Below are positions 1 to 64,000 of a DNA stretch of 64,000 nt, piece by piece. The translations under genes and the position numbers were made by a program. Source of the DNA: Alphaproteobacteria bacterium (GTDB lineage Bacteria > Pseudomonadota > Alphaproteobacteria > UBA828); contig CBDCCI010000001.1 of assembly GCA_965214705.1 (NCBI GenBank), positions 128,001-192,000 on the forward strand, read 5' to 3'. The notes beneath the pieces were generated by a model. It made no database searches. It saw nothing but the letters and a program-made list of their open reading frames with translations, and had not been told where the DNA came from. Each line of letters begins with the position of its first letter. The first letter of the stretch is position 1.

Positions 1-375
1 GTCTTCGCGGTCGGCAACAGCGCGCGGGTGGCGCGACTCTCCGGCGTTCGGGTCGACTGGACGGTGCTGGGCGTCTATGTGCTGAGCGGCTTCTGCTCGG
101 CCCTTGCCGGCGTGCTGATGACGGGCTTCTCCACCGTCTCCTTCCTCAACATGGGCCAGCGCTTCTTATTGCCGGCGATCGCCGTCGTGCTGGTGGGTGG
201 CACGCTCGCCATCGGCGGGCGCGGGCACTATCTCGGCATCTTCGGCGGCGCGCTGCTGCTGACGGCGGTGGGGACGCTGGTCTCGGGCTCCGAGCTTCAC
301 TTCGCCTGGCGCGACATCATCTTCGGCATCGTCGTGCTCGGCGCCGTGCTGACGCTGCGCGAACGCAGCACCTAA
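1..375 (+). CDS. Sugar-type ABC transporter permease (RbsC-like), 5'-truncated by window edge
   Basis: Open frame from base 1; hydrophobic, VFAVGNSARVARLSGV and AIAVVLVGGT motifs typical of BPD_transp_2 permeases. Confidence 0.85.
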   Translation, partial: VFAVGNSARVARLSGVRVDWTVLGVYVLSGFCSALAGVLMTGFSTVSFLNMGQRFLLPAIAVVLVGGTLAIGGRGHYLGIFGGALLLTAVGTLVSGSELHFAWRDIIFGIVVLGAVLTLRERST

Positions 376-411
376 CAACCCTCCGCAAGCAAGACAGGGG
401 ATGTATCCGGG

Positions 412-915
412 TTAGACCCGCTTGGGCGGGAACTCCCGGCCGAGCCACTCGGTGTAGAAGCCTTCGAGGTCCGGCTCGAAGCTGTGCACGATGGGATAGC
501 CCGGCGGCACCGCCTCCACCTCCAGCAGCGAGCCGTCGAGGGGATCGTAGTATTCGCGGAGCTCCATCCACGCCGGGTCGGCGTGCATCCACTTGGGATA
601 AATCTCCTGCATCTTCTCGTCGGTATCCCGCACGGCGATGCGCGCCTTCAGCTTCCAGTTCTCCCGGTAGTCGCCGAACTCGTGGCCGCTCATGCTCTTG
701 GTGACGATGGACCCGTCGTCCTTGAGCACGATGAAGAGCTTGGGGCCGAGCGGCAGCAGCACCCGATCGTCCCAGGGCACTTGCTCCTGGAGGACAGCGA
801 GGAAGGTGTCGAAGCGCTCCGCGTCCTTGAACGCGCTCATCATCTGCTTGAGCTGCGGCCAGGGCAGCGTGCCGCGGTAGAGCTCCTCGATCGTGGCCTT
901 GTCGTAGGCGGTCAT
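412..915 (-). CDS. acxC: Acetone carboxylase gamma subunit-like protein
   Basis: MTAYDKATIEELYRGTLPW...KDAERF...GHEFGDYRENWK...LREYY...PPGYPIVHSFEPDLEGFY matches the AcxC pattern; third gene of an acxABC-ordered operon. Confidence 0.85.
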   Translation of the reverse strand: MTAYDKATIEELYRGTLPWPQLKQMMSAFKDAERFDTFLAVLQEQVPWDDRVLLPLGPKLFIVLKDDGSIVTKSMSGHEFGDYRENWKLKARIAVRDTDEKMQEIYPKWMHADPAWMELREYYDPLDGSLLEVEAVPPGYPIVHSFEPDLEGFYTEWLGREFPPKRV

Positions 916-929
916 GGCATTGCCCCCGC

Positions 930-3170
930 CTAACGAGTGTGGCCCAAGGCATCGCCGTTGGGCGGGGACCAATCCGCCGGCAGGCCCCAGAAATCCTTGT
1001 AGAGCGCCGCCCAGCTCTCGGAGAGCGCGATGCTCTCGCGATAGGCCTTTGCGACCGGCTCGATGAAGTCGAGGTCGGCCGCGCGGCCGCGCTGGCCCTC
1101 CATCCACTCCTCGACCGGCACGCTGTCTGCGAGGCGCTGCTTGCGCATGTCGGCACGGAGCGCAACGGTCGCGCTCGCGTCCAGCACCCAGCGACCGTCC
1201 TCGTCCTGCTCGGCGACGACGCCGTAGGTGGTCGGCGCGAAGCGGGGCAGCACGTCGCCCGAGTTCAGGTCGGCGACGACGGCCTCCGGCTCGCGGTCGA
1301 GCGGATCGCCCAACCCGTGACCGCCGTTGAGCACGCTCAGATAGAGGTCGTATTCGCTCTGGGATACCGGGAAGTGATGGCAGCGGCGGTCGATCAGGTG
1401 ATCGGCCTCCACGTTCGCCTTGATCTGGCTGTCCTCGGTATCCCTGTCCTCGACCGGATAGGGCAGGCCCTGGGCGATCCTCTCCTTCATGTCGGTGTTG
1501 GTGATCATGTGGCGGTAGCCGCTGGAGCCCGGATAGCCGCCGTAGAGGCCCGAGGTCTGGAAGACATGGCCGCTGTTGCAGTGGAAGAGGATCTGCCGCT
1601 CGGTGCCGTAGAGCATGCGCACGCATTCCCAGCCCGAGCCGCCGCGCTGCTTGCCGGGCCCGCCGGTGTTGGGGCGGATCCGGCGGCCGAAATAGAGCAG
1701 CGGCTCGGTCAGCTCCCAGGCCTCGACATCGCCCATGTCGCCTTCCGGATTCCACATCGCAGCGCCCGAGACCTCGCCGTCGTAGCCCCAGCGGGCGGAG
1801 ATGCCGCAGCTCGAATGCTCGAAATTGGACCAGCCGGCATCCTGGCCGTGGTGGTTGATGCCGCCGCCTTGCGTGATGTTGCCGGTGAAGGGATAGGCGG
1901 CCAGCACCTCCTCCAGATAACCGCGCGCGGTGAAGGCGCGGCTGAGCGCATGGATCAGCCCCGTGAAGCAGGGGATCAGGAAGATCCAGGAGAGCGTGTT
2001 GGAGACGCTCCTGTTGTCGGGATTGGACCAGGTGCCGTAGGGCGTGTTGAACGAGGTCGCGAGATAGGCGCCGTCGTTGACCTTGTCGTTGGGCACGAGC
2101 GTCTGCGAGAGCACGACCCAGAGCCCGCCCTGTAGCCCGGACGGCGTGCAGTTGAACGAGTGGTAGCCCCACTTGTTGGCGCCGTCGAGGTCGACGTGGA
2201 ACGAGGCGTCGCGGCCGATGGTGAGCGAGAGCGGGCAGTTCATCATCGAGTTGACGGCGGCGTAGTCCGGCATCAGCCCCTTGTCCTCCTCATGGGGCAC
2301 GTCCATGAAGGAGGGCACGCGGTAGATGCCGGGCACGGTCATCTGCGTGAGGTTGCGTTTGAAGGCGCGTCGCGCATCCTCGATCACCTCGCGCATGAAC
2401 AGCTTGTAGGTGTCGATGCCTTCTTCCGCGATGAGCCGCTCCACCGTCGCCCGGATGATCTGACAGCCGGCGATGCGGCACTTCTCGTCGAGCACCCAGT
2501 AGAAGGGCATCCGCACCGCGGTCTCGATGCGGTTCTCGTAGTCGCGGTTGAGCGTGTCGTTGGACCCCACCTTCATGCACGACAGAATCAGCCCGTCCTC
2601 GTAGCGGCTTACGGTGCCGATGGGCATGCTGGCCGGCTGCGGGGCGCCCACGTCCAGCTCGTGCACCACGCCGGCGGCCCAGCCCACGATCTCGCCCTCG
2701 TGGAAGAGGGGCAGGAAATTCATGACATCGGCGTTGTGGACGCCGCCAAGCTGAGGGTCGTTGTTGACGAAGATGTCGCCGGGCGCGATTCCGGGATTGG
2801 TCTCGTAGTCCGAGCGGATCATGTGCTTGATCGCCATCGACATCGTGTGGACGTGCGCCATGATCCCGGTGCTGAGCGTGATCGCGTCGCCTTCCGGCGT
2901 GTAGAGAGCGAAGCAGAGCTCGCCGACTTCGCGCACGATCGGGCTCGCCGAGATGTTCATCGCCGTCTCGCGCGCGCCCACCAAGCCGCCGCGCAGGCGC
3001 GAGAACATCTTCTCGTAGCGGATGGGCTCGGCAGCCTTGAGCGGGAGCTCGTCGAGGCCCCCGTAGTGGCCGGTCTCCGAGAAGATCCGTTCGCTCTCTT
3101 CCAGCATCCCGGCGAGCGAGGCACCGCCCCAACCGATCCCGTAGTCATGCTCCAGTGCGACGTCGCTCAC
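930..3170 (-). CDS. acxB: Acetone carboxylase alpha subunit-like protein (hydantoinase B/oxoprolinase family)
   Basis: ISASPIVREVGELCFALY, HNAD and VVHE metal-ligand region, NPEGDMGDVEAWE; GTG start with GGAGG RBS. Confidence 0.85.
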   Translation of the reverse strand: MSDVALEHDYGIGWGGASLAGMLEESERIFSETGHYGGLDELPLKAAEPIRYEKMFSRLRGGLVGARETAMNISASPIVREVGELCFALYTPEGDAITLSTGIMAHVHTMSMAIKHMIRSDYETNPGIAPGDIFVNNDPQLGGVHNADVMNFLPLFHEGEIVGWAAGVVHELDVGAPQPASMPIGTVSRYEDGLILSCMKVGSNDTLNRDYENRIETAVRMPFYWVLDEKCRIAGCQIIRATVERLIAEEGIDTYKLFMREVIEDARRAFKRNLTQMTVPGIYRVPSFMDVPHEEDKGLMPDYAAVNSMMNCPLSLTIGRDASFHVDLDGANKWGYHSFNCTPSGLQGGLWVVLSQTLVPNDKVNDGAYLATSFNTPYGTWSNPDNRSVSNTLSWIFLIPCFTGLIHALSRAFTARGYLEEVLAAYPFTGNITQGGGINHHGQDAGWSNFEHSSCGISARWGYDGEVSGAAMWNPEGDMGDVEAWELTEPLLYFGRRIRPNTGGPGKQRGGSGWECVRMLYGTERQILFHCNSGHVFQTSGLYGGYPGSSGYRHMITNTDMKERIAQGLPYPVEDRDTEDSQIKANVEADHLIDRRCHHFPVSQSEYDLYLSVLNGGHGLGDPLDREPEAVVADLNSGDVLPRFAPTTYGVVAEQDEDGRWVLDASATVALRADMRKQRLADSVPVEEWMEGQRGRAADLDFIEPVAKAYRESIALSESWAALYKDFWGLPADWSPPNGDALGHTR

Positions 3171-3205
3171 TTCAGCCTCCGCTGCTCTTCCGACCGGCCC
3201 GCGGC

Positions 3206-5362
3206 CTACCCCGCGTCGGTCGTCAGGTGAAAGATGCTGTGCCGGTCGAGCCGTGCCGTCCGGCCCGCCGGCACCAGCATGGTCGACGCCGGCGATTCGA
3301 CGATGGCCGGCCCTTCTATGACGTTGCCGGGCCTGAGCCGCTGCAGGTCGAGGATCTGCGCCGGCACCCACTGGCCGTCCGCATAGATGTTGCGCCCTGC
3401 CTTGAGCGCGGCGGCGGGCGGCGCCGGCCCTTCCTCCGCCTCGTCAGGCAGCTCCGGCTTCTCCACGGGCGTGGACCCGGTCATCACCACCGCCGTCACC
3501 ATGTATCCAAACTGCGGCGTGCGGGCGGCGAGGCCGTACATCTTGCCGTACTCCGCCTCGAAGCCGCTGCAGAGCCCGTCCAGCATCTCTTCCAGGTTCG
3601 ATCCGTAGCCGTCTTCCACCGGGACTTCGAGATCGTTCAACTGGCCATAGTAGAGCATCCTGGCCGCCGGCCGGTAGCTGACGGACTCCGGGCGCACGCC
3701 GCTCTTCTCGAACTCGGCGTTGACCTGCTCCTTCAGCTCGTCCCAGGCGGCGATGATTGCCTCAGCCACCGCGCGCCGCTTATCGGCGCCGTCGCCGGGG
3801 AGCAGCGCCATGTCCAGGGTCTTGTCGTAGCGGTAGGCGTATTCGCCGCAGGCGCAGCCGAATGCCGAGAAGCCGGGCGCCCAGGCTGGCACGAGGATGT
3901 CGTCGAAGGCGAGGCCCTGGCTGTAGCCGGCCACATGCAGCGGCCCGCCGCCGCCGTAGCAGAGCAGCGTGTAGCTCTCGGGCGTGTAGCCCTTGCCGAG
4001 GATCAGGCCGAGCAGGCTGTTCTTCAGCTGATCCTCGAACAGCTCCAGCACGCCGGCGGCAGCTTGGTACACGTCGATCCCGAGCGGCTCCGCAACCTGC
4101 GCGCGCACCGCGTCGATGGCGCGTTCCCGGCTCAGCGTGATGTCGCCCCCCAAAAAGTAATCGGGATTGAGATAGCCCAGAACGATGTTGCAATCGGTGA
4201 TGGTCACGGTCTCGACCCCGCCCTCCGGCCAGGAGACGCCGATCATGGCGCCGGCGCTGTCCGGCCCGATCTCGATACGGTTGGTGATCGGGTTGACGCG
4301 GACGTAGGAGCCGGTGCCCGAGCCCACGGAATCGATCCGCACCATCGGCATGTTGAGCAGGATGCGGCCGATGTCGGGCGCATGCTTGGTGGAGAACTCG
4401 CCGTCCGTGATCAGCGCGATATCGAAGGACGTGCCGCCGATATCGGTACACGCGATGTTGGGCACGCCGATCCGCTCGCTCAGGAACTTGCTCCCCACGA
4501 CCCCACCGATGGGCCCGCTGATCATGGTCCGTGCAAGCTCCCGCGCGTTGATCGAGATCGTGCCGCCGTGGCTCGCCATGATCCTGAGCTCGAACTGGCC
4601 GCCCGCCTGCCGGCAGACCTCCTGGACCACCTGCAGCGTCTCGCGCGAGGGCTCAGCCGCGTAGGCCTCCATGATGGTCGAGTTGAGGCGCGGAAAGTCC
4701 TGGCGCGTCGGATAAAGCTCGCTCGACAGGTAGATGGGCTTCTCTGCCACCCCACGCTCGGCCATGACTTCCTGGCCGATCTCACGCACCCGCCGCTCGT
4801 GGTCCTTGTTCTTGTAGGAGAACAGCAGGCAGACGACGATCGACGCAACGTCGTGGTCGATCAGGCTGTGCACGGCGTCGCGCACGTCGCCTTCGTAGAG
4901 CGGGATGATCTCCCTGCCAAAGAGGTCGACGCGCCCGCGCACACCCAGGATCCGCTCGCGCGGTACCAGCGGCTCGTTGTGATGGTGCGTGATGACGTGC
5001 AGGCGGTCGGAGAAGGGATAGCCGAGATAGGTCTGGATGGCGCGTTCGGTCCTGAGATAGTCCTCCATGCCACCGCTCACGATCACGCCGACCTCGCGCC
5101 CCTTGCGCTCCAGCAGGCGGTTCAGCATGGCGGTGCCGGAATAGATGCCGGTCTTGAGGTGAGGGAAGCTCCCGTCCAGCCCCAGGTCCCAGTAGTTCAG
5201 TGCGTCTTTCGCCGACTGGATGAAGCCGATCGATTCATCGTGCGGCGTGGTCTGCGCCTTGCCGACGACGAAGTTGCCGTCCTGATCGATCAGGAAGGTG
5301 TCCGTCATCGTCCCGCCCGCGTCGATGGCGAGGATCTGCGGGATCAGCGCTTTTTCGAGCAT
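3206..5362 (-). CDS. acxA: Acetone carboxylase beta subunit-like protein (hydantoinase A family, ATP-binding)
   Basis: IDAGGTMTD, SGTAMLNR, SGPIGG and DIGGTSFD motifs. Confidence 0.88.
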   Translation of the reverse strand: MLEKALIPQILAIDAGGTMTDTFLIDQDGNFVVGKAQTTPHDESIGFIQSAKDALNYWDLGLDGSFPHLKTGIYSGTAMLNRLLERKGREVGVIVSGGMEDYLRTERAIQTYLGYPFSDRLHVITHHHNEPLVPRERILGVRGRVDLFGREIIPLYEGDVRDAVHSLIDHDVASIVVCLLFSYKNKDHERRVREIGQEVMAERGVAEKPIYLSSELYPTRQDFPRLNSTIMEAYAAEPSRETLQVVQEVCRQAGGQFELRIMASHGGTISINARELARTMISGPIGGVVGSKFLSERIGVPNIACTDIGGTSFDIALITDGEFSTKHAPDIGRILLNMPMVRIDSVGSGTGSYVRVNPITNRIEIGPDSAGAMIGVSWPEGGVETVTITDCNIVLGYLNPDYFLGGDITLSRERAIDAVRAQVAEPLGIDVYQAAAGVLELFEDQLKNSLLGLILGKGYTPESYTLLCYGGGGPLHVAGYSQGLAFDDILVPAWAPGFSAFGCACGEYAYRYDKTLDMALLPGDGADKRRAVAEAIIAAWDELKEQVNAEFEKSGVRPESVSYRPAARMLYYGQLNDLEVPVEDGYGSNLEEMLDGLCSGFEAEYGKMYGLAARTPQFGYMVTAVVMTGSTPVEKPELPDEAEEGPAPPAAALKAGRNIYADGQWVPAQILDLQRLRPGNVIEGPAIVESPASTMLVPAGRTARLDRHSIFHLTTDAG

Positions 5363-5537
5363 CGCTTGCAAACCCGTAGCGGAAGCCGGGCGACACTATG
5401 CCGCACATTGCCGCCCGGTCGTAGGGGCATGAATACCGGCCTCGGCTTGCGGCACCCGGAGGGGGCGGGTAGCCTCTCGCCCGGTTGCCGAGCGCGGCCG
5501 CAAGCCGTGCCGCGCAGCGCCCACGAGCCCGGTGCCC

Positions 5538-6899
5538 ATGCAAAAGCTCCTGATTGCGAACCGGGGCGAGATCGCCTGCCGGATCATGCGAAGCGCGCGG
5601 TCGCTCGGCATCGCGACGGTCGCGGTCTATTCGGACGCCGACGCCGAGGCCCGCCACGTGGCCGAGGCCGACGAGGCGCTGCCCATCGGCCCGCCGGCGG
5701 CGAAGGAGAGCTACCTCGTCGCCGACAGGATCATCGTCGCCGCGCAAGAGAGCGGCGCCGATGCGATCCATCCGGGCTACGGCTTCCTCGCCGAGAACCC
5801 GGCCTTCGCCCGCGCGGTGGAGGACGCCGGCCTTGTCTGGGTGGGGCCGACGGCGGAGAGCATCGCCGCCATGGGCGACAAGGAGCGCGCCCGCACCATC
5901 GCCCGCGACGCGGGGCTCCCCATCGTCCCCGGCAGCGCGCGGCTCACGGCTGACGACCCCTCCGGCCTCGACGACGCCGCCCAGGCCGTGGGCTTCCCGC
6001 TTCTGGTGAAGGCGTCCGCCGGTGGCGGCGGCATCGGGATGCGCCAAGTGGACGATCCGGCCAAGCTCGCGGACGTGGTCGGCGCTACCCAGACCATGGC
6101 GGAGCGCGCGTTCGGCGACGGCACTGTTTACCTGGAGCGGCTGGTGCAGCGCCCGCGTCACGTCGAGATCCAGGTGTTTGGGCACGGCGACGGGCGCGGC
6201 TTCCACCTGATGGAGCGCGAATGCTCGGTGCAGCGGCGCTTCCAGAAGATCGTCGAGGAGGCGCCGTCCCCTGCGGTGGACTCAGGCCTCCGGGCGCGCA
6301 TGGCGGATGCGGCGCTGGCCCTGGTGGAGCGCGAGCGCTACCGCGGCGCCGGCACGGTCGAGTTCATCCTGGCACCGGACGGTGAGTTCTACTTTCTCGA
6401 AATGAACACGCGCATTCAGGTGGAGCACCCGGCGACGGAGATGATCACGGGGCTCGATCTGGTAGGGCTCCAGCTCCGGCTTGCGCAGGGCGAGGACCTG
6501 TCGGGGCTCGCCGCGCCGGTGGACGGGCCCGACGGCCACGCCATCGAGTGCCGCATCTACGCCGAGAACCCAGACAAGAACTTCCTCCCCTCGCCGGGGC
6601 TGCTCGAACGGTTCGCTCCGCCGCCCACAGGCGCAGGCATCCGCCTCGATACCGGCGTGACGGAAGGCGACCGCATCACGCCCTTCTACGACCCCATGAT
6701 CGCCAAGCTCGTCGCCCACGGCAGCGACCGCGGCGGCGCCATCGACAGGATGCTGACGGCGCTCGGCGAATTCCGTATAGAGGGTATCGTCACCAACATC
6801 GACCTTCTGCGCCGCGTGATCGACCATGATGCCTTCCGCGCCGGGAACACCCACACCGGCTTCGTGGACGAGCATCGGTCGGATTTGATGGGTGCCTGA
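5538..6899 (+). CDS. Biotin carboxylase subunit (ATP-grasp), stand-alone
   Basis: KLLIANRGEIA, HPGYGFLAEN, GGGGIGMR, FLEMNTRIQVEHP, YDPMIAKL; no biotinyl domain. Confidence 0.92.
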   Translation: MQKLLIANRGEIACRIMRSARSLGIATVAVYSDADAEARHVAEADEALPIGPPAAKESYLVADRIIVAAQESGADAIHPGYGFLAENPAFARAVEDAGLVWVGPTAESIAAMGDKERARTIARDAGLPIVPGSARLTADDPSGLDDAAQAVGFPLLVKASAGGGGIGMRQVDDPAKLADVVGATQTMAERAFGDGTVYLERLVQRPRHVEIQVFGHGDGRGFHLMERECSVQRRFQKIVEEAPSPAVDSGLRARMADAALALVERERYRGAGTVEFILAPDGEFYFLEMNTRIQVEHPATEMITGLDLVGLQLRLAQGEDLSGLAAPVDGPDGHAIECRIYAENPDKNFLPSPGLLERFAPPPTGAGIRLDTGVTEGDRITPFYDPMIAKLVAHGSDRGGAIDRMLTALGEFRIEGIVTNIDLLRRVIDHDAFRAGNTHTGFVDEHRSDLMGA

Positions 6900-6922
6900 A
6901 CGCCCGCTGAGAGAGCCGCGCC

Positions 6923-7792
6923 ATGATCTACGACGAGCCAAAATTCCTCCCCGGCGGCGACCGTTACGTGCTGATCGAGTTCGGCAATGAGATGAACCTG
7001 GAGCTGAACTTCGTCGCCCAGGGGCTGGCGGCGCGCATCGTCGCCGACAAGACCAAGGGCATCGTCGAGACCGCGCCCTGCTTCGCCTCGATGCTGGTTC
7101 ACTACGAGCCGCGCGAGATCTCCTACGACGACGTGGTGAAGGAGCTGAAGGCGCTGATCGCGAGCTTGGGCTCCACCGACGATATCGAGCTCGACAGCCG
7201 GCTCTTCCTGTTCGAGACCATGTACCTCGATCCGTGGACCAGGGACTGCATCGAGGACTACAGCGAGAAGATCACACCCAAGGAGTACGACCCGGACATG
7301 GTGGCGCGGCTCAACGGCCTCGCCGATCGCGATCAGCTCGTCCGCGTCCATTCGAGCTCGGAATACTGGGTGGCCTCCCTCGGCTTCTGGCCGGGCCTGC
7401 CCTTCCTTCAGCCTCTCGACCCGCGGGCGATGATCACCGTGCCCAAGTACAACCCGCCCCGCACCTGGACCCCCCAGGGCACGGTCGGCATGGGGGGCTC
7501 GGCGAGCGCGATCTACCCGGTCAACACGCCGGGCGGCTATCAGCTCCTCGGCCGCACGCCGGTGCCGATCTGGGACACGGAGAAGCGCTTCGACGTGTTC
7601 GGCGGGGACATCGTGCTGTTTCAGCCCGGCGACCGCATCAAGTTCGTGCCCGTGACTCAGGAGGGCTACGAACGGGCGGAGGCGCGGATCGAAGACGGCA
7701 CCTACCTCTACAACGTGGTCGAGTATCAGCGCTTCTCAGTGCACAACTACAGGCACTGGGTCTCGAAGCTGGACCAAGACCAACGGTTCTGA
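6923..7792 (+). CDS. Carboxyltransferase/allophanate hydrolase subunit 1 (PxpB/KipI-like)
   Basis: GDRYVLIEFG, LGFWPGLPF, PKYNPPRTWTP, PGGYQLLGRTP, GDRIKF motifs. Confidence 0.85.
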   Translation: MIYDEPKFLPGGDRYVLIEFGNEMNLELNFVAQGLAARIVADKTKGIVETAPCFASMLVHYEPREISYDDVVKELKALIASLGSTDDIELDSRLFLFETMYLDPWTRDCIEDYSEKITPKEYDPDMVARLNGLADRDQLVRVHSSSEYWVASLGFWPGLPFLQPLDPRAMITVPKYNPPRTWTPQGTVGMGGSASAIYPVNTPGGYQLLGRTPVPIWDTEKRFDVFGGDIVLFQPGDRIKFVPVTQEGYERAEARIEDGTYLYNVVEYQRFSVHNYRHWVSKLDQDQRF

Positions 7793-7815
7793 TCGAGGAA
7801 GCGAAAGGGCGTCCC

Positions 7816-8718
7816 ATGCGCGTGACGCGCCGGGCGGTTCTGGTCGGAGCGGGCGCTGCGCTCGCGGCGCCGGCACTCGGCGCCGCGGCCGCAGAAGCGC
7901 TGGTCAAGCGCATTCCGGCAACCGGAGAGCCGGTGCCGGCGGTCGGGATCGGCAGCTGGATCACCTTCAACGTGGGCGACGATCCGCTGCTGCGCGCCGA
8001 ATGCCGCGCGGTCATAGCCGCTTTCTTGGAGGCGGGCGGGGGCATGGTCGATTCCTCGCCCATGTACGGCTCCTCGCAGGCGGTGATCGGCGACGCGCTG
8101 GCGACGCTCGGCCATCCGGCGGGCCTCTTCTCCGCCGACAAGGTCTGGACTAACGCTTCCGACGGCCCGGCGCAGATTGCGGAGACGACCCGGCGTTGGG
8201 GAGTGGAGCGCTTCGATCTGCTGCAGGTCCACAACCTGATCGACTGGGAAGCCAATCTCGACACCCTCGAGGCCATGAAGGCGGCCGGGTGGCTGCGCTA
8301 CACCGGCGTCACCACCTCGCACGGCCGCCGGCACGAAGAGCTGGAGGAGGTCCTGCGCCGGCGGCCGCCCGATTTCGTCCAGCTCACCTACAACATCGTG
8401 GACCGGGAGGTGGAGCGCCGCCTGCTGCCGCTCGCCTTGGAGCAAGGGATCGCGGTCATCTGCAACCGGCCGTTCCAGCGCGGCCGGCTGCCGGATTGGC
8501 TTGCGGGCCACCCGCTGCCCGGTTGGGCCCGCGAGATCGGCGTCTCCACCTGGCCGCAGTTCCTGCTGAAGTTCATCATCTCGCATCCCGCGGTCACGGC
8601 CGCGATCCCGGCAACGCGGCGGGTGGACCACGTGCGCGAGAACAAGTCGGCCGCATTCGGCCCCATGCCGGACGCCGCCATGCGCCGGCGTATGGCGGAG
8701 CATGTACAGAGCCTGTAG
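7816..8718 (+). CDS. Aldo/keto reductase with twin-arginine signal peptide
   Basis: TRRAVL plus hydrophobic stretch; DSSPMYG, DLLQVHNL, YTGVTTSHG, DFVQLTYN. Confidence 0.85.
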   Translation: MRVTRRAVLVGAGAALAAPALGAAAAEALVKRIPATGEPVPAVGIGSWITFNVGDDPLLRAECRAVIAAFLEAGGGMVDSSPMYGSSQAVIGDALATLGHPAGLFSADKVWTNASDGPAQIAETTRRWGVERFDLLQVHNLIDWEANLDTLEAMKAAGWLRYTGVTTSHGRRHEELEEVLRRRPPDFVQLTYNIVDREVERRLLPLALEQGIAVICNRPFQRGRLPDWLAGHPLPGWAREIGVSTWPQFLLKFIISHPAVTAAIPATRRVDHVRENKSAAFGPMPDAAMRRRMAEHVQSL

Positions 8719-8781
8719 CGCCGCCCAGCTCGAACTGAAGCCCCGCGGGAGCCTCGGGCGGAGTCAAAACGCGCGCTAGCC

Positions 8782-9444
8782 GTGTCCTGGACGCTGGAAG
8801 ACCTGCTGCTGTTTTCGCCGCAGGTCTATTGGCGGCTCTTCGCGCTGGAAAACGAGTCGGTTTGGCCGGCCCAGCCGGTGGTGCTGGCCGCCGCTGCGCT
8901 GCTCGCGCTCAGCTTCATTTGGGGCAGGCGGCCCTCCGGGCGTTGGCTCGGCCCGGTGCTCGGCGCGGCCTGGCTCTGGACCGGCTGGCATTTCGTCGCG
9001 CTCCGCTATGGAACGGTCAACTGGGTCGCGCCCACGCTCGCCTGGGGCTTCTACGCCGAGGCCGCCCTGCTGGTGGGGCTCGGACTCTCGGGCCGGATCG
9101 TCTTCCCGCGCCAAGGGCGCAGTGCCTGGTTCGGCATCGGCCTGCTCGCAACGGCGTTGGTCTGGCCGGTTCTCGCGCCGCTCGACGGACGCCTCTGGCG
9201 CGAGGCGGAGGTCGTCGCCATCGCCCCGGACCCCACGGCCATCGCCACGCTTGCCCTGCTGGCGCTCGCGGAACGCAGCCGGTGGACGGCCCTTCTGTGC
9301 ATCGCCCCGGTGCTGTGGCTCGCAATCTCCACGCTCACACTCGTGACGATGGGCACCTGGCAGGGATGGGCGGTGCTCGCCGCGCTGCTCGCTGGTCTCG
9401 CCGCCTGGGTCGCACCCCTGGTGAAGAAAACAGAGATGCGCTAA
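8782..9444 (+). CDS. DUF6064-like integral membrane protein
   Basis: Multiple TM segments; LLFSPQVYWRLF...WPAQ and APDPTAIAT motifs. Confidence 0.7.
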   Translation: MSWTLEDLLLFSPQVYWRLFALENESVWPAQPVVLAAAALLALSFIWGRRPSGRWLGPVLGAAWLWTGWHFVALRYGTVNWVAPTLAWGFYAEAALLVGLGLSGRIVFPRQGRSAWFGIGLLATALVWPVLAPLDGRLWREAEVVAIAPDPTAIATLALLALAERSRWTALLCIAPVLWLAISTLTLVTMGTWQGWAVLAALLAGLAAWVAPLVKKTEMR

Positions 9445-9656
9445 CGCTTAGACCGGACCACTTGGTGGGATCGCTCAAAACCCGAATGCTACCCAGGCAA
9501 TTCTTCGCCTATAGTTGATCGCCAGCCTTTGAATGGCCGCGGCCATCGAACTATTTTTGCCCGAGTGGGGCGACAGGCAAGCCCTCCCCGCAGGGTGCCG
9601 TTGTCGTGGAGACGGCGACGCCAATGTCTCCCAGTGCGAGACGCGAGTGCCTCGCG

Positions 9657-9723
9657 AATCAGGACGATGGGCAATCAGGACACGTCACGTAGGACGAAGT
9701 GCTTATACGCATAGGACAAGTGC
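9657..9723 (+). repeat. Four short AGGAC-core direct repeats upstream of the wHTH gene
   Basis: AATCAGGAC twice (cores at 9661 and 9677); TAGGAC(G)AAGTGC twice (cores at 9691 and 9713). Confidence 0.55.
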
Positions 9724-9816
9724 ACCCCCAGGCACCCGCGCCTCCCCCAACTATTTGCAATCTGCGCGCCCACGCCCCTACATTCACGGCAGATGCACGT
9801 CGCTGAGAGGTCGAAC

Positions 9817-10317
9817 ATGAAGAAGTCGGTACGCAAGAAGGACGAAGCCGCACAGTCCCTGCGCATGAACGAGAGGAAATGGTCTAAGCCGCTCATGGAC
9901 GCTGGCTGGACCGCAATTCCCGCCGTCATCATTGAGCGGCAGGCCGCCCTCGGCCTCGACGCGCTTGACGTGAACATCCTGTTGCACTTGGCGAACCACT
10001 GGTGGACGGTCGACAACAAGCCCCACCCGGCTAAAGGCACCATTGCCAAGGCCGTAGGCGTCGATCCCCGAACGGTTCAGCGGCACATCGCCAAGATGGA
10101 GGCCGCCGGTTTCATCCGCCGCGAGGAACGCCGGATTCCCGGTAAGGGCAGCCGGACCAACCTCTATCACTTCGACGGCCTGATCGCCGAGGCCAAGCCC
10201 TTTGCTGAGGAGAAGCTGGCGGAGCGCCGACGGCGAGAGCAGGAAGACAAGGCCCGGCCGGGCCGCAAGGGCCGCCCCCGGCTGACTGTGGTCGGCGGTA
10301 CCGACGACGAGGACTGA
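9817..10317 (+). CDS. Winged helix-turn-helix protein (HTH_36/DnaD N-terminal-like)
   Basis: GAGAGG RBS; KW...GWTAIP N-terminus, HTH KGTIAKAVGVDPRTVQRHIAKMEAAGFI, wing SRTNLY, basic C-terminal tail. Confidence 0.8.
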   Translation: MKKSVRKKDEAAQSLRMNERKWSKPLMDAGWTAIPAVIIERQAALGLDALDVNILLHLANHWWTVDNKPHPAKGTIAKAVGVDPRTVQRHIAKMEAAGFIRREERRIPGKGSRTNLYHFDGLIAEAKPFAEEKLAERRRREQEDKARPGRKGRPRLTVVGGTDDED

Positions 10318-10324
10318 GAGTGAC

Positions 10325-10430
10325 AGCGGCGTAGCTCAGTCGGACAGAGCCCCCGCATTCGACGGAAATCAGCGTGACAACTGAGAGTACGGGCGGGGAG
10401 ACGCGGGTTCAAGTCCCGCCGCCGCTCCCA
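10325..10430 (+). ncRNA. tRNA-like RNA with 36-nt expanded anticodon loop
   Basis: Acceptor AGCGGCG/CGCCGCT, TA, D-arm GCTC-AGTCGGACA-GAGC, anticodon stem CCCGC/GCGGG, variable GAGAC, T-arm GCGGG-TTCAAGT-CCCGC, C73, encoded CCA. Confidence 0.85.
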
Positions 10431-10494
10431 ACTCCGCGCCACCAGCTCCACGCTGGGCGCTACTCGCCGCACCGGGCTCACTCGCGTGACCCCG

Positions 10495-10507
10495 CAACCC
10501 ATTGATT
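10495..10507 (-). promoter_or_regulatory. IHF consensus site
   Basis: Minus strand AATCAA-TGGG-TTG matches WATCAANNNNTTR exactly. Confidence 0.5.
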
Positions 10508-10562
10508 CTCTGTAACTATACGTCTTTCCGGACCTAGACTTGGTTGTGGTGAGAAAACCAAA

Positions 10563-11474
10563 CTAGAGATGCGCCTTGGGTCCGCGGCCCGCGCCCTGCA
10601 CCGCCTCGCGGCGCGCGATGTAGATGCCGCTGGCGACAATTAGCGCCGCACCCAGCCAGGTCCAGAGGTCCACGACCTCACCGAACCAGAGGAAGCCGAT
10701 CACCGCAGCGCCGATCAGCTGCCCGTAGTCGAAGGGGCCGACCACCGAGGCGCGGCCATACTGGTAGGCCTTGATGACGCCGAAATGGCCGATGCCGCCG
10801 AACAGGCCGAGGCCGAAGAAGACCGCCCAGTGGATCGGATCCGTTGGCCAGGTCCAGAAGAACGGCCCGGCGCAGGTGGTCGCCACCAGGGCCACGATGA
10901 TCGTGTAGATCGCGGTGGTGCGGTAGTCGTCGTGGCCCGCGAGCTGGCGGGTCTGTATCTGGAAGACCGCGTAAGCCGCGGCGGCGCCGAGCACCAACAG
11001 AAACGACCAGTGAATGATCTCGCCGCCGGGGCGGAAGATCACCGCCGCACCGGCAAAGCCGAATGCCACGGCGGCCCAGCGCCGGGGCCCCACCCGCTCC
11101 CCCAGCATGGGCACCGAGAGCGCCACCACCATGAGCGGCGCCGTGAAGAAGGCCATCGTTATCGCGGTGAGCGACACATGGGAGAGCGCGATGATGTAGA
11201 GCACCAGCGCCACCAGCTGCAGCGAGGAGCGGACGAGCTGCAGGCCGGGCCGGCTGCTGCGCAGGATACGCAGGCCGCCACGGGGCAGGAACAGCGCGAG
11301 CATCCACGCCATGTGGATGACCGAGCGCATCCACATGATCTGCACGATCGAATAATCGTGTGAGAGCAGATACTTGACCAACGCGTTGAGAAACGGAAAG
11401 AGGACGATCGCGGTGAGGCACATGAACAGGATGCCCCGGAACGAGTCGTCGAGGCGGGCGGGCGCGACGGTCAT
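10563..11474 (-). CDS. DMT/EamA family transporter
   Basis: About 10 TM segments; LGERVGPRRW and ASVVGPFDYGQL. Confidence 0.9.
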   Translation of the reverse strand: MTVAPARLDDSFRGILFMCLTAIVLFPFLNALVKYLLSHDYSIVQIMWMRSVIHMAWMLALFLPRGGLRILRSSRPGLQLVRSSLQLVALVLYIIALSHVSLTAITMAFFTAPLMVVALSVPMLGERVGPRRWAAVAFGFAGAAVIFRPGGEIIHWSFLLVLGAAAAYAVFQIQTRQLAGHDDYRTTAIYTIIVALVATTCAGPFFWTWPTDPIHWAVFFGLGLFGGIGHFGVIKAYQYGRASVVGPFDYGQLIGAAVIGFLWFGEVVDLWTWLGAALIVASGIYIARREAVQGAGRGPKAHL

Positions 11475-11527
11475 CTGCTTGTTCTATGGGATCGCCCGTG
11501 ACCCGGCCAGAGCGGGCGTTGGCGGGC

Positions 11528-12421
11528 TCAGACGGCCGTTCGCCTCAGGCGCGCTTCCCGGTGGGCGATATAGAGCCCGCTCGCGATGATCACCGCGGCG
11601 CCGACCCAGGTCCAAATATCGGGGACCTCGCCGAAAAACGCGAAGCCGAAGATGCTGGCGCCCACGAGCTGGCTGTAGTCGAAGGGGCCGACCAGCGAGG
11701 CCTCGGCGTATTGATAGGCCTTGATGATGAAGTAGTGGGCGAGCCCGCCGACCACGCCGAGCGACAGGAACAGTAGCCAGTCCACCGTGTTGCTGGGCAT
11801 TTCCCAGAAAAACGGCACCGCGACCGTGGCCACGATGAAGGCGGCGAGGATGGTGTAGACCGCCGTCGTGCGCGGATCGTCGTAGCCCGCGAGCTTGCGG
11901 GTCTGGATCTGATAGATCGCGTAGAAGAACGCGCCGCCGAGCACGAGCAGCGCGCCCCAGTGCACCACGTCGGCGCCGGGGCGGAGGACGATCAGCACGC
12001 CGGCGAAGCCGACGAAGACCGCAGCCCAGCGGCGCGGCCCAACGCGCTCGCCGAGGAAGGGCACGGAGAGCGCCACCAGCATCAGCGGGCCGGTGAAGAG
12101 CACCATCGTGACGGTCGTGATCGGCGTCCAGAAGAGCGCGACCCAGATCAACGTGAAGGTGACGAGCTGGGTGAGCGAGCGGATCGACTGCAGCCACGGG
12201 CGACGGCTCGCGAAGACTCGCAGCCCCATCGCCGGCATGAAGAGCACCACCATGAAGCCCAGGTGCACGACGCAGCGGAACCAGATGATCTGCACCATGT
12301 GATAGTCGGCGATCAGCGCCTTCACGAGGGCGTTCAGCCCCGGCAGCCCGAAGCCCGCGGCCACGCACATGTAAAGGACGCCGAGGAGCGGCGCGGCCGA
12401 CGCGGATTGCGGGGAGACCAT
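11528..12421 (-). CDS. DMT/EamA family transporter (paralogue of the neighbour)
   Basis: LGERVGPRRW and ASLVGPFDYSQL; collinear with 10563-11474. Confidence 0.9.
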   Translation of the reverse strand: MVSPQSASAAPLLGVLYMCVAAGFGLPGLNALVKALIADYHMVQIIWFRCVVHLGFMVVLFMPAMGLRVFASRRPWLQSIRSLTQLVTFTLIWVALFWTPITTVTMVLFTGPLMLVALSVPFLGERVGPRRWAAVFVGFAGVLIVLRPGADVVHWGALLVLGGAFFYAIYQIQTRKLAGYDDPRTTAVYTILAAFIVATVAVPFFWEMPSNTVDWLLFLSLGVVGGLAHYFIIKAYQYAEASLVGPFDYSQLVGASIFGFAFFGEVPDIWTWVGAAVIIASGLYIAHREARLRRTAV

Positions 12422-12429
12422 GCGACCTT

Positions 12430-12445
12430 CTAGCCCGGATTTCTC
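12430..12445. mobile_element. Isolated IS1380-type end with CTAG
   Basis: CTAGCCCGGATTTCTC is identical to the target plus first 12 bp of the IR at 18550-18565. Confidence 0.55.
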
Positions 12446-12504
12446 GTCAGGGTCAGGGCCTGAGCCTCAATCAGGAGGACAAATGGGATGAAAACCCGGA
12501 AGAC

Positions 12505-12614
12505 TGGCCGGGGAGGGGGCGCCGCGCGCGTAAGCGCGGAGCATCGTGCGTCCACGCGCGCGGAGCGCACGATCGAACGGAGCGAGCGCTCGGCGACTGA
12601 GGGAATGAATAAGT
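12505..12614 (-). repeat. Multi-hairpin dispersed repeat, copy 1
   Basis: Minus strand ACTTATTCATTCCCTCAGTCGCCGAGCGCTCGCTCCGTTCG matches 22895-22936. Confidence 0.7.
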
Positions 12615-12628
12615 TGGGAGAGGCGAGC

Positions 12629-13087
12629 TCAGGTCTCCACCCAGCCGTCCTTGTGCGGGGTGAAGAATTTCAGGTCGATGCGCAGGTGCTTGTAGTACCA
12701 GGTGCCGTCGACGCGCACGTAATCGTCGTCGTATTCCGCGAGCAGCCAGCGCGCCTCCTTGGGCCCGCCCCCAAGCTCCGTGGTGCACGGCATGATCAGC
12801 CACCACTTGCCGTTGGCCGTGTCGCCATCCACCGTGATGATCGGGTTGAGCACGAGGTGCGCGGCAAAGACGATGTCGTTGGAGATGCCTGAGAAGAAGC
12901 TGTGAATCGCCGAGCGCCCGACATGACAGCCGAAGTTCTCGCCCCCGTCCCACACGCCGTCTTCCACGAACATCGCCGCGATGCCGTCGGGGTCGTAGCC
13001 GGCGTCGCAGAGCTGGCAGTAGCGCGCCTTGAGCTGCTTGATGTCCTCGATCGCGCTGAGGCGCTCGACCTTCTCCTCAAACGTCAT
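12629..13087 (-). CDS. SnoaL-like/NTF2-fold protein (BaiE/LinA-type)
   Basis: IEDIKQLKARYCQLCD, F..DGVWD, HLVLNPIITVDGDTANGKW, YDDDYVRVDGTW. Confidence 0.85.
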   Translation of the reverse strand: MTFEEKVERLSAIEDIKQLKARYCQLCDAGYDPDGIAAMFVEDGVWDGGENFGCHVGRSAIHSFFSGISNDIVFAAHLVLNPIITVDGDTANGKWWLIMPCTTELGGGPKEARWLLAEYDDDYVRVDGTWYYKHLRIDLKFFTPHKDGWVET

Positions 13088-13271
13088 CCCTTCCTCCTCT
13101 GGCTCGCTCGCGGAAGGCCGCACCGGCACCCCGACCTTCTCCACGGCTAGGTAGCACAGAGGCGCCCGATTCGGGCAGGGGCTGAGGACCTCGGCGCGCG
13201 GGTAGGGCCGCCCCCGGATGACGCCCATCGTGTAGTTCCCTATCATGCCCGCACGAGACGGGGAGGGAGCG

Positions 13272-15602
13272 ATGGCACGGTTCGGCGTCGGCCAATCGGC
13301 ACCGCGTAAGGAAGACGACGTTCTGCTCAGGGGCCGCGGGCGGTTTCAGGACGACGTTTCGCTCGACGGCGAGATGCATGCCTGTTTCGTGCGCTCGCCG
13401 CTTGCCCACGCCGACATAACGGCGATCGACACAGCGGCAGCGGCGGCCGCAGACGGCGTGCTTGCCGTCTATACCGGCGCGGACGTATCGGCGGCCGGCC
13501 TCGGCACGCTGCCCTGCATCGCCGACGCCTTCGTGCCGCTCACGCGACCGGACGGCAGCCCCGCCTGCTATCCGCCCAACCCGATGCTGCCGGGAGATCG
13601 CGTGCGCCACGTCGGCGAAGCGGTGGTGATGGTCGTGGCCGAGACCCTCGCCGCCGCGCAGGATGCGGCGGAGCTCGTGAGCGTGGACTACGAACCGCTG
13701 CCGGCGGTGGTCGACGCGGCGAAGGCGCGCGATGCGGACGCGCCGCAGATCTGGCCGGAGGCGCCGGGCAACCTCTCCTTGACGTGGGCGCAAGGGGACG
13801 CCGCCGCCACCGACGCCGCCTTCGAGGCTGCGGCCCACACGGTGGAGATCGAGCTGGTCAACAACCGCGTGGTGGTGAACACTATCGAGCCGCGCGGCGC
13901 GCTCGGCGTCTACGATCCGGCGAGCGAGCGCTACACCCTCCACATCAACAGCCAGCACGTGCACGGTGCGCGCGCCGTCATCGCCGGCATCTTAGGCGTC
14001 GAGGAGGACCGCCTGCGCATCCTCTCCCACGACCTCGGCGGCGGCTTCGGCATGAAGTACTTCACCTATCCCGAGCACGTGCTCGTGGCCTGGGCCGCGC
14101 GCAAGCTGGGGCGGCCGGTGCGTTGGCTGTGCGGGCGCATCGAGGGCTTCCAGAGCGACACCCAGGCGCGCGACCACATCACGAAGGCCGCGCTGGCGCT
14201 GGACGAGGGCGGGCAGTTCCTGGGCTTGCGCGTGCGCACGCTGGCCAATCTCGGTGCCTATGTCTCCAACCTCGGGCCGATCTCGCCGACCCTGCTCTAC
14301 ACGCGCATGCTCGCGAACGCCTACCGCACGCCTGCGATCCATGCCGAGGTCGAAGGCGTGCTCACCAACACCGTCTTCACCGATGCCTATCGCGGCGCCG
14401 GCATTCCGGAGTCGAACTACGTGGTCGAGCGCCTGGTGGACAAGGCAGCGGTCCAGCTCGGCCTCGCGCCCGACGAGATCCGCCGGCGCAACCTGATCCC
14501 GGCGGCGGCGATGCCCTATCAGGTGCCGCTCGACGTCACCTACGATTCGGGCGATTACGCCCGCAACCTGGACGACAGCCTGACGCTCGCCGGCTGGTCC
14601 GGTTTCGCCGAACGGCGCGCGGAGGCGGCGGCGCGCGGCAAGCTGCGTGGTATCGGCATGGCGGTCTACGTCGAATCGACCATCGGCGATCCGTCGGAAC
14701 ATGTCGCCATTCGCTTCCGCGACGACGGTGGAGTCAGCCTCAGCGCGGGCACACGCGCCTCCGGTCAGGGCCACACGACCACCTATGCCCAGCTGCTCAG
14801 CGAAAGCCTGGGCATTCCCTTCGAGGCCATCGATCTCATCGAGGGGGACAGCGACGACTTGCCGGGTGGGGGAGGGAGCGGCGGCTCGCGCTCCACCTAC
14901 ATGGTGGCGCTCGCGATCGATGACGGCGCGGCCAAGGTGATCGAGAAGGGCACCCAGGTCGCCGCCAACATGCTGGAGGTGGCGCCGGCGGACATCCGCT
15001 TCGCCGACGGGGATTTCGCCATCGCTGGCACCGACCGTGCCATCGACATCATGACGCTGGCGGCGCAGGCGAAGGACCCCGCCAACCTGCCCGAGGGCAT
15101 GGAGCCGGGGCTGGATGCCAACGGCCAGACGGAGACCTTCGAGGGCACCTTCCCCAACGGCTGCCACATCTGCGAGGTCGAGATCGATCCCGAGACCGGG
15201 GCGCTGGCGCTGGTGAACTATGCGGCGGCCAACGATTTCGGGCGCATCGTCAATCCCGTGCTGGTGGACGGCCAAGTACACGGCGGCGTGGCGCAGGGGC
15301 TGGGACAGGCGGTGTTCGAGAACTGCGTCTACGACGAGGCATCCGGCCAGCTGCTCTCCGGCTCGTTCATGGACTACTGCATGCCGCGCGCCGACGACAT
15401 GCCGCCCTTTGCGCTTGCTTCCAATGGCGTGCCGACCAGCCAGAATCCGCTCGGCATCAAGGGTTGCGGCGAGGCGGGGGCGATCCCGGCGCCGGCGGCC
15501 GTGGTGAACGCCGTGCTCGATGCGCTCAAGGAGCGCGGCGTCACCGATATCGACATGCCGCTCACCCCGGAGCGCGTCTGGCGCGCAATAGCAACAGCTT
15601 AA
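13272..15602 (+). CDS. Xanthine dehydrogenase family molybdopterin-binding subunit (CoxL-like)
   Basis: RKED..LLRGRG, GGGFG, AYRGAG, SGQGH, GQVHGG.AQGLG, KGCGE motifs. Confidence 0.92.
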   Translation: MARFGVGQSAPRKEDDVLLRGRGRFQDDVSLDGEMHACFVRSPLAHADITAIDTAAAAAADGVLAVYTGADVSAAGLGTLPCIADAFVPLTRPDGSPACYPPNPMLPGDRVRHVGEAVVMVVAETLAAAQDAAELVSVDYEPLPAVVDAAKARDADAPQIWPEAPGNLSLTWAQGDAAATDAAFEAAAHTVEIELVNNRVVVNTIEPRGALGVYDPASERYTLHINSQHVHGARAVIAGILGVEEDRLRILSHDLGGGFGMKYFTYPEHVLVAWAARKLGRPVRWLCGRIEGFQSDTQARDHITKAALALDEGGQFLGLRVRTLANLGAYVSNLGPISPTLLYTRMLANAYRTPAIHAEVEGVLTNTVFTDAYRGAGIPESNYVVERLVDKAAVQLGLAPDEIRRRNLIPAAAMPYQVPLDVTYDSGDYARNLDDSLTLAGWSGFAERRAEAAARGKLRGIGMAVYVESTIGDPSEHVAIRFRDDGGVSLSAGTRASGQGHTTTYAQLLSESLGIPFEAIDLIEGDSDDLPGGGGSGGSRSTYMVALAIDDGAAKVIEKGTQVAANMLEVAPADIRFADGDFAIAGTDRAIDIMTLAAQAKDPANLPEGMEPGLDANGQTETFEGTFPNGCHICEVEIDPETGALALVNYAAANDFGRIVNPVLVDGQVHGGVAQGLGQAVFENCVYDEASGQLLSGSFMDYCMPRADDMPPFALASNGVPTSQNPLGIKGCGEAGAIPAPAAVVNAVLDALKERGVTDIDMPLTPERVWRAIATA

Positions 15603-15615
15603 GGATCGGATACAT

Positions 15616-16155
15616 ATGAGCGTCTCGCCCGACCACGTCTTCACCGACCTGCCCAACAGCCTCATCGGCCAGACCCGGCAGATCTGCATTGTCACCCGCG
15701 ACCTCGACGCCTGCATTCGCAACTATGCGGACCGCATGGGGATCGGCCCCTGGTGGGTCCAGGAATACGGACCGCCCGACCTGACCGACAGATACTTTCG
15801 CGGCGGCCCCGGCCAGTTCTCCATGCGCCTCGCGCTGGCCTGGACCGGCGATCTCAACTGGGAAGTAATCGAGCCGCTGGAGGGGCCCAGCATCTACCAC
15901 GAGTTCCTTGAGGAGCACGGCGAGGGGCTGCAGCACGTGGGCTTCCTGTTGCAGGACACGGGCCTGGATATGGACGGCTGCATCGCCGACATGGAAGCGC
16001 GGGGATTCGCTCGGGTGATGAGCGGCGGCTGGCGCGGCGTGCGCTTCTGCTACTTCCAGACCGAGGACGCGCTCAAGACCACCCTGGAGCTGATATACCG
16101 CCCGGAAGGCTATCAGCGCCCGGATCCACTCTACTGGTACCCGGCACGGGACTAG
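15616..16155 (+). CDS. VOC/glyoxalase family protein (methylmalonyl-CoA epimerase-like fold)
   Basis: QICIVTRDLD, EVIEPLEGPSIYHEFL..HGEGLQHVGF, LELI. Confidence 0.85.
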   Translation: MSVSPDHVFTDLPNSLIGQTRQICIVTRDLDACIRNYADRMGIGPWWVQEYGPPDLTDRYFRGGPGQFSMRLALAWTGDLNWEVIEPLEGPSIYHEFLEEHGEGLQHVGFLLQDTGLDMDGCIADMEARGFARVMSGGWRGVRFCYFQTEDALKTTLELIYRPEGYQRPDPLYWYPARD

Positions 16156-16226
16156 CGTAACGTCCCGGCAATTCACGCGGTGCGGGCTTGGAGCGCCGCA
16201 GCACGGCTGCCGTGGAGTGGGATGCG

Positions 16227-16547
16227 ATGGCCAACTTGTACAGCGTCGATGTTTTCCACTGCGAGGAAACCGACGTGTTCGTTGCGACGAGCGAGGACAT
16301 ACCCGGTCTGACGCTCGAAGCGGATACGCTCGGCGGCATGCTTGAGGCCGTCATGGAGATGGTGCCGCAACTGCTCGAGCAAAATTTGGACGTGCCGCGA
16401 GACGCTGACGTGCAAGTGACGGTGCGGCTTCAGCAGGCAGGCCAACCAGCCGGGCAACCAGGGCACCATCAACGTTCTCGGTCGCAGGTTGGCGCACGGA
16501 CGCCCCGCTATGTCGTCGAGGAAACACTGATCCCGTCACACGTGTAG
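16227..16547 (+). CDS. DUF1902/HicB-like putative antitoxin
   Basis: VFVATSEDIPGLTLEADTL...VPQLLEQN partial RNase H-like HicB fold; adjacent to HicA. Confidence 0.75.
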   Translation: MANLYSVDVFHCEETDVFVATSEDIPGLTLEADTLGGMLEAVMEMVPQLLEQNLDVPRDADVQVTVRLQQAGQPAGQPGHHQRSRSQVGARTPRYVVEETLIPSHV

Positions 16548-16560
16548 CACTGGTATCGCA

Positions 16561-16758
16561 GTGGCGACTTTCGAACGGAAGGTGAAAAGCCTTCTGAGAG
16601 CGGCCGGTTGGGTCAAAATCCGCCAAGGCAGGTCAAGCCACGAACAGTGGCAGAGTGCGGACCGCACCGGGCTGGTCATCACCGTCCCAAGCAAGATCAA
16701 GAGCCGGCATACAGCCAACCATATTCTGAAACAGGCGGGAATCGACGAGAAGCTATGA
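16561..16758 (+). CDS. hicA: HicA family toxin
   Basis: 65 aa; LRAAGW...RQGRSSHEQW...ITVP...TANHILKQAGI. Confidence 0.85.
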   Translation: MATFERKVKSLLRAAGWVKIRQGRSSHEQWQSADRTGLVITVPSKIKSRHTANHILKQAGIDEKL

Positions 16759-16780
16759 CAGGACGGCCGAGAGGGCGGCG

Positions 16781-17593
16781 TCAGGAATCCTGCCAGACGG
16801 GATCCCGCTTCTCGAGGAAGGCGGTGATGCCCTCGCGCGCGTCGTCCGCCTGGATGGTGCGGTAGATCACCTCGCCGGCGTAGTCGTAGGCATCGCCGCG
16901 GTCCATCTCTAGCTGGCGGTAGAAGGATCGCTTGCCCTGGGCGATGGCGTAGGCCGACTTCGACGCGATATGCCTCGCCACCTCTTCGACCCGCTCGTTC
17001 AGCTTGTCGGGCTCCACCACCTCGCTGACCAACCCCATGCGAAAGGCGGTCTCGGCATCCATCATCTTGCCGGTGAGCAGCATCTGCATCGCATGCTTGG
17101 GCGCGACGGCGCGGCTCACCGCCACCTGCGGCGAGTGGCACCAGAAGCCGATGTTTACGCCGGGGGTGGCGAACTTGGCCTCCGACGAGGCGTAGACCAG
17201 ATCGCAGCTCGCGACCAGCTCGCAGCCGGCGGCGGTGGCGATGCTGTGGACCTTGGCGATCACGGGCTGGGGCAGGCCGATCAAGCTCTGCATCATGCGC
17301 GAGCAGGTAGCGGTGGCTTCCCGCTTGGTCTCCGGCGCCTTCATGGCCTCGACGGATTCGTTGAGGTCGTGGCCGGTGCAGAAGAGCCGCCCCGCCGCAG
17401 CCAGGATCACCACCCGCACGGAACGGTCGTCCCTGATCTCGTCCAGGGTGTCCTGCAGCTCGTGCACCAGCCGGTGGGAGAGGCTGTTGCCCGACTTGGG
17501 CCGGTTCAGCGTGAGCGTCGTCACACCGTCATCGTCCTTGCGGCGCAGCGTGCGCGCGATCCCTTCCGGCAGTTCCACGATTTCGGTCGCCAT
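16781..17593 (-). CDS. Enoyl-CoA hydratase/isomerase (ECHDC3-like)
   Basis: LTLNRP, FCTGHDL, ATAAGCELVASCDL, FATPGVNIG. Confidence 0.9.
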   Translation of the reverse strand: MATEIVELPEGIARTLRRKDDDGVTTLTLNRPKSGNSLSHRLVHELQDTLDEIRDDRSVRVVILAAAGRLFCTGHDLNESVEAMKAPETKREATATCSRMMQSLIGLPQPVIAKVHSIATAAGCELVASCDLVYASSEAKFATPGVNIGFWCHSPQVAVSRAVAPKHAMQMLLTGKMMDAETAFRMGLVSEVVEPDKLNERVEEVARHIASKSAYAIAQGKRSFYRQLEMDRGDAYDYAGEVIYRTIQADDAREGITAFLEKRDPVWQDS

Positions 17594-17764
17594 CGTTCCC
17601 TCCAGCTCTCGGGCTTGCGGGCGGCATTCTAGCACCGGGCCGCAGAATGCGAAGGCAGCCGGGCGGACGGCTTGCGGCGGCGCCCGTTGTGGCCTATGTC
17701 GTGGCCCGCTAGCGCCGTCGCGGCCGGGCTGGCACGCGTGCATCCGAGAGAAGCGGGAGACCCC

Positions 17765-18526
17765 ATGGCACAGCTTGAAGGGAAGGTCGCCGTCGTTACC
17801 GGCGGCGGGCGGGGCTTGGGCCGCGCCTATTGCGAGGCGCTGGCGCGCGAGGGTGCCGCGGTGGTCGCCGCCGACATTCGCGACACGGCCGAGACGGTGG
17901 ACGCCATCGGCAAGACCAACGGGCGTGTCACCGGCATCGCGCTCGACGCCGCCGACATGACGAGCTGCGAGACCATGGCCAAGCACGCGGTCGCCGAGTT
18001 CGGGCGCATCGACGTGCTCATCAACAATGCCGCGCTCTACGGCGACATCCAGGGCGGGCGCTTCGACAAGATCCCGCAGGACGAGTGGGACAAGACCATG
18101 GCGGTCAACGTGCGCGGCGTCTGGCAATGCACCAAGGCGTGCGTGCCGGCCATGCGCGAGGCGGGCGGCGGCTCCATCGTCAATATCGCCTCGCTGGCTG
18201 CGGTCTACGGCATGCCCTATGGCCTGCACTACGCGACCTCGAAGTCCGCGGTGATCGGCATGACCCGCGCGCTCGCCCGCGAGCTCGGGCGCGACTGGAT
18301 CAGGGTCAACGCCATCGCGCCGAGCGCGGTGCTGACCGAGGGGACGGACGAGTTCTTCGGAGAGAAGAAGGACAAGCTGCTCCAGGCCGTCGCCACCGGC
18401 CAGAGCCTGCAGAGGAACCTCGAGACCGACGATCTGGTGGGCACCGTGCTCTACCTCGCGTCCGACGCGAGCAAGCTGGTCACCGGCCAGACCCTGATGG
18501 TGGACGGCGGCACGGTGTTTCTTTAG
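17765..18526 (+). CDS. SDR family oxidoreductase
   Basis: TGGGRGLG, NNA, YATSK catalytic motif, TGQTLMVDGG. Confidence 0.92.
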   Translation: MAQLEGKVAVVTGGGRGLGRAYCEALAREGAAVVAADIRDTAETVDAIGKTNGRVTGIALDAADMTSCETMAKHAVAEFGRIDVLINNAALYGDIQGGRFDKIPQDEWDKTMAVNVRGVWQCTKACVPAMREAGGGSIVNIASLAAVYGMPYGLHYATSKSAVIGMTRALARELGRDWIRVNAIAPSAVLTEGTDEFFGEKKDKLLQAVATGQSLQRNLETDDLVGTVLYLASDASKLVTGQTLMVDGGTVFL

Positions 18527-18553
18527 GCGCGGGTCGGGGACCTCTCGCCCTAG

Positions 18554-20200
18554 CCCGGATTTCTCACGAGCGTCCATTGTTGGGTTGTTTGGCGTTTGTC
18601 GTGGGTTTGGTTGGTAGCCTTGCGGTGTGGTCCGGGTAATGACGCAGGAGTGGCGGTGGCGCCGGGGGCGCGGTTGAGGCTGGAGCGGGTTTTTGGTTGT
18701 TGGCGGGAGGGTGGCAGCGGGCCTGAGGCTCGGCTCAGGTGCATAATCGGGCGTGAGCGCGTGCGAACTCGGGCGCGTGGGGTGCGCCTGAGGCCATGGC
18801 GATGCGGATGCGGCGGGTACTCAGGCGGACCTGGGCGCCGATCTTCAGCAGCTTGAGGCGGATCGAGCCGCAGGTAGCGCGGGCAAGGCGAGTTCCGGCG
18901 AGCGCGATGCGCCTGAGCGCTGCGAGCAGCACGTAGGCCATGGCGGCGAACCAGAGGCGGAGCTGGTTGGCGCGCATGGTCTGAGCCGAGGTGCGGTCTG
19001 AGAAGAGGTCGAGCTGGTACTCCTTGATGCGGTTCTCCATCTCGCCGCGGGCGCAGTAGAGGGTCTCGTAGAGTTCCCGCCGGTCGATGGCGGCCGCGCT
19101 CAGCGAGGTGACGACGAAGCGGGGGTTGGCGCGGCCCGGCATCCACTCCGCCTTGCCGACGACACGGCGCGGGCGCGACCAAGTCTTGCACGTGCGGTAG
19201 CGGAACTCGGTGAACAGCCGCGCCGGCTGGCCGCTCTCCCGCGAGCGGGCTTCGGCCAGGTCCAGGGCCGGTTGCAGGCGGTCCGTGAGCCGCGGGTTCC
19301 GGGCGAGCCCGAAGACATAGTCCACCCCGTTCGCCTCGCACCAGGCCATCAGCCCCTCGCGGGCGAAGCCTGAGTCTGCGCGCAGCACGATCTCCACTGC
19401 CGGCCAGCGGGCGCGGATGCGCGCGACGATGCGCGCCACCTCTTCGGCCGCGCCGGCGCTGGCGTCGATGTCGGCCCGCCTCAGCTTGGCGGCCAGCAGG
19501 TGATCGCCGCAGAAGATGTAGAGCGGCAGGTAGCAGTAGCAGTCGTAGTAGCCGTGGAAGAAGCGGCCTTCCTGATGGCCGTGCAGCGGGTCGTCGGTGG
19601 CGTCCAGATCGAGGACCAACCGCTCAGGGGCCTGCCCGTGGGCGTCGAGGAAGAGATCGACGAAGAGCGTCTCGATCGCCTCAGGCTCATGACCGATCCG
19701 GCGATAGCGATGGGCGCCCGAAGGCGCGTGCTCCAGCCGGTTCAGCGTCGACTTGCCCGCAAGCGGCGCACAGCCCGCACGCCCGGCCTCCAAACGCCCC
19801 AGCACCACCCCCAGCACGGGGTCGTGGCGCAGCGCGTCGTGGTCGATCAAGTCCTCGTAGCCCAGCGCGATCCCGAACACCCGCTGGCCCACCAGGGTGG
19901 CAACGTCGTGCACCACACGAGAGGCCGCGCGCCCGTCCGAGAAGCAGGCGGCGAAGCAATCCACCAGTCCGATCGCCCGGTCCGTGGCGCCCAGCAGCAG
20001 GGCGCCCGCGTCCGAGGTCATCACCCCGCCGCCGAAGTCGGCCACCACATCACGCCCGTTCAGGCGTGCAAACTGCATCGCGGGAGGACTACACTCTGCG
20101 GGCATCGGGGAACTCCTCTGCAGCCGGTGAAGTCTTTGTTGCAGAAGAGCTTTCGCACGTGCAGAGCCCCGATGCACACCATACTCGTGAGAAATCCGGG
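18554..20200 (-). mobile_element. Complete IS1380-family insertion sequence (1647 bp)
   Basis: Perfect 17-bp terminal IR CCCGGATTTCTCACGAG; CTAG duplicated at 18550-18553 and 20201-20204. Confidence 0.93.
18735..20105 (-). CDS. IS1380 family DDE transposase
   Basis: TSDAGALLL, LDLDATDDPLHGHQEG..FHGYY, LRADSGF, RGEMENRIKE. Confidence 0.93.
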   Translation of the reverse strand: MPAECSPPAMQFARLNGRDVVADFGGGVMTSDAGALLLGATDRAIGLVDCFAACFSDGRAASRVVHDVATLVGQRVFGIALGYEDLIDHDALRHDPVLGVVLGRLEAGRAGCAPLAGKSTLNRLEHAPSGAHRYRRIGHEPEAIETLFVDLFLDAHGQAPERLVLDLDATDDPLHGHQEGRFFHGYYDCYCYLPLYIFCGDHLLAAKLRRADIDASAGAAEEVARIVARIRARWPAVEIVLRADSGFAREGLMAWCEANGVDYVFGLARNPRLTDRLQPALDLAEARSRESGQPARLFTEFRYRTCKTWSRPRRVVGKAEWMPGRANPRFVVTSLSAAAIDRRELYETLYCARGEMENRIKEYQLDLFSDRTSAQTMRANQLRLWFAAMAYVLLAALRRIALAGTRLARATCGSIRLKLLKIGAQVRLSTRRIRIAMASGAPHAPEFARAHARLCT

Positions 20201-22021
20201 CTAGAACGCCGCCTCCAGCTCGTCGACGAAGCCGGCGATCACGTCGAGGCCGCGCGACCAAAACGCAGGGTCGCTCGCATCGAGGCCGAAGGGGGCCAGC
20301 AGCTCCCGGTGCCGGAGGCTGCCGCCGGCCCGCAGCATGTCCAGATACTTCTGCTCGAAGCCCTCAGGCTCGGCCCGATAGACCGCGTAGAGCGCATTCA
20401 CCAGGCACTCGCCGAAGGCGTAGGCGTAGACGTAGAACGGCGCGTGGATGAAGTGCGGGATGTAGGTCCAGTAGTGGCGGTACTCGTCGTGGAAGCGGAG
20501 CGCCGGACCCAGGCTCTCGCTCTGGACCGCGAGCCAGTGCTCGGAGAGTCGATCGGGCGTGAGCTCGCCTGAGCGGCGCTCCTCGTGCACGCGGCGCTCG
20601 AAGGCGCAGAAGGCGACCTGGCGCACCACGGTGTTCAGCATGTCCTCGACCTTGCCGACGAGCATGACCCGGCGGCGGACGGGGTCGCTCTCGCCGTCGA
20701 GCAGCGCGCGGAAGGTGAGCTGCTCGCCGAAGACCGAGGCGGTCTCGGCCAGCGTCAGCGGGGTCTCCGCCATCAAGAGGCCCTGCCCGCCCGCCAGCAC
20801 CTGATGCACCCCGTGGCCGAGCTCGTGGGCCAGAATCATCACGTCCCGCGTCTTGCCCTGGTAGTTGAGCAGCAGGTAGGGGTGCGCGCCCGGCACGGTG
20901 GGGTGGGCGAAGGCGCCGGGAGACTTGCCGTGGCGCACCGGAGCGTCGATCCAGTCATTGTCGAAGAAGCGCCAGCCGATGGCTGCCAATTCGGGCGAGA
21001 AGGCGCGGTAGGCCGCGAGCACGGCCTCCACCGCCTCATCCCAGCCGATCAGCCGATCGTCGTCCTCCGGGAGCGGCGCGGTGCGGTCCCAATAGTCGAG
21101 GCGGTCCCCGCCCATCCAGCGCGCCTTGAGCGCGCAATAGCGATGGGCGAGACGAGGCGCCGAGGCCTCGACGGCCGCAATCAGCGCGTCCACCACCTCG
21201 TCCTCCACCCGATTGCCGAGATTGCGCGCGGAGATCGGCCGCTCGAAGCCGCGCCACTGGTCCTCGATCTCCTTGTCCTTGGCCAGCGTGTTGGTGATGA
21301 GCGCGAAGGTGCGCACGTTCTCGCCGAGCACGGTGCCCAAAGCCTGCGCCGCCTCCTTGCGCACCTCCCGGTCCTTGTCCGAGAGCAGGTTGAGCGCATC
21401 TGCGCTGGTGAGCGCCTCGCCGCGCACGGGAAAGCGCAGCGCCGCCATGGTCTCGTCGAAGAGGCGCATCCAGGCCGCACGGCCAGCGACCTGCTTCTCG
21501 TGCAGCAGACGCTCCACCTCGTCCGAGAGCTGGAAGGGGCGGAACGCCCGCACGTCGCGCACCCAGGGCGCGTAGCGGGCGAGCGCCGGGGCCTGCAGCT
21601 TCTCCGTGAGTGCTGCGTCCTCGATCCGGTTGAGCTCGAGGGTGAGGAAGAGCAGCCGGCTGCTTGTGGCGGTGGTTTCTTCCCGGACGGTCTGGAAAAA
21701 CTGCGCCGTCTCGGCGTCGTCCATCGCCGTGCAGTAGACGAGGTAGGCGTAGCTCGTCAGCCGCTCCAGGGTCTCCTGGATCGCCTCGTAGCGCGCGATC
21801 AGGCCGCCCAAGGCCGCGCCATCGAGATCGGCGACGCGGCCCGCGAACTCCTCGTGCAGCAACTCGGCCGCCACAGCCGCCTGCGCCAGGTCGTGCTGGA
21901 GCTCGTCCGAGTCAGGCGCGGGGTAGAGGTCGGAGAGGTCCCACCCCGGCAGCGCCGCGTCGTCCCGCGCCTCTGCCGCGCTGTCGAGCCCTCGCGCCCT
22001 TCGCGCCGTCATTGCCGTCAC
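20201..22021 (-). CDS. pepF: M3 family oligoendopeptidase F
   Basis: WDLSDLY, LAHELGHGVH zinc motif, LAETAS, PHFIHAPFYVYAY. Confidence 0.92.
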   Translation of the reverse strand: MTAMTARRARGLDSAAEARDDAALPGWDLSDLYPAPDSDELQHDLAQAAVAAELLHEEFAGRVADLDGAALGGLIARYEAIQETLERLTSYAYLVYCTAMDDAETAQFFQTVREETTATSSRLLFLTLELNRIEDAALTEKLQAPALARYAPWVRDVRAFRPFQLSDEVERLLHEKQVAGRAAWMRLFDETMAALRFPVRGEALTSADALNLLSDKDREVRKEAAQALGTVLGENVRTFALITNTLAKDKEIEDQWRGFERPISARNLGNRVEDEVVDALIAAVEASAPRLAHRYCALKARWMGGDRLDYWDRTAPLPEDDDRLIGWDEAVEAVLAAYRAFSPELAAIGWRFFDNDWIDAPVRHGKSPGAFAHPTVPGAHPYLLLNYQGKTRDVMILAHELGHGVHQVLAGGQGLLMAETPLTLAETASVFGEQLTFRALLDGESDPVRRRVMLVGKVEDMLNTVVRQVAFCAFERRVHEERRSGELTPDRLSEHWLAVQSESLGPALRFHDEYRHYWTYIPHFIHAPFYVYAYAFGECLVNALYAVYRAEPEGFEQKYLDMLRAGGSLRHRELLAPFGLDASDPAFWSRGLDVIAGFVDELEAAF

Positions 22022-22818
22022 CGGCTTTGGTCGAAGGTGGGCTTGCGCCGCTCGCGGAAGGCCGCGAGCCCTTCGCGATGATCGGCGGAGACGTTGGTCA
22101 GCGTCTCGTAGGCGATCGAGGCGTCCATCATCCCATGCGCGAGCTGCTTGAGGCCGACGTTGATCGAGACCTTGGTGAGGCGGATCGCCTGGGTCGCCCC
22201 CCGCTCAAGCTTGCCCACCATCCGGGCGACGCGGGCATCCAGCTCGTCAAGTGGCACGGCTTCGTTCACGAGGCCCAGGGCCGCGGCCTCGGCGCCGTCG
22301 ATCAGCCGGCCGGTCATCAGGAACTCCTTGGCGCGCGGATAGCCGATGAGCTGAGGCCAGATGATCGCCCCACCGTCACCAGCGGAAAGCCCGATGTTGA
22401 CGTGCAGATCGCCGATCCGCGCGTCGTCGGCCGCGATGATGATGTCGCAAAAGAGCGCGACCGTGGCCCCGAGCCCCACCGCGTCGCCGTTCAGGCGGCA
22501 GATCACCGGCTTTTCCAGGTCGAGGAGGCCGAACACGATCTGCTTCGCCTCGACGGCGATGCCGTCGAAGATCGTCGGATCGTCGGCGGCGCTCTGGAGC
22601 CAGTCCATGTCGCCGCCGGCGCAGAAGGCGCGGCCCGCGCCGGTCAGCACGACGATGTCGGTCTCGCGGTCGGCGGCGATGTCGTAGAAGAGCCGCGCCA
22701 TCTCGGCGTGCATGGCCGCACTCACGGCGTTGAGCACGTCGGGCCGGTTGAGCGTGACGGTGAGCACGCGCCGCTCGCGCGCAAACGTCATCGTGGTGTA
22801 GCCGTCGTAGCCCGTCAT
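22018..22818 (-). CDS. Enoyl-CoA hydratase/isomerase family protein
   Basis: VTLNRPDVLNA, FCAGGD, AVGLGATVAL, AGDGG; GGAG RBS. Confidence 0.9.
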   Translation of the reverse strand: MTGYDGYTTMTFARERRVLTVTLNRPDVLNAVSAAMHAEMARLFYDIAADRETDIVVLTGAGRAFCAGGDMDWLQSAADDPTIFDGIAVEAKQIVFGLLDLEKPVICRLNGDAVGLGATVALFCDIIIAADDARIGDLHVNIGLSAGDGGAIIWPQLIGYPRAKEFLMTGRLIDGAEAAALGLVNEAVPLDELDARVARMVGKLERGATQAIRLTKVSINVGLKQLAHGMMDASIAYETLTNVSADHREGLAAFRERRKPTFDQSR

Positions 22819-22894
22819 GCCCGTCTCCTGTGCTGCACGCCGGCGCGAGGGTGTCAGCACGTCGCTGTGAAAGCAATGCAACGTGCACTCCGGG

Positions 22895-23027
22895 ACTTAA
22901 TCATTTCCCTCAATCGCCGGGCGCTCGCTCCGCTCGCTTGGCTCCGCGCCTGGCGGCGCGCGGCGCTAGCGCGCCGTCCGGGCCTGCGGCCCGGTTCCCG
23001 TCACGGCGAATTCCTCATCGGTTGCCG
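22895..23027 (+). repeat. Multi-hairpin dispersed repeat, copy 2
   Basis: Aligns without gaps to 43395-43500 and by its head to 12574-12614 (reverse strand). Confidence 0.75.
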
Positions 23028-23089
23028 GGAACGTGCCCCAAACCATGGTGCGGTGCACAGGGAGGGGCGGCGCGGGGCAGCATCGCGGG

Positions 23090-23836
23090 ATGAGCCAGGA
23101 ACCATCCCGCGAGAACAGTCACGCCATGCAGAACGAACCCCCCAAGAGCACGACGGCCGCGGCATTCGGCCGCTCCTCCATCAAGCGCCTGCCGCCCAAG
23201 CTGCGCGAGGCCGTGGACGCGGCCATCGCGGACGGCGCCACCATCGACGAGATCACCGCCCGCATCCGGGCCGAAGGCGAGACATGCTCGCGCTCGGCCG
23301 TCGGCCGCTACGCCAAGAACATGCGCGACCTGATCCGCCAGCAGCAGGAGACCGACCGCACCATCAAGGCGTGGGTGGATGCGCTGGGCGAGCGGCCGGA
23401 GGGCCAGGCGGGGCTCATCCTGATCGAGACCCTGCGGACCATGGCGCTCGCCACCATGGCTCGTCTCAGCGCGCGGGAAGAGCCCGTGTCGACGGAGGAG
23501 CTCGCCCGCCTCGCCCTCACCCTCAAGCGCATCGAAGGCACCGACAAGCTCCGCAAAGACCGGGAGCGGGCGGCAAAGAAGGCGGCGAACGACGCAGACC
23601 GCGCCAAGCGCCAGGGCGGGCTCTCGCCGGAGGCGGTCGCCATCATCCGCGCGGAGGTAGAGGGCAGGCCCCCGCCACCCCCGCCTGCTCCCCGCACCGT
23701 CACGTCGGTGCCGGTGGACCCGTGGAACCCTGCCGAAGCCCGCCTATACCCATCGATCCCAGCTGATCCCAGCGAGTCCCGCTCGAATAATTCGTTCCCG
23801 TCTCATGGCATGTCAGAGGGAATGCCCGGCGGATAA
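23090..23836 (+). CDS. DUF3486 / Mu-like gp27 (putative small terminase) family protein with Pro-rich tail
   Basis: GRSSIKRLPPKLRE...TIDEI...SRSAVGRY N-terminus and GLSPEAVAIIR near the end; start could be 23126. Confidence 0.75.
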   Translation: MSQEPSRENSHAMQNEPPKSTTAAAFGRSSIKRLPPKLREAVDAAIADGATIDEITARIRAEGETCSRSAVGRYAKNMRDLIRQQQETDRTIKAWVDALGERPEGQAGLILIETLRTMALATMARLSAREEPVSTEELARLALTLKRIEGTDKLRKDRERAAKKAANDADRAKRQGGLSPEAVAIIRAEVEGRPPPPPPAPRTVTSVPVDPWNPAEARLYPSIPADPSESRSNNSFPSHGMSEGMPGG

Positions 23837-23838
23837 AG

Positions 23839-23892
23839 ATGCCCGGAACAAGTCGGGGCATGACGTTGTGAGAGAGGGAGGGGGGACGTAAG
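23839..23892. repeat. REP-like palindrome plus G-rich repeat fragment
   Basis: ATGCCCGGAACAAGTCGGGGCATGAC is related to 43528-43553; GGAGGGGGGACGTAAG is identical to 27991-28006. Confidence 0.65.
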
Positions 23893-23911
23893 AGGCGGCG
23901 GCCGGCCGTGC

Positions 23912-24928
23912 CTAGTGCAAGAAGCAGGCGACCTGATGGCCGGGCTTGACTTCCTTCAGCACCGGGGTCCGCTCGGAGCACTCGGGCATCCGGTGCGGGC
24001 AGCGGGTGTGGAAGGGGCAGCCGGTGGGCGGGCTGATCGGGCTCGGCACGTCGCCTTCGAGCCCGCCGAGGGAATCCGCGCGGGGGCCGTCGGGGTTGGC
24101 CTCGGGGATCGCGCTGATCAGCGCCTGGGAATAGGGGTGCAGCGGCTCGCGGTAGAGGCTCTCGCTCTCCGCAATCTCCACGATGCGGCCGAGGTAGAGC
24201 ACGGCGGTGCGGTTGCAGAAGCGCTTCACCACCGAAAGGTCGTGGGAGATGAAGACGTAGGTGAGCTGGAAGCGCCCCTGCAGATCGATTAGCAGGCGCA
24301 GGATCTGGGCGCGGATGGAGACGTCGAGTGCGGAGACCGGCTCGTCGAGGATCAGCAGCTTGGGCTGGAGGATGAGCGCGCGCGCGATGGCGACGCGCTG
24401 GTTCTGCCCGCCGGAGAACTCGTGCGGCAGGCGGTCGTAATAGTCGCTGCTGAGGCCCACCACCTCCAGGAACTCGCGGGCGCGGTCGAAGCGGTCCACC
24501 TTGTCGCCGATGCCGTGGAAGCGGAGCGGCTCGGCGATCTGGTTGCCGACCGACATGCGCGGGTTGAGCGAGCTGAGCGGGTCCTGGAAGACGATCTGCA
24601 TCTCGCGGCGGAGCGCCAGCAGCTCCTTCTTGGAACACGCCAGCACGTCCACGTCGTCCAGCGTGACCGAGCCTGCGGTGGGCTCGATCAGCCGCAGGAC
24701 GAGGCGCGCGGTGGTGGACTTGCCGCAGCCGGACTCGCCGACGAGGCCGAGGGTCTCGCCCCGCATCACGTCGAAGTCGACGCCGTCGACCGCGCGCAGG
24801 ATCGGCGGTGCGTCGAACAGGCCCTTGGGGTCGAGCTTGAAGTGCTTGACCAGCCCCTCGACCGAGAGGAGGGGGCCTTCGCCGCCGTTTGCGCCGCGGC
24901 CGGCGCCGCCGGAGGTGATGTCGCTCAT
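23912..24928 (-). CDS. Peptide ABC transporter ATPase (DppF/OppF)
   Basis: [25 protein letters not shown]-terminal GCPFHTRCP. Confidence 0.92.
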
Positions 24929-25932
24929 GGCGCGGCTCCTGCGCCCGGCCCACCCGTCTCCTCCGCCTGGACTGCGTGGCACACGGCGGTGGACCCGGTC
25001 GCAGTCTCGACCCAGGGCGGGTCCTGGGTGCCGCAGATGTCCATCGCCTTCACGCAGCGGTCGCGGAAGGCGCAGCCCGGCGGCGGGTCGATGGGAATGG
25101 GCGGGAGGCCGGAGATCGAGCGCAGCTCGGACTCGCGCGAATCGTCGAGCTTGATGATCGAATCCAGCAGCCCCAGCGTGTACGGGTGCCGGGGGTTGCG
25201 GAAGATGGTCTTCACGTCGCCGTATTCGACCATCCGCCCGGAATACATCACCAGCACCTCGTCGGCCATGGCCGAGACCACGCCGAGATCGTGGGTGATG
25301 AGGATCATGGCGCTGCCGAGCTTCTTCTGGATATCCGAGAGCAGCCGCAGGATCTGCGCCTGGATGGTGACGTCGAGCGCGGTGGTCGGCTCGTCCGCGA
25401 TGAGGATGTCGGGCTCGCAGGCGATGGCGATGGCGATCAGCACGCGCTGGCGCATGCCGCCGGAGAACTGGTGCGGATAGTCAGAAAGCCGCCCCTCGGG
25501 CTCGGGGATGCCGACGAGGCGCATCAGCTCCACCGCGCGGGCGCGGGCCTCCTCCTTGCTCGCCCCGGTGTGCGCGATGATGGTCTCGACGATCTGCTCG
25601 CCGATGGTGAAGACCGGGTTGAGCGAGGTCATCGGGTCCTGAAAGATCATGCCGATGCGGTTGCCGCGCAGGTCCTCCATCTCGTGCTCGGTGAGCGCCA
25701 GCAGGTCCTGGTCGCGGAACGAGATGTCGCCGTCGACGATGCGCCCCGGCAGCTCGATCAGGCGCATGATCGACTGCGCCGTCACGCTCTTGCCGGAGCC
25801 GGACTCGCCCACGATGCAGAGCACGCGGCCGGCCTGCAGCTCGAAGGAGAGGCCGTCCACCGCCTTCAACGTGCCGGTGCGGAGCCGAAAGTGGGTCTTG
25901 AGACCGCGCACGCTGAGAACCGGCTCGCTCAC
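24925..25932 (-). CDS. Peptide ABC transporter ATPase (DppD/OppD)
   Basis: [28 protein letters not shown]. Confidence 0.92.
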
Positions 25933-25944
25933 GACGCCCTCTCC

Positions 25945-26871
25945 TCAGCGCACCCTGGCGCGCGGATCGAGCGCATCGCGCAGGCCGTCGCCGATGAAGG
26001 AGAAGGCGAGCGACACGATGACGATGACGAAGCCGGGGAAGGCGGTCGCGTGCGGCGCCCTCTTCAGCACCGCGCGGCCGTCGGAGACCATGGTGCCCCA
26101 GTCGGCGTCCGGCGGCTGGATGCCGAGGCCGAGGAAGGAGAGGCCGGAGCCCACCACCATCATCAGCCCGATCAGCGTGGTCGAGTAGACGATCACCGGC
26201 GCCAGCATGTTGGGCAGGATATAGCGGGTGAGGATGGTGGGAGTCGTGGCGCCGCCGGCGCGCGCGGCCTCGATATAGGGCTCCTGCTTGACCGAGACCG
26301 TGGTGGTTCGCACCAGGCGCGCGATGTAGGGCACGAGCGCCACGGTGATGGAGAGGATCAGCGTGGCGACGCCGGGGTCCAGGATGCCGGCGATGACGAT
26401 GGCGAGCAGTACCAGCGGAAAGGCGAAGAAGACATCGAGGATGCGCATCACCACCTGGTCAGCCCAGCCGCCGATGTAGCCGGCGAAGAGGCCGAGCACG
26501 ACGGCGATGAAGGTGGCCGCCACGGTCGGCACGACGCCGATGAGCAGCGACACCCGCCCCCCCCAGAAGAGGCGGGAGAGCATGTCGCGGCCGTCCATGT
26601 CGCCGCCAAGGAGGAGGCCGTCGGTCCCCGGCAGGCCGCCGCGGGTGCCGACCGCCTCGGTCGGGTCGTGCGGGCTGATGTAGGGCGCGAAGATCGCGAT
26701 CAACACCACGATGATCATGAAGATCAGCGCGCCCACCGCCGCCTTGTCCTTGGCATAGGCGTGCCAGGCGAGCGTCAGCGTCCGCCACATGATGTGGAGG
26801 TTCTCGCGCCGGAGCTCGGCCGCTGAGCGCTGCCGCATCGACTGGCCGTGGAGGCCCGGCGCGTCGGTCAT
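25945..26871 (-). CDS. Peptide ABC transporter permease (DppC)
   Basis: GRDMLSRL..GGRVSL, EAA motif, SFLGLGIQPP, GDGLRDALDPR. Confidence 0.92.
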   Translation of the reverse strand: MTDAPGLHGQSMRQRSAAELRRENLHIMWRTLTLAWHAYAKDKAAVGALIFMIIVVLIAIFAPYISPHDPTEAVGTRGGLPGTDGLLLGGDMDGRDMLSRLFWGGRVSLLIGVVPTVAATFIAVVLGLFAGYIGGWADQVVMRILDVFFAFPLVLLAIVIAGILDPGVATLILSITVALVPYIARLVRTTTVSVKQEPYIEAARAGGATTPTILTRYILPNMLAPVIVYSTTLIGLMMVVGSGLSFLGLGIQPPDADWGTMVSDGRAVLKRAPHATAFPGFVIVIVSLAFSFIGDGLRDALDPRARVR

Positions 26872-27836
26872 CGCGAGCGCACTCCCTCGGAGATGCGGAT
26901 CTTCGGGTCGGTGTACGCGTTGAACACGTCGACCGCGAGGTTCACCAGCACGAAGGCGACCCCGATGATCAGCGAGGCGCCCTGAATGGTGGGGATATCG
27001 CGCGCCTGGATCGCCTGCCAGAGCTGATAGCCGATGCCGGGCCAGGCGAAGATCACCTCGACGAAGAGCACGCCGCCCAGCAGGTAGCCGAGCTGCAGGC
27101 CGCAGATCGTGGCAATCGGCGGCAGCGCGTTGCGGAGTGCGTGCTTGCGCAGGATCACGCCGCGCCGGATGCCCTTGGCGCGGGCGACCTTGATGTAGTT
27201 CTGGCTCAGGATCTCCAGCATGGTCGCGCGCACGGTGCGCGCGATGATCGCCGCGGGCGCCGCGCCCGCGGCGATGGTTGGCAAGATCAGATGCAGGATC
27301 ACGTCGATCGGCCCGCCGCCGCCGACGATCTTGGTCATGCCGGTCGCCGGCAGCCAGCGCCAGGTCAGCGAGAACAACAGCACCAGCAGCAGCCCGAACC
27401 AGTAGGGCGGAATGCTGCCGAACATGAGGGTGCCGGCGATGGTAAATCGGTCGAAATAGCCGTAGGGCCTGGAGGCCGCGAAGATGCCGGCGAAGAGTCC
27501 GATGACGTAGGCCAGTGCCGCGCTGGTCAGCGCCAGGATCAGGGAGTTCGCGAACTTCGGGAAGATCAGCTCGGCGACCATGCGCCGGTTGGCGATGGAC
27601 TTGCCGAACTCGCCTTGGAGGATGTGGCTCAGCCACTTGCCGTACTGGACCGGAATAGGCTCGTTGAGGCCGAGGGATTCGCGGATCTGCTCGCGCGTCT
27701 CCTCGGTCGCGTAAGGCCCCGTCAGCGTCGTGGTGACGTCGCCCGGCGCGAGGTGGGCCAGGATGAAGACGAAGAACGACACCCCGAACATGATCGGGAC
27801 GATCGTGAGGAGGCGCATGACGATGAACCGCGTCAT
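26868..27836 (-). CDS. Peptide ABC transporter permease (DppB)
   Basis: APGD, HLILPT, ARAKG, HALRNAL, EVIFAWPGIG. Confidence 0.92.
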   Translation of the reverse strand: MTRFIVMRLLTIVPIMFGVSFFVFILAHLAPGDVTTTLTGPYATEETREQIRESLGLNEPIPVQYGKWLSHILQGEFGKSIANRRMVAELIFPKFANSLILALTSAALAYVIGLFAGIFAASRPYGYFDRFTIAGTLMFGSIPPYWFGLLLVLLFSLTWRWLPATGMTKIVGGGGPIDVILHLILPTIAAGAAPAAIIARTVRATMLEILSQNYIKVARAKGIRRGVILRKHALRNALPPIATICGLQLGYLLGGVLFVEVIFAWPGIGYQLWQAIQARDIPTIQGASLIIGVAFVLVNLAVDVFNAYTDPKIRISEGVRSR

Positions 27837-27954
27837 GGCGCGGCGGCGCCTCCCATCGGCAAGCGAACAATCACGCTAACGGACTTACGGTCGCTGCGGC
27901 GCAGCCCCCCGCCACTAGAGCACCCTGCGACCCCAGTGGAATCAGGGCGGCCCG

Positions 27955-28068
27955 TACCCACCTCCCCCTGTCCCCCTCCCCCGAGAGGACGGAGGGGGGA
28001 CGTAAGCGGCAACGCCAACTCTCTCTCTCCGCCCCTAGGGGCGGAGAGAGCCGGGGTGAGGTGGGGGT
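27955..28068. repeat. Inverted pair of CCCACCTC...CCCTCC hairpin repeats (REP/BIME-like)
   Basis: CCCACCTCCCCCTGTCCCCCTCC...GGAGGGGGGAC facing CTCTCTCCGCCCCTAGGGGCGGAGAGAG...GGGGTGAGGTGGG. Confidence 0.6.
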
Positions 28069-28152
28069 TTCTTGGGCCGCACTTCATGCGAAGTGAGGGA
28101 CCGTGATGCAAAGGGTTACGATCCCGTCCGGTCGGATGTCGCACAAGCAGCC

Positions 28153-28179
28153 GGCCGCCGGGCGTTGCGCCCGGCGGCC
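28153..28179 (-). terminator. GC hairpin 3' of the SBP gene (terminator or mRNA stabiliser)
   Basis: Perfect 12-bp stem GGCCGCCGGGCG-TTG-CGCCCGGCGGCC; weak U tail. Confidence 0.5.
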
Positions 28180-28201
28180 CACTCGCTGCTATCCGCGATC
28201 C

Positions 28202-29806
28202 CTACTCCTCAACCCAGGGCAGGGTGTAGTCGTACCAGTTCTCCTGACCGTTCACGAAGCCCTTCACGTTGGGCGCCAGAACGATCGGATTGTGGTAGCT
28301 GAACACCGGCACGAAGGCGACGTCCTCTTCCATGATAATGCGGTTGGCCTCGCGATAGAGCTTCGTGGCCTCAGCCTGATCCTCGGTCTGGATCGCCTGC
28401 TGATAGAGCGCATCGACCGCCTCGTTGCAGTACCAGCCGCCATTGATGCCGTTCGGCGGGTGATGGTCGCAACGGGTGGCGTGTGCGGTCCAGTACGGCA
28501 CCGACCAGCCCCAGCCCATGCTGTTCATCGCCACGGTCTCGGGCATGCCCTGGAGCCACTTGCCGAGATAGGTCATCCACTCCAGCTTGTTCAGCTTGAG
28601 GTCGATGCCGACCTTCTTGAGGTCGCGCTGCATCCACTTCTCCCAAGCCTCGTTCCAGCCGTAGTCGAAGATCTCGAAGGTGAGCTCCAGCCCGCCGTCC
28701 CCGTAGCCGGCCTCGGCCAGCAGCGCCTTCGCGCCCTCGGGGTCGTAGGGATAGGGGTTGTAGTCGGGATCGTAGGCGAAGGTGCCGGCGGAGAGCATGC
28801 CGTGCTCGGCCTTGCCGGTGCCTCTCAGCACCTCGCGGGCCACGCCCTCACGGTCGATCGCCATGTTGATCGCCTTGCGCACGCGCACGTCCTGAAGCGC
28901 CGGGTGCTTCATGTTGAACGCGGCGTACCAGACCGAGGGCACGTTGGGCTGCAGCAGAAGCTGGAAGCCCTCGTCCACCAGGTTCTCGATCTCGTCCCAG
29001 GTGGGCTCGGTGACCATGTTGATCTCGCCGGCCCTGAGCGCCGCGATGCGCGTCGCAGGGTCGGTGATCTGGCGATAGACCATGTAGTCGAGCTTCGCCG
29101 GCTCGCCGTAATAGTCGTCGTTGCGCTCGAGCACGACCATCACGTCGATCTCACGCTCGACGAACTTGAACGGCCCGGTGCCGACCGGGTGGAGCGCGAT
29201 GTCCTGATCGCCGTGAATCTCCCACGCGGTCGGGCTGATCATCTCCGGCTGCCCACAGGAGGACTGGCCGATCTGCAGCCACTCGTAGTGCGGCTGGGTG
29301 AGAACGATCTCGAAGGTGTTCTCGTCGACCGCGCGAGTGGACTCGATCCAGCGCGCGTAGAAGTTCAGGTAGGCGTTGGCCACCTCGTTGTACTGCGGCG
29401 CGTCGGGGTTGGAGAAGCGGTCGTAGTTCCACTTCGCCACCTCGGCGTTGAAGGGCGTGCCGTCGTGGAACTTCACGCCCTTGCGCAGGTTGAAGGTGTA
29501 GGTCTTGCCGTCCTCGGAGACGGTCCAGGACTCGGCGAGCGCCGGCCGGAGCGTCGCCCAGCCCTTCTCCGGCTTGCCGAGCTCCAGCTCGACCAGGCCG
29601 TCGAAGATCATGTGGGTGGCGTTCTTGGTGAGCCAGCCGCAGGACTGCGGCGGATCGAACAGGCTCATCGCCGCCGGGATCGACCAGATCAGCGTGCCAC
29701 CGCTTTCGGCCTTGGCGGGTTTGGTATCGAGAGCGCCCAACGCCAACGCGGCGCCGGCCACCGTGGCGGCGCCTGCCAGGGCCACCGTTCGCAACGATCG
29801 AAGCAT
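28202..29806 (-). CDS. Peptide/nickel ABC substrate-binding protein (family 5)
   Basis: Signal peptide; PALAESW, FNLRKGVKFHDGTPF, PVGTGPF, VRKAINMAIDR. Confidence 0.93.
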   Translation of the reverse strand: MLRSLRTVALAGAATVAGAALALGALDTKPAKAESGGTLIWSIPAAMSLFDPPQSCGWLTKNATHMIFDGLVELELGKPEKGWATLRPALAESWTVSEDGKTYTFNLRKGVKFHDGTPFNAEVAKWNYDRFSNPDAPQYNEVANAYLNFYARWIESTRAVDENTFEIVLTQPHYEWLQIGQSSCGQPEMISPTAWEIHGDQDIALHPVGTGPFKFVEREIDVMVVLERNDDYYGEPAKLDYMVYRQITDPATRIAALRAGEINMVTEPTWDEIENLVDEGFQLLLQPNVPSVWYAAFNMKHPALQDVRVRKAINMAIDREGVAREVLRGTGKAEHGMLSAGTFAYDPDYNPYPYDPEGAKALLAEAGYGDGGLELTFEIFDYGWNEAWEKWMQRDLKKVGIDLKLNKLEWMTYLGKWLQGMPETVAMNSMGWGWSVPYWTAHATRCDHHPPNGINGGWYCNEAVDALYQQAIQTEDQAEATKLYREANRIIMEEDVAFVPVFSYHNPIVLAPNVKGFVNGQENWYDYTLPWVEE

Positions 29807-30009
29807 GTGTGTGTCTCCCTTGAATCGCTCATGCGCGCCGCTGGCCGGCTCGGTGGCCGCCCCAGGCCGCGGGCGCAGCGTACAACCCTCGGGCGCCCCG
29901 GCCAAATGGCGAAATTGCCCGTCGGACCCGCCCTTCCTTGCCGGCCGGCAGCGGGCGCGTATAGTCTGGCCAGGGCGGGACGAGGGCGCACCAGCACGGA
30001 GAGCGCGGC

Positions 30010-31425
30010 TTGCGCTACATCAGCACGCGGCAGACCGGTGGGCAGACAGTCTCGTTCGAACACGCCCTGCTCCAAGGTCTTGCGCGCGACGGCGGCCTCT
30101 ACATCCCTGAGCGCTGGCCGTCCCTCGACAACGATGCGCTCGCGGCACTCAGCGGCCGGCCCTATGCGGAGGTCGCCGCCGCCGTCATGGCGGAGTTCAC
30201 CGGGCGCGCCTTCTCACGCAAGCAGCTCAAGGCCATCGCGGCTAAGAGCTACGCCGATTTCGATCACCACGCGACGGCGCCGCTGGTGCAGCTCGGCCCC
30301 GACCAATGGCTGCTGGAGCTGTTCCACGGGCCGACGCTTGCCTTCAAGGACTTCGCGCTCCAGTTGGTCGCTCGCCTGCTCGACGCCGTGCTGGCGAAGC
30401 GCGGAGGCACGGCGACGATTCTGGTCGCTACCTCGGGCGACACGGGGGCTGCGACGATCGAGGCCTTCCGCGGCCGCGAGGCGCTCTCCGTGGTCGTGCT
30501 CCACCCGGCAGGCCGGGTCTCCGAGATGCAGCGCCGCCAGATGACCACGGCAGCCGAGCCCAACGTCCACAACGTCGCCGTCGCCGGCACCTTCGACGAC
30601 AGCCAGGCGCTGGTGAAGGCGCTCTTCGCCGACCTCGCACTTCGGGACGAAGTCGGGCTCGCAGCGGTCAATTCGATCAACTGGGCGCGTGTCGCGGCGC
30701 AGACCGCCTACTACGTCTATGCAGCGCTCGCCCTGGGCGCGCCAGGCCGCGCGGTCTCCTTCACCGTGCCCACGGGCAACTTCGGCAATGTCTATGCCGG
30801 GTATGCCGCCGGGCAGATGGGCGTCCCCATCGAACGCCTCATGGTCGCCACAAACCGGAACGACATTCTCGCCCGCTTCTTCGAGACCGGCCTCTACCGC
30901 AAGGGGACGGTCCACAGGACGCTGAGCCCCAGCATGGACATCCAAGTTGCGAGCAACTTCGAGCGTCTGCTGGCCGACCTCTCGGGCCGCGACGGCGACG
31001 CCGTGCGCGCGCTGATGGCTGAGCTTGCCGAGCACGGCGAATTCACCCTGCACGGCGCCCGGCTGGCGCAGGCCAAGGCTGCCTTCGCCGCCGCACGTGC
31101 CGACGACGATGCCTGTCTCGCGACCATTGCGGACGTGTGGCGCGAAAGCGGACGCATGATCGACCCGCACAGCGCGGCAGGCGTTCACGCCGCCCGCCGC
31201 CACGACGCCGGCGCAGGGCCGATGGTGAGCCTGGCGACCGCGCATGCCGCCAAGTTCCCCGACGCCATCGAGCGCGCCATCGGCGTGTCCCCAGTGCTCC
31301 CGCCGAGGCTCGCGGCGCTCGCGGCGAAACCCGAAAGGGTGACAGAGCTGCCCGTGGATGCCGCGTTGCTCACGCGCTTCATCCGCGACCGGGTCCACGC
31401 GCCGCAGCGGGAGCGCGTGGCGTGA
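30010..31425 (+). CDS. thrC: Threonine synthase
   Basis: RYISTR, LFHGPTLAFKD, ATSGDTG, NSINWAR, PTGNFGN, SPSMDIQVASNFER. Confidence 0.96.
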   Translation: MRYISTRQTGGQTVSFEHALLQGLARDGGLYIPERWPSLDNDALAALSGRPYAEVAAAVMAEFTGRAFSRKQLKAIAAKSYADFDHHATAPLVQLGPDQWLLELFHGPTLAFKDFALQLVARLLDAVLAKRGGTATILVATSGDTGAATIEAFRGREALSVVVLHPAGRVSEMQRRQMTTAAEPNVHNVAVAGTFDDSQALVKALFADLALRDEVGLAAVNSINWARVAAQTAYYVYAALALGAPGRAVSFTVPTGNFGNVYAGYAAGQMGVPIERLMVATNRNDILARFFETGLYRKGTVHRTLSPSMDIQVASNFERLLADLSGRDGDAVRALMAELAEHGEFTLHGARLAQAKAAFAAARADDDACLATIADVWRESGRMIDPHSAAGVHAARRHDAGAGPMVSLATAHAAKFPDAIERAIGVSPVLPPRLAALAAKPERVTELPVDAALLTRFIRDRVHAPQRERVA

Positions 31426-32681
31426 GTGTGCAGATCACGCCGCTCACCAACGGACTCAGGGTGGTCAGCGATCCCGTCGACCACGTGGAGACGGCCTCGG
31501 TCGGGCTCTGGGTCGATGTCGGCGCGCGCTGCGAGACCGAAGAGACCAACGGGCTCTCGCATCTGCTGGAGCACATGGCCTTCAAGGGCACCGAGCGGCG
31601 CAGCGCCCGCGACATCGCCGAGGAGATCGAGGCGGTGGGCGGCCACCTCAACGCCTACACGTCCAGGGAGACCACGGCCTACTACGCCAAGGTGATGAAG
31701 GAGGACGTGCCGCTGGCGCTCGACCTGCTGGCGGACATCCTCCAGCACTCGACCTTCGATGAGGAGGAGCTGGAGCGCGAGCGTGCGGTGGTCATCCAGG
31801 AGATCGCGCAGGTCAACGACACGCCGGACGACCTCGTCTTCGACCGATTTCAGGAGACCGCTTATCCGGATCAGCCCATCGGCCGCACGATCCTGGGCCC
31901 GCCCGAGCGCGTGGGCTCCTATTCGCGCGATGCGCTCGCGGCCTATATGGGCGCGCATTACCGGGCGGCGCGCATGGTACTGGTGGGCTCAGGCCGGATC
32001 GATCACGACGCGCTCGTCGCGGCGGCGGAGGCAGCCTTCACAGCCCTGCCGGAAGGCCCGGTGCCGGCGCCTGCGGCTGCGGTCTATAGCGGCGGCGATT
32101 GCCGCATCGCGCGCGATCTGGAGCAGGCGCACCTGCTGATAGGCTTCGACGGCCTCGCCTACGACGACGACGATTTCTACGCGCTGCAGGTGATGTCGAC
32201 GTTGCTCGGCGGCGGCATGTCGTCGCGGCTCTTCCAGGAGATCCGGGAGCGACGCGGCCTCGCTTATTCAGTCTTCACCTTCGCCTCCAGCTACGCGGAC
32301 GGCGGCATCTTCGGCGTCTATGCCGGCGCGGGCGAGGACGAGCTTGCGGAGCTGATCCCGGTGATGTCGGACGAGCTGGTCAACGCGTGCGCCACGGTGG
32401 GCGACGAGGAGGTCGCCCGCGCCCGCGCCCAGCTCAAGGCCGGGCTGCTGATGTCCCTCGAGAGCACCCAGGCGCGGGCGGAGCGGCTGGGCCGCCATAT
32501 TCTACTGTTCGGCAGGCCGCTCACGGTCGCGGAGTTGATCGAGCGCGTCGATGCAGTCGACCGCGAGGCGGTACAGCGCACCGCGTGCCGCATCCTGCAG
32601 GGTGGCCGGCCCACGGTCGCCGCGCTCGGCCCCATCGCAAGGCTTGAAGGTCATGACTCGATCGCCGCCCGCTTCGCCTGA
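31422..32681 (+). CDS. M16 family zinc peptidase (MPP-like)
   Basis: HLLEH inverted zinc motif, NAYTSRE, LGGGMSSRLFQEIRE. Confidence 0.93.
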   Translation: MSVQITPLTNGLRVVSDPVDHVETASVGLWVDVGARCETEETNGLSHLLEHMAFKGTERRSARDIAEEIEAVGGHLNAYTSRETTAYYAKVMKEDVPLALDLLADILQHSTFDEEELERERAVVIQEIAQVNDTPDDLVFDRFQETAYPDQPIGRTILGPPERVGSYSRDALAAYMGAHYRAARMVLVGSGRIDHDALVAAAEAAFTALPEGPVPAPAAAVYSGGDCRIARDLEQAHLLIGFDGLAYDDDDFYALQVMSTLLGGGMSSRLFQEIRERRGLAYSVFTFASSYADGGIFGVYAGAGEDELAELIPVMSDELVNACATVGDEEVARARAQLKAGLLMSLESTQARAERLGRHILLFGRPLTVAELIERVDAVDREAVQRTACRILQGGRPTVAALGPIARLEGHDSIAARFA

Positions 32682-32706
32682 GCCGATCGGGCGGCCGCCA
32701 GATGCC

Positions 32707-32952
32707 GTGCCCGATGTTCGGCCCGGTGCGGACGAGACGCTCGACGTGCGCGGCCTGATGTGCCCGCTGCCGGTGCTCAAGGCGCGAAAGGCATTGAAGC
32801 GCCTCGCCCCCGGCGCGACGCTGGAGGTGCTCGCGACCGACCCGGCGGCGGTGATCGACTTCAAGCACTTTTGCGAGACCACGCCGTTCGAGCTCCAGGG
32901 CTGGCAAGAGGACGCCGGCATCTACGCGTTCAGGATCAGGGTGCCCGGCTGA
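32707..32952 (+). CDS. tusA: TusA family sulfur carrier
   Basis: LDVRGLMCPLPVLK...ATDP; start approximate. Confidence 0.85.
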   Translation: MPDVRPGADETLDVRGLMCPLPVLKARKALKRLAPGATLEVLATDPAAVIDFKHFCETTPFELQGWQEDAGIYAFRIRVPG

Positions 32953-33536
32953 TGGCGTTCCTCCGCCCCGCCAACGATTCCGCGCGCGAGGCGACGGTGG
33001 AGACGCGCTCGCTCTACCTCCGACCGCCACAGATGCGGGATTGGCGGGCCTGGGCCGAGCTCCGGGCGCTCTCGCGCGAGTTCCTGAGCCCATGGGAGCC
33101 GACCTGGCCGAGCGACGCGCTGACCCGCAGCGCCTTTCGCCGGCGCATCCGCCGCCAGTTGCGCGACGGCCAGGACGATCTGGGCTACGCCTTCTTCCTG
33201 TTCCGCCGCAGGGACGACACGCTGCTCGGCGGGATGACTCTCAGCAACGTGCAGCGGGGAGCCGCGCAATCGTGCAGCGTCGGCTACTGGATCGGACGGC
33301 CCCATGCGCAGCATGGCCACATGAGCGAGGCGCTCACCGGCCTGCTCGGCCATTGCTTCGGGCCGCTCGGCCTGCACCGGGTCGAGGCCGCGTGCATGCC
33401 GAAGAACACCGCCAGCCGAAAGCTGCTGGAGAAGACCGGGTTCCGCTGCGAGGGGTACGCGCGCGCCTACCTCAAGATCGCAGGCCAGTGGCAGGATCAC
33501 CTGCTTTACGCGACGATCGCGCCGCGCAGACCGTGA
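32952..33536 (+). CDS. rimJ: RimJ-like GNAT N-acetyltransferase
   Basis: SREFLSPWEP, GYWIG, LHRVEAACMPKN, EGYARAYLKIAGQWQDH. Confidence 0.88.
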   Translation: MAFLRPANDSAREATVETRSLYLRPPQMRDWRAWAELRALSREFLSPWEPTWPSDALTRSAFRRRIRRQLRDGQDDLGYAFFLFRRRDDTLLGGMTLSNVQRGAAQSCSVGYWIGRPHAQHGHMSEALTGLLGHCFGPLGLHRVEAACMPKNTASRKLLEKTGFRCEGYARAYLKIAGQWQDHLLYATIAPRRP

Positions 33537-33555
33537 GCGTGGCGGGAAGTCTTGA

Positions 33556-34140
33556 CTAAGCTCGGCCGGCGAAGCCCGAGAGGTTGCCGGGGTCGAACCC
33601 GAGGCGGCCGACGGCACGCTCCCACTTGGCGTCCTGGGCCTCGTCGAAGACCAGCTCTTCGTCCGCCGGCACGGTGAGCCAGCCGTTCTCCTGAATCTCG
33701 CGGTCGAGCTGGCCCGGCGCCCAGCCGGCATAACCCAAAGCCAGCATGCTGAGGCGTGGGCCGCGGCCTTCGGCCATGGCCTTCAGAACATCGATGGTGG
33801 CGGTCAGCGAGAAGCCGTCATCCACTTGCATGGTGGCTTCGTGGGTGTAGTCGGTGGAGTGGAGGACGAAGCCGCGCGCGGCCTCGACCGGGCCGCCGAA
33901 ATGCACCGGGATGGGCTTGCTTTCCTGCGCGGGCTCGATTTCGAGCTGCTCGAGCAGGTCCGAGAAGCTGAGCGATTCGAGGAGCTTGTTGACGACGAGG
34001 CCCATCGCGCCGTCTTCCGAATGGGCGCACATGTAGATGACGGTGTGCGCGAAGCGCGGGTCCGCCATCGTCGGCATGGCGACCAGCAACTGCCCCTCCA
34101 GATAGGGACCCGCGCCTTGCTCGCCGCCACTGTTCATCAC
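33556..34140 (-). CDS. YqgE/AlgH family protein (DUF179)
   Basis: LLVAMP...DPRF, GGPV, GYAGWAPGQL..EI..NGW. Confidence 0.93.
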   Translation of the reverse strand: MMNSGGEQGAGPYLEGQLLVAMPTMADPRFAHTVIYMCAHSEDGAMGLVVNKLLESLSFSDLLEQLEIEPAQESKPIPVHFGGPVEAARGFVLHSTDYTHEATMQVDDGFSLTATIDVLKAMAEGRGPRLSMLALGYAGWAPGQLDREIQENGWLTVPADEELVFDEAQDAKWERAVGRLGFDPGNLSGFAGRA

Positions 34141-34522
34141 ACCAATCCTTGAGCCGCCGGGCTCGTCCCGATCATCGCAAAGCGGCGCGGGGGTGACAAC
34201 CGAATGTCGTGCTCGCGTTTGATGGCGCTCCGTCCTTGCGATGAGGTAGCGCCATTCCGTTGGAATGAAAGGAGCCGCCGAGAAACCCCAGTTGAACGAA
34301 GCCGCTACGCGGAGTTAGCGGCGTAGAGTTCATTCATTTCCGAGGCGTCGCGGGTGCCGTTTGTTCTGTGCGTTCGCTTCCCGGTTGCGTCAGTGGCGCT
34401 CCGCCCGTCGGGTGGCGGATCCCCAGCAGCCTCCCGATCACCAGTGGTTAGCATCGACCCCTGCGACGGACCGTCGCCGGATCGGTCCGGCGGCGCGCCG
34501 TCGCGATCCAGGGAGATCGATA

Positions 34523-35401
34523 ATGACCGGGACCGCGTGCGACACGAACACCGTCACCCCTCTTCGCCAGCGCATGGAGGAGCAGCTCCGCATCGCCAAT
34601 CTGGCCGCGAGCACGTCCAAGGCCTACATCTGCGAGATCAAGAACCTGGCCAGGTACTACGACGCCTCGCCGGACGAGCTCGACGCCGAGCAGGTGCGCC
34701 AGTGGTACCTGGGGCGGATCGACAAGGGGCTCAGTCCGGGCACGACCAACGTCTCCTTCGCCGCGCTGAACTTCCTCTACATCGACACACTCGGCTGGCC
34801 TGACCATGTCGCCGGCCTGCGCTCCCGCAAGAAGCCCGGCAAGCTGCCGCGCTACATGTCGGAGCAGGAGGTCGAGCACCTCATCCTTGCGACACCCGAC
34901 CTCCGCCACCGTGCTGCCATTGTCACCGGCTATGGCGGCGGGCTCCGCATCTCCGAGACCTTGGCCATCAAGGTCGGCGACATCCTGTCGGAGAAGAAGC
35001 TGCTGCACATCCCCTCCGGCAAAGGCGGCACCGAGAGAATGGCACCGTTGCCGGACATCGTCATCCACTACTTGCGCGTCTACTACAGGAACATCTGGCC
35101 GCGTCCGACGAACTGGCTCTTCTACGGCGTCTCGCTCGACAGGCCCATCGCAACGGAGACCTTGCAGGCCGCCTTCAGGAGGGCGCGCGACATTGCCGAG
35201 CTCGACCGCAGCTACACCTTCCATTGCCTGCGCCATTCGGCGGCGACCCATCTCCTCGAGCGCGGCGGCGATATCGAGGTGATCCGGGACATGCTCGGCC
35301 ATCGAAGCGCGAACACGACCCGTCACTACGCCCGCGTCACCGGCAAGATGTTCGAGGGCCTCGACCACCCGATCTCAGGCTTCGCAGCGTTGCGCAACTG
35401 A
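34523..35401 (+). CDS. Tyrosine recombinase/integrase
   Basis: GLRISE, GKGG, HCLRHS.ATH, LGH, TTRHY catalytic residues. Confidence 0.93.
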   Translation: MTGTACDTNTVTPLRQRMEEQLRIANLAASTSKAYICEIKNLARYYDASPDELDAEQVRQWYLGRIDKGLSPGTTNVSFAALNFLYIDTLGWPDHVAGLRSRKKPGKLPRYMSEQEVEHLILATPDLRHRAAIVTGYGGGLRISETLAIKVGDILSEKKLLHIPSGKGGTERMAPLPDIVIHYLRVYYRNIWPRPTNWLFYGVSLDRPIATETLQAAFRRARDIAELDRSYTFHCLRHSAATHLLERGGDIEVIRDMLGHRSANTTRHYARVTGKMFEGLDHPISGFAALRN

Positions 35402-35407
35402 CGGCGC

Positions 35408-36649
35408 GTGGAGGCCGAACGCGCGGGCGTGGCGGAGATCTTCCGCCGCGCCGGCGCCGCTTTCCGTGAGCGCCACAAAGGGCGCATCGACGCCGCCCGG
35501 CTCAAGGTCATGGGCGCCATCGAGGCGTGCCGCACCGCCGTGCTCGGCGGCCACATGTACGCCTGCGAGGGCTGCGGGCGCGAGCATCCGCTCTTCAACT
35601 CCTGCCGCAACCGCCACTGCCCCACCTGCCAGGGTCTCGCCGCCAACCTCTGGAGCGAGGAGCGCGCCGGGGACATCCTGCCGGTGCCCTACTTCCATGT
35701 GGTCTTCACCCTGCCCAAGGAGGTTGCCGCCATTGCCTTCTGCAACCGCAGGGTGGTGTTCGACATCCTCTTCCGGGCCGTCGCCGAGACCCTGCGCACC
35801 ATCGCCGCCGATCCCCGCCACGGCGGCATGCGCATCGGCGGCACCGCGGTCCTCCATACCTGGGATCAGAAGCTCCGCTTCCACCCGCACCTGCACGTGG
35901 TCGTGCCCAACGCGGGCTTCGACGTAGACAGTGGCGAGTGGAAGACGGGGAGCACCACCTTCCTCGCCCCCGTCAAGGTCCTCGGCAGCCTGTTCCGCCG
36001 CCTCTTCCTCAAGGAGCTCGCCCGCGCCCACGGCCGGGGGGACCTGGAGTTCCACGGCACCCTCGCCCACCTCGCCAATCCCGGCGAGTTCCACGCCACG
36101 CTTGCCGCCGCCCGGGCCAGGGACTGGGTGGTCTACGCCAAGCGGCCCTTCCGCGGGCCTGAGCAGGTCTTCCGGTACCTCTCGCACTACACGCACAGGA
36201 TCGCCATCTCCGACAGCCGCATCGTCTCCTTCGACGGCGAGACGGTCTCCTTCCGCCACCGAAAGCCCAAGGCGCCGGGGCAGAGAAAGCCGCGCTACGG
36301 CATCGCCACCGTGAGCGCCGACGAGTTCATCCGCCGCTTCCTGAGGCACGTCCTGCCGGACGGCATGCACCGCATTCGCTACTTCGGCATCCTCGCCAAC
36401 GGCTGCCGCGCCAGCACGCTGGAGAGAGCACGCCAGGCTCTCGGCGCCCTCGGCTGCGCCGCCCCCGAGGGAAGCGTGGACGGCGCTCAGGCCGAGCCCG
36501 ACGAAGAGCCCGAGATCGGCACCGCGCCCGTGGCCTGCCCCCACTGCGGCGGCGTCATGCGCCTCGTCCGCGAAATCCGCCGCCGCCATGAGCCCCGCTC
36601 GACGCGCGGCCCGCCGGCGCTGCCGCCGACCCACAGGGGGAAACCGTGA
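35408..36649 (+). CDS. IS91 family transposase (Zn-finger + Y2_Tnp)
   Basis: CEGCG...SCRNRHCPTCQ, HVVFTLP, LHTW...HPHLH, YLSHY, RIRYFG, C-terminal CPHCGG. Confidence 0.93.
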   Translation: MEAERAGVAEIFRRAGAAFRERHKGRIDAARLKVMGAIEACRTAVLGGHMYACEGCGREHPLFNSCRNRHCPTCQGLAANLWSEERAGDILPVPYFHVVFTLPKEVAAIAFCNRRVVFDILFRAVAETLRTIAADPRHGGMRIGGTAVLHTWDQKLRFHPHLHVVVPNAGFDVDSGEWKTGSTTFLAPVKVLGSLFRRLFLKELARAHGRGDLEFHGTLAHLANPGEFHATLAAARARDWVVYAKRPFRGPEQVFRYLSHYTHRIAISDSRIVSFDGETVSFRHRKPKAPGQRKPRYGIATVSADEFIRRFLRHVLPDGMHRIRYFGILANGCRASTLERARQALGALGCAAPEGSVDGAQAEPDEEPEIGTAPVACPHCGGVMRLVREIRRRHEPRSTRGPPALPPTHRGKP

Positions 36650-36911
36650 GACGCCCGCTCGCTTCGGCCCCGCGCAACGGCGCCAAAGCGCCGACGCACG
36701 ACCGAACCTGTCTCCGCTTGAGCCGGGCTGACAGCCCTCGGCTCACACCCCGCTCAGTCCTCGCAGCGTGCGCCCGCATGCCTGCCGAAAGACCGGCGCG
36801 AGCGTCGATTTTATGCGCAACTCTGCTGCCGGTGGATGCCGCCTGACGCTGACATCAGCGCACTTTCCACATAGCTCAACTTCGCCTCTCGTGGCCCGCG
36901 GCTTCGTTCAA

Positions 36912-36953
36912 AAGGGTTGGGCAGGCTCTCGAGAGAGAGCCTGCCCAACCCTT
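36912..36953. other. Perfect 19-bp inverted repeat abutting the element's right end
   Basis: AAGGGTTGGGCAGGCTCTC-GAGA-GAGAGCCTGCCCAACCCTT. Confidence 0.8.
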
Positions 36954-37048
36954 AACCTTTGTCGGTCACCTGTGGCCGGCAAATTCGCTTGTTGGACACT
37001 TTTGCTCAAAAGTGGCCAACAACGAGTGTTGTTGGCCATGGATGACCG

Positions 37049-38164
37049 TCAAATCTCCGCCTCGCTATCCGTGAGGCTCAGGAGGTCGGGGAACGCGAGA
37101 ACGGACGTTCGACGGCCGCTACCAGGGACTAAGACCTGAAGAACGTTGCCTTCGCACAGAGCGTCCAGAATTCGCCGCGCTGTTCTTCCGGACATGCCGG
37201 TCCCGGCCGCGAAGTCGGAAGCTCTGAATATCGGGTGCCCGAAAATCCAGTCCAACGAGTGGATCGCGTAGCGAGAACGGGTCAGTTCCGGCACGCGACG
37301 CTTCAAGTCCTCGTAAAGGGAAATGATGCCCTTTGCCTTGGTCAGGTTGTCCTCGGCCTGCAATCGCACGGCTTCCAAGAAAAATCTGCACCATCCGGTC
37401 CAATCATCGTCGCGAGAGACGGCGAGCAGACTATCGTAATAGCCGTCGCGGTGAACCTCGAAGTAAGCGCTAATGTAGAACGTCGGCTCTCGGATAAGCC
37501 CGTCTTGCCAAAGCAGCAACGGCACCAGCATCCGCCCGAGCCGCCCATTACCGTCGAGGAACGGATGCAGAGCCTCGAATTCGGCGTGCAGGATTGCGAG
37601 CTTGATCAGCCGGTCGGGGGACTCCTGATGGATGTATCGTTCCCACGCGCTCATTGCGTCTGGAAGCCTATCCGCTCCGATGGGAACAAACTTGGCCTCT
37701 TCAAGGGAGCAGCCAAGTGCTCCGATCCAGTTCGGAGTTTTCCGGTACTCGCCCGGCAACTTGCCCTCGCCGCGTACCCTGGAAAGCAGCACGGAATGCG
37801 CTTCGCGGATCACTCGTTGTGACAGCGGCAGCTTCCCCAACATCTCTTCCGCCCGTCGCATCGCGGCACGGTAGTTGAGCACCTCCCAAATATCGTCACG
37901 ACGTGCGGGCGAATCGGGCTCCTGTCCGGCCTCGAACCCGAGGACTTCACCCATCGTCGCTTGGGTACCTTCAATGCGAGAGGAGAGCACTGCCTCTCGA
38001 GTCATCAAGGGAGCCAGCAAGATACGTGGATTCGGAATGGCAGCGAGCGTTCCGTCGTAGCGCGCCACCGCGGCCGCCGCGGGACCGATGAACGGAATCA
38101 GCGCAGGCCAGTCCAGGCGTCCCTCGGGTGGGAATCGGCCCGTGTGGTAGTAGACCGGCGCCAT
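37049..38164 (-). CDS. Fic family protein
   Basis: HPFLDGNGRLGR Fic motif; SSRIEGT inhibitory-type helix; C-terminal HTH-like region. Confidence 0.93.
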   Translation of the reverse strand: MAPVYYHTGRFPPEGRLDWPALIPFIGPAAAAVARYDGTLAAIPNPRILLAPLMTREAVLSSRIEGTQATMGEVLGFEAGQEPDSPARRDDIWEVLNYRAAMRRAEEMLGKLPLSQRVIREAHSVLLSRVRGEGKLPGEYRKTPNWIGALGCSLEEAKFVPIGADRLPDAMSAWERYIHQESPDRLIKLAILHAEFEALHPFLDGNGRLGRMLVPLLLWQDGLIREPTFYISAYFEVHRDGYYDSLLAVSRDDDWTGWCRFFLEAVRLQAEDNLTKAKGIISLYEDLKRRVPELTRSRYAIHSLDWIFGHPIFRASDFAAGTGMSGRTARRILDALCEGNVLQVLVPGSGRRTSVLAFPDLLSLTDSEAEI

Positions 38165-38236
38165 CGATACTCTCCGAACCCGAGTCTTTCCGAGCCGACG
38201 ATAGCACGCGTTCGCCCAAGCGCACGGCAAGGAAAG

Positions 38237-38264
38237 CGCCCCGCCCGGTTGCCCGGACGGGGCG
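38237..38264 (-). terminator. Probable intrinsic terminator of the SBP gene
   Basis: Minus strand CGCCCCGTCCGG-GCAA-CCGGGCGGGGCG followed by CTTT. Confidence 0.5.
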
Positions 38265-38360
38265 ATGGTCTCAACGCAGAGGAGCGAGGCTAAAACGCTG
38301 GCGCCGCAGCCCCCTCCCGTCGTTACACCCGTCTAGCGGGCGCTATCGTTCCACACTCGT

Positions 38361-39578
38361 TCAGCGGGCGATGTACTCGTAACGCTTGCCGAACAGCACA
38401 TCCATGGGCACCGGCTCCGAAATGGTCCAGGAGTCGACGACCGCCGGCTGATTGTTGGTGGTCTCCACGATCAGGTACGGCGCGAAGTTCTGATGGTGGA
38501 GCTGGTCCGTGAAGGTGCGCGTGCCGACCAGCACCGGCTCCTCGCGGAAGCTCTCCAGCGCCTCGACGACGGCGTCGGAATCGAAGGTGCCGGCCTTCTC
38601 GACGGCCTTGGCCCACATCTCGAAGACCACGTAGCCAGGGAAGGCGTACTGGTTGTTCACCGGCTCGCCGAACTTGGCCTCGTACTTCTTGAGGAACTCC
38701 TGCACCGCCGGGCGCGGATCGTCGCCATAGATCGAGGCCTGCTCGGGCACGAAGTGGCCAGAGAGACCAGGCACTGAATCCTGCCAGTAGACGCCCGTCA
38801 TGGAACTGCCGCCGCCGATGGGGGCAGTGATACCTGCCGCGCGGATCTGCTTGATCGCGCTCGCCCCGCCGGGAATGTAGCTGCAGTTCTCGATGATGTC
38901 GGGCTCTTCGGGCAGCGCCCTGATGCGGTCGACTTGCGCCTGAATGCTGGGATCGTCGTTCTGGTAGACGTCGTGGCCGACGACCTCGCCGCCGAGCACC
39001 TCGCGCCACATCCAGTCGAAGCCGTAGCAGATGCCCTTGTTGTACTCGAGAATGTCGTCGAGCAGGAGGTAGGCTGTGCGCCAGCCCTTCACCTTGTAAC
39101 CCCACTCGGCGATCGTGGCACCCTGCACCGCGGCGAGGATCGAGCTCGAGAACGAGTACTTGCCGATTCCCTGGATGCCGGCGAGCACGCTCTCCGCACA
39201 CAGGAAGATCGAAATCAGGCCTGCGTTCTGCGCCTGCAGCGCGGCGGGCGCGCCGAAGTCGTAGTCGCAATCCACCGCCATGGCGATGGCGCCATCGTTG
39301 ATGACGGAGATCCCGGCCTTGGCGCCTTCTGCACGCTCGGTCTTGGCGTCGGCGAAGACCGGCCTGATCTGCTTGCCGAGGAGGCCGCCCTTGGCGTTCC
39401 AGTCGTCGATCGCGATCAACGCGGCGTTGGTCGAGGGCCCGCTATAGGCCTGCATCCAGCCCGAATACGACGCGGCGAAGCCGAAGACGACCTCGTGGTC
39501 GTCCGCCACCGCCGGCGCGGCCGATACCGCGCCCAGCGCGAGTGCGCCGGCCGCAGCGATTGATGCAAGTTTTCTCAT
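38361..39578 (-). CDS. Liv-type (HAAT) ABC substrate-binding protein
   Basis: Signal peptide; NAKGGLLGKQI, AVEKAGTFD; divergent from livGFHM. Confidence 0.88.
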   Translation of the reverse strand: MRKLASIAAAGALALGAVSAAPAVADDHEVVFGFAASYSGWMQAYSGPSTNAALIAIDDWNAKGGLLGKQIRPVFADAKTERAEGAKAGISVINDGAIAMAVDCDYDFGAPAALQAQNAGLISIFLCAESVLAGIQGIGKYSFSSSILAAVQGATIAEWGYKVKGWRTAYLLLDDILEYNKGICYGFDWMWREVLGGEVVGHDVYQNDDPSIQAQVDRIRALPEEPDIIENCSYIPGGASAIKQIRAAGITAPIGGGSSMTGVYWQDSVPGLSGHFVPEQASIYGDDPRPAVQEFLKKYEAKFGEPVNNQYAFPGYVVFEMWAKAVEKAGTFDSDAVVEALESFREEPVLVGTRTFTDQLHHQNFAPYLIVETTNNQPAVVDSWTISEPVPMDVLFGKRYEYIAR

Positions 39579-39652
39579 CCGAAGTGACCTCCCTCTCAAT
39601 GTCTCATGGCAAGTGCCAAGCACTCGGCGGAATGCCGAGCCCCCTAAACCGA

Positions 39653-39667
39653 CGCATTGTCAATGCG
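39653..39667. promoter_or_regulatory. Putative operator palindrome in the divergent promoter region
   Basis: CGCATTG-T-CAATGCG perfect dyad. Confidence 0.4.
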
Positions 39668-39898
39668 GCGTCGGCTTTTGCAAGCCCGATTGCAGGGCCG
39701 GTCACGGGCCCAATCGAACGCAGACGAAAAGGTCAAGTGAATTCCGTAGGCCCGATCGAGAACGCCATGCGAATTCCCCGTTGATTCGCGACCCGGCGTT
39801 CGGTAGCTAACGAGGGAACTGCGGCTGTGCGGGCGCCCGTGCGGCCGCATCGTCCGCGCGGCGGCGCGTGCAGTGGTTTGGGCAACGGGGGGTGGCTG

Positions 39899-40654
39899 GT
39901 GTCAGAAGACGCCGGATCCAAGGCGGAAGCGCAGAACGGCCATACGCTGGAAGCGCGCGGCGTCACTGTCCGCTTCGAAGGCCTCACCGCTGTCGACAGC
40001 GTGGACGAGACCCTGCACCAGGGCGAGATCCTCGGCCTCATCGGCCCCAACGGCGCCGGCAAGACGACGCTTGTCAACGCCATGACCGGCTTCCAGGTGC
40101 CGGCCGCTGGCGAGGTGCTGCTCGGCGGCAAGGTGATCTCCAGGCTTACGCCCCACTGGATCAGGCGACACGGCGTGGCCCGCACCTTCCAGGCCGGGCG
40201 CCTCTTCCGCGACATGCCGGTAAGCGAGAATGTCGAGGTCGCCGGCGTGAGCCTCGGCCTCTCCCGCCGCAAGGCGCATGTGCAGGCAATGGAGATTCTT
40301 GAGTGGATCGGCCTCGCCGATCAGGCTCAAGACCCGGCGGGAGTGCTGCCCTATACCGACGAGCGCCGGGTCGGCATCGCCCGCGCGCTGGCGATGAACC
40401 CCACTTTTGTCCTGCTGGACGAGCCTGCGGCCGGGATGTCCGACCTTGAATGCGACGACGTGATGCACCTTGTGCGCGAGATACCGGAGCGCTTCGGCTG
40501 CGGCGTGCTGCTGATCGAGCACAACATGCGGGTCATCATGGGAGTCTGCGAGCGAATCCACGTGCTCGACAGCGGCCGGACCATCGCGCGGGGCACGCCT
40601 GCCGAGGTGCAGAGCAACGAGGCGGTCATCGCCGCCTACCTCGGCCACGAGTGA
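39899..40654 (+). CDS. HAAT ABC ATPase (LivG-like)
   Basis: GPNGAGKTT, ARTFQ, LLDEPAAG, IEHNM, AYLG. Confidence 0.9.
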   Translation: MSEDAGSKAEAQNGHTLEARGVTVRFEGLTAVDSVDETLHQGEILGLIGPNGAGKTTLVNAMTGFQVPAAGEVLLGGKVISRLTPHWIRRHGVARTFQAGRLFRDMPVSENVEVAGVSLGLSRRKAHVQAMEILEWIGLADQAQDPAGVLPYTDERRVGIARALAMNPTFVLLDEPAAGMSDLECDDVMHLVREIPERFGCGVLLIEHNMRVIMGVCERIHVLDSGRTIARGTPAEVQSNEAVIAAYLGHE

Positions 40655-40659
40655 CGCGG

Positions 40660-41406
40660 ATGCTCCTCTCAGTCGAAGACATCTACGTGCATTATGGCCG
40701 GGTTCCGGCCGTGCGCGGCGTCTCCATCGGCGTCAGCGAGGGCGAGATCGTCTGCGTCGTCGGCCCCAACGGCGCCGGCAAGTCGACGACGCTGCTCACC
40801 ATCTCGGGCGTCCTGCGGCCATCCCAGGGCACGATCAACTTCGACGGTCAGTCCATCGTCGGCCTCACACCGGAGGCAGTGGCGCGGCACGGCATCTCCC
40901 AGGTGCCGGAAGGCCGGCACGTCTTCACCACGCTGAGCGTCGAGGAGAACCTGCGGCTCGGCACCCGGATGCGCCGCGACCGGGCCGAGATCGAGGCAGA
41001 TTTCAAGCGGGTGCTGGAGCTCTTCCCGGTTCTGGCGGAGCGGCGCAGGGGGGCTGCGGGCAAGCTCTCCGGCGGCGAACAGCAGATGCTGGTGATCGGC
41101 CGGGCGCTTCTGACCAACCCCAGAATCATGACCATCGACGAGCCCTCGCTCGGGCTCGCGCCCAACCTGGTGGACCGGGTCTACGAGGTGTTGCTTGAGC
41201 TGAGGGAATCCCGGGGGCTCACGCTGCTGATCGTCGAGCAGAGCTCGGAGCGCGCGATCAAGGCGGCAGACCGCATCTACGTGCTGCGCAGCGGCGAGAT
41301 TCAGCTGGAAGGCGACGCCGCGGACCTGCAGGACGGCGAGAAGGTGCGCCAGGCCTATTTCGGCTTCACCGAAGGCGTGGAGCACGCGGGCGAGGCGACC
41401 TTCTGA
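40660..41406 (+). CDS. HAAT ABC ATPase (LivF-like)
   Basis: GPNGAGKST, VPEGR, LSGGEQQML, DEPSLGLAP. Confidence 0.9.
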   Translation: MLLSVEDIYVHYGRVPAVRGVSIGVSEGEIVCVVGPNGAGKSTTLLTISGVLRPSQGTINFDGQSIVGLTPEAVARHGISQVPEGRHVFTTLSVEENLRLGTRMRRDRAEIEADFKRVLELFPVLAERRRGAAGKLSGGEQQMLVIGRALLTNPRIMTIDEPSLGLAPNLVDRVYEVLLELRESRGLTLLIVEQSSERAIKAADRIYVLRSGEIQLEGDAADLQDGEKVRQAYFGFTEGVEHAGEATF

Positions 41407-42323
41407 TGGAAGTCGTCGTCCAGGTCATCATCTCCAGCCTGAGCCTGGGGAGCTTCTACGCCCTTGGCGCTTTGGGTATCGGGCTACTCTTCGGCGTGCT
41501 CAGGCTGATCAACTTCGCCCACGGCGACTTCATTACGGTGGGCGGGTTCTCGCTGATCGTGCCGGCGACGGCGGTGGTCGCAGTCCCGCTGATCCTCGAC
41601 TTCCACCCGGTGGCGCTGATCATCTGCGTGGTGGGCGTGGTGGTGGTTTGGGCGCTTGCCTCCTATTTCCTGCTCTTCCGGCACATTCAGACGGCGCCGC
41701 CCGCCGTGCTGATGATCGCCTCGGTGGCGCTCAGCTTCTCGATCCAGAACCTCATCATCATGATCTACAGCGGGCGGCCGAAGGCGGTTGGCCTCTGGCC
41801 TGAGCTCACCGGCGTGATCCCGCTCTCGGACAAGGTGCAGGTGCCGATCCTGCAGCTCGTGATCGTGGCGGTGACCTGGATCCTGCTCATCCTGCTTACG
41901 ATCTTCCTGAGGCGCACGCCGATCGGCGTGGAAATGCGGGCCGCGGCCGAGGACTTCAGGATGGCGCGGATGCTCGGCGTCAATGCGACCCGGGTGATCG
42001 CGCTCGCCTTCGTCATCTCGGGCGCGCTCGCCGGCATCATGGCGCTGATGTACCACACGCAGACCGGCATCCTGAGCTTCCGCGGCGGCGTCTTCCTGAT
42101 GCTCTACGCCTTCATCGCCACGGTGATCGGCGGCATGGGCAGCCTGATCGGCGCCGTGGTCGGCGGCTACGTTGTGGGGATCTTCTCGACCGTGCTGATC
42201 GCGATCCTGCCCGAGGGCATGCGGGGCTTCCGCGACGCCTTCGTGTTCGGCCTGGTGGTGGTGATTCTGCTGGCCCGACCCCAAGGGCTGGTGCCGACCA
42301 GGGCGTTCAAAGAGCGGGTGTGA
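41406..42323 (+). CDS. HAAT ABC permease (LivH-like)
   Basis: INFAHG, MRAAAED, IGGMGS, RPQGL. Confidence 0.9.
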   Translation: MEVVVQVIISSLSLGSFYALGALGIGLLFGVLRLINFAHGDFITVGGFSLIVPATAVVAVPLILDFHPVALIICVVGVVVVWALASYFLLFRHIQTAPPAVLMIASVALSFSIQNLIIMIYSGRPKAVGLWPELTGVIPLSDKVQVPILQLVIVAVTWILLILLTIFLRRTPIGVEMRAAAEDFRMARMLGVNATRVIALAFVISGALAGIMALMYHTQTGILSFRGGVFLMLYAFIATVIGGMGSLIGAVVGGYVVGIFSTVLIAILPEGMRGFRDAFVFGLVVVILLARPQGLVPTRAFKERV

Positions 42324-43387
42324 TGATCGACGCTACCACCCCGCTCATGCAGCGCATCCGGCACTTCTGGCCGGTGGTCAATCTGTGCATCGGGCTGCTC
42401 GTCATCACGGCGATCGTGGTCGCGCTCGACGACAGGATCCTGGCGCGGACGCTGACCGAGGGCCTGATCCGCGTCGTGATCGTGGTGGCGCTCTACATGT
42501 TCATTGGCAACTCCGGGATCATGTCGTTCGGCCACATCGGCTTCATGATGATCGGCGCCTACGCCACCGGCTGGCAGACCTGCTGCCCCTACACCCGCGA
42601 GATGTTCATGCCGGGGCTGCCGGGTTATCTGTTGGACAACAGCCATCATTTCGTGCTTGCGATCTTCCTGGCGGGGCTCTTGAGCGCCTTTGTGGCCCTG
42701 ATCGCGGGCATTGCGCTGATGCGATTATCGGGAATTGCCGCATCCATCGGCACCTTCGCTTTCCTGATGATCATCTATTCGGTCTATCTGCGCTGGAGCA
42801 CCTGGACCTCGGGCGCGAGCTCGGTGATCGGACTGCCGCAGACGACCACGCCCTGGGTCGCCTATTGCTATGCGGTGGTCACGATCTTCGCGGCCTTCTT
42901 CTATTCACGCTCCAAATTCGGCCTCGCGCTAAGGGCGTCGCGAGACGATGAGGTCGCGGCGAAGGCGGCCGGAGTCAACGTCATCGGCCAGCGCCTGCTC
43001 GCCTTCGTGATCAGCGCGTTCTTCTGTGGCATGGCGGGTGGCCTCTTCGGCCACTTCCTGGGGATGCTCACGGTCGACACCTTCTTCCTGAACCTGACGC
43101 TGATCACGCTGGCGATGCTAGTGATCGGGGGCATGCAAAGCCTCTCCGGTGCCGTCGTCGGCGTCGTGGTGCTGACCGTGGTGATCGACCTGCTCAAGAA
43201 CCTGGAGAGCGGGATGTTCGGCAAGGACGGCTTCGTGCTTCCCACCAGCAGCACCTGGGTGGTGGTGGGCGTGGTGATGATGCTGATCATCATCTTCCGC
43301 CGCAGCGGAATCACCCGGAACGCCGAGCTCTACTGGCCGTTCAAGAGCGACATCACCGCCGAGGGCGCGCTCAGGCGCCAGTCCTGA
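42320..43387 (+). CDS. HAAT ABC permease (LivM-like)
   Basis: SFGHIGF..IGAY, GLALRASRDDEVAA..AGVN. Confidence 0.9.
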   Translation: MMIDATTPLMQRIRHFWPVVNLCIGLLVITAIVVALDDRILARTLTEGLIRVVIVVALYMFIGNSGIMSFGHIGFMMIGAYATGWQTCCPYTREMFMPGLPGYLLDNSHHFVLAIFLAGLLSAFVALIAGIALMRLSGIAASIGTFAFLMIIYSVYLRWSTWTSGASSVIGLPQTTTPWVAYCYAVVTIFAAFFYSRSKFGLALRASRDDEVAAKAAGVNVIGQRLLAFVISAFFCGMAGGLFGHFLGMLTVDTFFLNLTLITLAMLVIGGMQSLSGAVVGVVVLTVVIDLLKNLESGMFGKDGFVLPTSSTWVVVGVVMMLIIIFRRSGITRNAELYWPFKSDITAEGALRRQS

Positions 43388-43394
43388 CCGGCGG

Positions 43395-43560
43395 CGCCGG
43401 GCGCTCGCTCCGTTCGCTTGGCTACGCGCCATTCGGCGCGGCGCGCAGTTGCGCGCTCCGAGCCTCCGGCTCGGCCCCCATCATGGCAGACTCTTCGTTG
43501 GGTTGCCGCGCGGCGCGGGCGACGTGAATGGTCGGGGCAAGTCCGGGCATGAAGAGAGGA
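43395..43560 (+). repeat. Multi-hairpin dispersed repeat, copy 3, followed by REP-like palindrome
   Basis: 80/106 identical without gaps to 22915-23020 by manual count; ATGGTCGGGGCAAGTCCGGGCATGAA at 43528-43553. Confidence 0.75.
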
Positions 43561-43607
43561 GAACGGTGCGCCCGCTCCGCTGGCTAAGGCCACGTGCGGC
43601 GTGGCGT

Positions 43608-45230
43608 TCAGGCGCCTGCCGGGGCTTCGGCGGGGAGCGGCGGCTTGCCCAGGATCATGTCGGCCGCCTTCTCGGCGATCATGATGGTGGGCGCCGCGGT
43701 GTTGCTGCTGGTGATGAGCGGCATGACCGAGGCATCGACGACCCGGAGCCCCTCCGCGCCGCGCACGCGCAGCTCCGCGTCCAGCACGGCGCGCTCGTCG
43801 CGGCCCATGCGGCAGGTGCCGACCGGGTGCCAGACGGTGGTCAGGTTGGCCCTGATCCAGGCGTCGATCGCATCATCCGACCGCGCGCGCTCGCCGGGCG
43901 CGATTTCTTGGCCGCGGTAGGGGTCGAACGGTGTCTGGGCCATGATCCGCCGCGCGAAGCGGACCGCGTCGCGCATCACCCGACGGTCGGTCTCGGCGCT
44001 GAGCGTGTTGGCGTGGATCGCCGGCGGCCGGGATGCATCGGCTGCGGCGATGCGAACCTCCCCGCGGCTCTCGGGCCGGAGCTGGTAGCAGTGGGTGAGG
44101 AAGCCGTGCCGGCCCTGCTTCTTGCGGGTCACGTCCAGGGTGAGGCCGGGGATGAAGGTGACCTGGAGATCGGGCGCGTCGAGCCCGTCGCGGCTGCGCG
44201 CGAAGCCGCCGCCCTCCAGCGCGATGGAGGTGCCGGGCCCGGTGCCGAGGAGGTAGGCACGCAGGCAGGCCATCGCCGCGCGATCGGGCCGCAGCAGGCC
44301 GTAGAGCGCAACCGGTTGCGTGCAGGCGTACTGCACGTAGACGCCGGCGTGGTCCTGCAGGTTGCGCCCGACATCGGGGCTTGCCACCACGACTTCGATG
44401 CCGACGGAGCGGAGATGCTCGGGCGCGCCCACGCCCGAGAGCTGCAGCAGCTGGGGTGAGTTGATCGTGCCGGCGCAGAGGATCACCTCCCGCCGCGCGC
44501 GAATCTCGTGCCGCTGCCCGCCCCGGCGGTAAGCGACGCCCACACAGCGCCGACCCTCGAAGAGCAGCCGCTCGACATGGGCGCGAAGCACGAGACGCAG
44601 GTTGGGCCGCTCGCGCACCGGCAGGATGAAGGCGTGGCCGGTATTCACGCGGCGCCCGCGGTCGACGCAAAAATCCTGCCGGCCCATGCCTTCCTGCACC
44701 GCGCCGTTGAAGTCGTCGTTGCGCGGCAGGCCCAGCGTATCGCAGGCCTCGAGGAAGACGTCGTAAAGCGGGTTCGTCGAGGCGGCGCGGTTGACGCGGA
44801 GCGGGCCGTCGGTGCCGTGGTAGGCGTCTTGGCGGGAGCCGTGCCCCTCGGCCCGCTTGAAGTAGGGCAGCACGCTCTCGTAGTCCCAGCCGTCGAGGCC
44901 GAGCTGGCGCCAGCCGTCGTAATCCAGGCGGTTGCCGCGCATGTACATCATGCCGTTGATGGCGGAGGTACCGCCCAGCACCTTGCCGCGCGGCCAGGGG
45001 ATGCGGCGGCCGTCGAGATGGGGCTCCGGCTCGGTCTCGTAGCTCCAGTTGATCGAGCGCATGAAGTAGACGAGCCCCGCCATCAGCGGGATGTGGATGA
45101 AGGGATGGCGCGCCTCGCCGCCGGCCTCCAGCAGGGCCACGCTGGTCTTCGGATCGGCGGTAAGCCGGTTGGCCAGCACGCAGCCGGCGGTGCCGCCGCC
45201 GATCACGACGAAATCATGCTCGTCCGCCAT
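43608..45230 (-). CDS. GMC family oxidoreductase (choline dehydrogenase-like)
   Basis: GGGTAG, RGKVLGGTSAINGM, GRNLQDH, WHPVGTCRMG, LRVVDAS. Confidence 0.93.
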   Translation of the reverse strand: MADEHDFVVIGGGTAGCVLANRLTADPKTSVALLEAGGEARHPFIHIPLMAGLVYFMRSINWSYETEPEPHLDGRRIPWPRGKVLGGTSAINGMMYMRGNRLDYDGWRQLGLDGWDYESVLPYFKRAEGHGSRQDAYHGTDGPLRVNRAASTNPLYDVFLEACDTLGLPRNDDFNGAVQEGMGRQDFCVDRGRRVNTGHAFILPVRERPNLRLVLRAHVERLLFEGRRCVGVAYRRGGQRHEIRARREVILCAGTINSPQLLQLSGVGAPEHLRSVGIEVVVASPDVGRNLQDHAGVYVQYACTQPVALYGLLRPDRAAMACLRAYLLGTGPGTSIALEGGGFARSRDGLDAPDLQVTFIPGLTLDVTRKKQGRHGFLTHCYQLRPESRGEVRIAAADASRPPAIHANTLSAETDRRVMRDAVRFARRIMAQTPFDPYRGQEIAPGERARSDDAIDAWIRANLTTVWHPVGTCRMGRDERAVLDAELRVRGAEGLRVVDASVMPLITSSNTAAPTIMIAEKAADMILGKPPLPAEAPAGA

Positions 45231-45300
45231 GCTCCCCCCTGCATCGTGACAGCAACTCCCCTAGACTGCGCCGCCCCCAATCGCCAGAACGGACCCCGCC

Positions 45301-47256
45301 ATGGCCTTCGACACCCTGTTCAGCCCGATCACCGTGGGCGCCCGCGAGCTGCGCAACCGCATCGTCCACGTCGCCACGGTCACGGGCCTCGGCAAGGACC
45401 GCGCGGTGACGGATCGCCTGATCGCCTACCACGCGGCGCGGGCGTGCGGCGGCGCCGCGATGATCGTGACCGAGCTGATGAACGTCCATCCCACCAGCAG
45501 CGGCGCGCCGATCCTGGTGAGCCTCCACGACGAGGCCAACCTGGGCGGCCTCTCGCGCTGGGCCGAGGCAGTGGAGCGCCACGGCTGCCGGCTGATCGGC
45601 CAGCTCGGCCACATCGGCCGCCAACAGCTCTGGGGCCTCGATTCCGTGCCGCGCAGCGCATCGTCGCAGCCCGAGGCGCTCTACTGGAACACCGCCCGGC
45701 CGCTCGGCGAGGACGAGATACCGGGCATCGTTGCGGGCTATGCGGAGAGCGCGGAGCGGCTGAAGCGCGCGGGCTTCAGCGGGGTCGAGCTGCATGGCGC
45801 CCACGGCTACCTGATCGCGCAGTTCCTCTCGCCCGCCTGCAACGACCGGACGGACGGCTACGGCGGTAGCTTCGAGGGCCGCACCCGCTTCATGCGCGAG
45901 GTGATGGCGGCGGTGCGCGCCGCCTGCGGCGAGGATTTCATCGTCGGCATCAAGCTGCCGGCGGACGAGCGCGTGCCGGGCGGAATCGACCCCGACGAGG
46001 CGGAGCGCATCGCCCGCGCCGCTGCCGCTGAGGGCGTGCTCGATTATCTCTCCTTCAGCCAGGGCGCGTTCGGTCCCGCGTTCGATACCCATCTACCCGA
46101 CATGCATTACCCGCCCCGGCCGTTCCTGCCGCTCCACACGCGGCTCCGCGCGGCCGGCGGCGGGCTCCCGGTGATCGGCCTCGGCCGGATCGAATCGGCC
46201 CAAGCAGCGGAGACGGCGCTTGCCGAGGGCGCCTGCGACATGGTCGGCTTCAGCCGGCTGTTGATATCGGACGCCGATTGGCCGCGCAAGACGGAGGCCG
46301 GCCGCGCCGGCGACATCCGCGCCTGCACCTTCTGCAACTACTGCTGGGGCGAGATTCACGCGGGCAAGCCCATTCGCTGCTTCCAGAATCCCGTGCTGGC
46401 GAGCGCGGACGAGGCCGGCTGGCAGCCGCCGCCGGCCCGTGAGCGCAAGCATGTCGTGGTGGTCGGCGCCGGGCTCGCCGGTCTGGAGGCCGCGTGGGTC
46501 GCGGCGGCGCGCGGCCATGCGGCCACGGTGTTCTCGGCGAGTGCCGGGCCCGGCGGCGCGTCTCGTGTCGAGGCTCTGTTGCCGGGCCGGGCGGAGGTGG
46601 CCACGACCGCCGAATTCCAGCTTCGCAAAGCCGAAGAGGCTGGCGCCGACTTCCGCGTCGGCGAGCCCGCCACCGGAGCGGCCGTGATGGCGTGCGAGCC
46701 GGATGCGGTGATCCTCGCCACCGGCTCCCGGATGCGCTGGCCGCCGGCGCTGGCCGAGGGCGCGGACGCGGTCGACCTGCGCAGCGCCGTCGCAGACCTC
46801 GCCAAGAGCGATGCCGCGCCTGCGCCGGGCACGGCGGTGCTGCTCGATATGGACCAGACGCCTGCGGTCTACGGCGCGGTGGAGCTGCTGGCGCAGCACT
46901 TCGCCCGCGTCGTCCTGCTGACTCCGGCGGCGGAGAACGCCCGCTTCGTCAACCTGATGTCGCGCATGGGCGTGGAGCGCAGGCTGGCGCTGCTCGGTAT
47001 TGACGTGCGCCGCCTCACCGAGCCGGTGGCGCGCGCGGGCGACCGGGTCACCTGCCGCCACGTCATCACCGGCGCCGAGATGGTCATCGAGGATGTCGCG
47101 TTGCTGACCTACGCGACGCCGCGCGCGGTGCGGGACGAGCTTGCCGGCGATCTGGCGGAGGCCGGGGTCCCGGTCACGCTCATCGGCGACTGCCTGCTGC
47201 CTCGGGACGCGGCCTCCGCCATCCACGACGGCCACCGCGCCGCGCTGGCGCTCTGA
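45301..47256 (+). CDS. NADH:flavin oxidoreductase (OYE + FAD domain, TMADH/DCR-like)
   Basis: LRNRIV, ELHGAHGYLIAQFLSP..NDRTDGYGG, CTFCNYC...C FeS motif, GAGLAGLEAA. Confidence 0.9.
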   Translation: MAFDTLFSPITVGARELRNRIVHVATVTGLGKDRAVTDRLIAYHAARACGGAAMIVTELMNVHPTSSGAPILVSLHDEANLGGLSRWAEAVERHGCRLIGQLGHIGRQQLWGLDSVPRSASSQPEALYWNTARPLGEDEIPGIVAGYAESAERLKRAGFSGVELHGAHGYLIAQFLSPACNDRTDGYGGSFEGRTRFMREVMAAVRAACGEDFIVGIKLPADERVPGGIDPDEAERIARAAAAEGVLDYLSFSQGAFGPAFDTHLPDMHYPPRPFLPLHTRLRAAGGGLPVIGLGRIESAQAAETALAEGACDMVGFSRLLISDADWPRKTEAGRAGDIRACTFCNYCWGEIHAGKPIRCFQNPVLASADEAGWQPPPARERKHVVVVGAGLAGLEAAWVAAARGHAATVFSASAGPGGASRVEALLPGRAEVATTAEFQLRKAEEAGADFRVGEPATGAAVMACEPDAVILATGSRMRWPPALAEGADAVDLRSAVADLAKSDAAPAPGTAVLLDMDQTPAVYGAVELLAQHFARVVLLTPAAENARFVNLMSRMGVERRLALLGIDVRRLTEPVARAGDRVTCRHVITGAEMVIEDVALLTYATPRAVRDELAGDLAEAGVPVTLIGDCLLPRDAASAIHDGHRAALAL

Positions 47257-47337
47257 CCCCCTATTCTCGGCACGGGCTTCCGGGGCCGCGTGCGTCGGGT
47301 TAAGTTGTGACACGAACACGCACGTAGGAGACCTGCC

Positions 47338-49359
47338 ATGGCAGGCGAGAAGGAAGTCCTCAAGACCACCTGCCCGCGCGATTGCTACGACGCCTGCGGC
47401 ATCGTCGCGATCAAGCGCGACGGAGCGATCACCCGCGTGCTCGGCGACCCCGACCACCCGGTGAGCCGGGGCGCGCTCTGCGGCAAGTGCGCGCTCGCCT
47501 ACAACGGTGTCTTCCGCGACCCGGAGGTGCGGCTGCAGACCCCGCTCAAGCGCGCCGGCGCCAAGGGCGACGGGCGCTTCGAGCCGGTCTCGTGGGACGA
47601 GGCCATTGGAGACATTGCTGCGCGCTTTAGAGAGATCGCCGCGGGCGACGGCGCCGACAAGATCGTGCACGCGCACTACACCGGCACCTGCTCGCTCATC
47701 GCCAACACCTTCCCGATGCGCTTCCTGGGCCGCCTCGGCGCCCGCGAGGTGGAGCCCGACACCGTGTGCAACATGGCCGGCCACGTGGCGCTCGACTACG
47801 CCATCGGTACCTCGGTGATCGGCTTCGACCCGCGCACAGCGAAGGATTCGAACTGCATTGTCGTCTGGGGCGCGAACCCGTCCGCCTCCGCGCCCCATCA
47901 GCACAAGCACTGGCTCAAGGAAGCGCCGGGGACGGTGATCGTGATCGACCCGGTGCGCCACCCGACCGCCGAGCAGGCCGACATGCACCTGCAGCCCTTC
48001 CCCGGCAGCGACGCGGCGCTGGCCTTCGCCATGGTCCACGTGCTGGTGCGTGACGGGCTGATCGACCGCGCCTTCCTCGATGCCCACACGCTCGGCTGGG
48101 ACGAGCTGGAGCCCGCCATCGCGCCCTGCACGCCGGCCTGGGGCGAGGCCCGCACCGGCGTGCCGGCGGCGCAGATCGAAGAGGCGGCGCGGATCTACGG
48201 CTCAGGGCCGGCGCTGCTCTGGCTCGGCCAGGGGCTGCAACGGCAAGCGATGGGCGGCAACGTGATGCGCGCCTGCGCCCTGCTGCCGGCGGTCACCGGC
48301 AACTTCGGCAAGCCCGGCGCCGGCTTGCTCTACCTCAATGGCAGCGGCCGGAAGGGCGTGGACGGTGACTATCTGTCGGGCGCCGCGCTGAGCCAGAGCC
48401 CGCCGAGCTTCAGCCAGATGGAGCTTGCGGCGCGGCTGGAAGACCCGGCGGACATCCAGGCCTTCCTTTGCTGGAACATCAACCCGGCAGCCTCCAGCCC
48501 GGAGCAGGCGCGGTTCCGCCGCGCGCTCATGCGGGAGGATCTCTTCACCGTGGTCCTGGACATCTTCCAGACCGACACAGCCGACTATGCCGATTACGTG
48601 CTGCCGGCGGCGTCGTTCCTCGAATTCGACGACTTGGTCTCGGGCTACTTCAACCTCTCCTTCTCGGCCCAGGCGAAGCTGCAGGAACCGCTCGGCGACT
48701 CTCTCCCCAACCAGGAGATTTTTCGCCGCCTCTCCCGCGCCATGGGCTTTGCCGAGCCGGAGCTCTACGAGCCGGACGACGAGATCATCGAGCGGATCAT
48801 GGGGCAGGTGGGTATCGAGGGCTCCTTCGACGACTTCAGGAAGACCGGTACGGTGTTCCCGACGACGGAGCCGATTATCCAGTTCCCCGATCTGGCGTTT
48901 CCGACGCCGAGCGGGAAGATCGAGATCGCCTCGGCCCGCGCGGAGACCGACGGCCACCCGCGCCTGCCGCTCGCGGAGGCCGATCCGAAGCCGGAGAACG
49001 GCCGGCTGCGCCTGCTCTCGCCGGCCTCGCCCTGGCTGATGAACGATTCCTACGCCAACGACCGGCGCATCGCCGAGCGCATGGGCGAAGCGACCGTGAC
49101 GCTCCACCCCGAGGACGCGACGGCCCTTGGCCTGTCCGAAGGGCAGCAGGTGCGGCTCAGCAACGACACCGGCAGCCTGGAGCTTGCGCTCGCGGTTGCC
49201 GAGACCATCCCGCAAGGCGTCGCGCTCAGCCCCAAGGGCCGCTGGCCGCGTCAGGAGGGCGCGCGCGCCAACGTCAACGTCCTCAACCCCGGCATCAAGT
49301 CGGACATGGGCGAGAGCACCTGCGTGCACGGCGTCGAGGTCGAGATCGCCGCGGTCTGA
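47338..49359 (+). CDS. Molybdopterin (bis-MGD) oxidoreductase, YoaE/YdeP-like
   Basis: TCPRDCYDAC...LCGK, VSWDEA, WGANP, TDTADYADYVLPA, TPSGKIE. Confidence 0.9.
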   Translation: MAGEKEVLKTTCPRDCYDACGIVAIKRDGAITRVLGDPDHPVSRGALCGKCALAYNGVFRDPEVRLQTPLKRAGAKGDGRFEPVSWDEAIGDIAARFREIAAGDGADKIVHAHYTGTCSLIANTFPMRFLGRLGAREVEPDTVCNMAGHVALDYAIGTSVIGFDPRTAKDSNCIVVWGANPSASAPHQHKHWLKEAPGTVIVIDPVRHPTAEQADMHLQPFPGSDAALAFAMVHVLVRDGLIDRAFLDAHTLGWDELEPAIAPCTPAWGEARTGVPAAQIEEAARIYGSGPALLWLGQGLQRQAMGGNVMRACALLPAVTGNFGKPGAGLLYLNGSGRKGVDGDYLSGAALSQSPPSFSQMELAARLEDPADIQAFLCWNINPAASSPEQARFRRALMREDLFTVVLDIFQTDTADYADYVLPAASFLEFDDLVSGYFNLSFSAQAKLQEPLGDSLPNQEIFRRLSRAMGFAEPELYEPDDEIIERIMGQVGIEGSFDDFRKTGTVFPTTEPIIQFPDLAFPTPSGKIEIASARAETDGHPRLPLAEADPKPENGRLRLLSPASPWLMNDSYANDRRIAERMGEATVTLHPEDATALGLSEGQQVRLSNDTGSLELALAVAETIPQGVALSPKGRWPRQEGARANVNVLNPGIKSDMGESTCVHGVEVEIAAV

Positions 49360-49464
49360 ATCCGGGATGCAACGCAACTGAACCACACCGGTGTTGCCGG
49401 CGGCGCACTTCCGTCTAAATTGTCACCAGCCCCGCAGCACCCCTCAGCCTGAGAGAGCATCGCC

Positions 49465-50280
49465 ATGTCTGGAGCCGTCCAAGCGCAGATCAACTACATC
49501 CTTCCCACGGACGAAAAGCCGGTCACTTACCTGACCAATCCGGGCAGCAAGCCGGCACAGCGCAACGCCGAGTACCAGGAGGTCGAGGTCACGATCCGCG
49601 ACGCCCGGCCGACGGCGAATGCCCTCGATCTGGAGCGCGAGGGCTTCACCTTCAACACCGAGAAAAGCGCGGTCTCGGATTTCTTCGACAGCGACGAGAT
49701 CGAAGCGGTCTACAGCCCGGAGGTCGAGCGGCTCGTGAAGCAGGCGAGCGGCGCTGCCGAGGTGCTGGTCTTCGACCACACCATCCGCGTCGCCGATGAC
49801 ACGCTGCGGACCGAACGCAAGCTGCGCGAGCCCGTGCACGTGGCGCACAACGACTACACCCCCCGCTCGGCACCGCAGCGGGTGCGCGACCTGCTTCCGG
49901 CAGACCGCGCCGAGGCGCTGCTGGAGCACCGCTTCGCCGTGGTGCAGATGTGGCGCCCGATTGCGGGCCCGGTGCAGGACATGCCGCTCGCGATCTGCGA
50001 TGCCCAGAGCATCGACGAGCGGGACTTCGTGCTGACCGATCTGGTCTACACCCACCGCGTCGGCGAGGTGATGCAGCTCAGCCACAATCCTGGCCACCGC
50101 TGGTTCTACTTCCCCGACATGGACCCGGGCGAGGCGCTGATCTTCAAGACCTATGAATCGCTCGCCGACGGCCGGGCGCGGTTCACCGCCCACACGGCCT
50201 TCGCCGATCCCAACGCGCCGGCGGACGCGCGCCCGCGCCAGAGCATCGAATCCCGCACCCTCGCCTTCTTCGCACCCTGA
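49465..50280 (+). CDS. CmcJ/NvfI (AsaB-like) oxygenase family protein
   Basis: VFDHTIR, HNDYT, WRPI, PLAICDA, HTAF, RQSIESR. Confidence 0.85.
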   Translation: MSGAVQAQINYILPTDEKPVTYLTNPGSKPAQRNAEYQEVEVTIRDARPTANALDLEREGFTFNTEKSAVSDFFDSDEIEAVYSPEVERLVKQASGAAEVLVFDHTIRVADDTLRTERKLREPVHVAHNDYTPRSAPQRVRDLLPADRAEALLEHRFAVVQMWRPIAGPVQDMPLAICDAQSIDERDFVLTDLVYTHRVGEVMQLSHNPGHRWFYFPDMDPGEALIFKTYESLADGRARFTAHTAFADPNAPADARPRQSIESRTLAFFAP

Positions 50281-50298
50281 GGGCGGCACACCCGGAGG

Positions 50299-51798
50299 GT
50301 GGCACACCGACAAGAAATGACGGAGGCGGACACCACCCTCGCCGACGGCGACAATCGGCCGATCTTCACGGTCGGCGAGCTCTCGCAGGCGCTCAAGCGC
50401 GTGGTCGAGGGCGAGTTCGCCTGGGTCAGCGTGCGGGGCGAGGTTTCGGGCTTCAAGCGCGCCGCCTCGGGCCATCTCTACTTCGCGCTCAAGGACGCGG
50501 ATGCGGTGCTCGACGCCGTCTGCTGGCGCGGCGTCGCCGGCAGGCTCGGGATCGCGCCGGAAGACGGGCTCGAGGTCGTCGCCACCGGCAAGATCAGCAC
50601 CTATCCGGGGCGCTCGCGCTATCAGATCGTGGTCGAGCGTCTGGAGCTTTCCGGTGCCGGCGCGCTACTGGCGCTGCTGGAGGCGCGCAAGAAGGCGCTC
50701 ACCGCCGAGGGCCTGTTCGACGAGGCGCGCAAGCGCGACCTGCCGTACCTGCCGGAGACGGTGGGAGTCGTGACCTCGCCCACGGGCGCCGTGATTCGCG
50801 ACATCCTGCACCGTATCGAAGACCGCTTCCCGCGCCGGGTGCTGGTCTGGCCGGTCACGGTGCAGGGTGCCGGCGCGGCAGAGGAGATCGCCGCCGCCAT
50901 CGAGGGCTTCAACCGCCTCGACGCAGGCGGGGCGGTGCCACGGCCCGACGTGTTGATCGTCGCCCGCGGCGGCGGCAGCCTGGAGGACCTCTGGGCCTTC
51001 AACGAGGAGGTCGTGGTACGCGCCGCGGCCGCGAGTGAGATCCCGCTGATCTCCGCCGTGGGTCACGAGACCGACGTGACACTGATCGACCTCGCCGCCG
51101 ACCGCCGGGCGCCGACACCCACCGCCGCCGCCGAGATGGCGGTGCCGGTGCGCGCCGACCTGCTGGAGCGCACGCAGTCTCTGGAGCATCGGCTGGGCGC
51201 ATCGCTCCGCCGGCTAATCGCCGAGCGGCGCGCGCGCATCGACGGGCTCGGGCGCGGCTTGCCGGCGGCGCGGGACCGGCTCACGACCGCGGGCCAGCGG
51301 CTCGACGACTGGTCGGAGCGGCTCGCGCGGGGGGCGCGGGGCCGGCTTGCGGCGGAGCGCCAGGCCGTGGACCGGCTCAGGCCACTCAAGCCGCGCCAAC
51401 TCCTCACGCTCAAGCGTCAGCAGCTCACCCATGCCTCCGGGCGCCTCGCGGCCGGGCACCCCGCCGCCCGCATCGAATGGGAACGCCGGGGTACGGATCA
51501 ATTGGCCGGGCGGCTGCGCCATGCCGGACGGGCGGCCTTGAGCGAGCGGGCGGCGCGGGTCGAGACCGCGGCACGCCTGCTGGAGAGCTATTCCTACCGG
51601 GGCGTGCTCGCGCGCGGCTACGCGGTGGTGCGCGATCAGCGCGAGCGTCCGCTCATCAGCGCTCAGGAGGTGAAGTCTGGCGCCGCGCTATCCCTCGAAT
51701 TCCACGATGGCCGCGCCGCCGCACGCGCCGCCGGCAAGCCCAAGCCCCGCAAGACCACGCGGGACGAAGACGACAACGGGCAGGGCTCGCTGCTCTAA
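50299..51798 (+). CDS. xseA: Exodeoxyribonuclease VII large subunit
   Basis: GEVSGF...SGHLYF, TSPTGAVIRD, RGGGSLEDLWAFN, GHETD, APTPTAAAE. Confidence 0.96.
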   Translation: MAHRQEMTEADTTLADGDNRPIFTVGELSQALKRVVEGEFAWVSVRGEVSGFKRAASGHLYFALKDADAVLDAVCWRGVAGRLGIAPEDGLEVVATGKISTYPGRSRYQIVVERLELSGAGALLALLEARKKALTAEGLFDEARKRDLPYLPETVGVVTSPTGAVIRDILHRIEDRFPRRVLVWPVTVQGAGAAEEIAAAIEGFNRLDAGGAVPRPDVLIVARGGGSLEDLWAFNEEVVVRAAAASEIPLISAVGHETDVTLIDLAADRRAPTPTAAAEMAVPVRADLLERTQSLEHRLGASLRRLIAERRARIDGLGRGLPAARDRLTTAGQRLDDWSERLARGARGRLAAERQAVDRLRPLKPRQLLTLKRQQLTHASGRLAAGHPAARIEWERRGTDQLAGRLRHAGRAALSERAARVETAARLLESYSYRGVLARGYAVVRDQRERPLISAQEVKSGAALSLEFHDGRAAARAAGKPKPRKTTRDEDDNGQGSLL

Positions 51799-51813
51799 GC
51801 GGGGATCGCTTCT

Positions 51814-53247
51814 CTAAGCGTCGGTGCCGCCCACGGTGATGGGGTCGACCAGCAGCGTGGGCAGGCCGACGCCGACCGGCACGCCCTGGCCATTCTTGCC
51901 GCAGGTGCCGATGCCGGTGTCGAGCGCGAAATCGTTACCGATGGCAGCGACCCGCGTCAGTACGTCGGGGCCGTTGCCGATCAGGCTCGCGCCTTTGAGC
52001 GGGGCGGTCGTCTTGCCGTCCTCGATCAGGTAGGCCTCGGCGGCCGAGAACACGAACTTGCCGGAGGTGATATCCACCTGGCCGCCGCTGAAGTTCTTGG
52101 CGTAGATGCCCTTCTTCACCCGGCCGATGATCTCTTCCGGCTCGTCGGCGCCGTCCAGCATGAAGGTGTTGGTCATGCGCGGCATGGGTGCATGCGCATA
52201 GCTCTCGCGCCGGCCGTTGCCGGTGGGCTCCATGTCCATCAGGCGGGCGTTCATGCGATCGTGCAGATAGCCGCGCAGGATGCCGTCCTCGATCAGCACG
52301 GTGCGGCCGGTGGGCGTGCCCTCGTCGTCCACGGTGAGCGAGCCGCGCCGGTCGTCGATGGTCCCGTCGTCCACTACGGTCACACCCGGCGACGCCACCC
52401 GCTCACCGAGAAGACCGGAGAACGCGCTGGTCTTCTTGCGGTTGAAGTCGCCTTCGAGGCCGTGGCCGATCGCTTCGTGCAGCAGGATGCCGGGCCAGCC
52501 GGGGCCGAGCACCACGGGCATCTCGCCGGCAGGGGTCGCGACGGACTCGAGATTGACCAGGGCTTGGCGGAGCGCTTCGTCCACCTGCGCCTGCCAGCGC
52601 TCGGGCGCGAGGAACTCGTCGTAGACCACTCTCCCGCCGACGCCATGGGAGCCGGTCTCCTGCCGCTCCCCCTCGCCGACCATGACGGCGACGTTGAGGC
52701 GCACCAGTGGGCGCACGTCGCAGGCGCGGCTGCCGTCTGCGCGGACGATCTCCACCGCCTGCCAGGAGCCGAGCAGCGACGCCATCACCTGGCGCACGCG
52801 GGGCTCCTTCGTCCGCGCGTAGGCGTCGATCTCCGCCAGCAGCGCGACCTTGTCGTCGAAGGGCGTACCGTCCAGCGGATTGTCGTCCACGTAGAGCGAG
52901 CGGTTGGTCTGCGACGGGGCCTGCGCCATGGTCCCCCCGTGGCCGTGCCGCACCGCCTTGACCGTGGCTGCCGCCCGTTTCAGCGCGTTCTCGCCGAGCT
53001 CGCCGGCGTGGGCGTAAGCGGTGGTCTCGCCGGCGACGGCGCGCAGCCCGAAGCCCTGGCTTGTGTCGAAGCTCGCGCTCTTGAGCCGGCCGTCGTCGAA
53101 GGCGAAGCTCTCGCTCTGGCGATATTCGAGGAAAAGCTCGCCGTCGTCGGCGCCCTTGAGTGCGTCCGCGACGATCCCCTCCGTGCGTGGCCGATCAAGG
53201 CCGGCGCGATTGAAGAAGATCTCGTCGGTGACGGTTTCGCGGCTCAT
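51814..53247 (-). CDS. tldD: Metalloprotease TldD
   Basis: GPGWPGILLHEAIGHGLEGDFNRK, PRMTNT, CGKNGQGVPV. Confidence 0.96.
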   Translation of the reverse strand: MSRETVTDEIFFNRAGLDRPRTEGIVADALKGADDGELFLEYRQSESFAFDDGRLKSASFDTSQGFGLRAVAGETTAYAHAGELGENALKRAAATVKAVRHGHGGTMAQAPSQTNRSLYVDDNPLDGTPFDDKVALLAEIDAYARTKEPRVRQVMASLLGSWQAVEIVRADGSRACDVRPLVRLNVAVMVGEGERQETGSHGVGGRVVYDEFLAPERWQAQVDEALRQALVNLESVATPAGEMPVVLGPGWPGILLHEAIGHGLEGDFNRKKTSAFSGLLGERVASPGVTVVDDGTIDDRRGSLTVDDEGTPTGRTVLIEDGILRGYLHDRMNARLMDMEPTGNGRRESYAHAPMPRMTNTFMLDGADEPEEIIGRVKKGIYAKNFSGGQVDITSGKFVFSAAEAYLIEDGKTTAPLKGASLIGNGPDVLTRVAAIGNDFALDTGIGTCGKNGQGVPVGVGLPTLLVDPITVGGTDA

Positions 53248-53560
53248 GTCGCTCGTCCTTCGCTCGCCCTGCGCCGATACACAGGGGACATATGGGGCCG
53301 CCGGGGCGTGGCGTCCATCCCGAATACCCCAAGGATCGGCGAGAGCGCCGCTCCCCGTCAATGAGGGGCTTCAAAAACGGTGGGGTGCATGGTAGGACGC
53401 AGGCGGCTCGTGTAATGGCGGCGGCGCGCCGATGGCCGCGCCGCGCCGTTCCGCGTGAGGGGGTCCGGGCCGCCTTGCGTTCGCGCCTTCGGTGCCAAGC
53501 CACGGCACCGGAGAAGGCGGGCGATCAGGCGAAATCCGACGATCGAGTGGAGGTTGAGTA

Positions 53561-54412
53561 GTGGGGCATCTCGCGAAACTGGGCGCATCGGTCGCCGGTC
53601 TCGCCGGCGCGCTTGGCGCCGCCGGAGCGGCAGTGGCGCAGCAGCCGACCGATTGGGAGGTCGACTTTCAGACCGCCCTCTCGCCCTCCATGGAGCGCAT
53701 CGTCGATTTCAACCTCATGGTGACGATCATCATCGTCATCATCACGGCCTTCGTGTTCGGCCTGATGGCGTGGATCGTGATCCGCTACAACAAGAAGCGG
53801 AACCCGGTGCCGTCAAAGACAACCCACAACACCATGCTGGAGGTGATCTGGACCGTAGTGCCGGTCATCATCCTGCTGGTGATCGCTGTGCCCTCGTTCC
53901 GGCTCCTCTACTTCACCGACAAGGTCGCAGATGCCGACATGACGCTGAAGGCGATCGGCCACCAGTGGTACTGGTCCTACGAATATCCCGACCACGGCGA
54001 CTTCACCTTCGACGCGATTATGCTGGAGGAGGATGAGCTGGAGGAGGGGCAGCCTCGCCTGCTGGCGACCGACGAAGCGGTGGTGCTGCCGGTGGGGGCC
54101 AAGATCAGGCTGCTGACGACGGCCGACGACGTGATCCACTCCTGGGCCATCCCGGCGTTTGGGGTGAAGATGGATTCCGTGCCCGGCCGGGTCAACGAGA
54201 CCTGGTTCCAGATCAACCGCGAGGGCACCTATTACGGGCAATGCTCGGAACTCTGCGGCACGCTGCACGGCTTCATGCCGATCATGATCGAAGCAGTGTC
54301 GCAGGAAGAGTTCGACGCCTGGGTGGAATTCGCGCGAGAAGAATACGCATCGGCGAACGACAGCCCGACCGAGGTTGCCGCGCTCGACGCCAGCGCGCCC
54401 AAGGCGCGCTGA
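53561..54412 (+). CDS. coxB: Cytochrome c oxidase subunit II
   Basis: GHQWYWSYEY, DVIHSW, CSELCGTLHGFM CuA site. Confidence 0.97.
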   Translation: MGHLAKLGASVAGLAGALGAAGAAVAQQPTDWEVDFQTALSPSMERIVDFNLMVTIIIVIITAFVFGLMAWIVIRYNKKRNPVPSKTTHNTMLEVIWTVVPVIILLVIAVPSFRLLYFTDKVADADMTLKAIGHQWYWSYEYPDHGDFTFDAIMLEEDELEEGQPRLLATDEAVVLPVGAKIRLLTTADDVIHSWAIPAFGVKMDSVPGRVNETWFQINREGTYYGQCSELCGTLHGFMPIMIEAVSQEEFDAWVEFAREEYASANDSPTEVAALDASAPKAR

Positions 54413-54427
54413 GGAAGGAGAGAGGCC

Positions 54428-56026
54428 ATGGCGGACCACGCCCACGCCCACGCAGCGCACGATCATATGCCGCGGGGCATCACGCGGTGGCTCTACTCCA
54501 CCAACCACAAAGACATCGGCACGATGTACATCGCCTTTGCGGTGGTGTTCGGCATCGTCGGCGCGGTGCTCTCCATCTTCATGCGGATGGAGCTGGCCGA
54601 GCCCGGCATGCAGATCTTTGCTGATTCCCACACCTTCAATGTCTTCGTGACCGGCCACGGGCTGATCATGGTGTTCTTCATGATCATGCCGGCCTTCATC
54701 GGCGGCTTCGGCAACTGGTTCGTGCCGTTGATGATCGGGGCGCCGGACATGGCGTTCCCGCGCATGAACAACATCAGTTTCTGGCTGCTGGTGCCGTCCG
54801 GCGCCCTTCTTGTGACCTCGATGTTCGTGGACGGAGGGCCCGGTCCGGGCGTTGGAGCGGGCTGGACGGTCTACGCGCCGTTATCGACCTCGGGCCACGC
54901 TGGCCCGGCCATGGACCTCGGCATCTTCGCGCTGCATCTCGCGGGCGCGTCGTCGATCCTCGGCGCCATCAATTTCATCACCACCATTCTCAACATGCGC
55001 GCGCCGGGCATGACGATGCACAAGCTACCGCTCTTCGTCTGGTCGGTGCTGGTGACCGCGTTCCTGCTGCTGCTCTCGCTGCCGGTGCTGGCGGGCGCCA
55101 TCACGATGCTGCTCACGGACCGCAACTTCGGCACCGCCTTCTTCGACGCGGCGGGCGGCGGCGACCCGATCCTGTATCAGCATCTCTTCTGGTTCTTCGG
55201 GCACCCGGAGGTCTACATCCTGATCCTGCCGGCCTTCGGCATCGTGAGCCACATCGTCTCCACCTTCTCCAACAAGCCGGTCTTCGGCTACCTCGGCATG
55301 GCCTACGCCATGGTCGCCATCGGCTTCATCGGCTTCGTGGTGTGGGCGCACCACATGTTTACGGTGGGGATGGACGTCGACACGCGCGCCTATTTCATCG
55401 GCGCAACGATGGTCATCGCGGTGCCTACGGGCATCAAGATCTTCAGCTGGATCGCCACCATGTGGGGCGGCTCGATCGAGTTCAAGACGCCCATGCTCTG
55501 GGCCTTCGGCTTCATCTTCCTGTTCACGGTGGGCGGCGTGACCGGCGTCGTGCTCGCCAATGCGGGCTTGGATAGCGCACTGCACGATACCTACTACGTG
55601 GTCGGGCACTTCCACTACGTGCTCTCGCTCGGCGCCGTGTTCATGGCCTTCGGCGCGTTCTACTACTGGATCGGCAAGATGTGCGGCCGCCAGTATCCGG
55701 AGACTCTCGGCAAGATTCACTTCTGGATCACCTTCGTCGGCGTGAACCTCACCTTCTTCCCGATGCACTTCTCAGGCGTCTCGGGCATGCCGAGGCGCAT
55801 CCCCGACTATCCGGACGCCTACGCCGGCTGGAACATGATCTCGTCGATCGGCGCCTACATCTCGACCGCAGGGTTGATCCTGTTCATCTACATCCTCATC
55901 TACACGCTCTTCTGGGGTAAGAAGTGCGCCGCCAACCCGTGGGGCGAGGGCGCGCGCACCCTCGAATGGACGGTGCCTTCGCCGGCGCCCTTCCATACCC
56001 ACGAGGAGCTGCCCCGCGTCCGCTAG
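54428..56026 (+). CDS. ctaD: Cytochrome c oxidase subunit I (A1 type)
   Basis: [25 protein letters not shown]. Confidence 0.98.
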
Positions 56027-56047
56027 GCCGGAGCGGGGGCCTGCACG

Positions 56048-56965
56048 ATGAGTGAGCCGGCGGCCAGGGTGGCGGTCGCGGAAAGCGCGGCGCCGGTCGC
56101 GCTCGGCGATACGTTTGCGCTGCTGAAGCCCAGGGTGATGTCCCTCGTGGTCTTCACCGGCGCGGTCGGGCTGATCATCGCGCCCGGCACCATTCATCCG
56201 GTGATCGCGGCGGTGGCGGTGCTCTGCATCGCCATCGGTGCCGGTGGGTCTGCCGCTATCAACATGTGGTACGACCGCGACATCGACGCGGTGATGACGC
56301 GCACCCGCGAACGGCCGGTTCCCGCCGGGCGGGTAGAGCCGAGCGCTGCGCTCGGTCTCGGCATCGTGCTCTCCGTGGGCGCGACCGCGCTGATGGGGCT
56401 CGCGGTCAACTGGGTCGCGGCCGGCCTGCTCGCGTTCACTATCTTCTTCTACGTCTGCATCTACACGATGTGGCTGAAGCGGCGCACGCCGCAGAACATC
56501 GTGATCGGCGGTGCCGCCGGCGCCTTCCCGCCGATGATCGGCTGGGCGGCGGTGACCGGCGGGGTCGACCTCACGGCGGTCGCGCTGTTCGGCATCATCT
56601 TCCTCTGGACCCCGCCGCACTTCTGGGCGCTCGCGCTGGTCCGCTCGTCGGACTACGAGGCCGCCGACGTGCCGATGCTGCCGGTGGTTTCGGGCGATCG
56701 CAGCACGCGGCGCCAGATCGTGGCCTACACGCTACTCCTCGTGCCCGTGAGCCTGGCGCCGTGCGCGACCGGGGCTGCCGGCGCGGTCTACGGCATCGGC
56801 GCGCTAGTGGCGGGCGTCCTGCTTGCAGCCGGTGCCTTCCGCGTCCTCGTGGATCACAGCCCGGCCGCTGCGAAGCGGCTCTTCGGCGCGTCGATCATCT
56901 ATCTCTTCGCGCTCTTCGCGCTGCTGCTCGCGGACCACGCGTGGCCGGTTCCGGTCGTGCCATGA
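56048..56965 (+). CDS. ctaB: Protoheme IX farnesyltransferase
   Basis: DRDIDAVMTRT..RP, LKRRTPQNIVIGG, WTPPHFWAL. Confidence 0.96.
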   Translation: MSEPAARVAVAESAAPVALGDTFALLKPRVMSLVVFTGAVGLIIAPGTIHPVIAAVAVLCIAIGAGGSAAINMWYDRDIDAVMTRTRERPVPAGRVEPSAALGLGIVLSVGATALMGLAVNWVAAGLLAFTIFFYVCIYTMWLKRRTPQNIVIGGAAGAFPPMIGWAAVTGGVDLTAVALFGIIFLWTPPHFWALALVRSSDYEAADVPMLPVVSGDRSTRRQIVAYTLLLVPVSLAPCATGAAGAVYGIGALVAGVLLAAGAFRVLVDHSPAAAKRLFGASIIYLFALFALLLADHAWPVPVVP

Positions 56966-57096
56966 AGGATGGCGTCGTGAAAGACCGGGACAGCGAGCGC
57001 CGGCGCAAGATTCGCAACTTCGCGCTCGGCGGCGCGCTGCTCGCGCTCGCGATCCTGTTCTACCTCATCACCATCGTCAGGATGGGGGGCGAGTAG
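56962..57096 (+). CDS. Small single-TM CoxF-like protein
   Basis: RRRKIRNFALGGAL...FYLITIVRM at the usual position between ctaB and ctaG. Confidence 0.75.
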   Translation: MKDGVVKDRDSERRRKIRNFALGGALLALAILFYLITIVRMGGE

Positions 57097-57097
57097 G

Positions 57098-57757
57098 ATG
57101 GCAACCGACATGCCCGACGCCCCCGGCAAGCGCGCGAGCCGGCGCCGCACCGCGACCGCGCTCATCCTGGGCGGCGTGGTCTGCGGCATGGTCGGGCTCT
57201 CCTTCGGCGCGGTGCCGCTCTACCGGCTCTTCTGCCAGGTCACCGGCTTCGGCGGCACCACCCAGGTCGCCGAAGAGGCGCCTGTTACGATCGGCGACCG
57301 GTTGGTCACCGTCCGCTTCAACGCCGATACCGCACGCGATCTGCCATGGCACTTCAAGCCCGAGCAGCGCGAGATGACCGTGCGGGTGGGTGAGATGGCG
57401 ATGGCGTTCTACAACGCCGTCAACCAGTCGGACCGGTCGCTCATCGGCACCTCGACCTTCAACGTGACCCCGGTGAAGGCGGGCGCCTACTTCAACAAGA
57501 TCGAGTGCTTCTGCTTCGAGGAGCAGACGCTGGCACCGGGCGAGCGCGCCGACTTTCCGGTGTCGTTTTTCGTCGATCCCGACATCGTGGAGGATCGCAG
57601 GCTCGACGACGTGACCACGATCACACTCTCCTACACGTTCTTCGCGCGCGGAGAGGGCGTGACGGAAGCCGCGCTGGCAGACGACGACTTGGCCGGCGAC
57701 CTCAGCCCCGATGCGGCGGGCCCCAGACCAGGGAGCGAATCTAGTTATGGCGGATAG
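57098..57757 (+). CDS. ctaG: Cytochrome c oxidase assembly protein CtaG/Cox11
   Basis: VPLYRLFCQVTG, KIECFCFEEQ, LSYTFF. Confidence 0.96.
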   Translation: MATDMPDAPGKRASRRRTATALILGGVVCGMVGLSFGAVPLYRLFCQVTGFGGTTQVAEEAPVTIGDRLVTVRFNADTARDLPWHFKPEQREMTVRVGEMAMAFYNAVNQSDRSLIGTSTFNVTPVKAGAYFNKIECFCFEEQTLAPGERADFPVSFFVDPDIVEDRRLDDVTTITLSYTFFARGEGVTEAALADDDLAGDLSPDAAGPRPGSESSYGG

Positions 57758-58550
57758 CGCACACGGGACCGCGAACCACGAATACCACATGGTGAAGCCG
57801 AGCCCGTGGCCGGTCATCGGCGCCCTGGGCGGCGGCGGGCTGGGGCTCGGCGGCGTGGTCATCTTCATGCACACCGGCCAGCTCTGGCTGATGACCATCG
57901 GCGGGATCGTGGTGCTGTTCACCATGTACTTCTGGTGGCGCGACGTGATCCGCGAGGCGCTGGTCGAGAACGAGCACACGCAGGTGGTCCAGCGGGGCCT
58001 GCGCTTCGGCATGGTGCTCTTCATCGCGTCCGAGGTGATGTTCTTCGCGGCGTTCTTCTGGGCGTTCTTCAACGCCTCGATCATGCCGCCCGACGTCATC
58101 GCCAACACGTGGCCGCCGCCAGGAGTCGAGGTCATTCCAGCGTGGCGGCTGCCCTTCGTGAACACGCTGCTGCTGCTGACCTCCGGCGCCACCGTGACCT
58201 GGGCGCATCACGCGCTCCGCCACGGCAACCAGCAGCAGCTGGTCTACGGGCTCGCGCTCACCGTGGCGCTTGGCGTCGCCTTCATCGGCGTCCAGGGATA
58301 CGAATACGCCCACGCGGCCTTCGGCTTCCGCGATGGCATCTATCCCTCCACCTTCTTCATGGCGACGGGCTTCCACGGCTTCCACGTCACCGTCGGCGCC
58401 ATCTTCCTTGCGGTCTGCCTCTATCGGGCGCTGAAAAAGCAGTTCAAGCCGGACCAGCACATCGGCCTCGAGGCCGCGGCGTGGTACTGGCACTTCGTCG
58501 ACGTGGTGTGGCTGTTCCTGTTCATCTGGGTCTACTGGTGGGGCGGTTGA
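57747..58550 (+). CDS. coxC: Cytochrome c oxidase subunit III
   Basis: PSPWP, SEVMFF, ATGFHGFHV, WYWHFVDVVW. Confidence 0.97.
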   Translation: MADSAHGTANHEYHMVKPSPWPVIGALGGGGLGLGGVVIFMHTGQLWLMTIGGIVVLFTMYFWWRDVIREALVENEHTQVVQRGLRFGMVLFIASEVMFFAAFFWAFFNASIMPPDVIANTWPPPGVEVIPAWRLPFVNTLLLLTSGATVTWAHHALRHGNQQQLVYGLALTVALGVAFIGVQGYEYAHAAFGFRDGIYPSTFFMATGFHGFHVTVGAIFLAVCLYRALKKQFKPDQHIGLEAAAWYWHFVDVVWLFLFIWVYWWGG

Positions 58551-58560
58551 TCGAGACGAC

Positions 58561-58938
58561 ATGGCGGATGGGGACGGGACCTACTATCCGCCGGTCTCGG
58601 TCCTGAAGGCCGGCCTGCTCTTCCGCTGCCCGCGCTGCGGACGCGGCAAGCTGTTCAGAGGCTACCTGCGGGTCGCCGAGCGCTGCGGCGCGTGCCAGTT
58701 CGAGCTCTCGCAGCATGACAGCGCCGACGGGCCGGCCGTCTTCGTCATGTTTATCGTGGGCGGCATCGTCGTCGCGCTCGCGTTCTGGCTGGAGTTCACC
58801 CACGCGCCGCCCTACTGGCTCCATGCGGTGCTCTGGCTGCCGGCGATCATCATCTTGAGCCTCGCCCTGCTGCGGCCGGCCAAGGCGCTCCTGATCGCGC
58901 TCCAGTACAGACACAAAGCAGCCGGCTTTGGCGAGTGA
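58561..58938 (+). CDS. DUF983 domain protein
   Basis: RCPRCGRGKLF...CGAC...DGPA...ALQY. Confidence 0.9.
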   Translation: MADGDGTYYPPVSVLKAGLLFRCPRCGRGKLFRGYLRVAERCGACQFELSQHDSADGPAVFVMFIVGGIVVALAFWLEFTHAPPYWLHAVLWLPAIIILSLALLRPAKALLIALQYRHKAAGFGE

Positions 58939-59680
58939 TGACCGGGCCCGGCATCGGGCACCATCTGACCGCGCCCGCAGACGGGCCACCTGGTTCGCAA
59001 TTCCGGGCATCCTGATCCTGCTGGCGCTCGGTTCCTGGCAGGTGCATCGCCTGATGTGGAAGACCGATCTCAACGAGGAGCGCCGCGCCCAATTCCAGGC
59101 CGAGGCGGTGATGCTGCCCGCCGAACTCGACGATGCGGCGTCCTACGCCTATCGCCGGGTCTGGCTGGAGGGACACTTTCGCCACGAGGCGGAGATGTTC
59201 CTCGCCGCGCGCACCTTCGACCGCCGGGTGGGCTACCAGATCATCACCCCGTTCGAGCGCGCGGACGGTCCGGCGGTGCTGGTCAACCGCGGCTGGGTGC
59301 CGCTCGACAACAAGGAGCCCGAGACCCGGCTCGAGGGCCAAATCGAGGGCACGTATCGCCTCGAAGGCGTCGTCGTGCCGGGCGGGCGGGCCGGTTGGTT
59401 CACGCCCGACAACGAGCCCGAGAACAACATCTGGTTCTGGACCGATACGGAGGCGCTCGCGGCCGAGGCGGGCATACCCGCGCCATCCTATCTGGTGGAC
59501 GCAGGTCCCGCCCCCAATCCGGGCGGCCTGCCCATCGGCGGGCAGACCAAGGTCGAGCTGCGCAGTGAGCACATGCAGTACATCGTGATCTGGTACGCGC
59601 TCGCGATCGGCCTCGCCGTGATCTACGCGATCTACATGCGGCGCGGCCCCCGTGAGTACGAGGACGAGGACGCGGCTTGA
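58928..59680 (+). CDS. surf1: SURF1 family protein
   Basis: LGSWQVHRL.WK, VLVNRGWVP, HMQY..IWY. Confidence 0.92.
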   Translation: MASDDRARHRAPSDRARRRATWFAIPGILILLALGSWQVHRLMWKTDLNEERRAQFQAEAVMLPAELDDAASYAYRRVWLEGHFRHEAEMFLAARTFDRRVGYQIITPFERADGPAVLVNRGWVPLDNKEPETRLEGQIEGTYRLEGVVVPGGRAGWFTPDNEPENNIWFWTDTEALAAEAGIPAPSYLVDAGPAPNPGGLPIGGQTKVELRSEHMQYIVIWYALAIGLAVIYAIYMRRGPREYEDEDAA

Positions 59681-61161
59681 GCGCCTACGCCGCGCTGGAG
59701 GCCCGCTTCCGCCGCCTCGGCCTGCTCGGCGGTGCGGCCGGGATACTGCACTGGGACTGGGCGACGATGATGCCGCCGGGCGGCGCGGAGCCGCGTGCGG
59801 CACAGCTCGCCGAGCTTGCGCTGATCCGCCACGAGCTGCTGACAGAGTCTCACGTTTGCGACCTGCTGGACGAGGCCGAGGCAGAGACGGACGCTCTGGA
59901 CGATTGGCAGCGGGCCAATCTCGCCCGCATGCGCCGGCGCTGGCGCCAGGCGGCGGCGCTGCCGGCCGATCTGGTGCAAGCGTTGAGCGAGGCGTGCTCA
60001 CACTGCGAGATGGTATGGCGTGAGGCCCGGCCGGCGAGCGACTTTCCGGCTTTTGCGGCGGCCTTCGCGCCGCTACTCGGCCTCGTTCGCGAGAAGGCGG
60101 CGGCGCTGGGCGAGACGCTCGGCTGCGCGCCCTACGACGGGCTGGTTGATTCCTACGAGCCGGGGCTGCGCTGCGCCACCATCGACCCGCTTTTCGACGA
60201 CCTCGCGGGCTTCCTCCCCGACTTCCTTGGTCAGGTGCGCGAGGCGCAGGCAGAAGCAGACGCCCCGCCGTCAGTGAGCGGCTCCTTGGACACGCAGGAG
60301 GCCCTTGCCAGGCGCTTGATGTCGGCACTCGGTTTCGACTTCGACCACGGCCGCCTCGACGTCAGCCTTCACCCCTTCTGCGGTGGCAGTGCCGGCGACA
60401 TCCGCGTCACGACGCGCTACGACGAGGCGGACGTCCTTTCCGGCCTCATGGGGGTGCTGCACGAGACCGGCCACGCGCTCTACGAGGCAGGCCTGCCGGA
60501 GGAATGGCGATACCAGCCGGTGGGCCAGGCCGGCGGCATGGCGCTGCACGAGAGCCAATCGCTGCTGGTCGAGATGCAGGCCTGCCGCAGCCGACCTTTC
60601 ATGCGCTTTCTCGCGCCGCTGCTGGTAGAGCATCTCGACGGCGGCGCTGCGGGTGCGGGTGCGGAGGCGCTCTATCGGCAGGCGATCCGCGTGGAGCCTG
60701 GCTACATCAGGGTGGACTCCGACGAAGTGACGTACCCCGCCCATATCATGCTGCGCTACCGGTTGGAGCGTGCCCTGATCGCGGACGATCTGGCCTGCGA
60801 CGAGATCCCCGGCGCCTGGGCGGAGATTCACGAAGCCCTGCTCGGGCTTAGGCCGAGGAACGATGCCGAGGGATGCCTGCAGGACATCCACTGGTCCGTG
60901 GGCGAGCTCGGCTACTTCCCGAGCTACACCATCGGAGCCCTGATGGCGGCGCAGTTCTTCGACGCCGCGGCCCGGGCCGAGCCGGAGCTGTGGCCCGCCA
61001 TCGAGCGCGGCGATTTCTCGCCCCTGTTCGGGTGGCTCAGGGCCAACGTTCACGGCCTCGCCTCCCGCTACGAGGGTCCGGTGCTGCTCGAACGCGCCAC
61101 CGGCGCGCCGCTCGACACCAGGGTCTTCAAGGCCCACCTGAAGCGGCGCTACCTCAACTGA
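59677..61161 (+). CDS. Carboxypeptidase M32
   Basis: HPF, TTRY, HETGHALYE, HESQS, GCLQDIHW, GYFPSY. Confidence 0.94.
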   Translation: MSAYAALEARFRRLGLLGGAAGILHWDWATMMPPGGAEPRAAQLAELALIRHELLTESHVCDLLDEAEAETDALDDWQRANLARMRRRWRQAAALPADLVQALSEACSHCEMVWREARPASDFPAFAAAFAPLLGLVREKAAALGETLGCAPYDGLVDSYEPGLRCATIDPLFDDLAGFLPDFLGQVREAQAEADAPPSVSGSLDTQEALARRLMSALGFDFDHGRLDVSLHPFCGGSAGDIRVTTRYDEADVLSGLMGVLHETGHALYEAGLPEEWRYQPVGQAGGMALHESQSLLVEMQACRSRPFMRFLAPLLVEHLDGGAAGAGAEALYRQAIRVEPGYIRVDSDEVTYPAHIMLRYRLERALIADDLACDEIPGAWAEIHEALLGLRPRNDAEGCLQDIHWSVGELGYFPSYTIGALMAAQFFDAAARAEPELWPAIERGDFSPLFGWLRANVHGLASRYEGPVLLERATGAPLDTRVFKAHLKRRYLN

Positions 61162-61193
61162 ACCCCATGGACACCGGTTCTGCGCGCAAAGCG

Positions 61194-61222
61194 TTGACGC
61201 TCGTAGGCGAGCGCTCTAGTGT
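61194..61222 (+). promoter_or_regulatory. Putative sigma70 promoter of the zap-6S unit
   Basis: TTGACG-N17-TAGTGT. Confidence 0.5.
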
Positions 61223-61283
61223 TTTGGCGGCGGGCGGGGGATCGTTTTTTATAGCCCGCAACAAGAACAACAGCGCATTTTTC

Positions 61284-61595
61284 ATGTCGGAGCTGAAGAA
61301 GGCGAGCGACCGGCTCGAGCAGGCCGTGGCGCGGCTGGACCAGGCGCTCGCAAATGGCGATTTAGCGACGCAGAGCGCGCACGCGCCGACGTTGGCAATC
61401 GAAATGGCCTCCGTCGAGCGCGAGCGGGATTCTCTACGCGCCGATCTCGAGTCCCTCCGGATAGAGCGGGCGCGGCTAACGCGGGCGCTCACGGAGGCCA
61501 CGGAACGCCAGGCGGCCACGCGGCAGACCAACGAAGCGGTGGCCGAGCGGCTCGACGACGCGATCGGCTCGCTCCGCGGGATCCTGGGAGTTTAG
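61284..61595 (+). CDS. Coiled-coil protein upstream of zapA (ZapB/ZauP/DUF4164-like)
   Basis: Heptad-rich, ends VAERLDDAIGSLRGILG; typical position. Confidence 0.7.
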   Translation: MSELKKASDRLEQAVARLDQALANGDLATQSAHAPTLAIEMASVERERDSLRADLESLRIERARLTRALTEATERQAATRQTNEAVAERLDDAIGSLRGILGV

Positions 61596-61603
61596 GCCGG
61601 GCG

Positions 61604-61957
61604 ATGGGCGAAGTTGCGGTCACCATCGGCGGGCGGCGCTACCCGGTCTCCTGCGACGACGGCCAGGAAGAACATGTCTCCAAGCTCGCGGCCTACGTCG
61701 ACAAGCGGGCGCAGGAGCTGGAGGAGACGGTGGGCCGGGTCGGCGAGGTTCGACTCCTGCTCATGGCCAGCCTGGTCGTCGCCGACGAATTGGCCGACGC
61801 CTACGACGAACTTGACCGGCTGCAATCGCAAGCGCGGATCGCCGAGCGCAGGGCCCGCGTGGATGCCGAGGCGGCGCTCGAGGCCAAGTTCGCGCCGCTT
61901 GTGGACGCGCTCGCCGAGCGGATCGAGAATATTGCCGGCCGTCTGGAGAAGGATTAG
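61604..61957 (+). CDS. zapA: Cell division protein ZapA
   Basis: VTIGGRRY..CDDGQEEH...LLLMASL.VADE. Confidence 0.92.
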   Translation: MGEVAVTIGGRRYPVSCDDGQEEHVSKLAAYVDKRAQELEETVGRVGEVRLLLMASLVVADELADAYDELDRLQSQARIAERRARVDAEAALEAKFAPLVDALAERIENIAGRLEKD

Positions 61958-61967
61958 ATTTCCTTTC

Positions 61968-62129
61968 GGACGGTTACTGCCGGATTAGTCGCACCGACTG
62001 TTTCCCGCGGTCAATTTTCGCTTCTCGGGAGCTGTCCCTGCTGGGGCCGCGGTCTCGGCAACACGGCGCCCACCTGGTCTCTTCGGCCTGGAGGAAGCTC
62101 TGGGTGCGACGGTTCAGGCGGGGCCGTCC
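61968..62129 (+). ncRNA. ssrS: 6S RNA
   Basis: Between zapA and 5-FCL; long hairpin closed by GGACGG/CCGTCC and GTCGCACC/GGTGCGAC; GGGAGCTGTCCC and GGCGCCCACCT segments. Confidence 0.85.
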
Positions 62130-62153
62130 TTTTCCTTGTCGCGGGGGCCGGCT

Positions 62154-62753
62154 GTGTCTCAGAGCGCTGCTATCCATGACCGCAAGCAAGCGCTGCGCGA
62201 GTATGCGCTGGCGCGGCGGCGGTCCGCGCGGCGGGCGGCGGGGCCGGGCGCGGGCGTGCGGGCCGCTAACCATTACCTCGCCGCAGTTCCCACGCCTGCT
62301 GGCGCGGTGGTCTCCGGCTACTGGGCGATCCGGGACGAGATCGACGCCATGCCCCTGCTGGCGCGGCTCGTGGGCGCGGGCTTCGTCTGCTGCCTGCCCG
62401 CTGTGGTCGGCAAGGGCGAGGCGCTGCAGTTTCGCGTCTGGACGCCGGGCGCCGCGCTCTCGCGGGGGCCATTCCGCATTCCCGAACCGACGGAAGACGC
62501 CGCGCCTGCCCAGCCGACTCACTTGCTGGTGCCACTGCTCGCCTACGACCGGGACGGATACCGCCTGGGCTACGGCGGCGGCTACTACGACCGCTCGCTG
62601 CGCGCGCTACGCCAGACCCGCCCCATCATCGCCGTCGGCCTCGCCTATACCGAACAGCTCGTGCAGGGCCTGCCCCGCACCGAGCATGATGAGCCGCTGG
62701 ACTGGATTGTGACCGAGCGGGGCGCCATGCCGATCGCCCCGCGCGCGGCCTGA
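62154..62753 (+). CDS. 5-formyltetrahydrofolate cyclo-ligase
   Basis: IPEP, LVPLLAYD..GYRLGYGGGYYDR, HD..LD.IVTE. Confidence 0.93.
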   Translation: MSQSAAIHDRKQALREYALARRRSARRAAGPGAGVRAANHYLAAVPTPAGAVVSGYWAIRDEIDAMPLLARLVGAGFVCCLPAVVGKGEALQFRVWTPGAALSRGPFRIPEPTEDAAPAQPTHLLVPLLAYDRDGYRLGYGGGYYDRSLRALRQTRPIIAVGLAYTEQLVQGLPRTEHDEPLDWIVTERGAMPIAPRAA

Positions 62754-62778
62754 TCGCGGGCGCGAGGGGATCGGGACG

Positions 62779-63591
62779 ATGCGTATCCTGTTCTGTGGCG
62801 ATGTCGTGGGCCGCCCCGGCCGCGACATCCTGACGGAACACCTGCCGGGCCTGCGTGAGGAGCTCGCCCTCGACCTGGTGATCGTGAACGGCGAGAACGC
62901 CGCCGGCGGCTTCGGCATCACTGCCGATATCTGCAAGTCACTCTATCAGGTGGGCGCCGACGTGATCACCTTGGGCAACCACGCCTGGGACCAGCGCGGG
63001 ACCGAGAGCTACATCGAGACCGACCGGCGCCTAGTCCGCGCCCGCAACTACCCGAAGGGCACGCCGGGGAGCGCCGGCGCGCTGCTGCACACGCGCGACG
63101 GCCGCTCGGTGTTCGTCTTCCAGGTGCTCACCCAGCTCTTCATGGACCCAATCGGCGAGCCTTTCGCCTGCGTCGAGGAGACGCTGCAGGAGCACCGCCT
63201 CGGGCAGTCGGTAGACGCGATCGTGCTCGACATCCACGGCGAGGCGACGGCCGAAAAGCAGGCGCTCGGGTACCTCGCCGACGGCCGGCTGTCGCTGGCA
63301 GTGGGCACCCACACTCACGTGCCGACCGCAGATCACCGCATCCTGCCCAAGGGGACGGCCTACATCTCGGACGTCGGCATGTGCGGCAGCTACGAATCCA
63401 TCATTGGGCTCGCCGTCGATGCCCCCCTCGCCCGCTTCACGCGAAAACGCCCCGGCCCCCGCGCAACGCCCGCCGATGGCGAGGCCACCCTCTGCGCCGT
63501 CCTGGTCGAGACCGACGACGACACCGGCCTCGCCCGCCATGTCGGCGTGCTGCGCCGCGGCGGCGTGCTTCACCCCTCCTCGCCTGTGTGA
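62779..63591 (+). CDS. YmdB/TIGR00282 metallophosphoesterase
   Basis: GDVVGRPG, NGENAAGGFG, TLGNH, HGEATAEK, GTHTHVPTAD. Confidence 0.94.
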   Translation: MRILFCGDVVGRPGRDILTEHLPGLREELALDLVIVNGENAAGGFGITADICKSLYQVGADVITLGNHAWDQRGTESYIETDRRLVRARNYPKGTPGSAGALLHTRDGRSVFVFQVLTQLFMDPIGEPFACVEETLQEHRLGQSVDAIVLDIHGEATAEKQALGYLADGRLSLAVGTHTHVPTADHRILPKGTAYISDVGMCGSYESIIGLAVDAPLARFTRKRPGPRATPADGEATLCAVLVETDDDTGLARHVGVLRRGGVLHPSSPV

Positions 63592-63604
63592 GAAGAGGCG
63601 GGCG

Positions 63605-64000
63605 CTAGCCGGCGCTCGCCCTCTGCATGGGCGCAGGCTGGGCCGCGAAGTGAGGCACCACGTCGCGGGCGAAGCGCTCCCACATCTCGTGGCGGTAGGC
63701 GCGCGGCATGCCGTAGGTCACGTTCTGCAGGATGAAGTGGTCGAACCCCAGGTCGACATAGGCCTGCAGTCGTTCGCACACGGTCTCGGCCCGGCCAACG
63801 AGCTGAAGGTCGAGCCACGGCCCCAGATTGTCGGGATTGGTCAGCTTCTTGGAGGTGGCCATGAACTTGCTGAAGGCCTTGAATTCCTCTAGCTCCTTCC
63901 AGGGGTCGGCGTCGGCCTCGTAATGCTCGACCACCTTCACGAAATAGCGCGAGAGATGCTCCTTGGCGAGCGCGTCCGCCTCTTCGTCGGTGTCCGCCAG
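63605..64000 (-). CDS. LLM class flavin-dependent oxidoreductase, C-terminal part
   Basis: LVGRAETVCERL...LGFDHFIL...WERFARDVVPHF; frame open to the window edge. Confidence 0.75.
   Translation of the reverse strand: MADTDEEADALAKEHLSRYFVKVVEHYEADADPWKELEEFKAFSKFMATSKKLTNPDNLGPWLDLQLVGRAETVCERLQAYVDLGFDHFILQNVTYGMPRAYRHEMWERFARDVVPHFAAQPAPMQRASAG

Follow-up and report, generated by a model that had tools for sequence, protein, structure and literature searches.

A dispersed multi-hairpin repeat with compensatory base changes in alphaproteobacterial genomes: a probable REP-like mosaic element and putative attachment site of an integrase island

MHE is the name given here to a dispersed repeat family of 100–135 nt that occurs in a small number of related bacteria from soil and water; three of its copies lie in the window, i.e., the whole stretch of 64,000 nucleotides that was analysed. 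Taken as a whole, the observations are best explained if the MHE is a lineage-specific REP or intergenic mosaic element, that is, non-coding DNA of 100–135 nt, a reading to which we assign a probability of roughly 0.6. A mosaic repeat similar to REP/BIME elements is the preferred reading of the family, ahead of an RNA gene. The new result shown by comparison of loci between genomes is that the MHE serves as a docking site for other mobile DNA.

Copies in the window and anatomy of the element

The sequence-only reading of this DNA had placed three copies at 12505-12614 on the minus strand and at 22895-23027 and 43395-43508 on the plus strand, and this is where they sit. The genome from which the window was taken (G000) measures 7.92 Mb in three contigs with 67% G+C. 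The relevant features of the window, with bit scores from the covariance model R1 that is introduced below, are the following.

12505..12615, minus strand: truncated MHE copy consisting of the head, H0, an extra hairpin as insert, H1, and of H2 the 5' arm alone (R1, 36 bits, E 2e-4)
22895..22994, plus strand: core of an MHE copy (R1, 101.3 bits)
22905-22924, plus strand: conserved head TTCCCTCAATCGCCGGGCGC of this copy, preceded by the AT-rich 5' end
22923-22937, plus strand: H0 of this copy
22936-22943, plus strand: GCTTGGCT of this copy
22945-22960, 22961-22976 and 22978-22994, plus strand: H1, H2 and H3 of this copy
22995..23035, plus strand: optional tail hairpin H4 of this copy, TTCCCG...CGGGAA around GGCGAATTCCTCATCGGTTGCC (from folds)
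23036..23850, plus strand: separate repeat adjoining this copy, with a 5' motif (CC)AAACCATGGTGCGGTGCAC..., a Mu Gp27-like gene and short direct repeats at the 3' side
23033-23836, plus strand: the Mu Gp27-like ORF (PF11985, E 7.8e-28; phrog_426)
43376..43474, plus strand: MHE copy with a damaged head, CATTTCCCTCA being lost (R1, 73.7 bits)
43425-43440, 43441-43456 and 43458-43474, plus strand: H1, H2 and H3 of this copy, which also has H0
43475..43512, plus strand: tail hairpin H4 of this copy, GGCAGACTCTTCGTTGGGTTGCC (from the alignment with other long copies)

The layout of the MHE consists of a conserved asymmetric head (TTCCCTCARNCGCCGGGCGC ... GCTTGGCT) around the hairpin H0, the GC hairpins H1-H3, and an optional H4. 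In order, an AT-rich 5' end is followed by a near-invariant block, TTCCCTCA-RN-CGCCGGGCGC, H0 with the loop (A)TCC, the invariant GCTTGGCT, and H1, H2 and H3. The stems of H1-H3 vary among sub-families and genera while their complementarity is kept, and the loop of H2 is RGTC in most copies (AGTC or GGTC in 55 of 74). According to the alignments, the copies are single asymmetric units with all hairpins in one orientation. Three modules are optional: a C-rich extension at the 5' side, an additional hairpin behind H0, and H4, which in the alignment is present in about a third of this genome's copies; partial tandems occur as well. These modules are joined in several combinations, which makes the family a mosaic in the sense of the BIME/RIME-type elements.

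No gaps are needed to align the copies at 22895 and 43395, as had been read from the letters (22915-23021 vs 43395-43501, 107 nt, 76%; repeat family D6), and the three quoted pairs of hairpins are present in both. H1 is CGCGCC-tggc-GGCGCG in the former (22945-22960) and CGCGCC-attc-GGCGCG in the latter (43425-43440). Both arms are changed in H2 (CGGCGC-tagc-GCGCCG at 22961-22976 vs GCGCGC-agtt-GCGCGC at 43441-43456) and in H3 (CCGGGCC-tgc-GGCCCGG at 22978-22994 vs CCGAGCC-tcc-GGCTCGG at 43458-43474). The head is common to the copies at 22895 and 12614-12505 (minus strand), the latter of which has the extra hairpin ATCGTGCG...CGCACGAT, an insert module that recurs in other MHE copies. The minus-strand copy is broken off inside H2 and lies 15 nt past a stop codon. 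The copy at 43376 starts immediately 3' of the stop codon of the upstream gene, and the head is intact in its orthologous copies in G006 and G017, the two nearest relatives.

Family size, distribution and location

With the three copies as query, blastn yielded 121 alignments in the own genome, and iterated nhmmer yielded 50 matches, 36 of which span at least 90 model positions. The covariance model R1, which was built from 25 copies (alignment A1), has 46 matches here at E <= 0.01. Thus, the repetition is far beyond chance (about 50 matches by blastn/nhmmer and 46 by the covariance model). The search of relatives with such a model, which the sequence-only reading had proposed, covered 49 genomes of the order and was positive in 18 of the 20 congeners, each of which has 6-83 MHE copies; R1 found none in the two complete congener genomes G015 and G016. 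Matches with weaker scores were obtained in two sister genera, g19 (7 of 10 genomes) and g20 (5 of 5), and no matches in seven other genera of the family; the five genomes that represent a sister family were negative as well. When public genomes were scanned for exact occurrences of the head pattern, the matches listed included Nitrospirillum, Niveispirillum, Oleisolibacter, Rhodospirillales MAGs and strains filed as Azospirillum sp., together with a few scattered others, which may be due to chance. A close MHE record was not found in a plasmid collection. For annotators, the covariance model explains intergenic stretches that had no annotation, about 46 of them in each genome of this group.

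According to our own crude gene calls, all 43 merged loci in the genome are intergenic. The four possible orientations relative to the flanking genes are represented by 12, 11, 10 and 10 loci, as expected of random intergenic placement, and a count by hand over the 46 model matches gave a balance of 21 to 21 for the orientation relative to replication, on replicons that are rearranged and have a weak GC skew. At 13 loci in 13 other genomes, the neighbours of the MHE are ordinary metabolic genes. Inverted pairs of MHE copies are rare; one that was examined encloses, instead of a short spacer, phage-like tail genes (DUF1833, Gp80-like, DUF6950), and such genes between an inverted pair are found in two species (G000 C3:2809280-2811646 and G013 C2:1126194-1128521).

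Maintenance of the hairpins

From the changes between copies, the sequence-only reading had proposed selection on a single-stranded DNA or RNA structure. Compensatory changes are also found in a larger alignment (A2) of 74 matches, 73 of them distinct, from several genera, which was fitted to the structure of the model. Standard pairs occupy 91.7% of the cells in this alignment, vs 75.6% after shuffling and 19.8-41.7% in slid controls, and changes on both sides occur in 22 of the 24 pairs, vs 13.6 after shuffling and 9-11 in slid controls. The cells changed on both sides number 223, vs 54.5 in shuffled alignments (none of 500 shuffles reaches 223) and at most 46 in slid controls; given the kinship of copies within a genome and the genus-specific stems, the independent compensatory events amount to tens at most, far below these cell counts. 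The same measures under the model's own structure are 97.3% pairing, 19 of 28 pairs and 201 cells. Distinct fully complementary stems amount to 14/25 for H3, 7/16 for H2, 9/30 for H0 and 4/8 for H1. The outer helix in the head that was initially drawn by RNAalifold, with two G-U pairs, has no double changes; the true register of H0, GC-NNNN-(A)TCC-N'N'N'N'-GC, was revealed by other genera. Within the genus, H0 has a 2x2 mismatch; in the other genera the stem is perfect, and four types of pair occur at its two middle positions.

Since the folding energies of single copies are only modestly better than those of shuffled sequences (z -0.8 to -2.6), the case for a structure rests on covariation and not on energy. 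Covariation supports the view that the hairpin structure is probably under selection or otherwise maintained. Template-switch correction of quasi-palindromes could perfect the stems even without selection.

DNA repeat or structured RNA

The covariation and the four hairpins, together with the conserved, single-stranded, pyrimidine-rich head, would also suit structured RNAs. These could be small RNA genes or cis elements in mRNA ends, which would stabilise or terminate the transcript or sequester ribosome-binding sites via the CCCUC-rich head. Many MHE copies begin 0-60 nt from a stop codon, and a three-palindrome REP of Bradyrhizobium is transcribed in 3' UTRs, as stated in the excerpted text of PMC5082802. 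On the strand running from head to hairpins, G.T wobbles in H1-H3 exceed A.C mismatches by 25 to 6, but several of these are shared by descent, which inflates the count. By minimum free energy, the head strand is ahead when the full element is folded (55 to 42), and the other strand is slightly ahead when the hairpin part is taken by itself (63 to 27). Against such RNAs, a co-oriented gene lies upstream at 20 of the 43 loci, which shows no orientation preference, the conserved unit is too tight for a promoter, and a T-run after H3 is absent. Around the copy at 22895, no promoter-like or terminator-like site was found. With Rfam 15, only a tRNA was matched in the window at gathering score, and nothing matched between 22800 and 23150 even at E <= 10. 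Thus, neither of the two outcomes that would have counted against the sequence-only reading, a match to a described family or a lack of covariation in a larger alignment, was obtained. The earlier suggestion of an unannotated structured ncRNA therefore gained no positive support, with neither an orientation preference over the 43 loci (12/11/10/10) nor a promoter or terminator at the copy examined. On account of these results on orientation, promoter, Rfam and strand, RNA genes or cis-acting RNAs are ranked below the DNA repeat and are considered unlikely. The tRNA match in the window, at 10325-10427, measures 103 nt as compared with a model of 71 positions, and this gene may have an insert or a long extra arm.

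Turnover at orthologous loci

Turnover of the MHE as a DNA repeat was assessed at 30 MHE loci of the nearest relatives, G017 and G006, whose flanks are 94-97% identical to the own genome. At about 10 of these, the own genome has the MHE in place at equal spacing. An extra 0.7-2.4 kb is inserted at six loci (from four places), the interval is much shorter and the MHE absent at another six, the flanks lie on different contigs at six, and a single flank was found at two. Thus, the presence/absence polymorphism that the sequence-only reading had wanted to see checked is there, at 6 of the 30 loci. The cleanest indels, L174 and L175, have neither a duplication of flanking bases nor terminal inverted repeats. 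Across the genus, L174 has an MHE in G017, G010 and G008, a remnant of about 45 nt in G006, and none in the own genome and G005. With the remnant retained in G006, the absence in the own genome is a loss and not an empty target. Gains have probably occurred as well, as implied by the range in copy number together with the non-orthologous positions; a polarised insertion event was not found among the loci compared.

At the level of single junctions, new heads repeatedly abut either the H3 loop, where ...CCGGGCCTG is followed directly by ACTT..., or the 5' H0 arm in an older copy that is truncated, and the junction of an H3 loop with a new head is repeated in contigs of other strains from public sequencing runs. 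Matches in these runs were confined to assembled contigs and to metatranscriptomes of low likeness. At L167, the MHE lies within the loop of a different palindromic repeat, and a few copies lie between halves of another such repeat. Halves of one such palindromic family (CCCCTCCTCACCCCGGCCCTCTCCTCCCC ... GGGGAGGAGAGGGCCGGGGTGAGGAGGGG) often flank the MHE, as if the MHE were in its loop (at L167 and L172 in the relatives, and at C3:1466300-1466430 and C3:2521990-2522060 in G000).

Candidate enzymes

The sequence-only reading had offered a REP/MITE-type element moved by an HUH enzyme. The first half was right as to the kind of element, which is extragenic, dispersed, variable among close relatives and mosaic. 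The second half is not supported by the distribution of these enzymes. Y1_Tnp/RAYT (PF01797) has no match in the own genome or in any of the 20 congeners, i.e., in none of the 21 genomes of the genus, while control genomes were positive. Y2_Tnp, of the IS91 type, is present in only 2 of the 20 congeners, vs 18 of 20 for the MHE.

The own genome, with 116 Y2_Tnp matches of which one lies in the window (35837-36409), might nevertheless suggest that the MHE is a miniature, non-autonomous derivative of its IS91-type (HUH Y2, rolling-circle) insertion sequence and is moved by the transposase of the latter. Such an element, of which the genome holds about 100 copies, lies at 34292-36960 of the window. 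Its terminal inverted repeats measure 14 nt, and its right end has an outer hairpin of 19 bp. At its left end (34292 onward), the word GTTCRTTCATTTCC is found ~35 nt inside, and the 5' end of many MHE copies is (AC)TCGTTCATTTCCCTCA; furthermore, head-to-tail junctions and the absence of target duplication would fit rolling-circle elements. However, nhmmer and blastn detected no similarity between the MHE and the insertion sequence beyond this word of 9-12 nt. The word occurs 143 times in the genome (98 times in the insertion sequence, about 16 times in the MHE and about 29 times elsewhere), where 12 occurrences are expected. Moreover, genomes with 83, 71, 68 and 61 MHE copies have no Y2_Tnp. 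An IS91-type origin is, therefore, very improbable, and the enzyme was rejected as the mobiliser because of its distribution and the lack of shared ends. A gene enclosed by inverted MHE copies was likewise rejected, as the pair examined holds the phage-like tail genes mentioned above and no candidate enzyme.

A Gp27-type repeat adjoining MHE tails

Directly behind H4 of the copy at 22895 starts a repeat of another type. Its 5' motif of 60-80 nt begins with (CCGG)ACCATGGTGCGGTGCAC and ends near a conserved ATG, and an exact 14-mer of this motif is found at 28 places in the genome, 9 of which are directly behind an MHE tail (H4). The Mu Gp27-like gene follows the motif in six units that are 80-93% identical and in a further three that have diverged more; units of this type are located at 23036-23850 of the window and, in G000, at C3:2005297, C1:2454641, C1:2967243(-), C1:124740(-) and C1:550106(-). 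Gene-less short forms consist of the 5' motif and a 3' block of 11-nt direct repeats of the GGGCCACCTTG type, ending in GGCCGGAATAGGCCGC; the unit in the window has repeats of the ATCCCRGC type in place of these.

The intergenic site of the copy at 43395 is occupied by a Gp27-type unit without MHE in G008, and L162 holds an MHE with the motif in G017 and the motif alone in the own genome. The Gp27-like gene is present in 17 of the 20 congeners and absent from G011, which has 35 MHE copies, and from genus g19. Thus, the gene is not needed for the MHE, and it was discarded as its mobiliser. As to the unit itself, its sole gene encodes a small-terminase-like (DUF3486) protein and a known transposase is absent; the gene lies between a conserved, structured 5' motif and, on its 3' side, arrays of direct repeats of 9-11 nt. 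Up to 17 matches to the gene are found per congener genome, and a protein collection contains 879 homologues.

The MHE as a docking site

In five MHE copies, the 5' part is foreign and runs into a tyrosine-integrase gene, P0122 (Arm-DNA-bind_3 and Phage_integrase domains). This integrase island is found at G000 C1:265379-266665 and in four sister copies. The junction on the integrase side is always at the 5' arm of H1, where ...ACTCGT(T/A)AGTCT is followed directly by (A/C)CGCGC..., and the H1-H3 parts that follow are of different MHE sub-types. Conversely, four head-only copies end in ...GCTTGGCTACGCG(C/A)C, after which a common foreign sequence follows. Where the own genome has split halves, a complete and uninterrupted MHE is found in G006 and G001. 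The upstream flank of this intact element corresponds to C1:4000428-4001116 in the own genome, adjoining a head-only copy (C1:4001117), and its downstream flank to C3:1322596 onward, adjoining an integrase-linked H1-H3 copy (C3:1322460). From this match of one intact element to both split halves, the MHE is the predicted attB of the integrase island, with the crossover placed in or near CTACGCGC, in the 5' arm of H1.

That the halves of one target are on different contigs points to a later rearrangement and suggests exchange between replicons via copies of the island. The use of a repeat as attachment site would also explain that several copies of the island are found per genome and that MHE loci coincide with breakpoints of rearrangements. 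The pairing of an attL at C3:1253559 with the attR at C3:1322460 as the ends of one island of 69 kb was rejected, as their flanks are on different contigs in G017 and the real partner of this attR is on C1.

A hairpin block lies upstream of the integrase gene at all eight loci, in six genomes, where the integrase is at least 91% identical; at 21 loci with more distant integrases, no hairpin block was found upstream. No tRNA gene was found near the integrase loci. Other mobile DNA is found at MHEs as well: a second, unrelated integrase (P0123) lies beside a truncated MHE at C1:57485, and the end of an IS5-like element coincides exactly with H3 of the MHE at C3:2522063.

Truncated MHE copies mark the ends of the integrase island, 9 of the 28 Gp27-type ends adjoin an MHE, and 6 of the 30 loci of the relatives are at rearrangement breakpoints in the own genome, which might suggest that MHE copies are non-propagating leftovers (att sites or ends) of such larger mobile elements; however, most copies are complete and lie between housekeeping genes with no mobile gene nearby, the intact MHE predates integration at the tested locus, and the MHE is carried by genomes that lack the integrase (G011, G014, G007) or have no Gp27 gene (G011, genus g19), so that this is the least probable of the explanations weighed here. 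The integrase P0122 was also rejected as the mobiliser of the MHE, since it occurs in G015 and G016, which carry no MHE, and had no match at E <= 1e-40 in G011, G014, G007 and genera g19 and g20.

A possible mode of propagation

No mobilising enzyme was found among the candidates: Y1 is absent, and none of Y2, the Gp27-like gene and the integrase tracks the distribution of the MHE. If the MHE is a propagating DNA repeat, its folded single strand would be copied or moved by a protein acting in trans, which would read the invariant head and the H2 loop and would be neither a RAYT nor consistently an IS91-type enzyme. It is tempting, but doubtful, to extend this to a RAYT-independent counterpart of the REPINs: long-lived, vertically inherited, folded-single-strand elements, with a host enzyme that reads the head and the RGTC loop, which would offer a harbour for mobile DNA. 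If so, the integrase islands, the Gp27-type cassette and the insertion sequences would have evolved to use a safe, multi-copy harbour, and the three genera would hold an untapped sequence- and structure-specific DNA enzyme as well as an integrase with an attB in a hairpin arm.

Relation to known repeats and attachment sites

To our knowledge, dispersed palindromic repeats are common, and outside the enterobacteria and pseudomonads few have been linked to a mechanism. No new principle is involved here. The MHE provides a clean example of hairpins that compensatory change keeps intact in three genera without a RAYT partner, and it thereby raises the question of what else propagates or maintains such repeats.

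REPs and REPINs with their RAYT transposase are known from Pseudomonas and enterobacteria, and the definitions used here follow the accessible portions of PMC3337134 and PMC3116915. As far as those portions go, the MHE resembles them in being a short, GC-rich, extragenic palindromic element with tens to hundreds of copies and a lineage-specific sequence, and in its vertical persistence with turnover and without target duplication. It agrees with a REP in consisting of short, imperfect palindromes that are extragenic and present in many copies (46 matches, 43 intergenic loci). However, a RAYT is found in none of the 21 genomes of the genus, and instead of the inverted REP doublet of a REPIN, the MHE has one asymmetric head and three or four different hairpins; because of these two differences, it is not filed under the REP/REPIN-RAYT systems. 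Unlike a MITE, it lacks terminal inverted repeats and target-site duplications at L174 and L175, and unlike an IS91 derivative, it shares no ends beyond the word of 9-12 nt and does not co-occur with Y2.

Among mosaic elements, RIME were reportedly described by Osteras and colleagues in 1995 as intergenic mosaic elements of rhizobia. By description, the MHE is, like the BIME of E. coli and the RIME of rhizobia, an intergenic mosaic of palindromic units and short motifs, and RIME share with it the occurrence in alphaproteobacteria; again by description, it is set apart from both by its strongly conserved, non-palindromic head. Br-REP1 of Bradyrhizobium japonicum has three palindromes in a row, with the central unit CCGGAATCTCGAGATTCCGG, and was derived from 3' UTR transcripts (excerpts of PMC5082802). 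It is, like the MHE, alphaproteobacterial and intergenic, with a copy number that is very unequal among related genomes, but its sequence is different, and these excerpts report neither a conserved head nor a use as integration site (PMC5082802). To the extent that they describe it, Br-REP1 is the nearest described alphaproteobacterial analogue among those compared (PMC5082802). A literature search, which was partly off target, returned nothing on repeats of Nitrospirillum or Niveispirillum.

As an attachment site, the MHE has parallels as well. The tRNA genes are the attB of P4-type integrases. REP sequences are said to be targets of insertion sequences, reportedly after work of Tobes and Pareja from 2006. 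Like both of these targets, the MHE is a structured, conserved, multi-copy landing site and, as in P4-type integrases at tRNA genes, the integrase gene adjoins the junction at which the 3' part of the target is retained. Unlike a tRNA gene, the attB is here a dispersed repeat of about 46 copies, which offers many possible sites for an island, and one genome holds five integrase-linked halves and four head-only halves. The split and intact loci thus provide direct comparative evidence that the attachment site of a tyrosine-integrase island is a repeat and not a tRNA gene. The most useful points are this attB in a hairpin arm and the absence of any known partner enzyme.

The variable intergenic regions that hold the MHE contain further repeats. 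Short hairpin repeats, GGGGCAAGTCCGGGCATGA / ATGCCCGGAACAAGTCGGGGCATGAC, are found in the same regions at 43515-43550 and 23855-23900 of the window and at locus L136 of G008.
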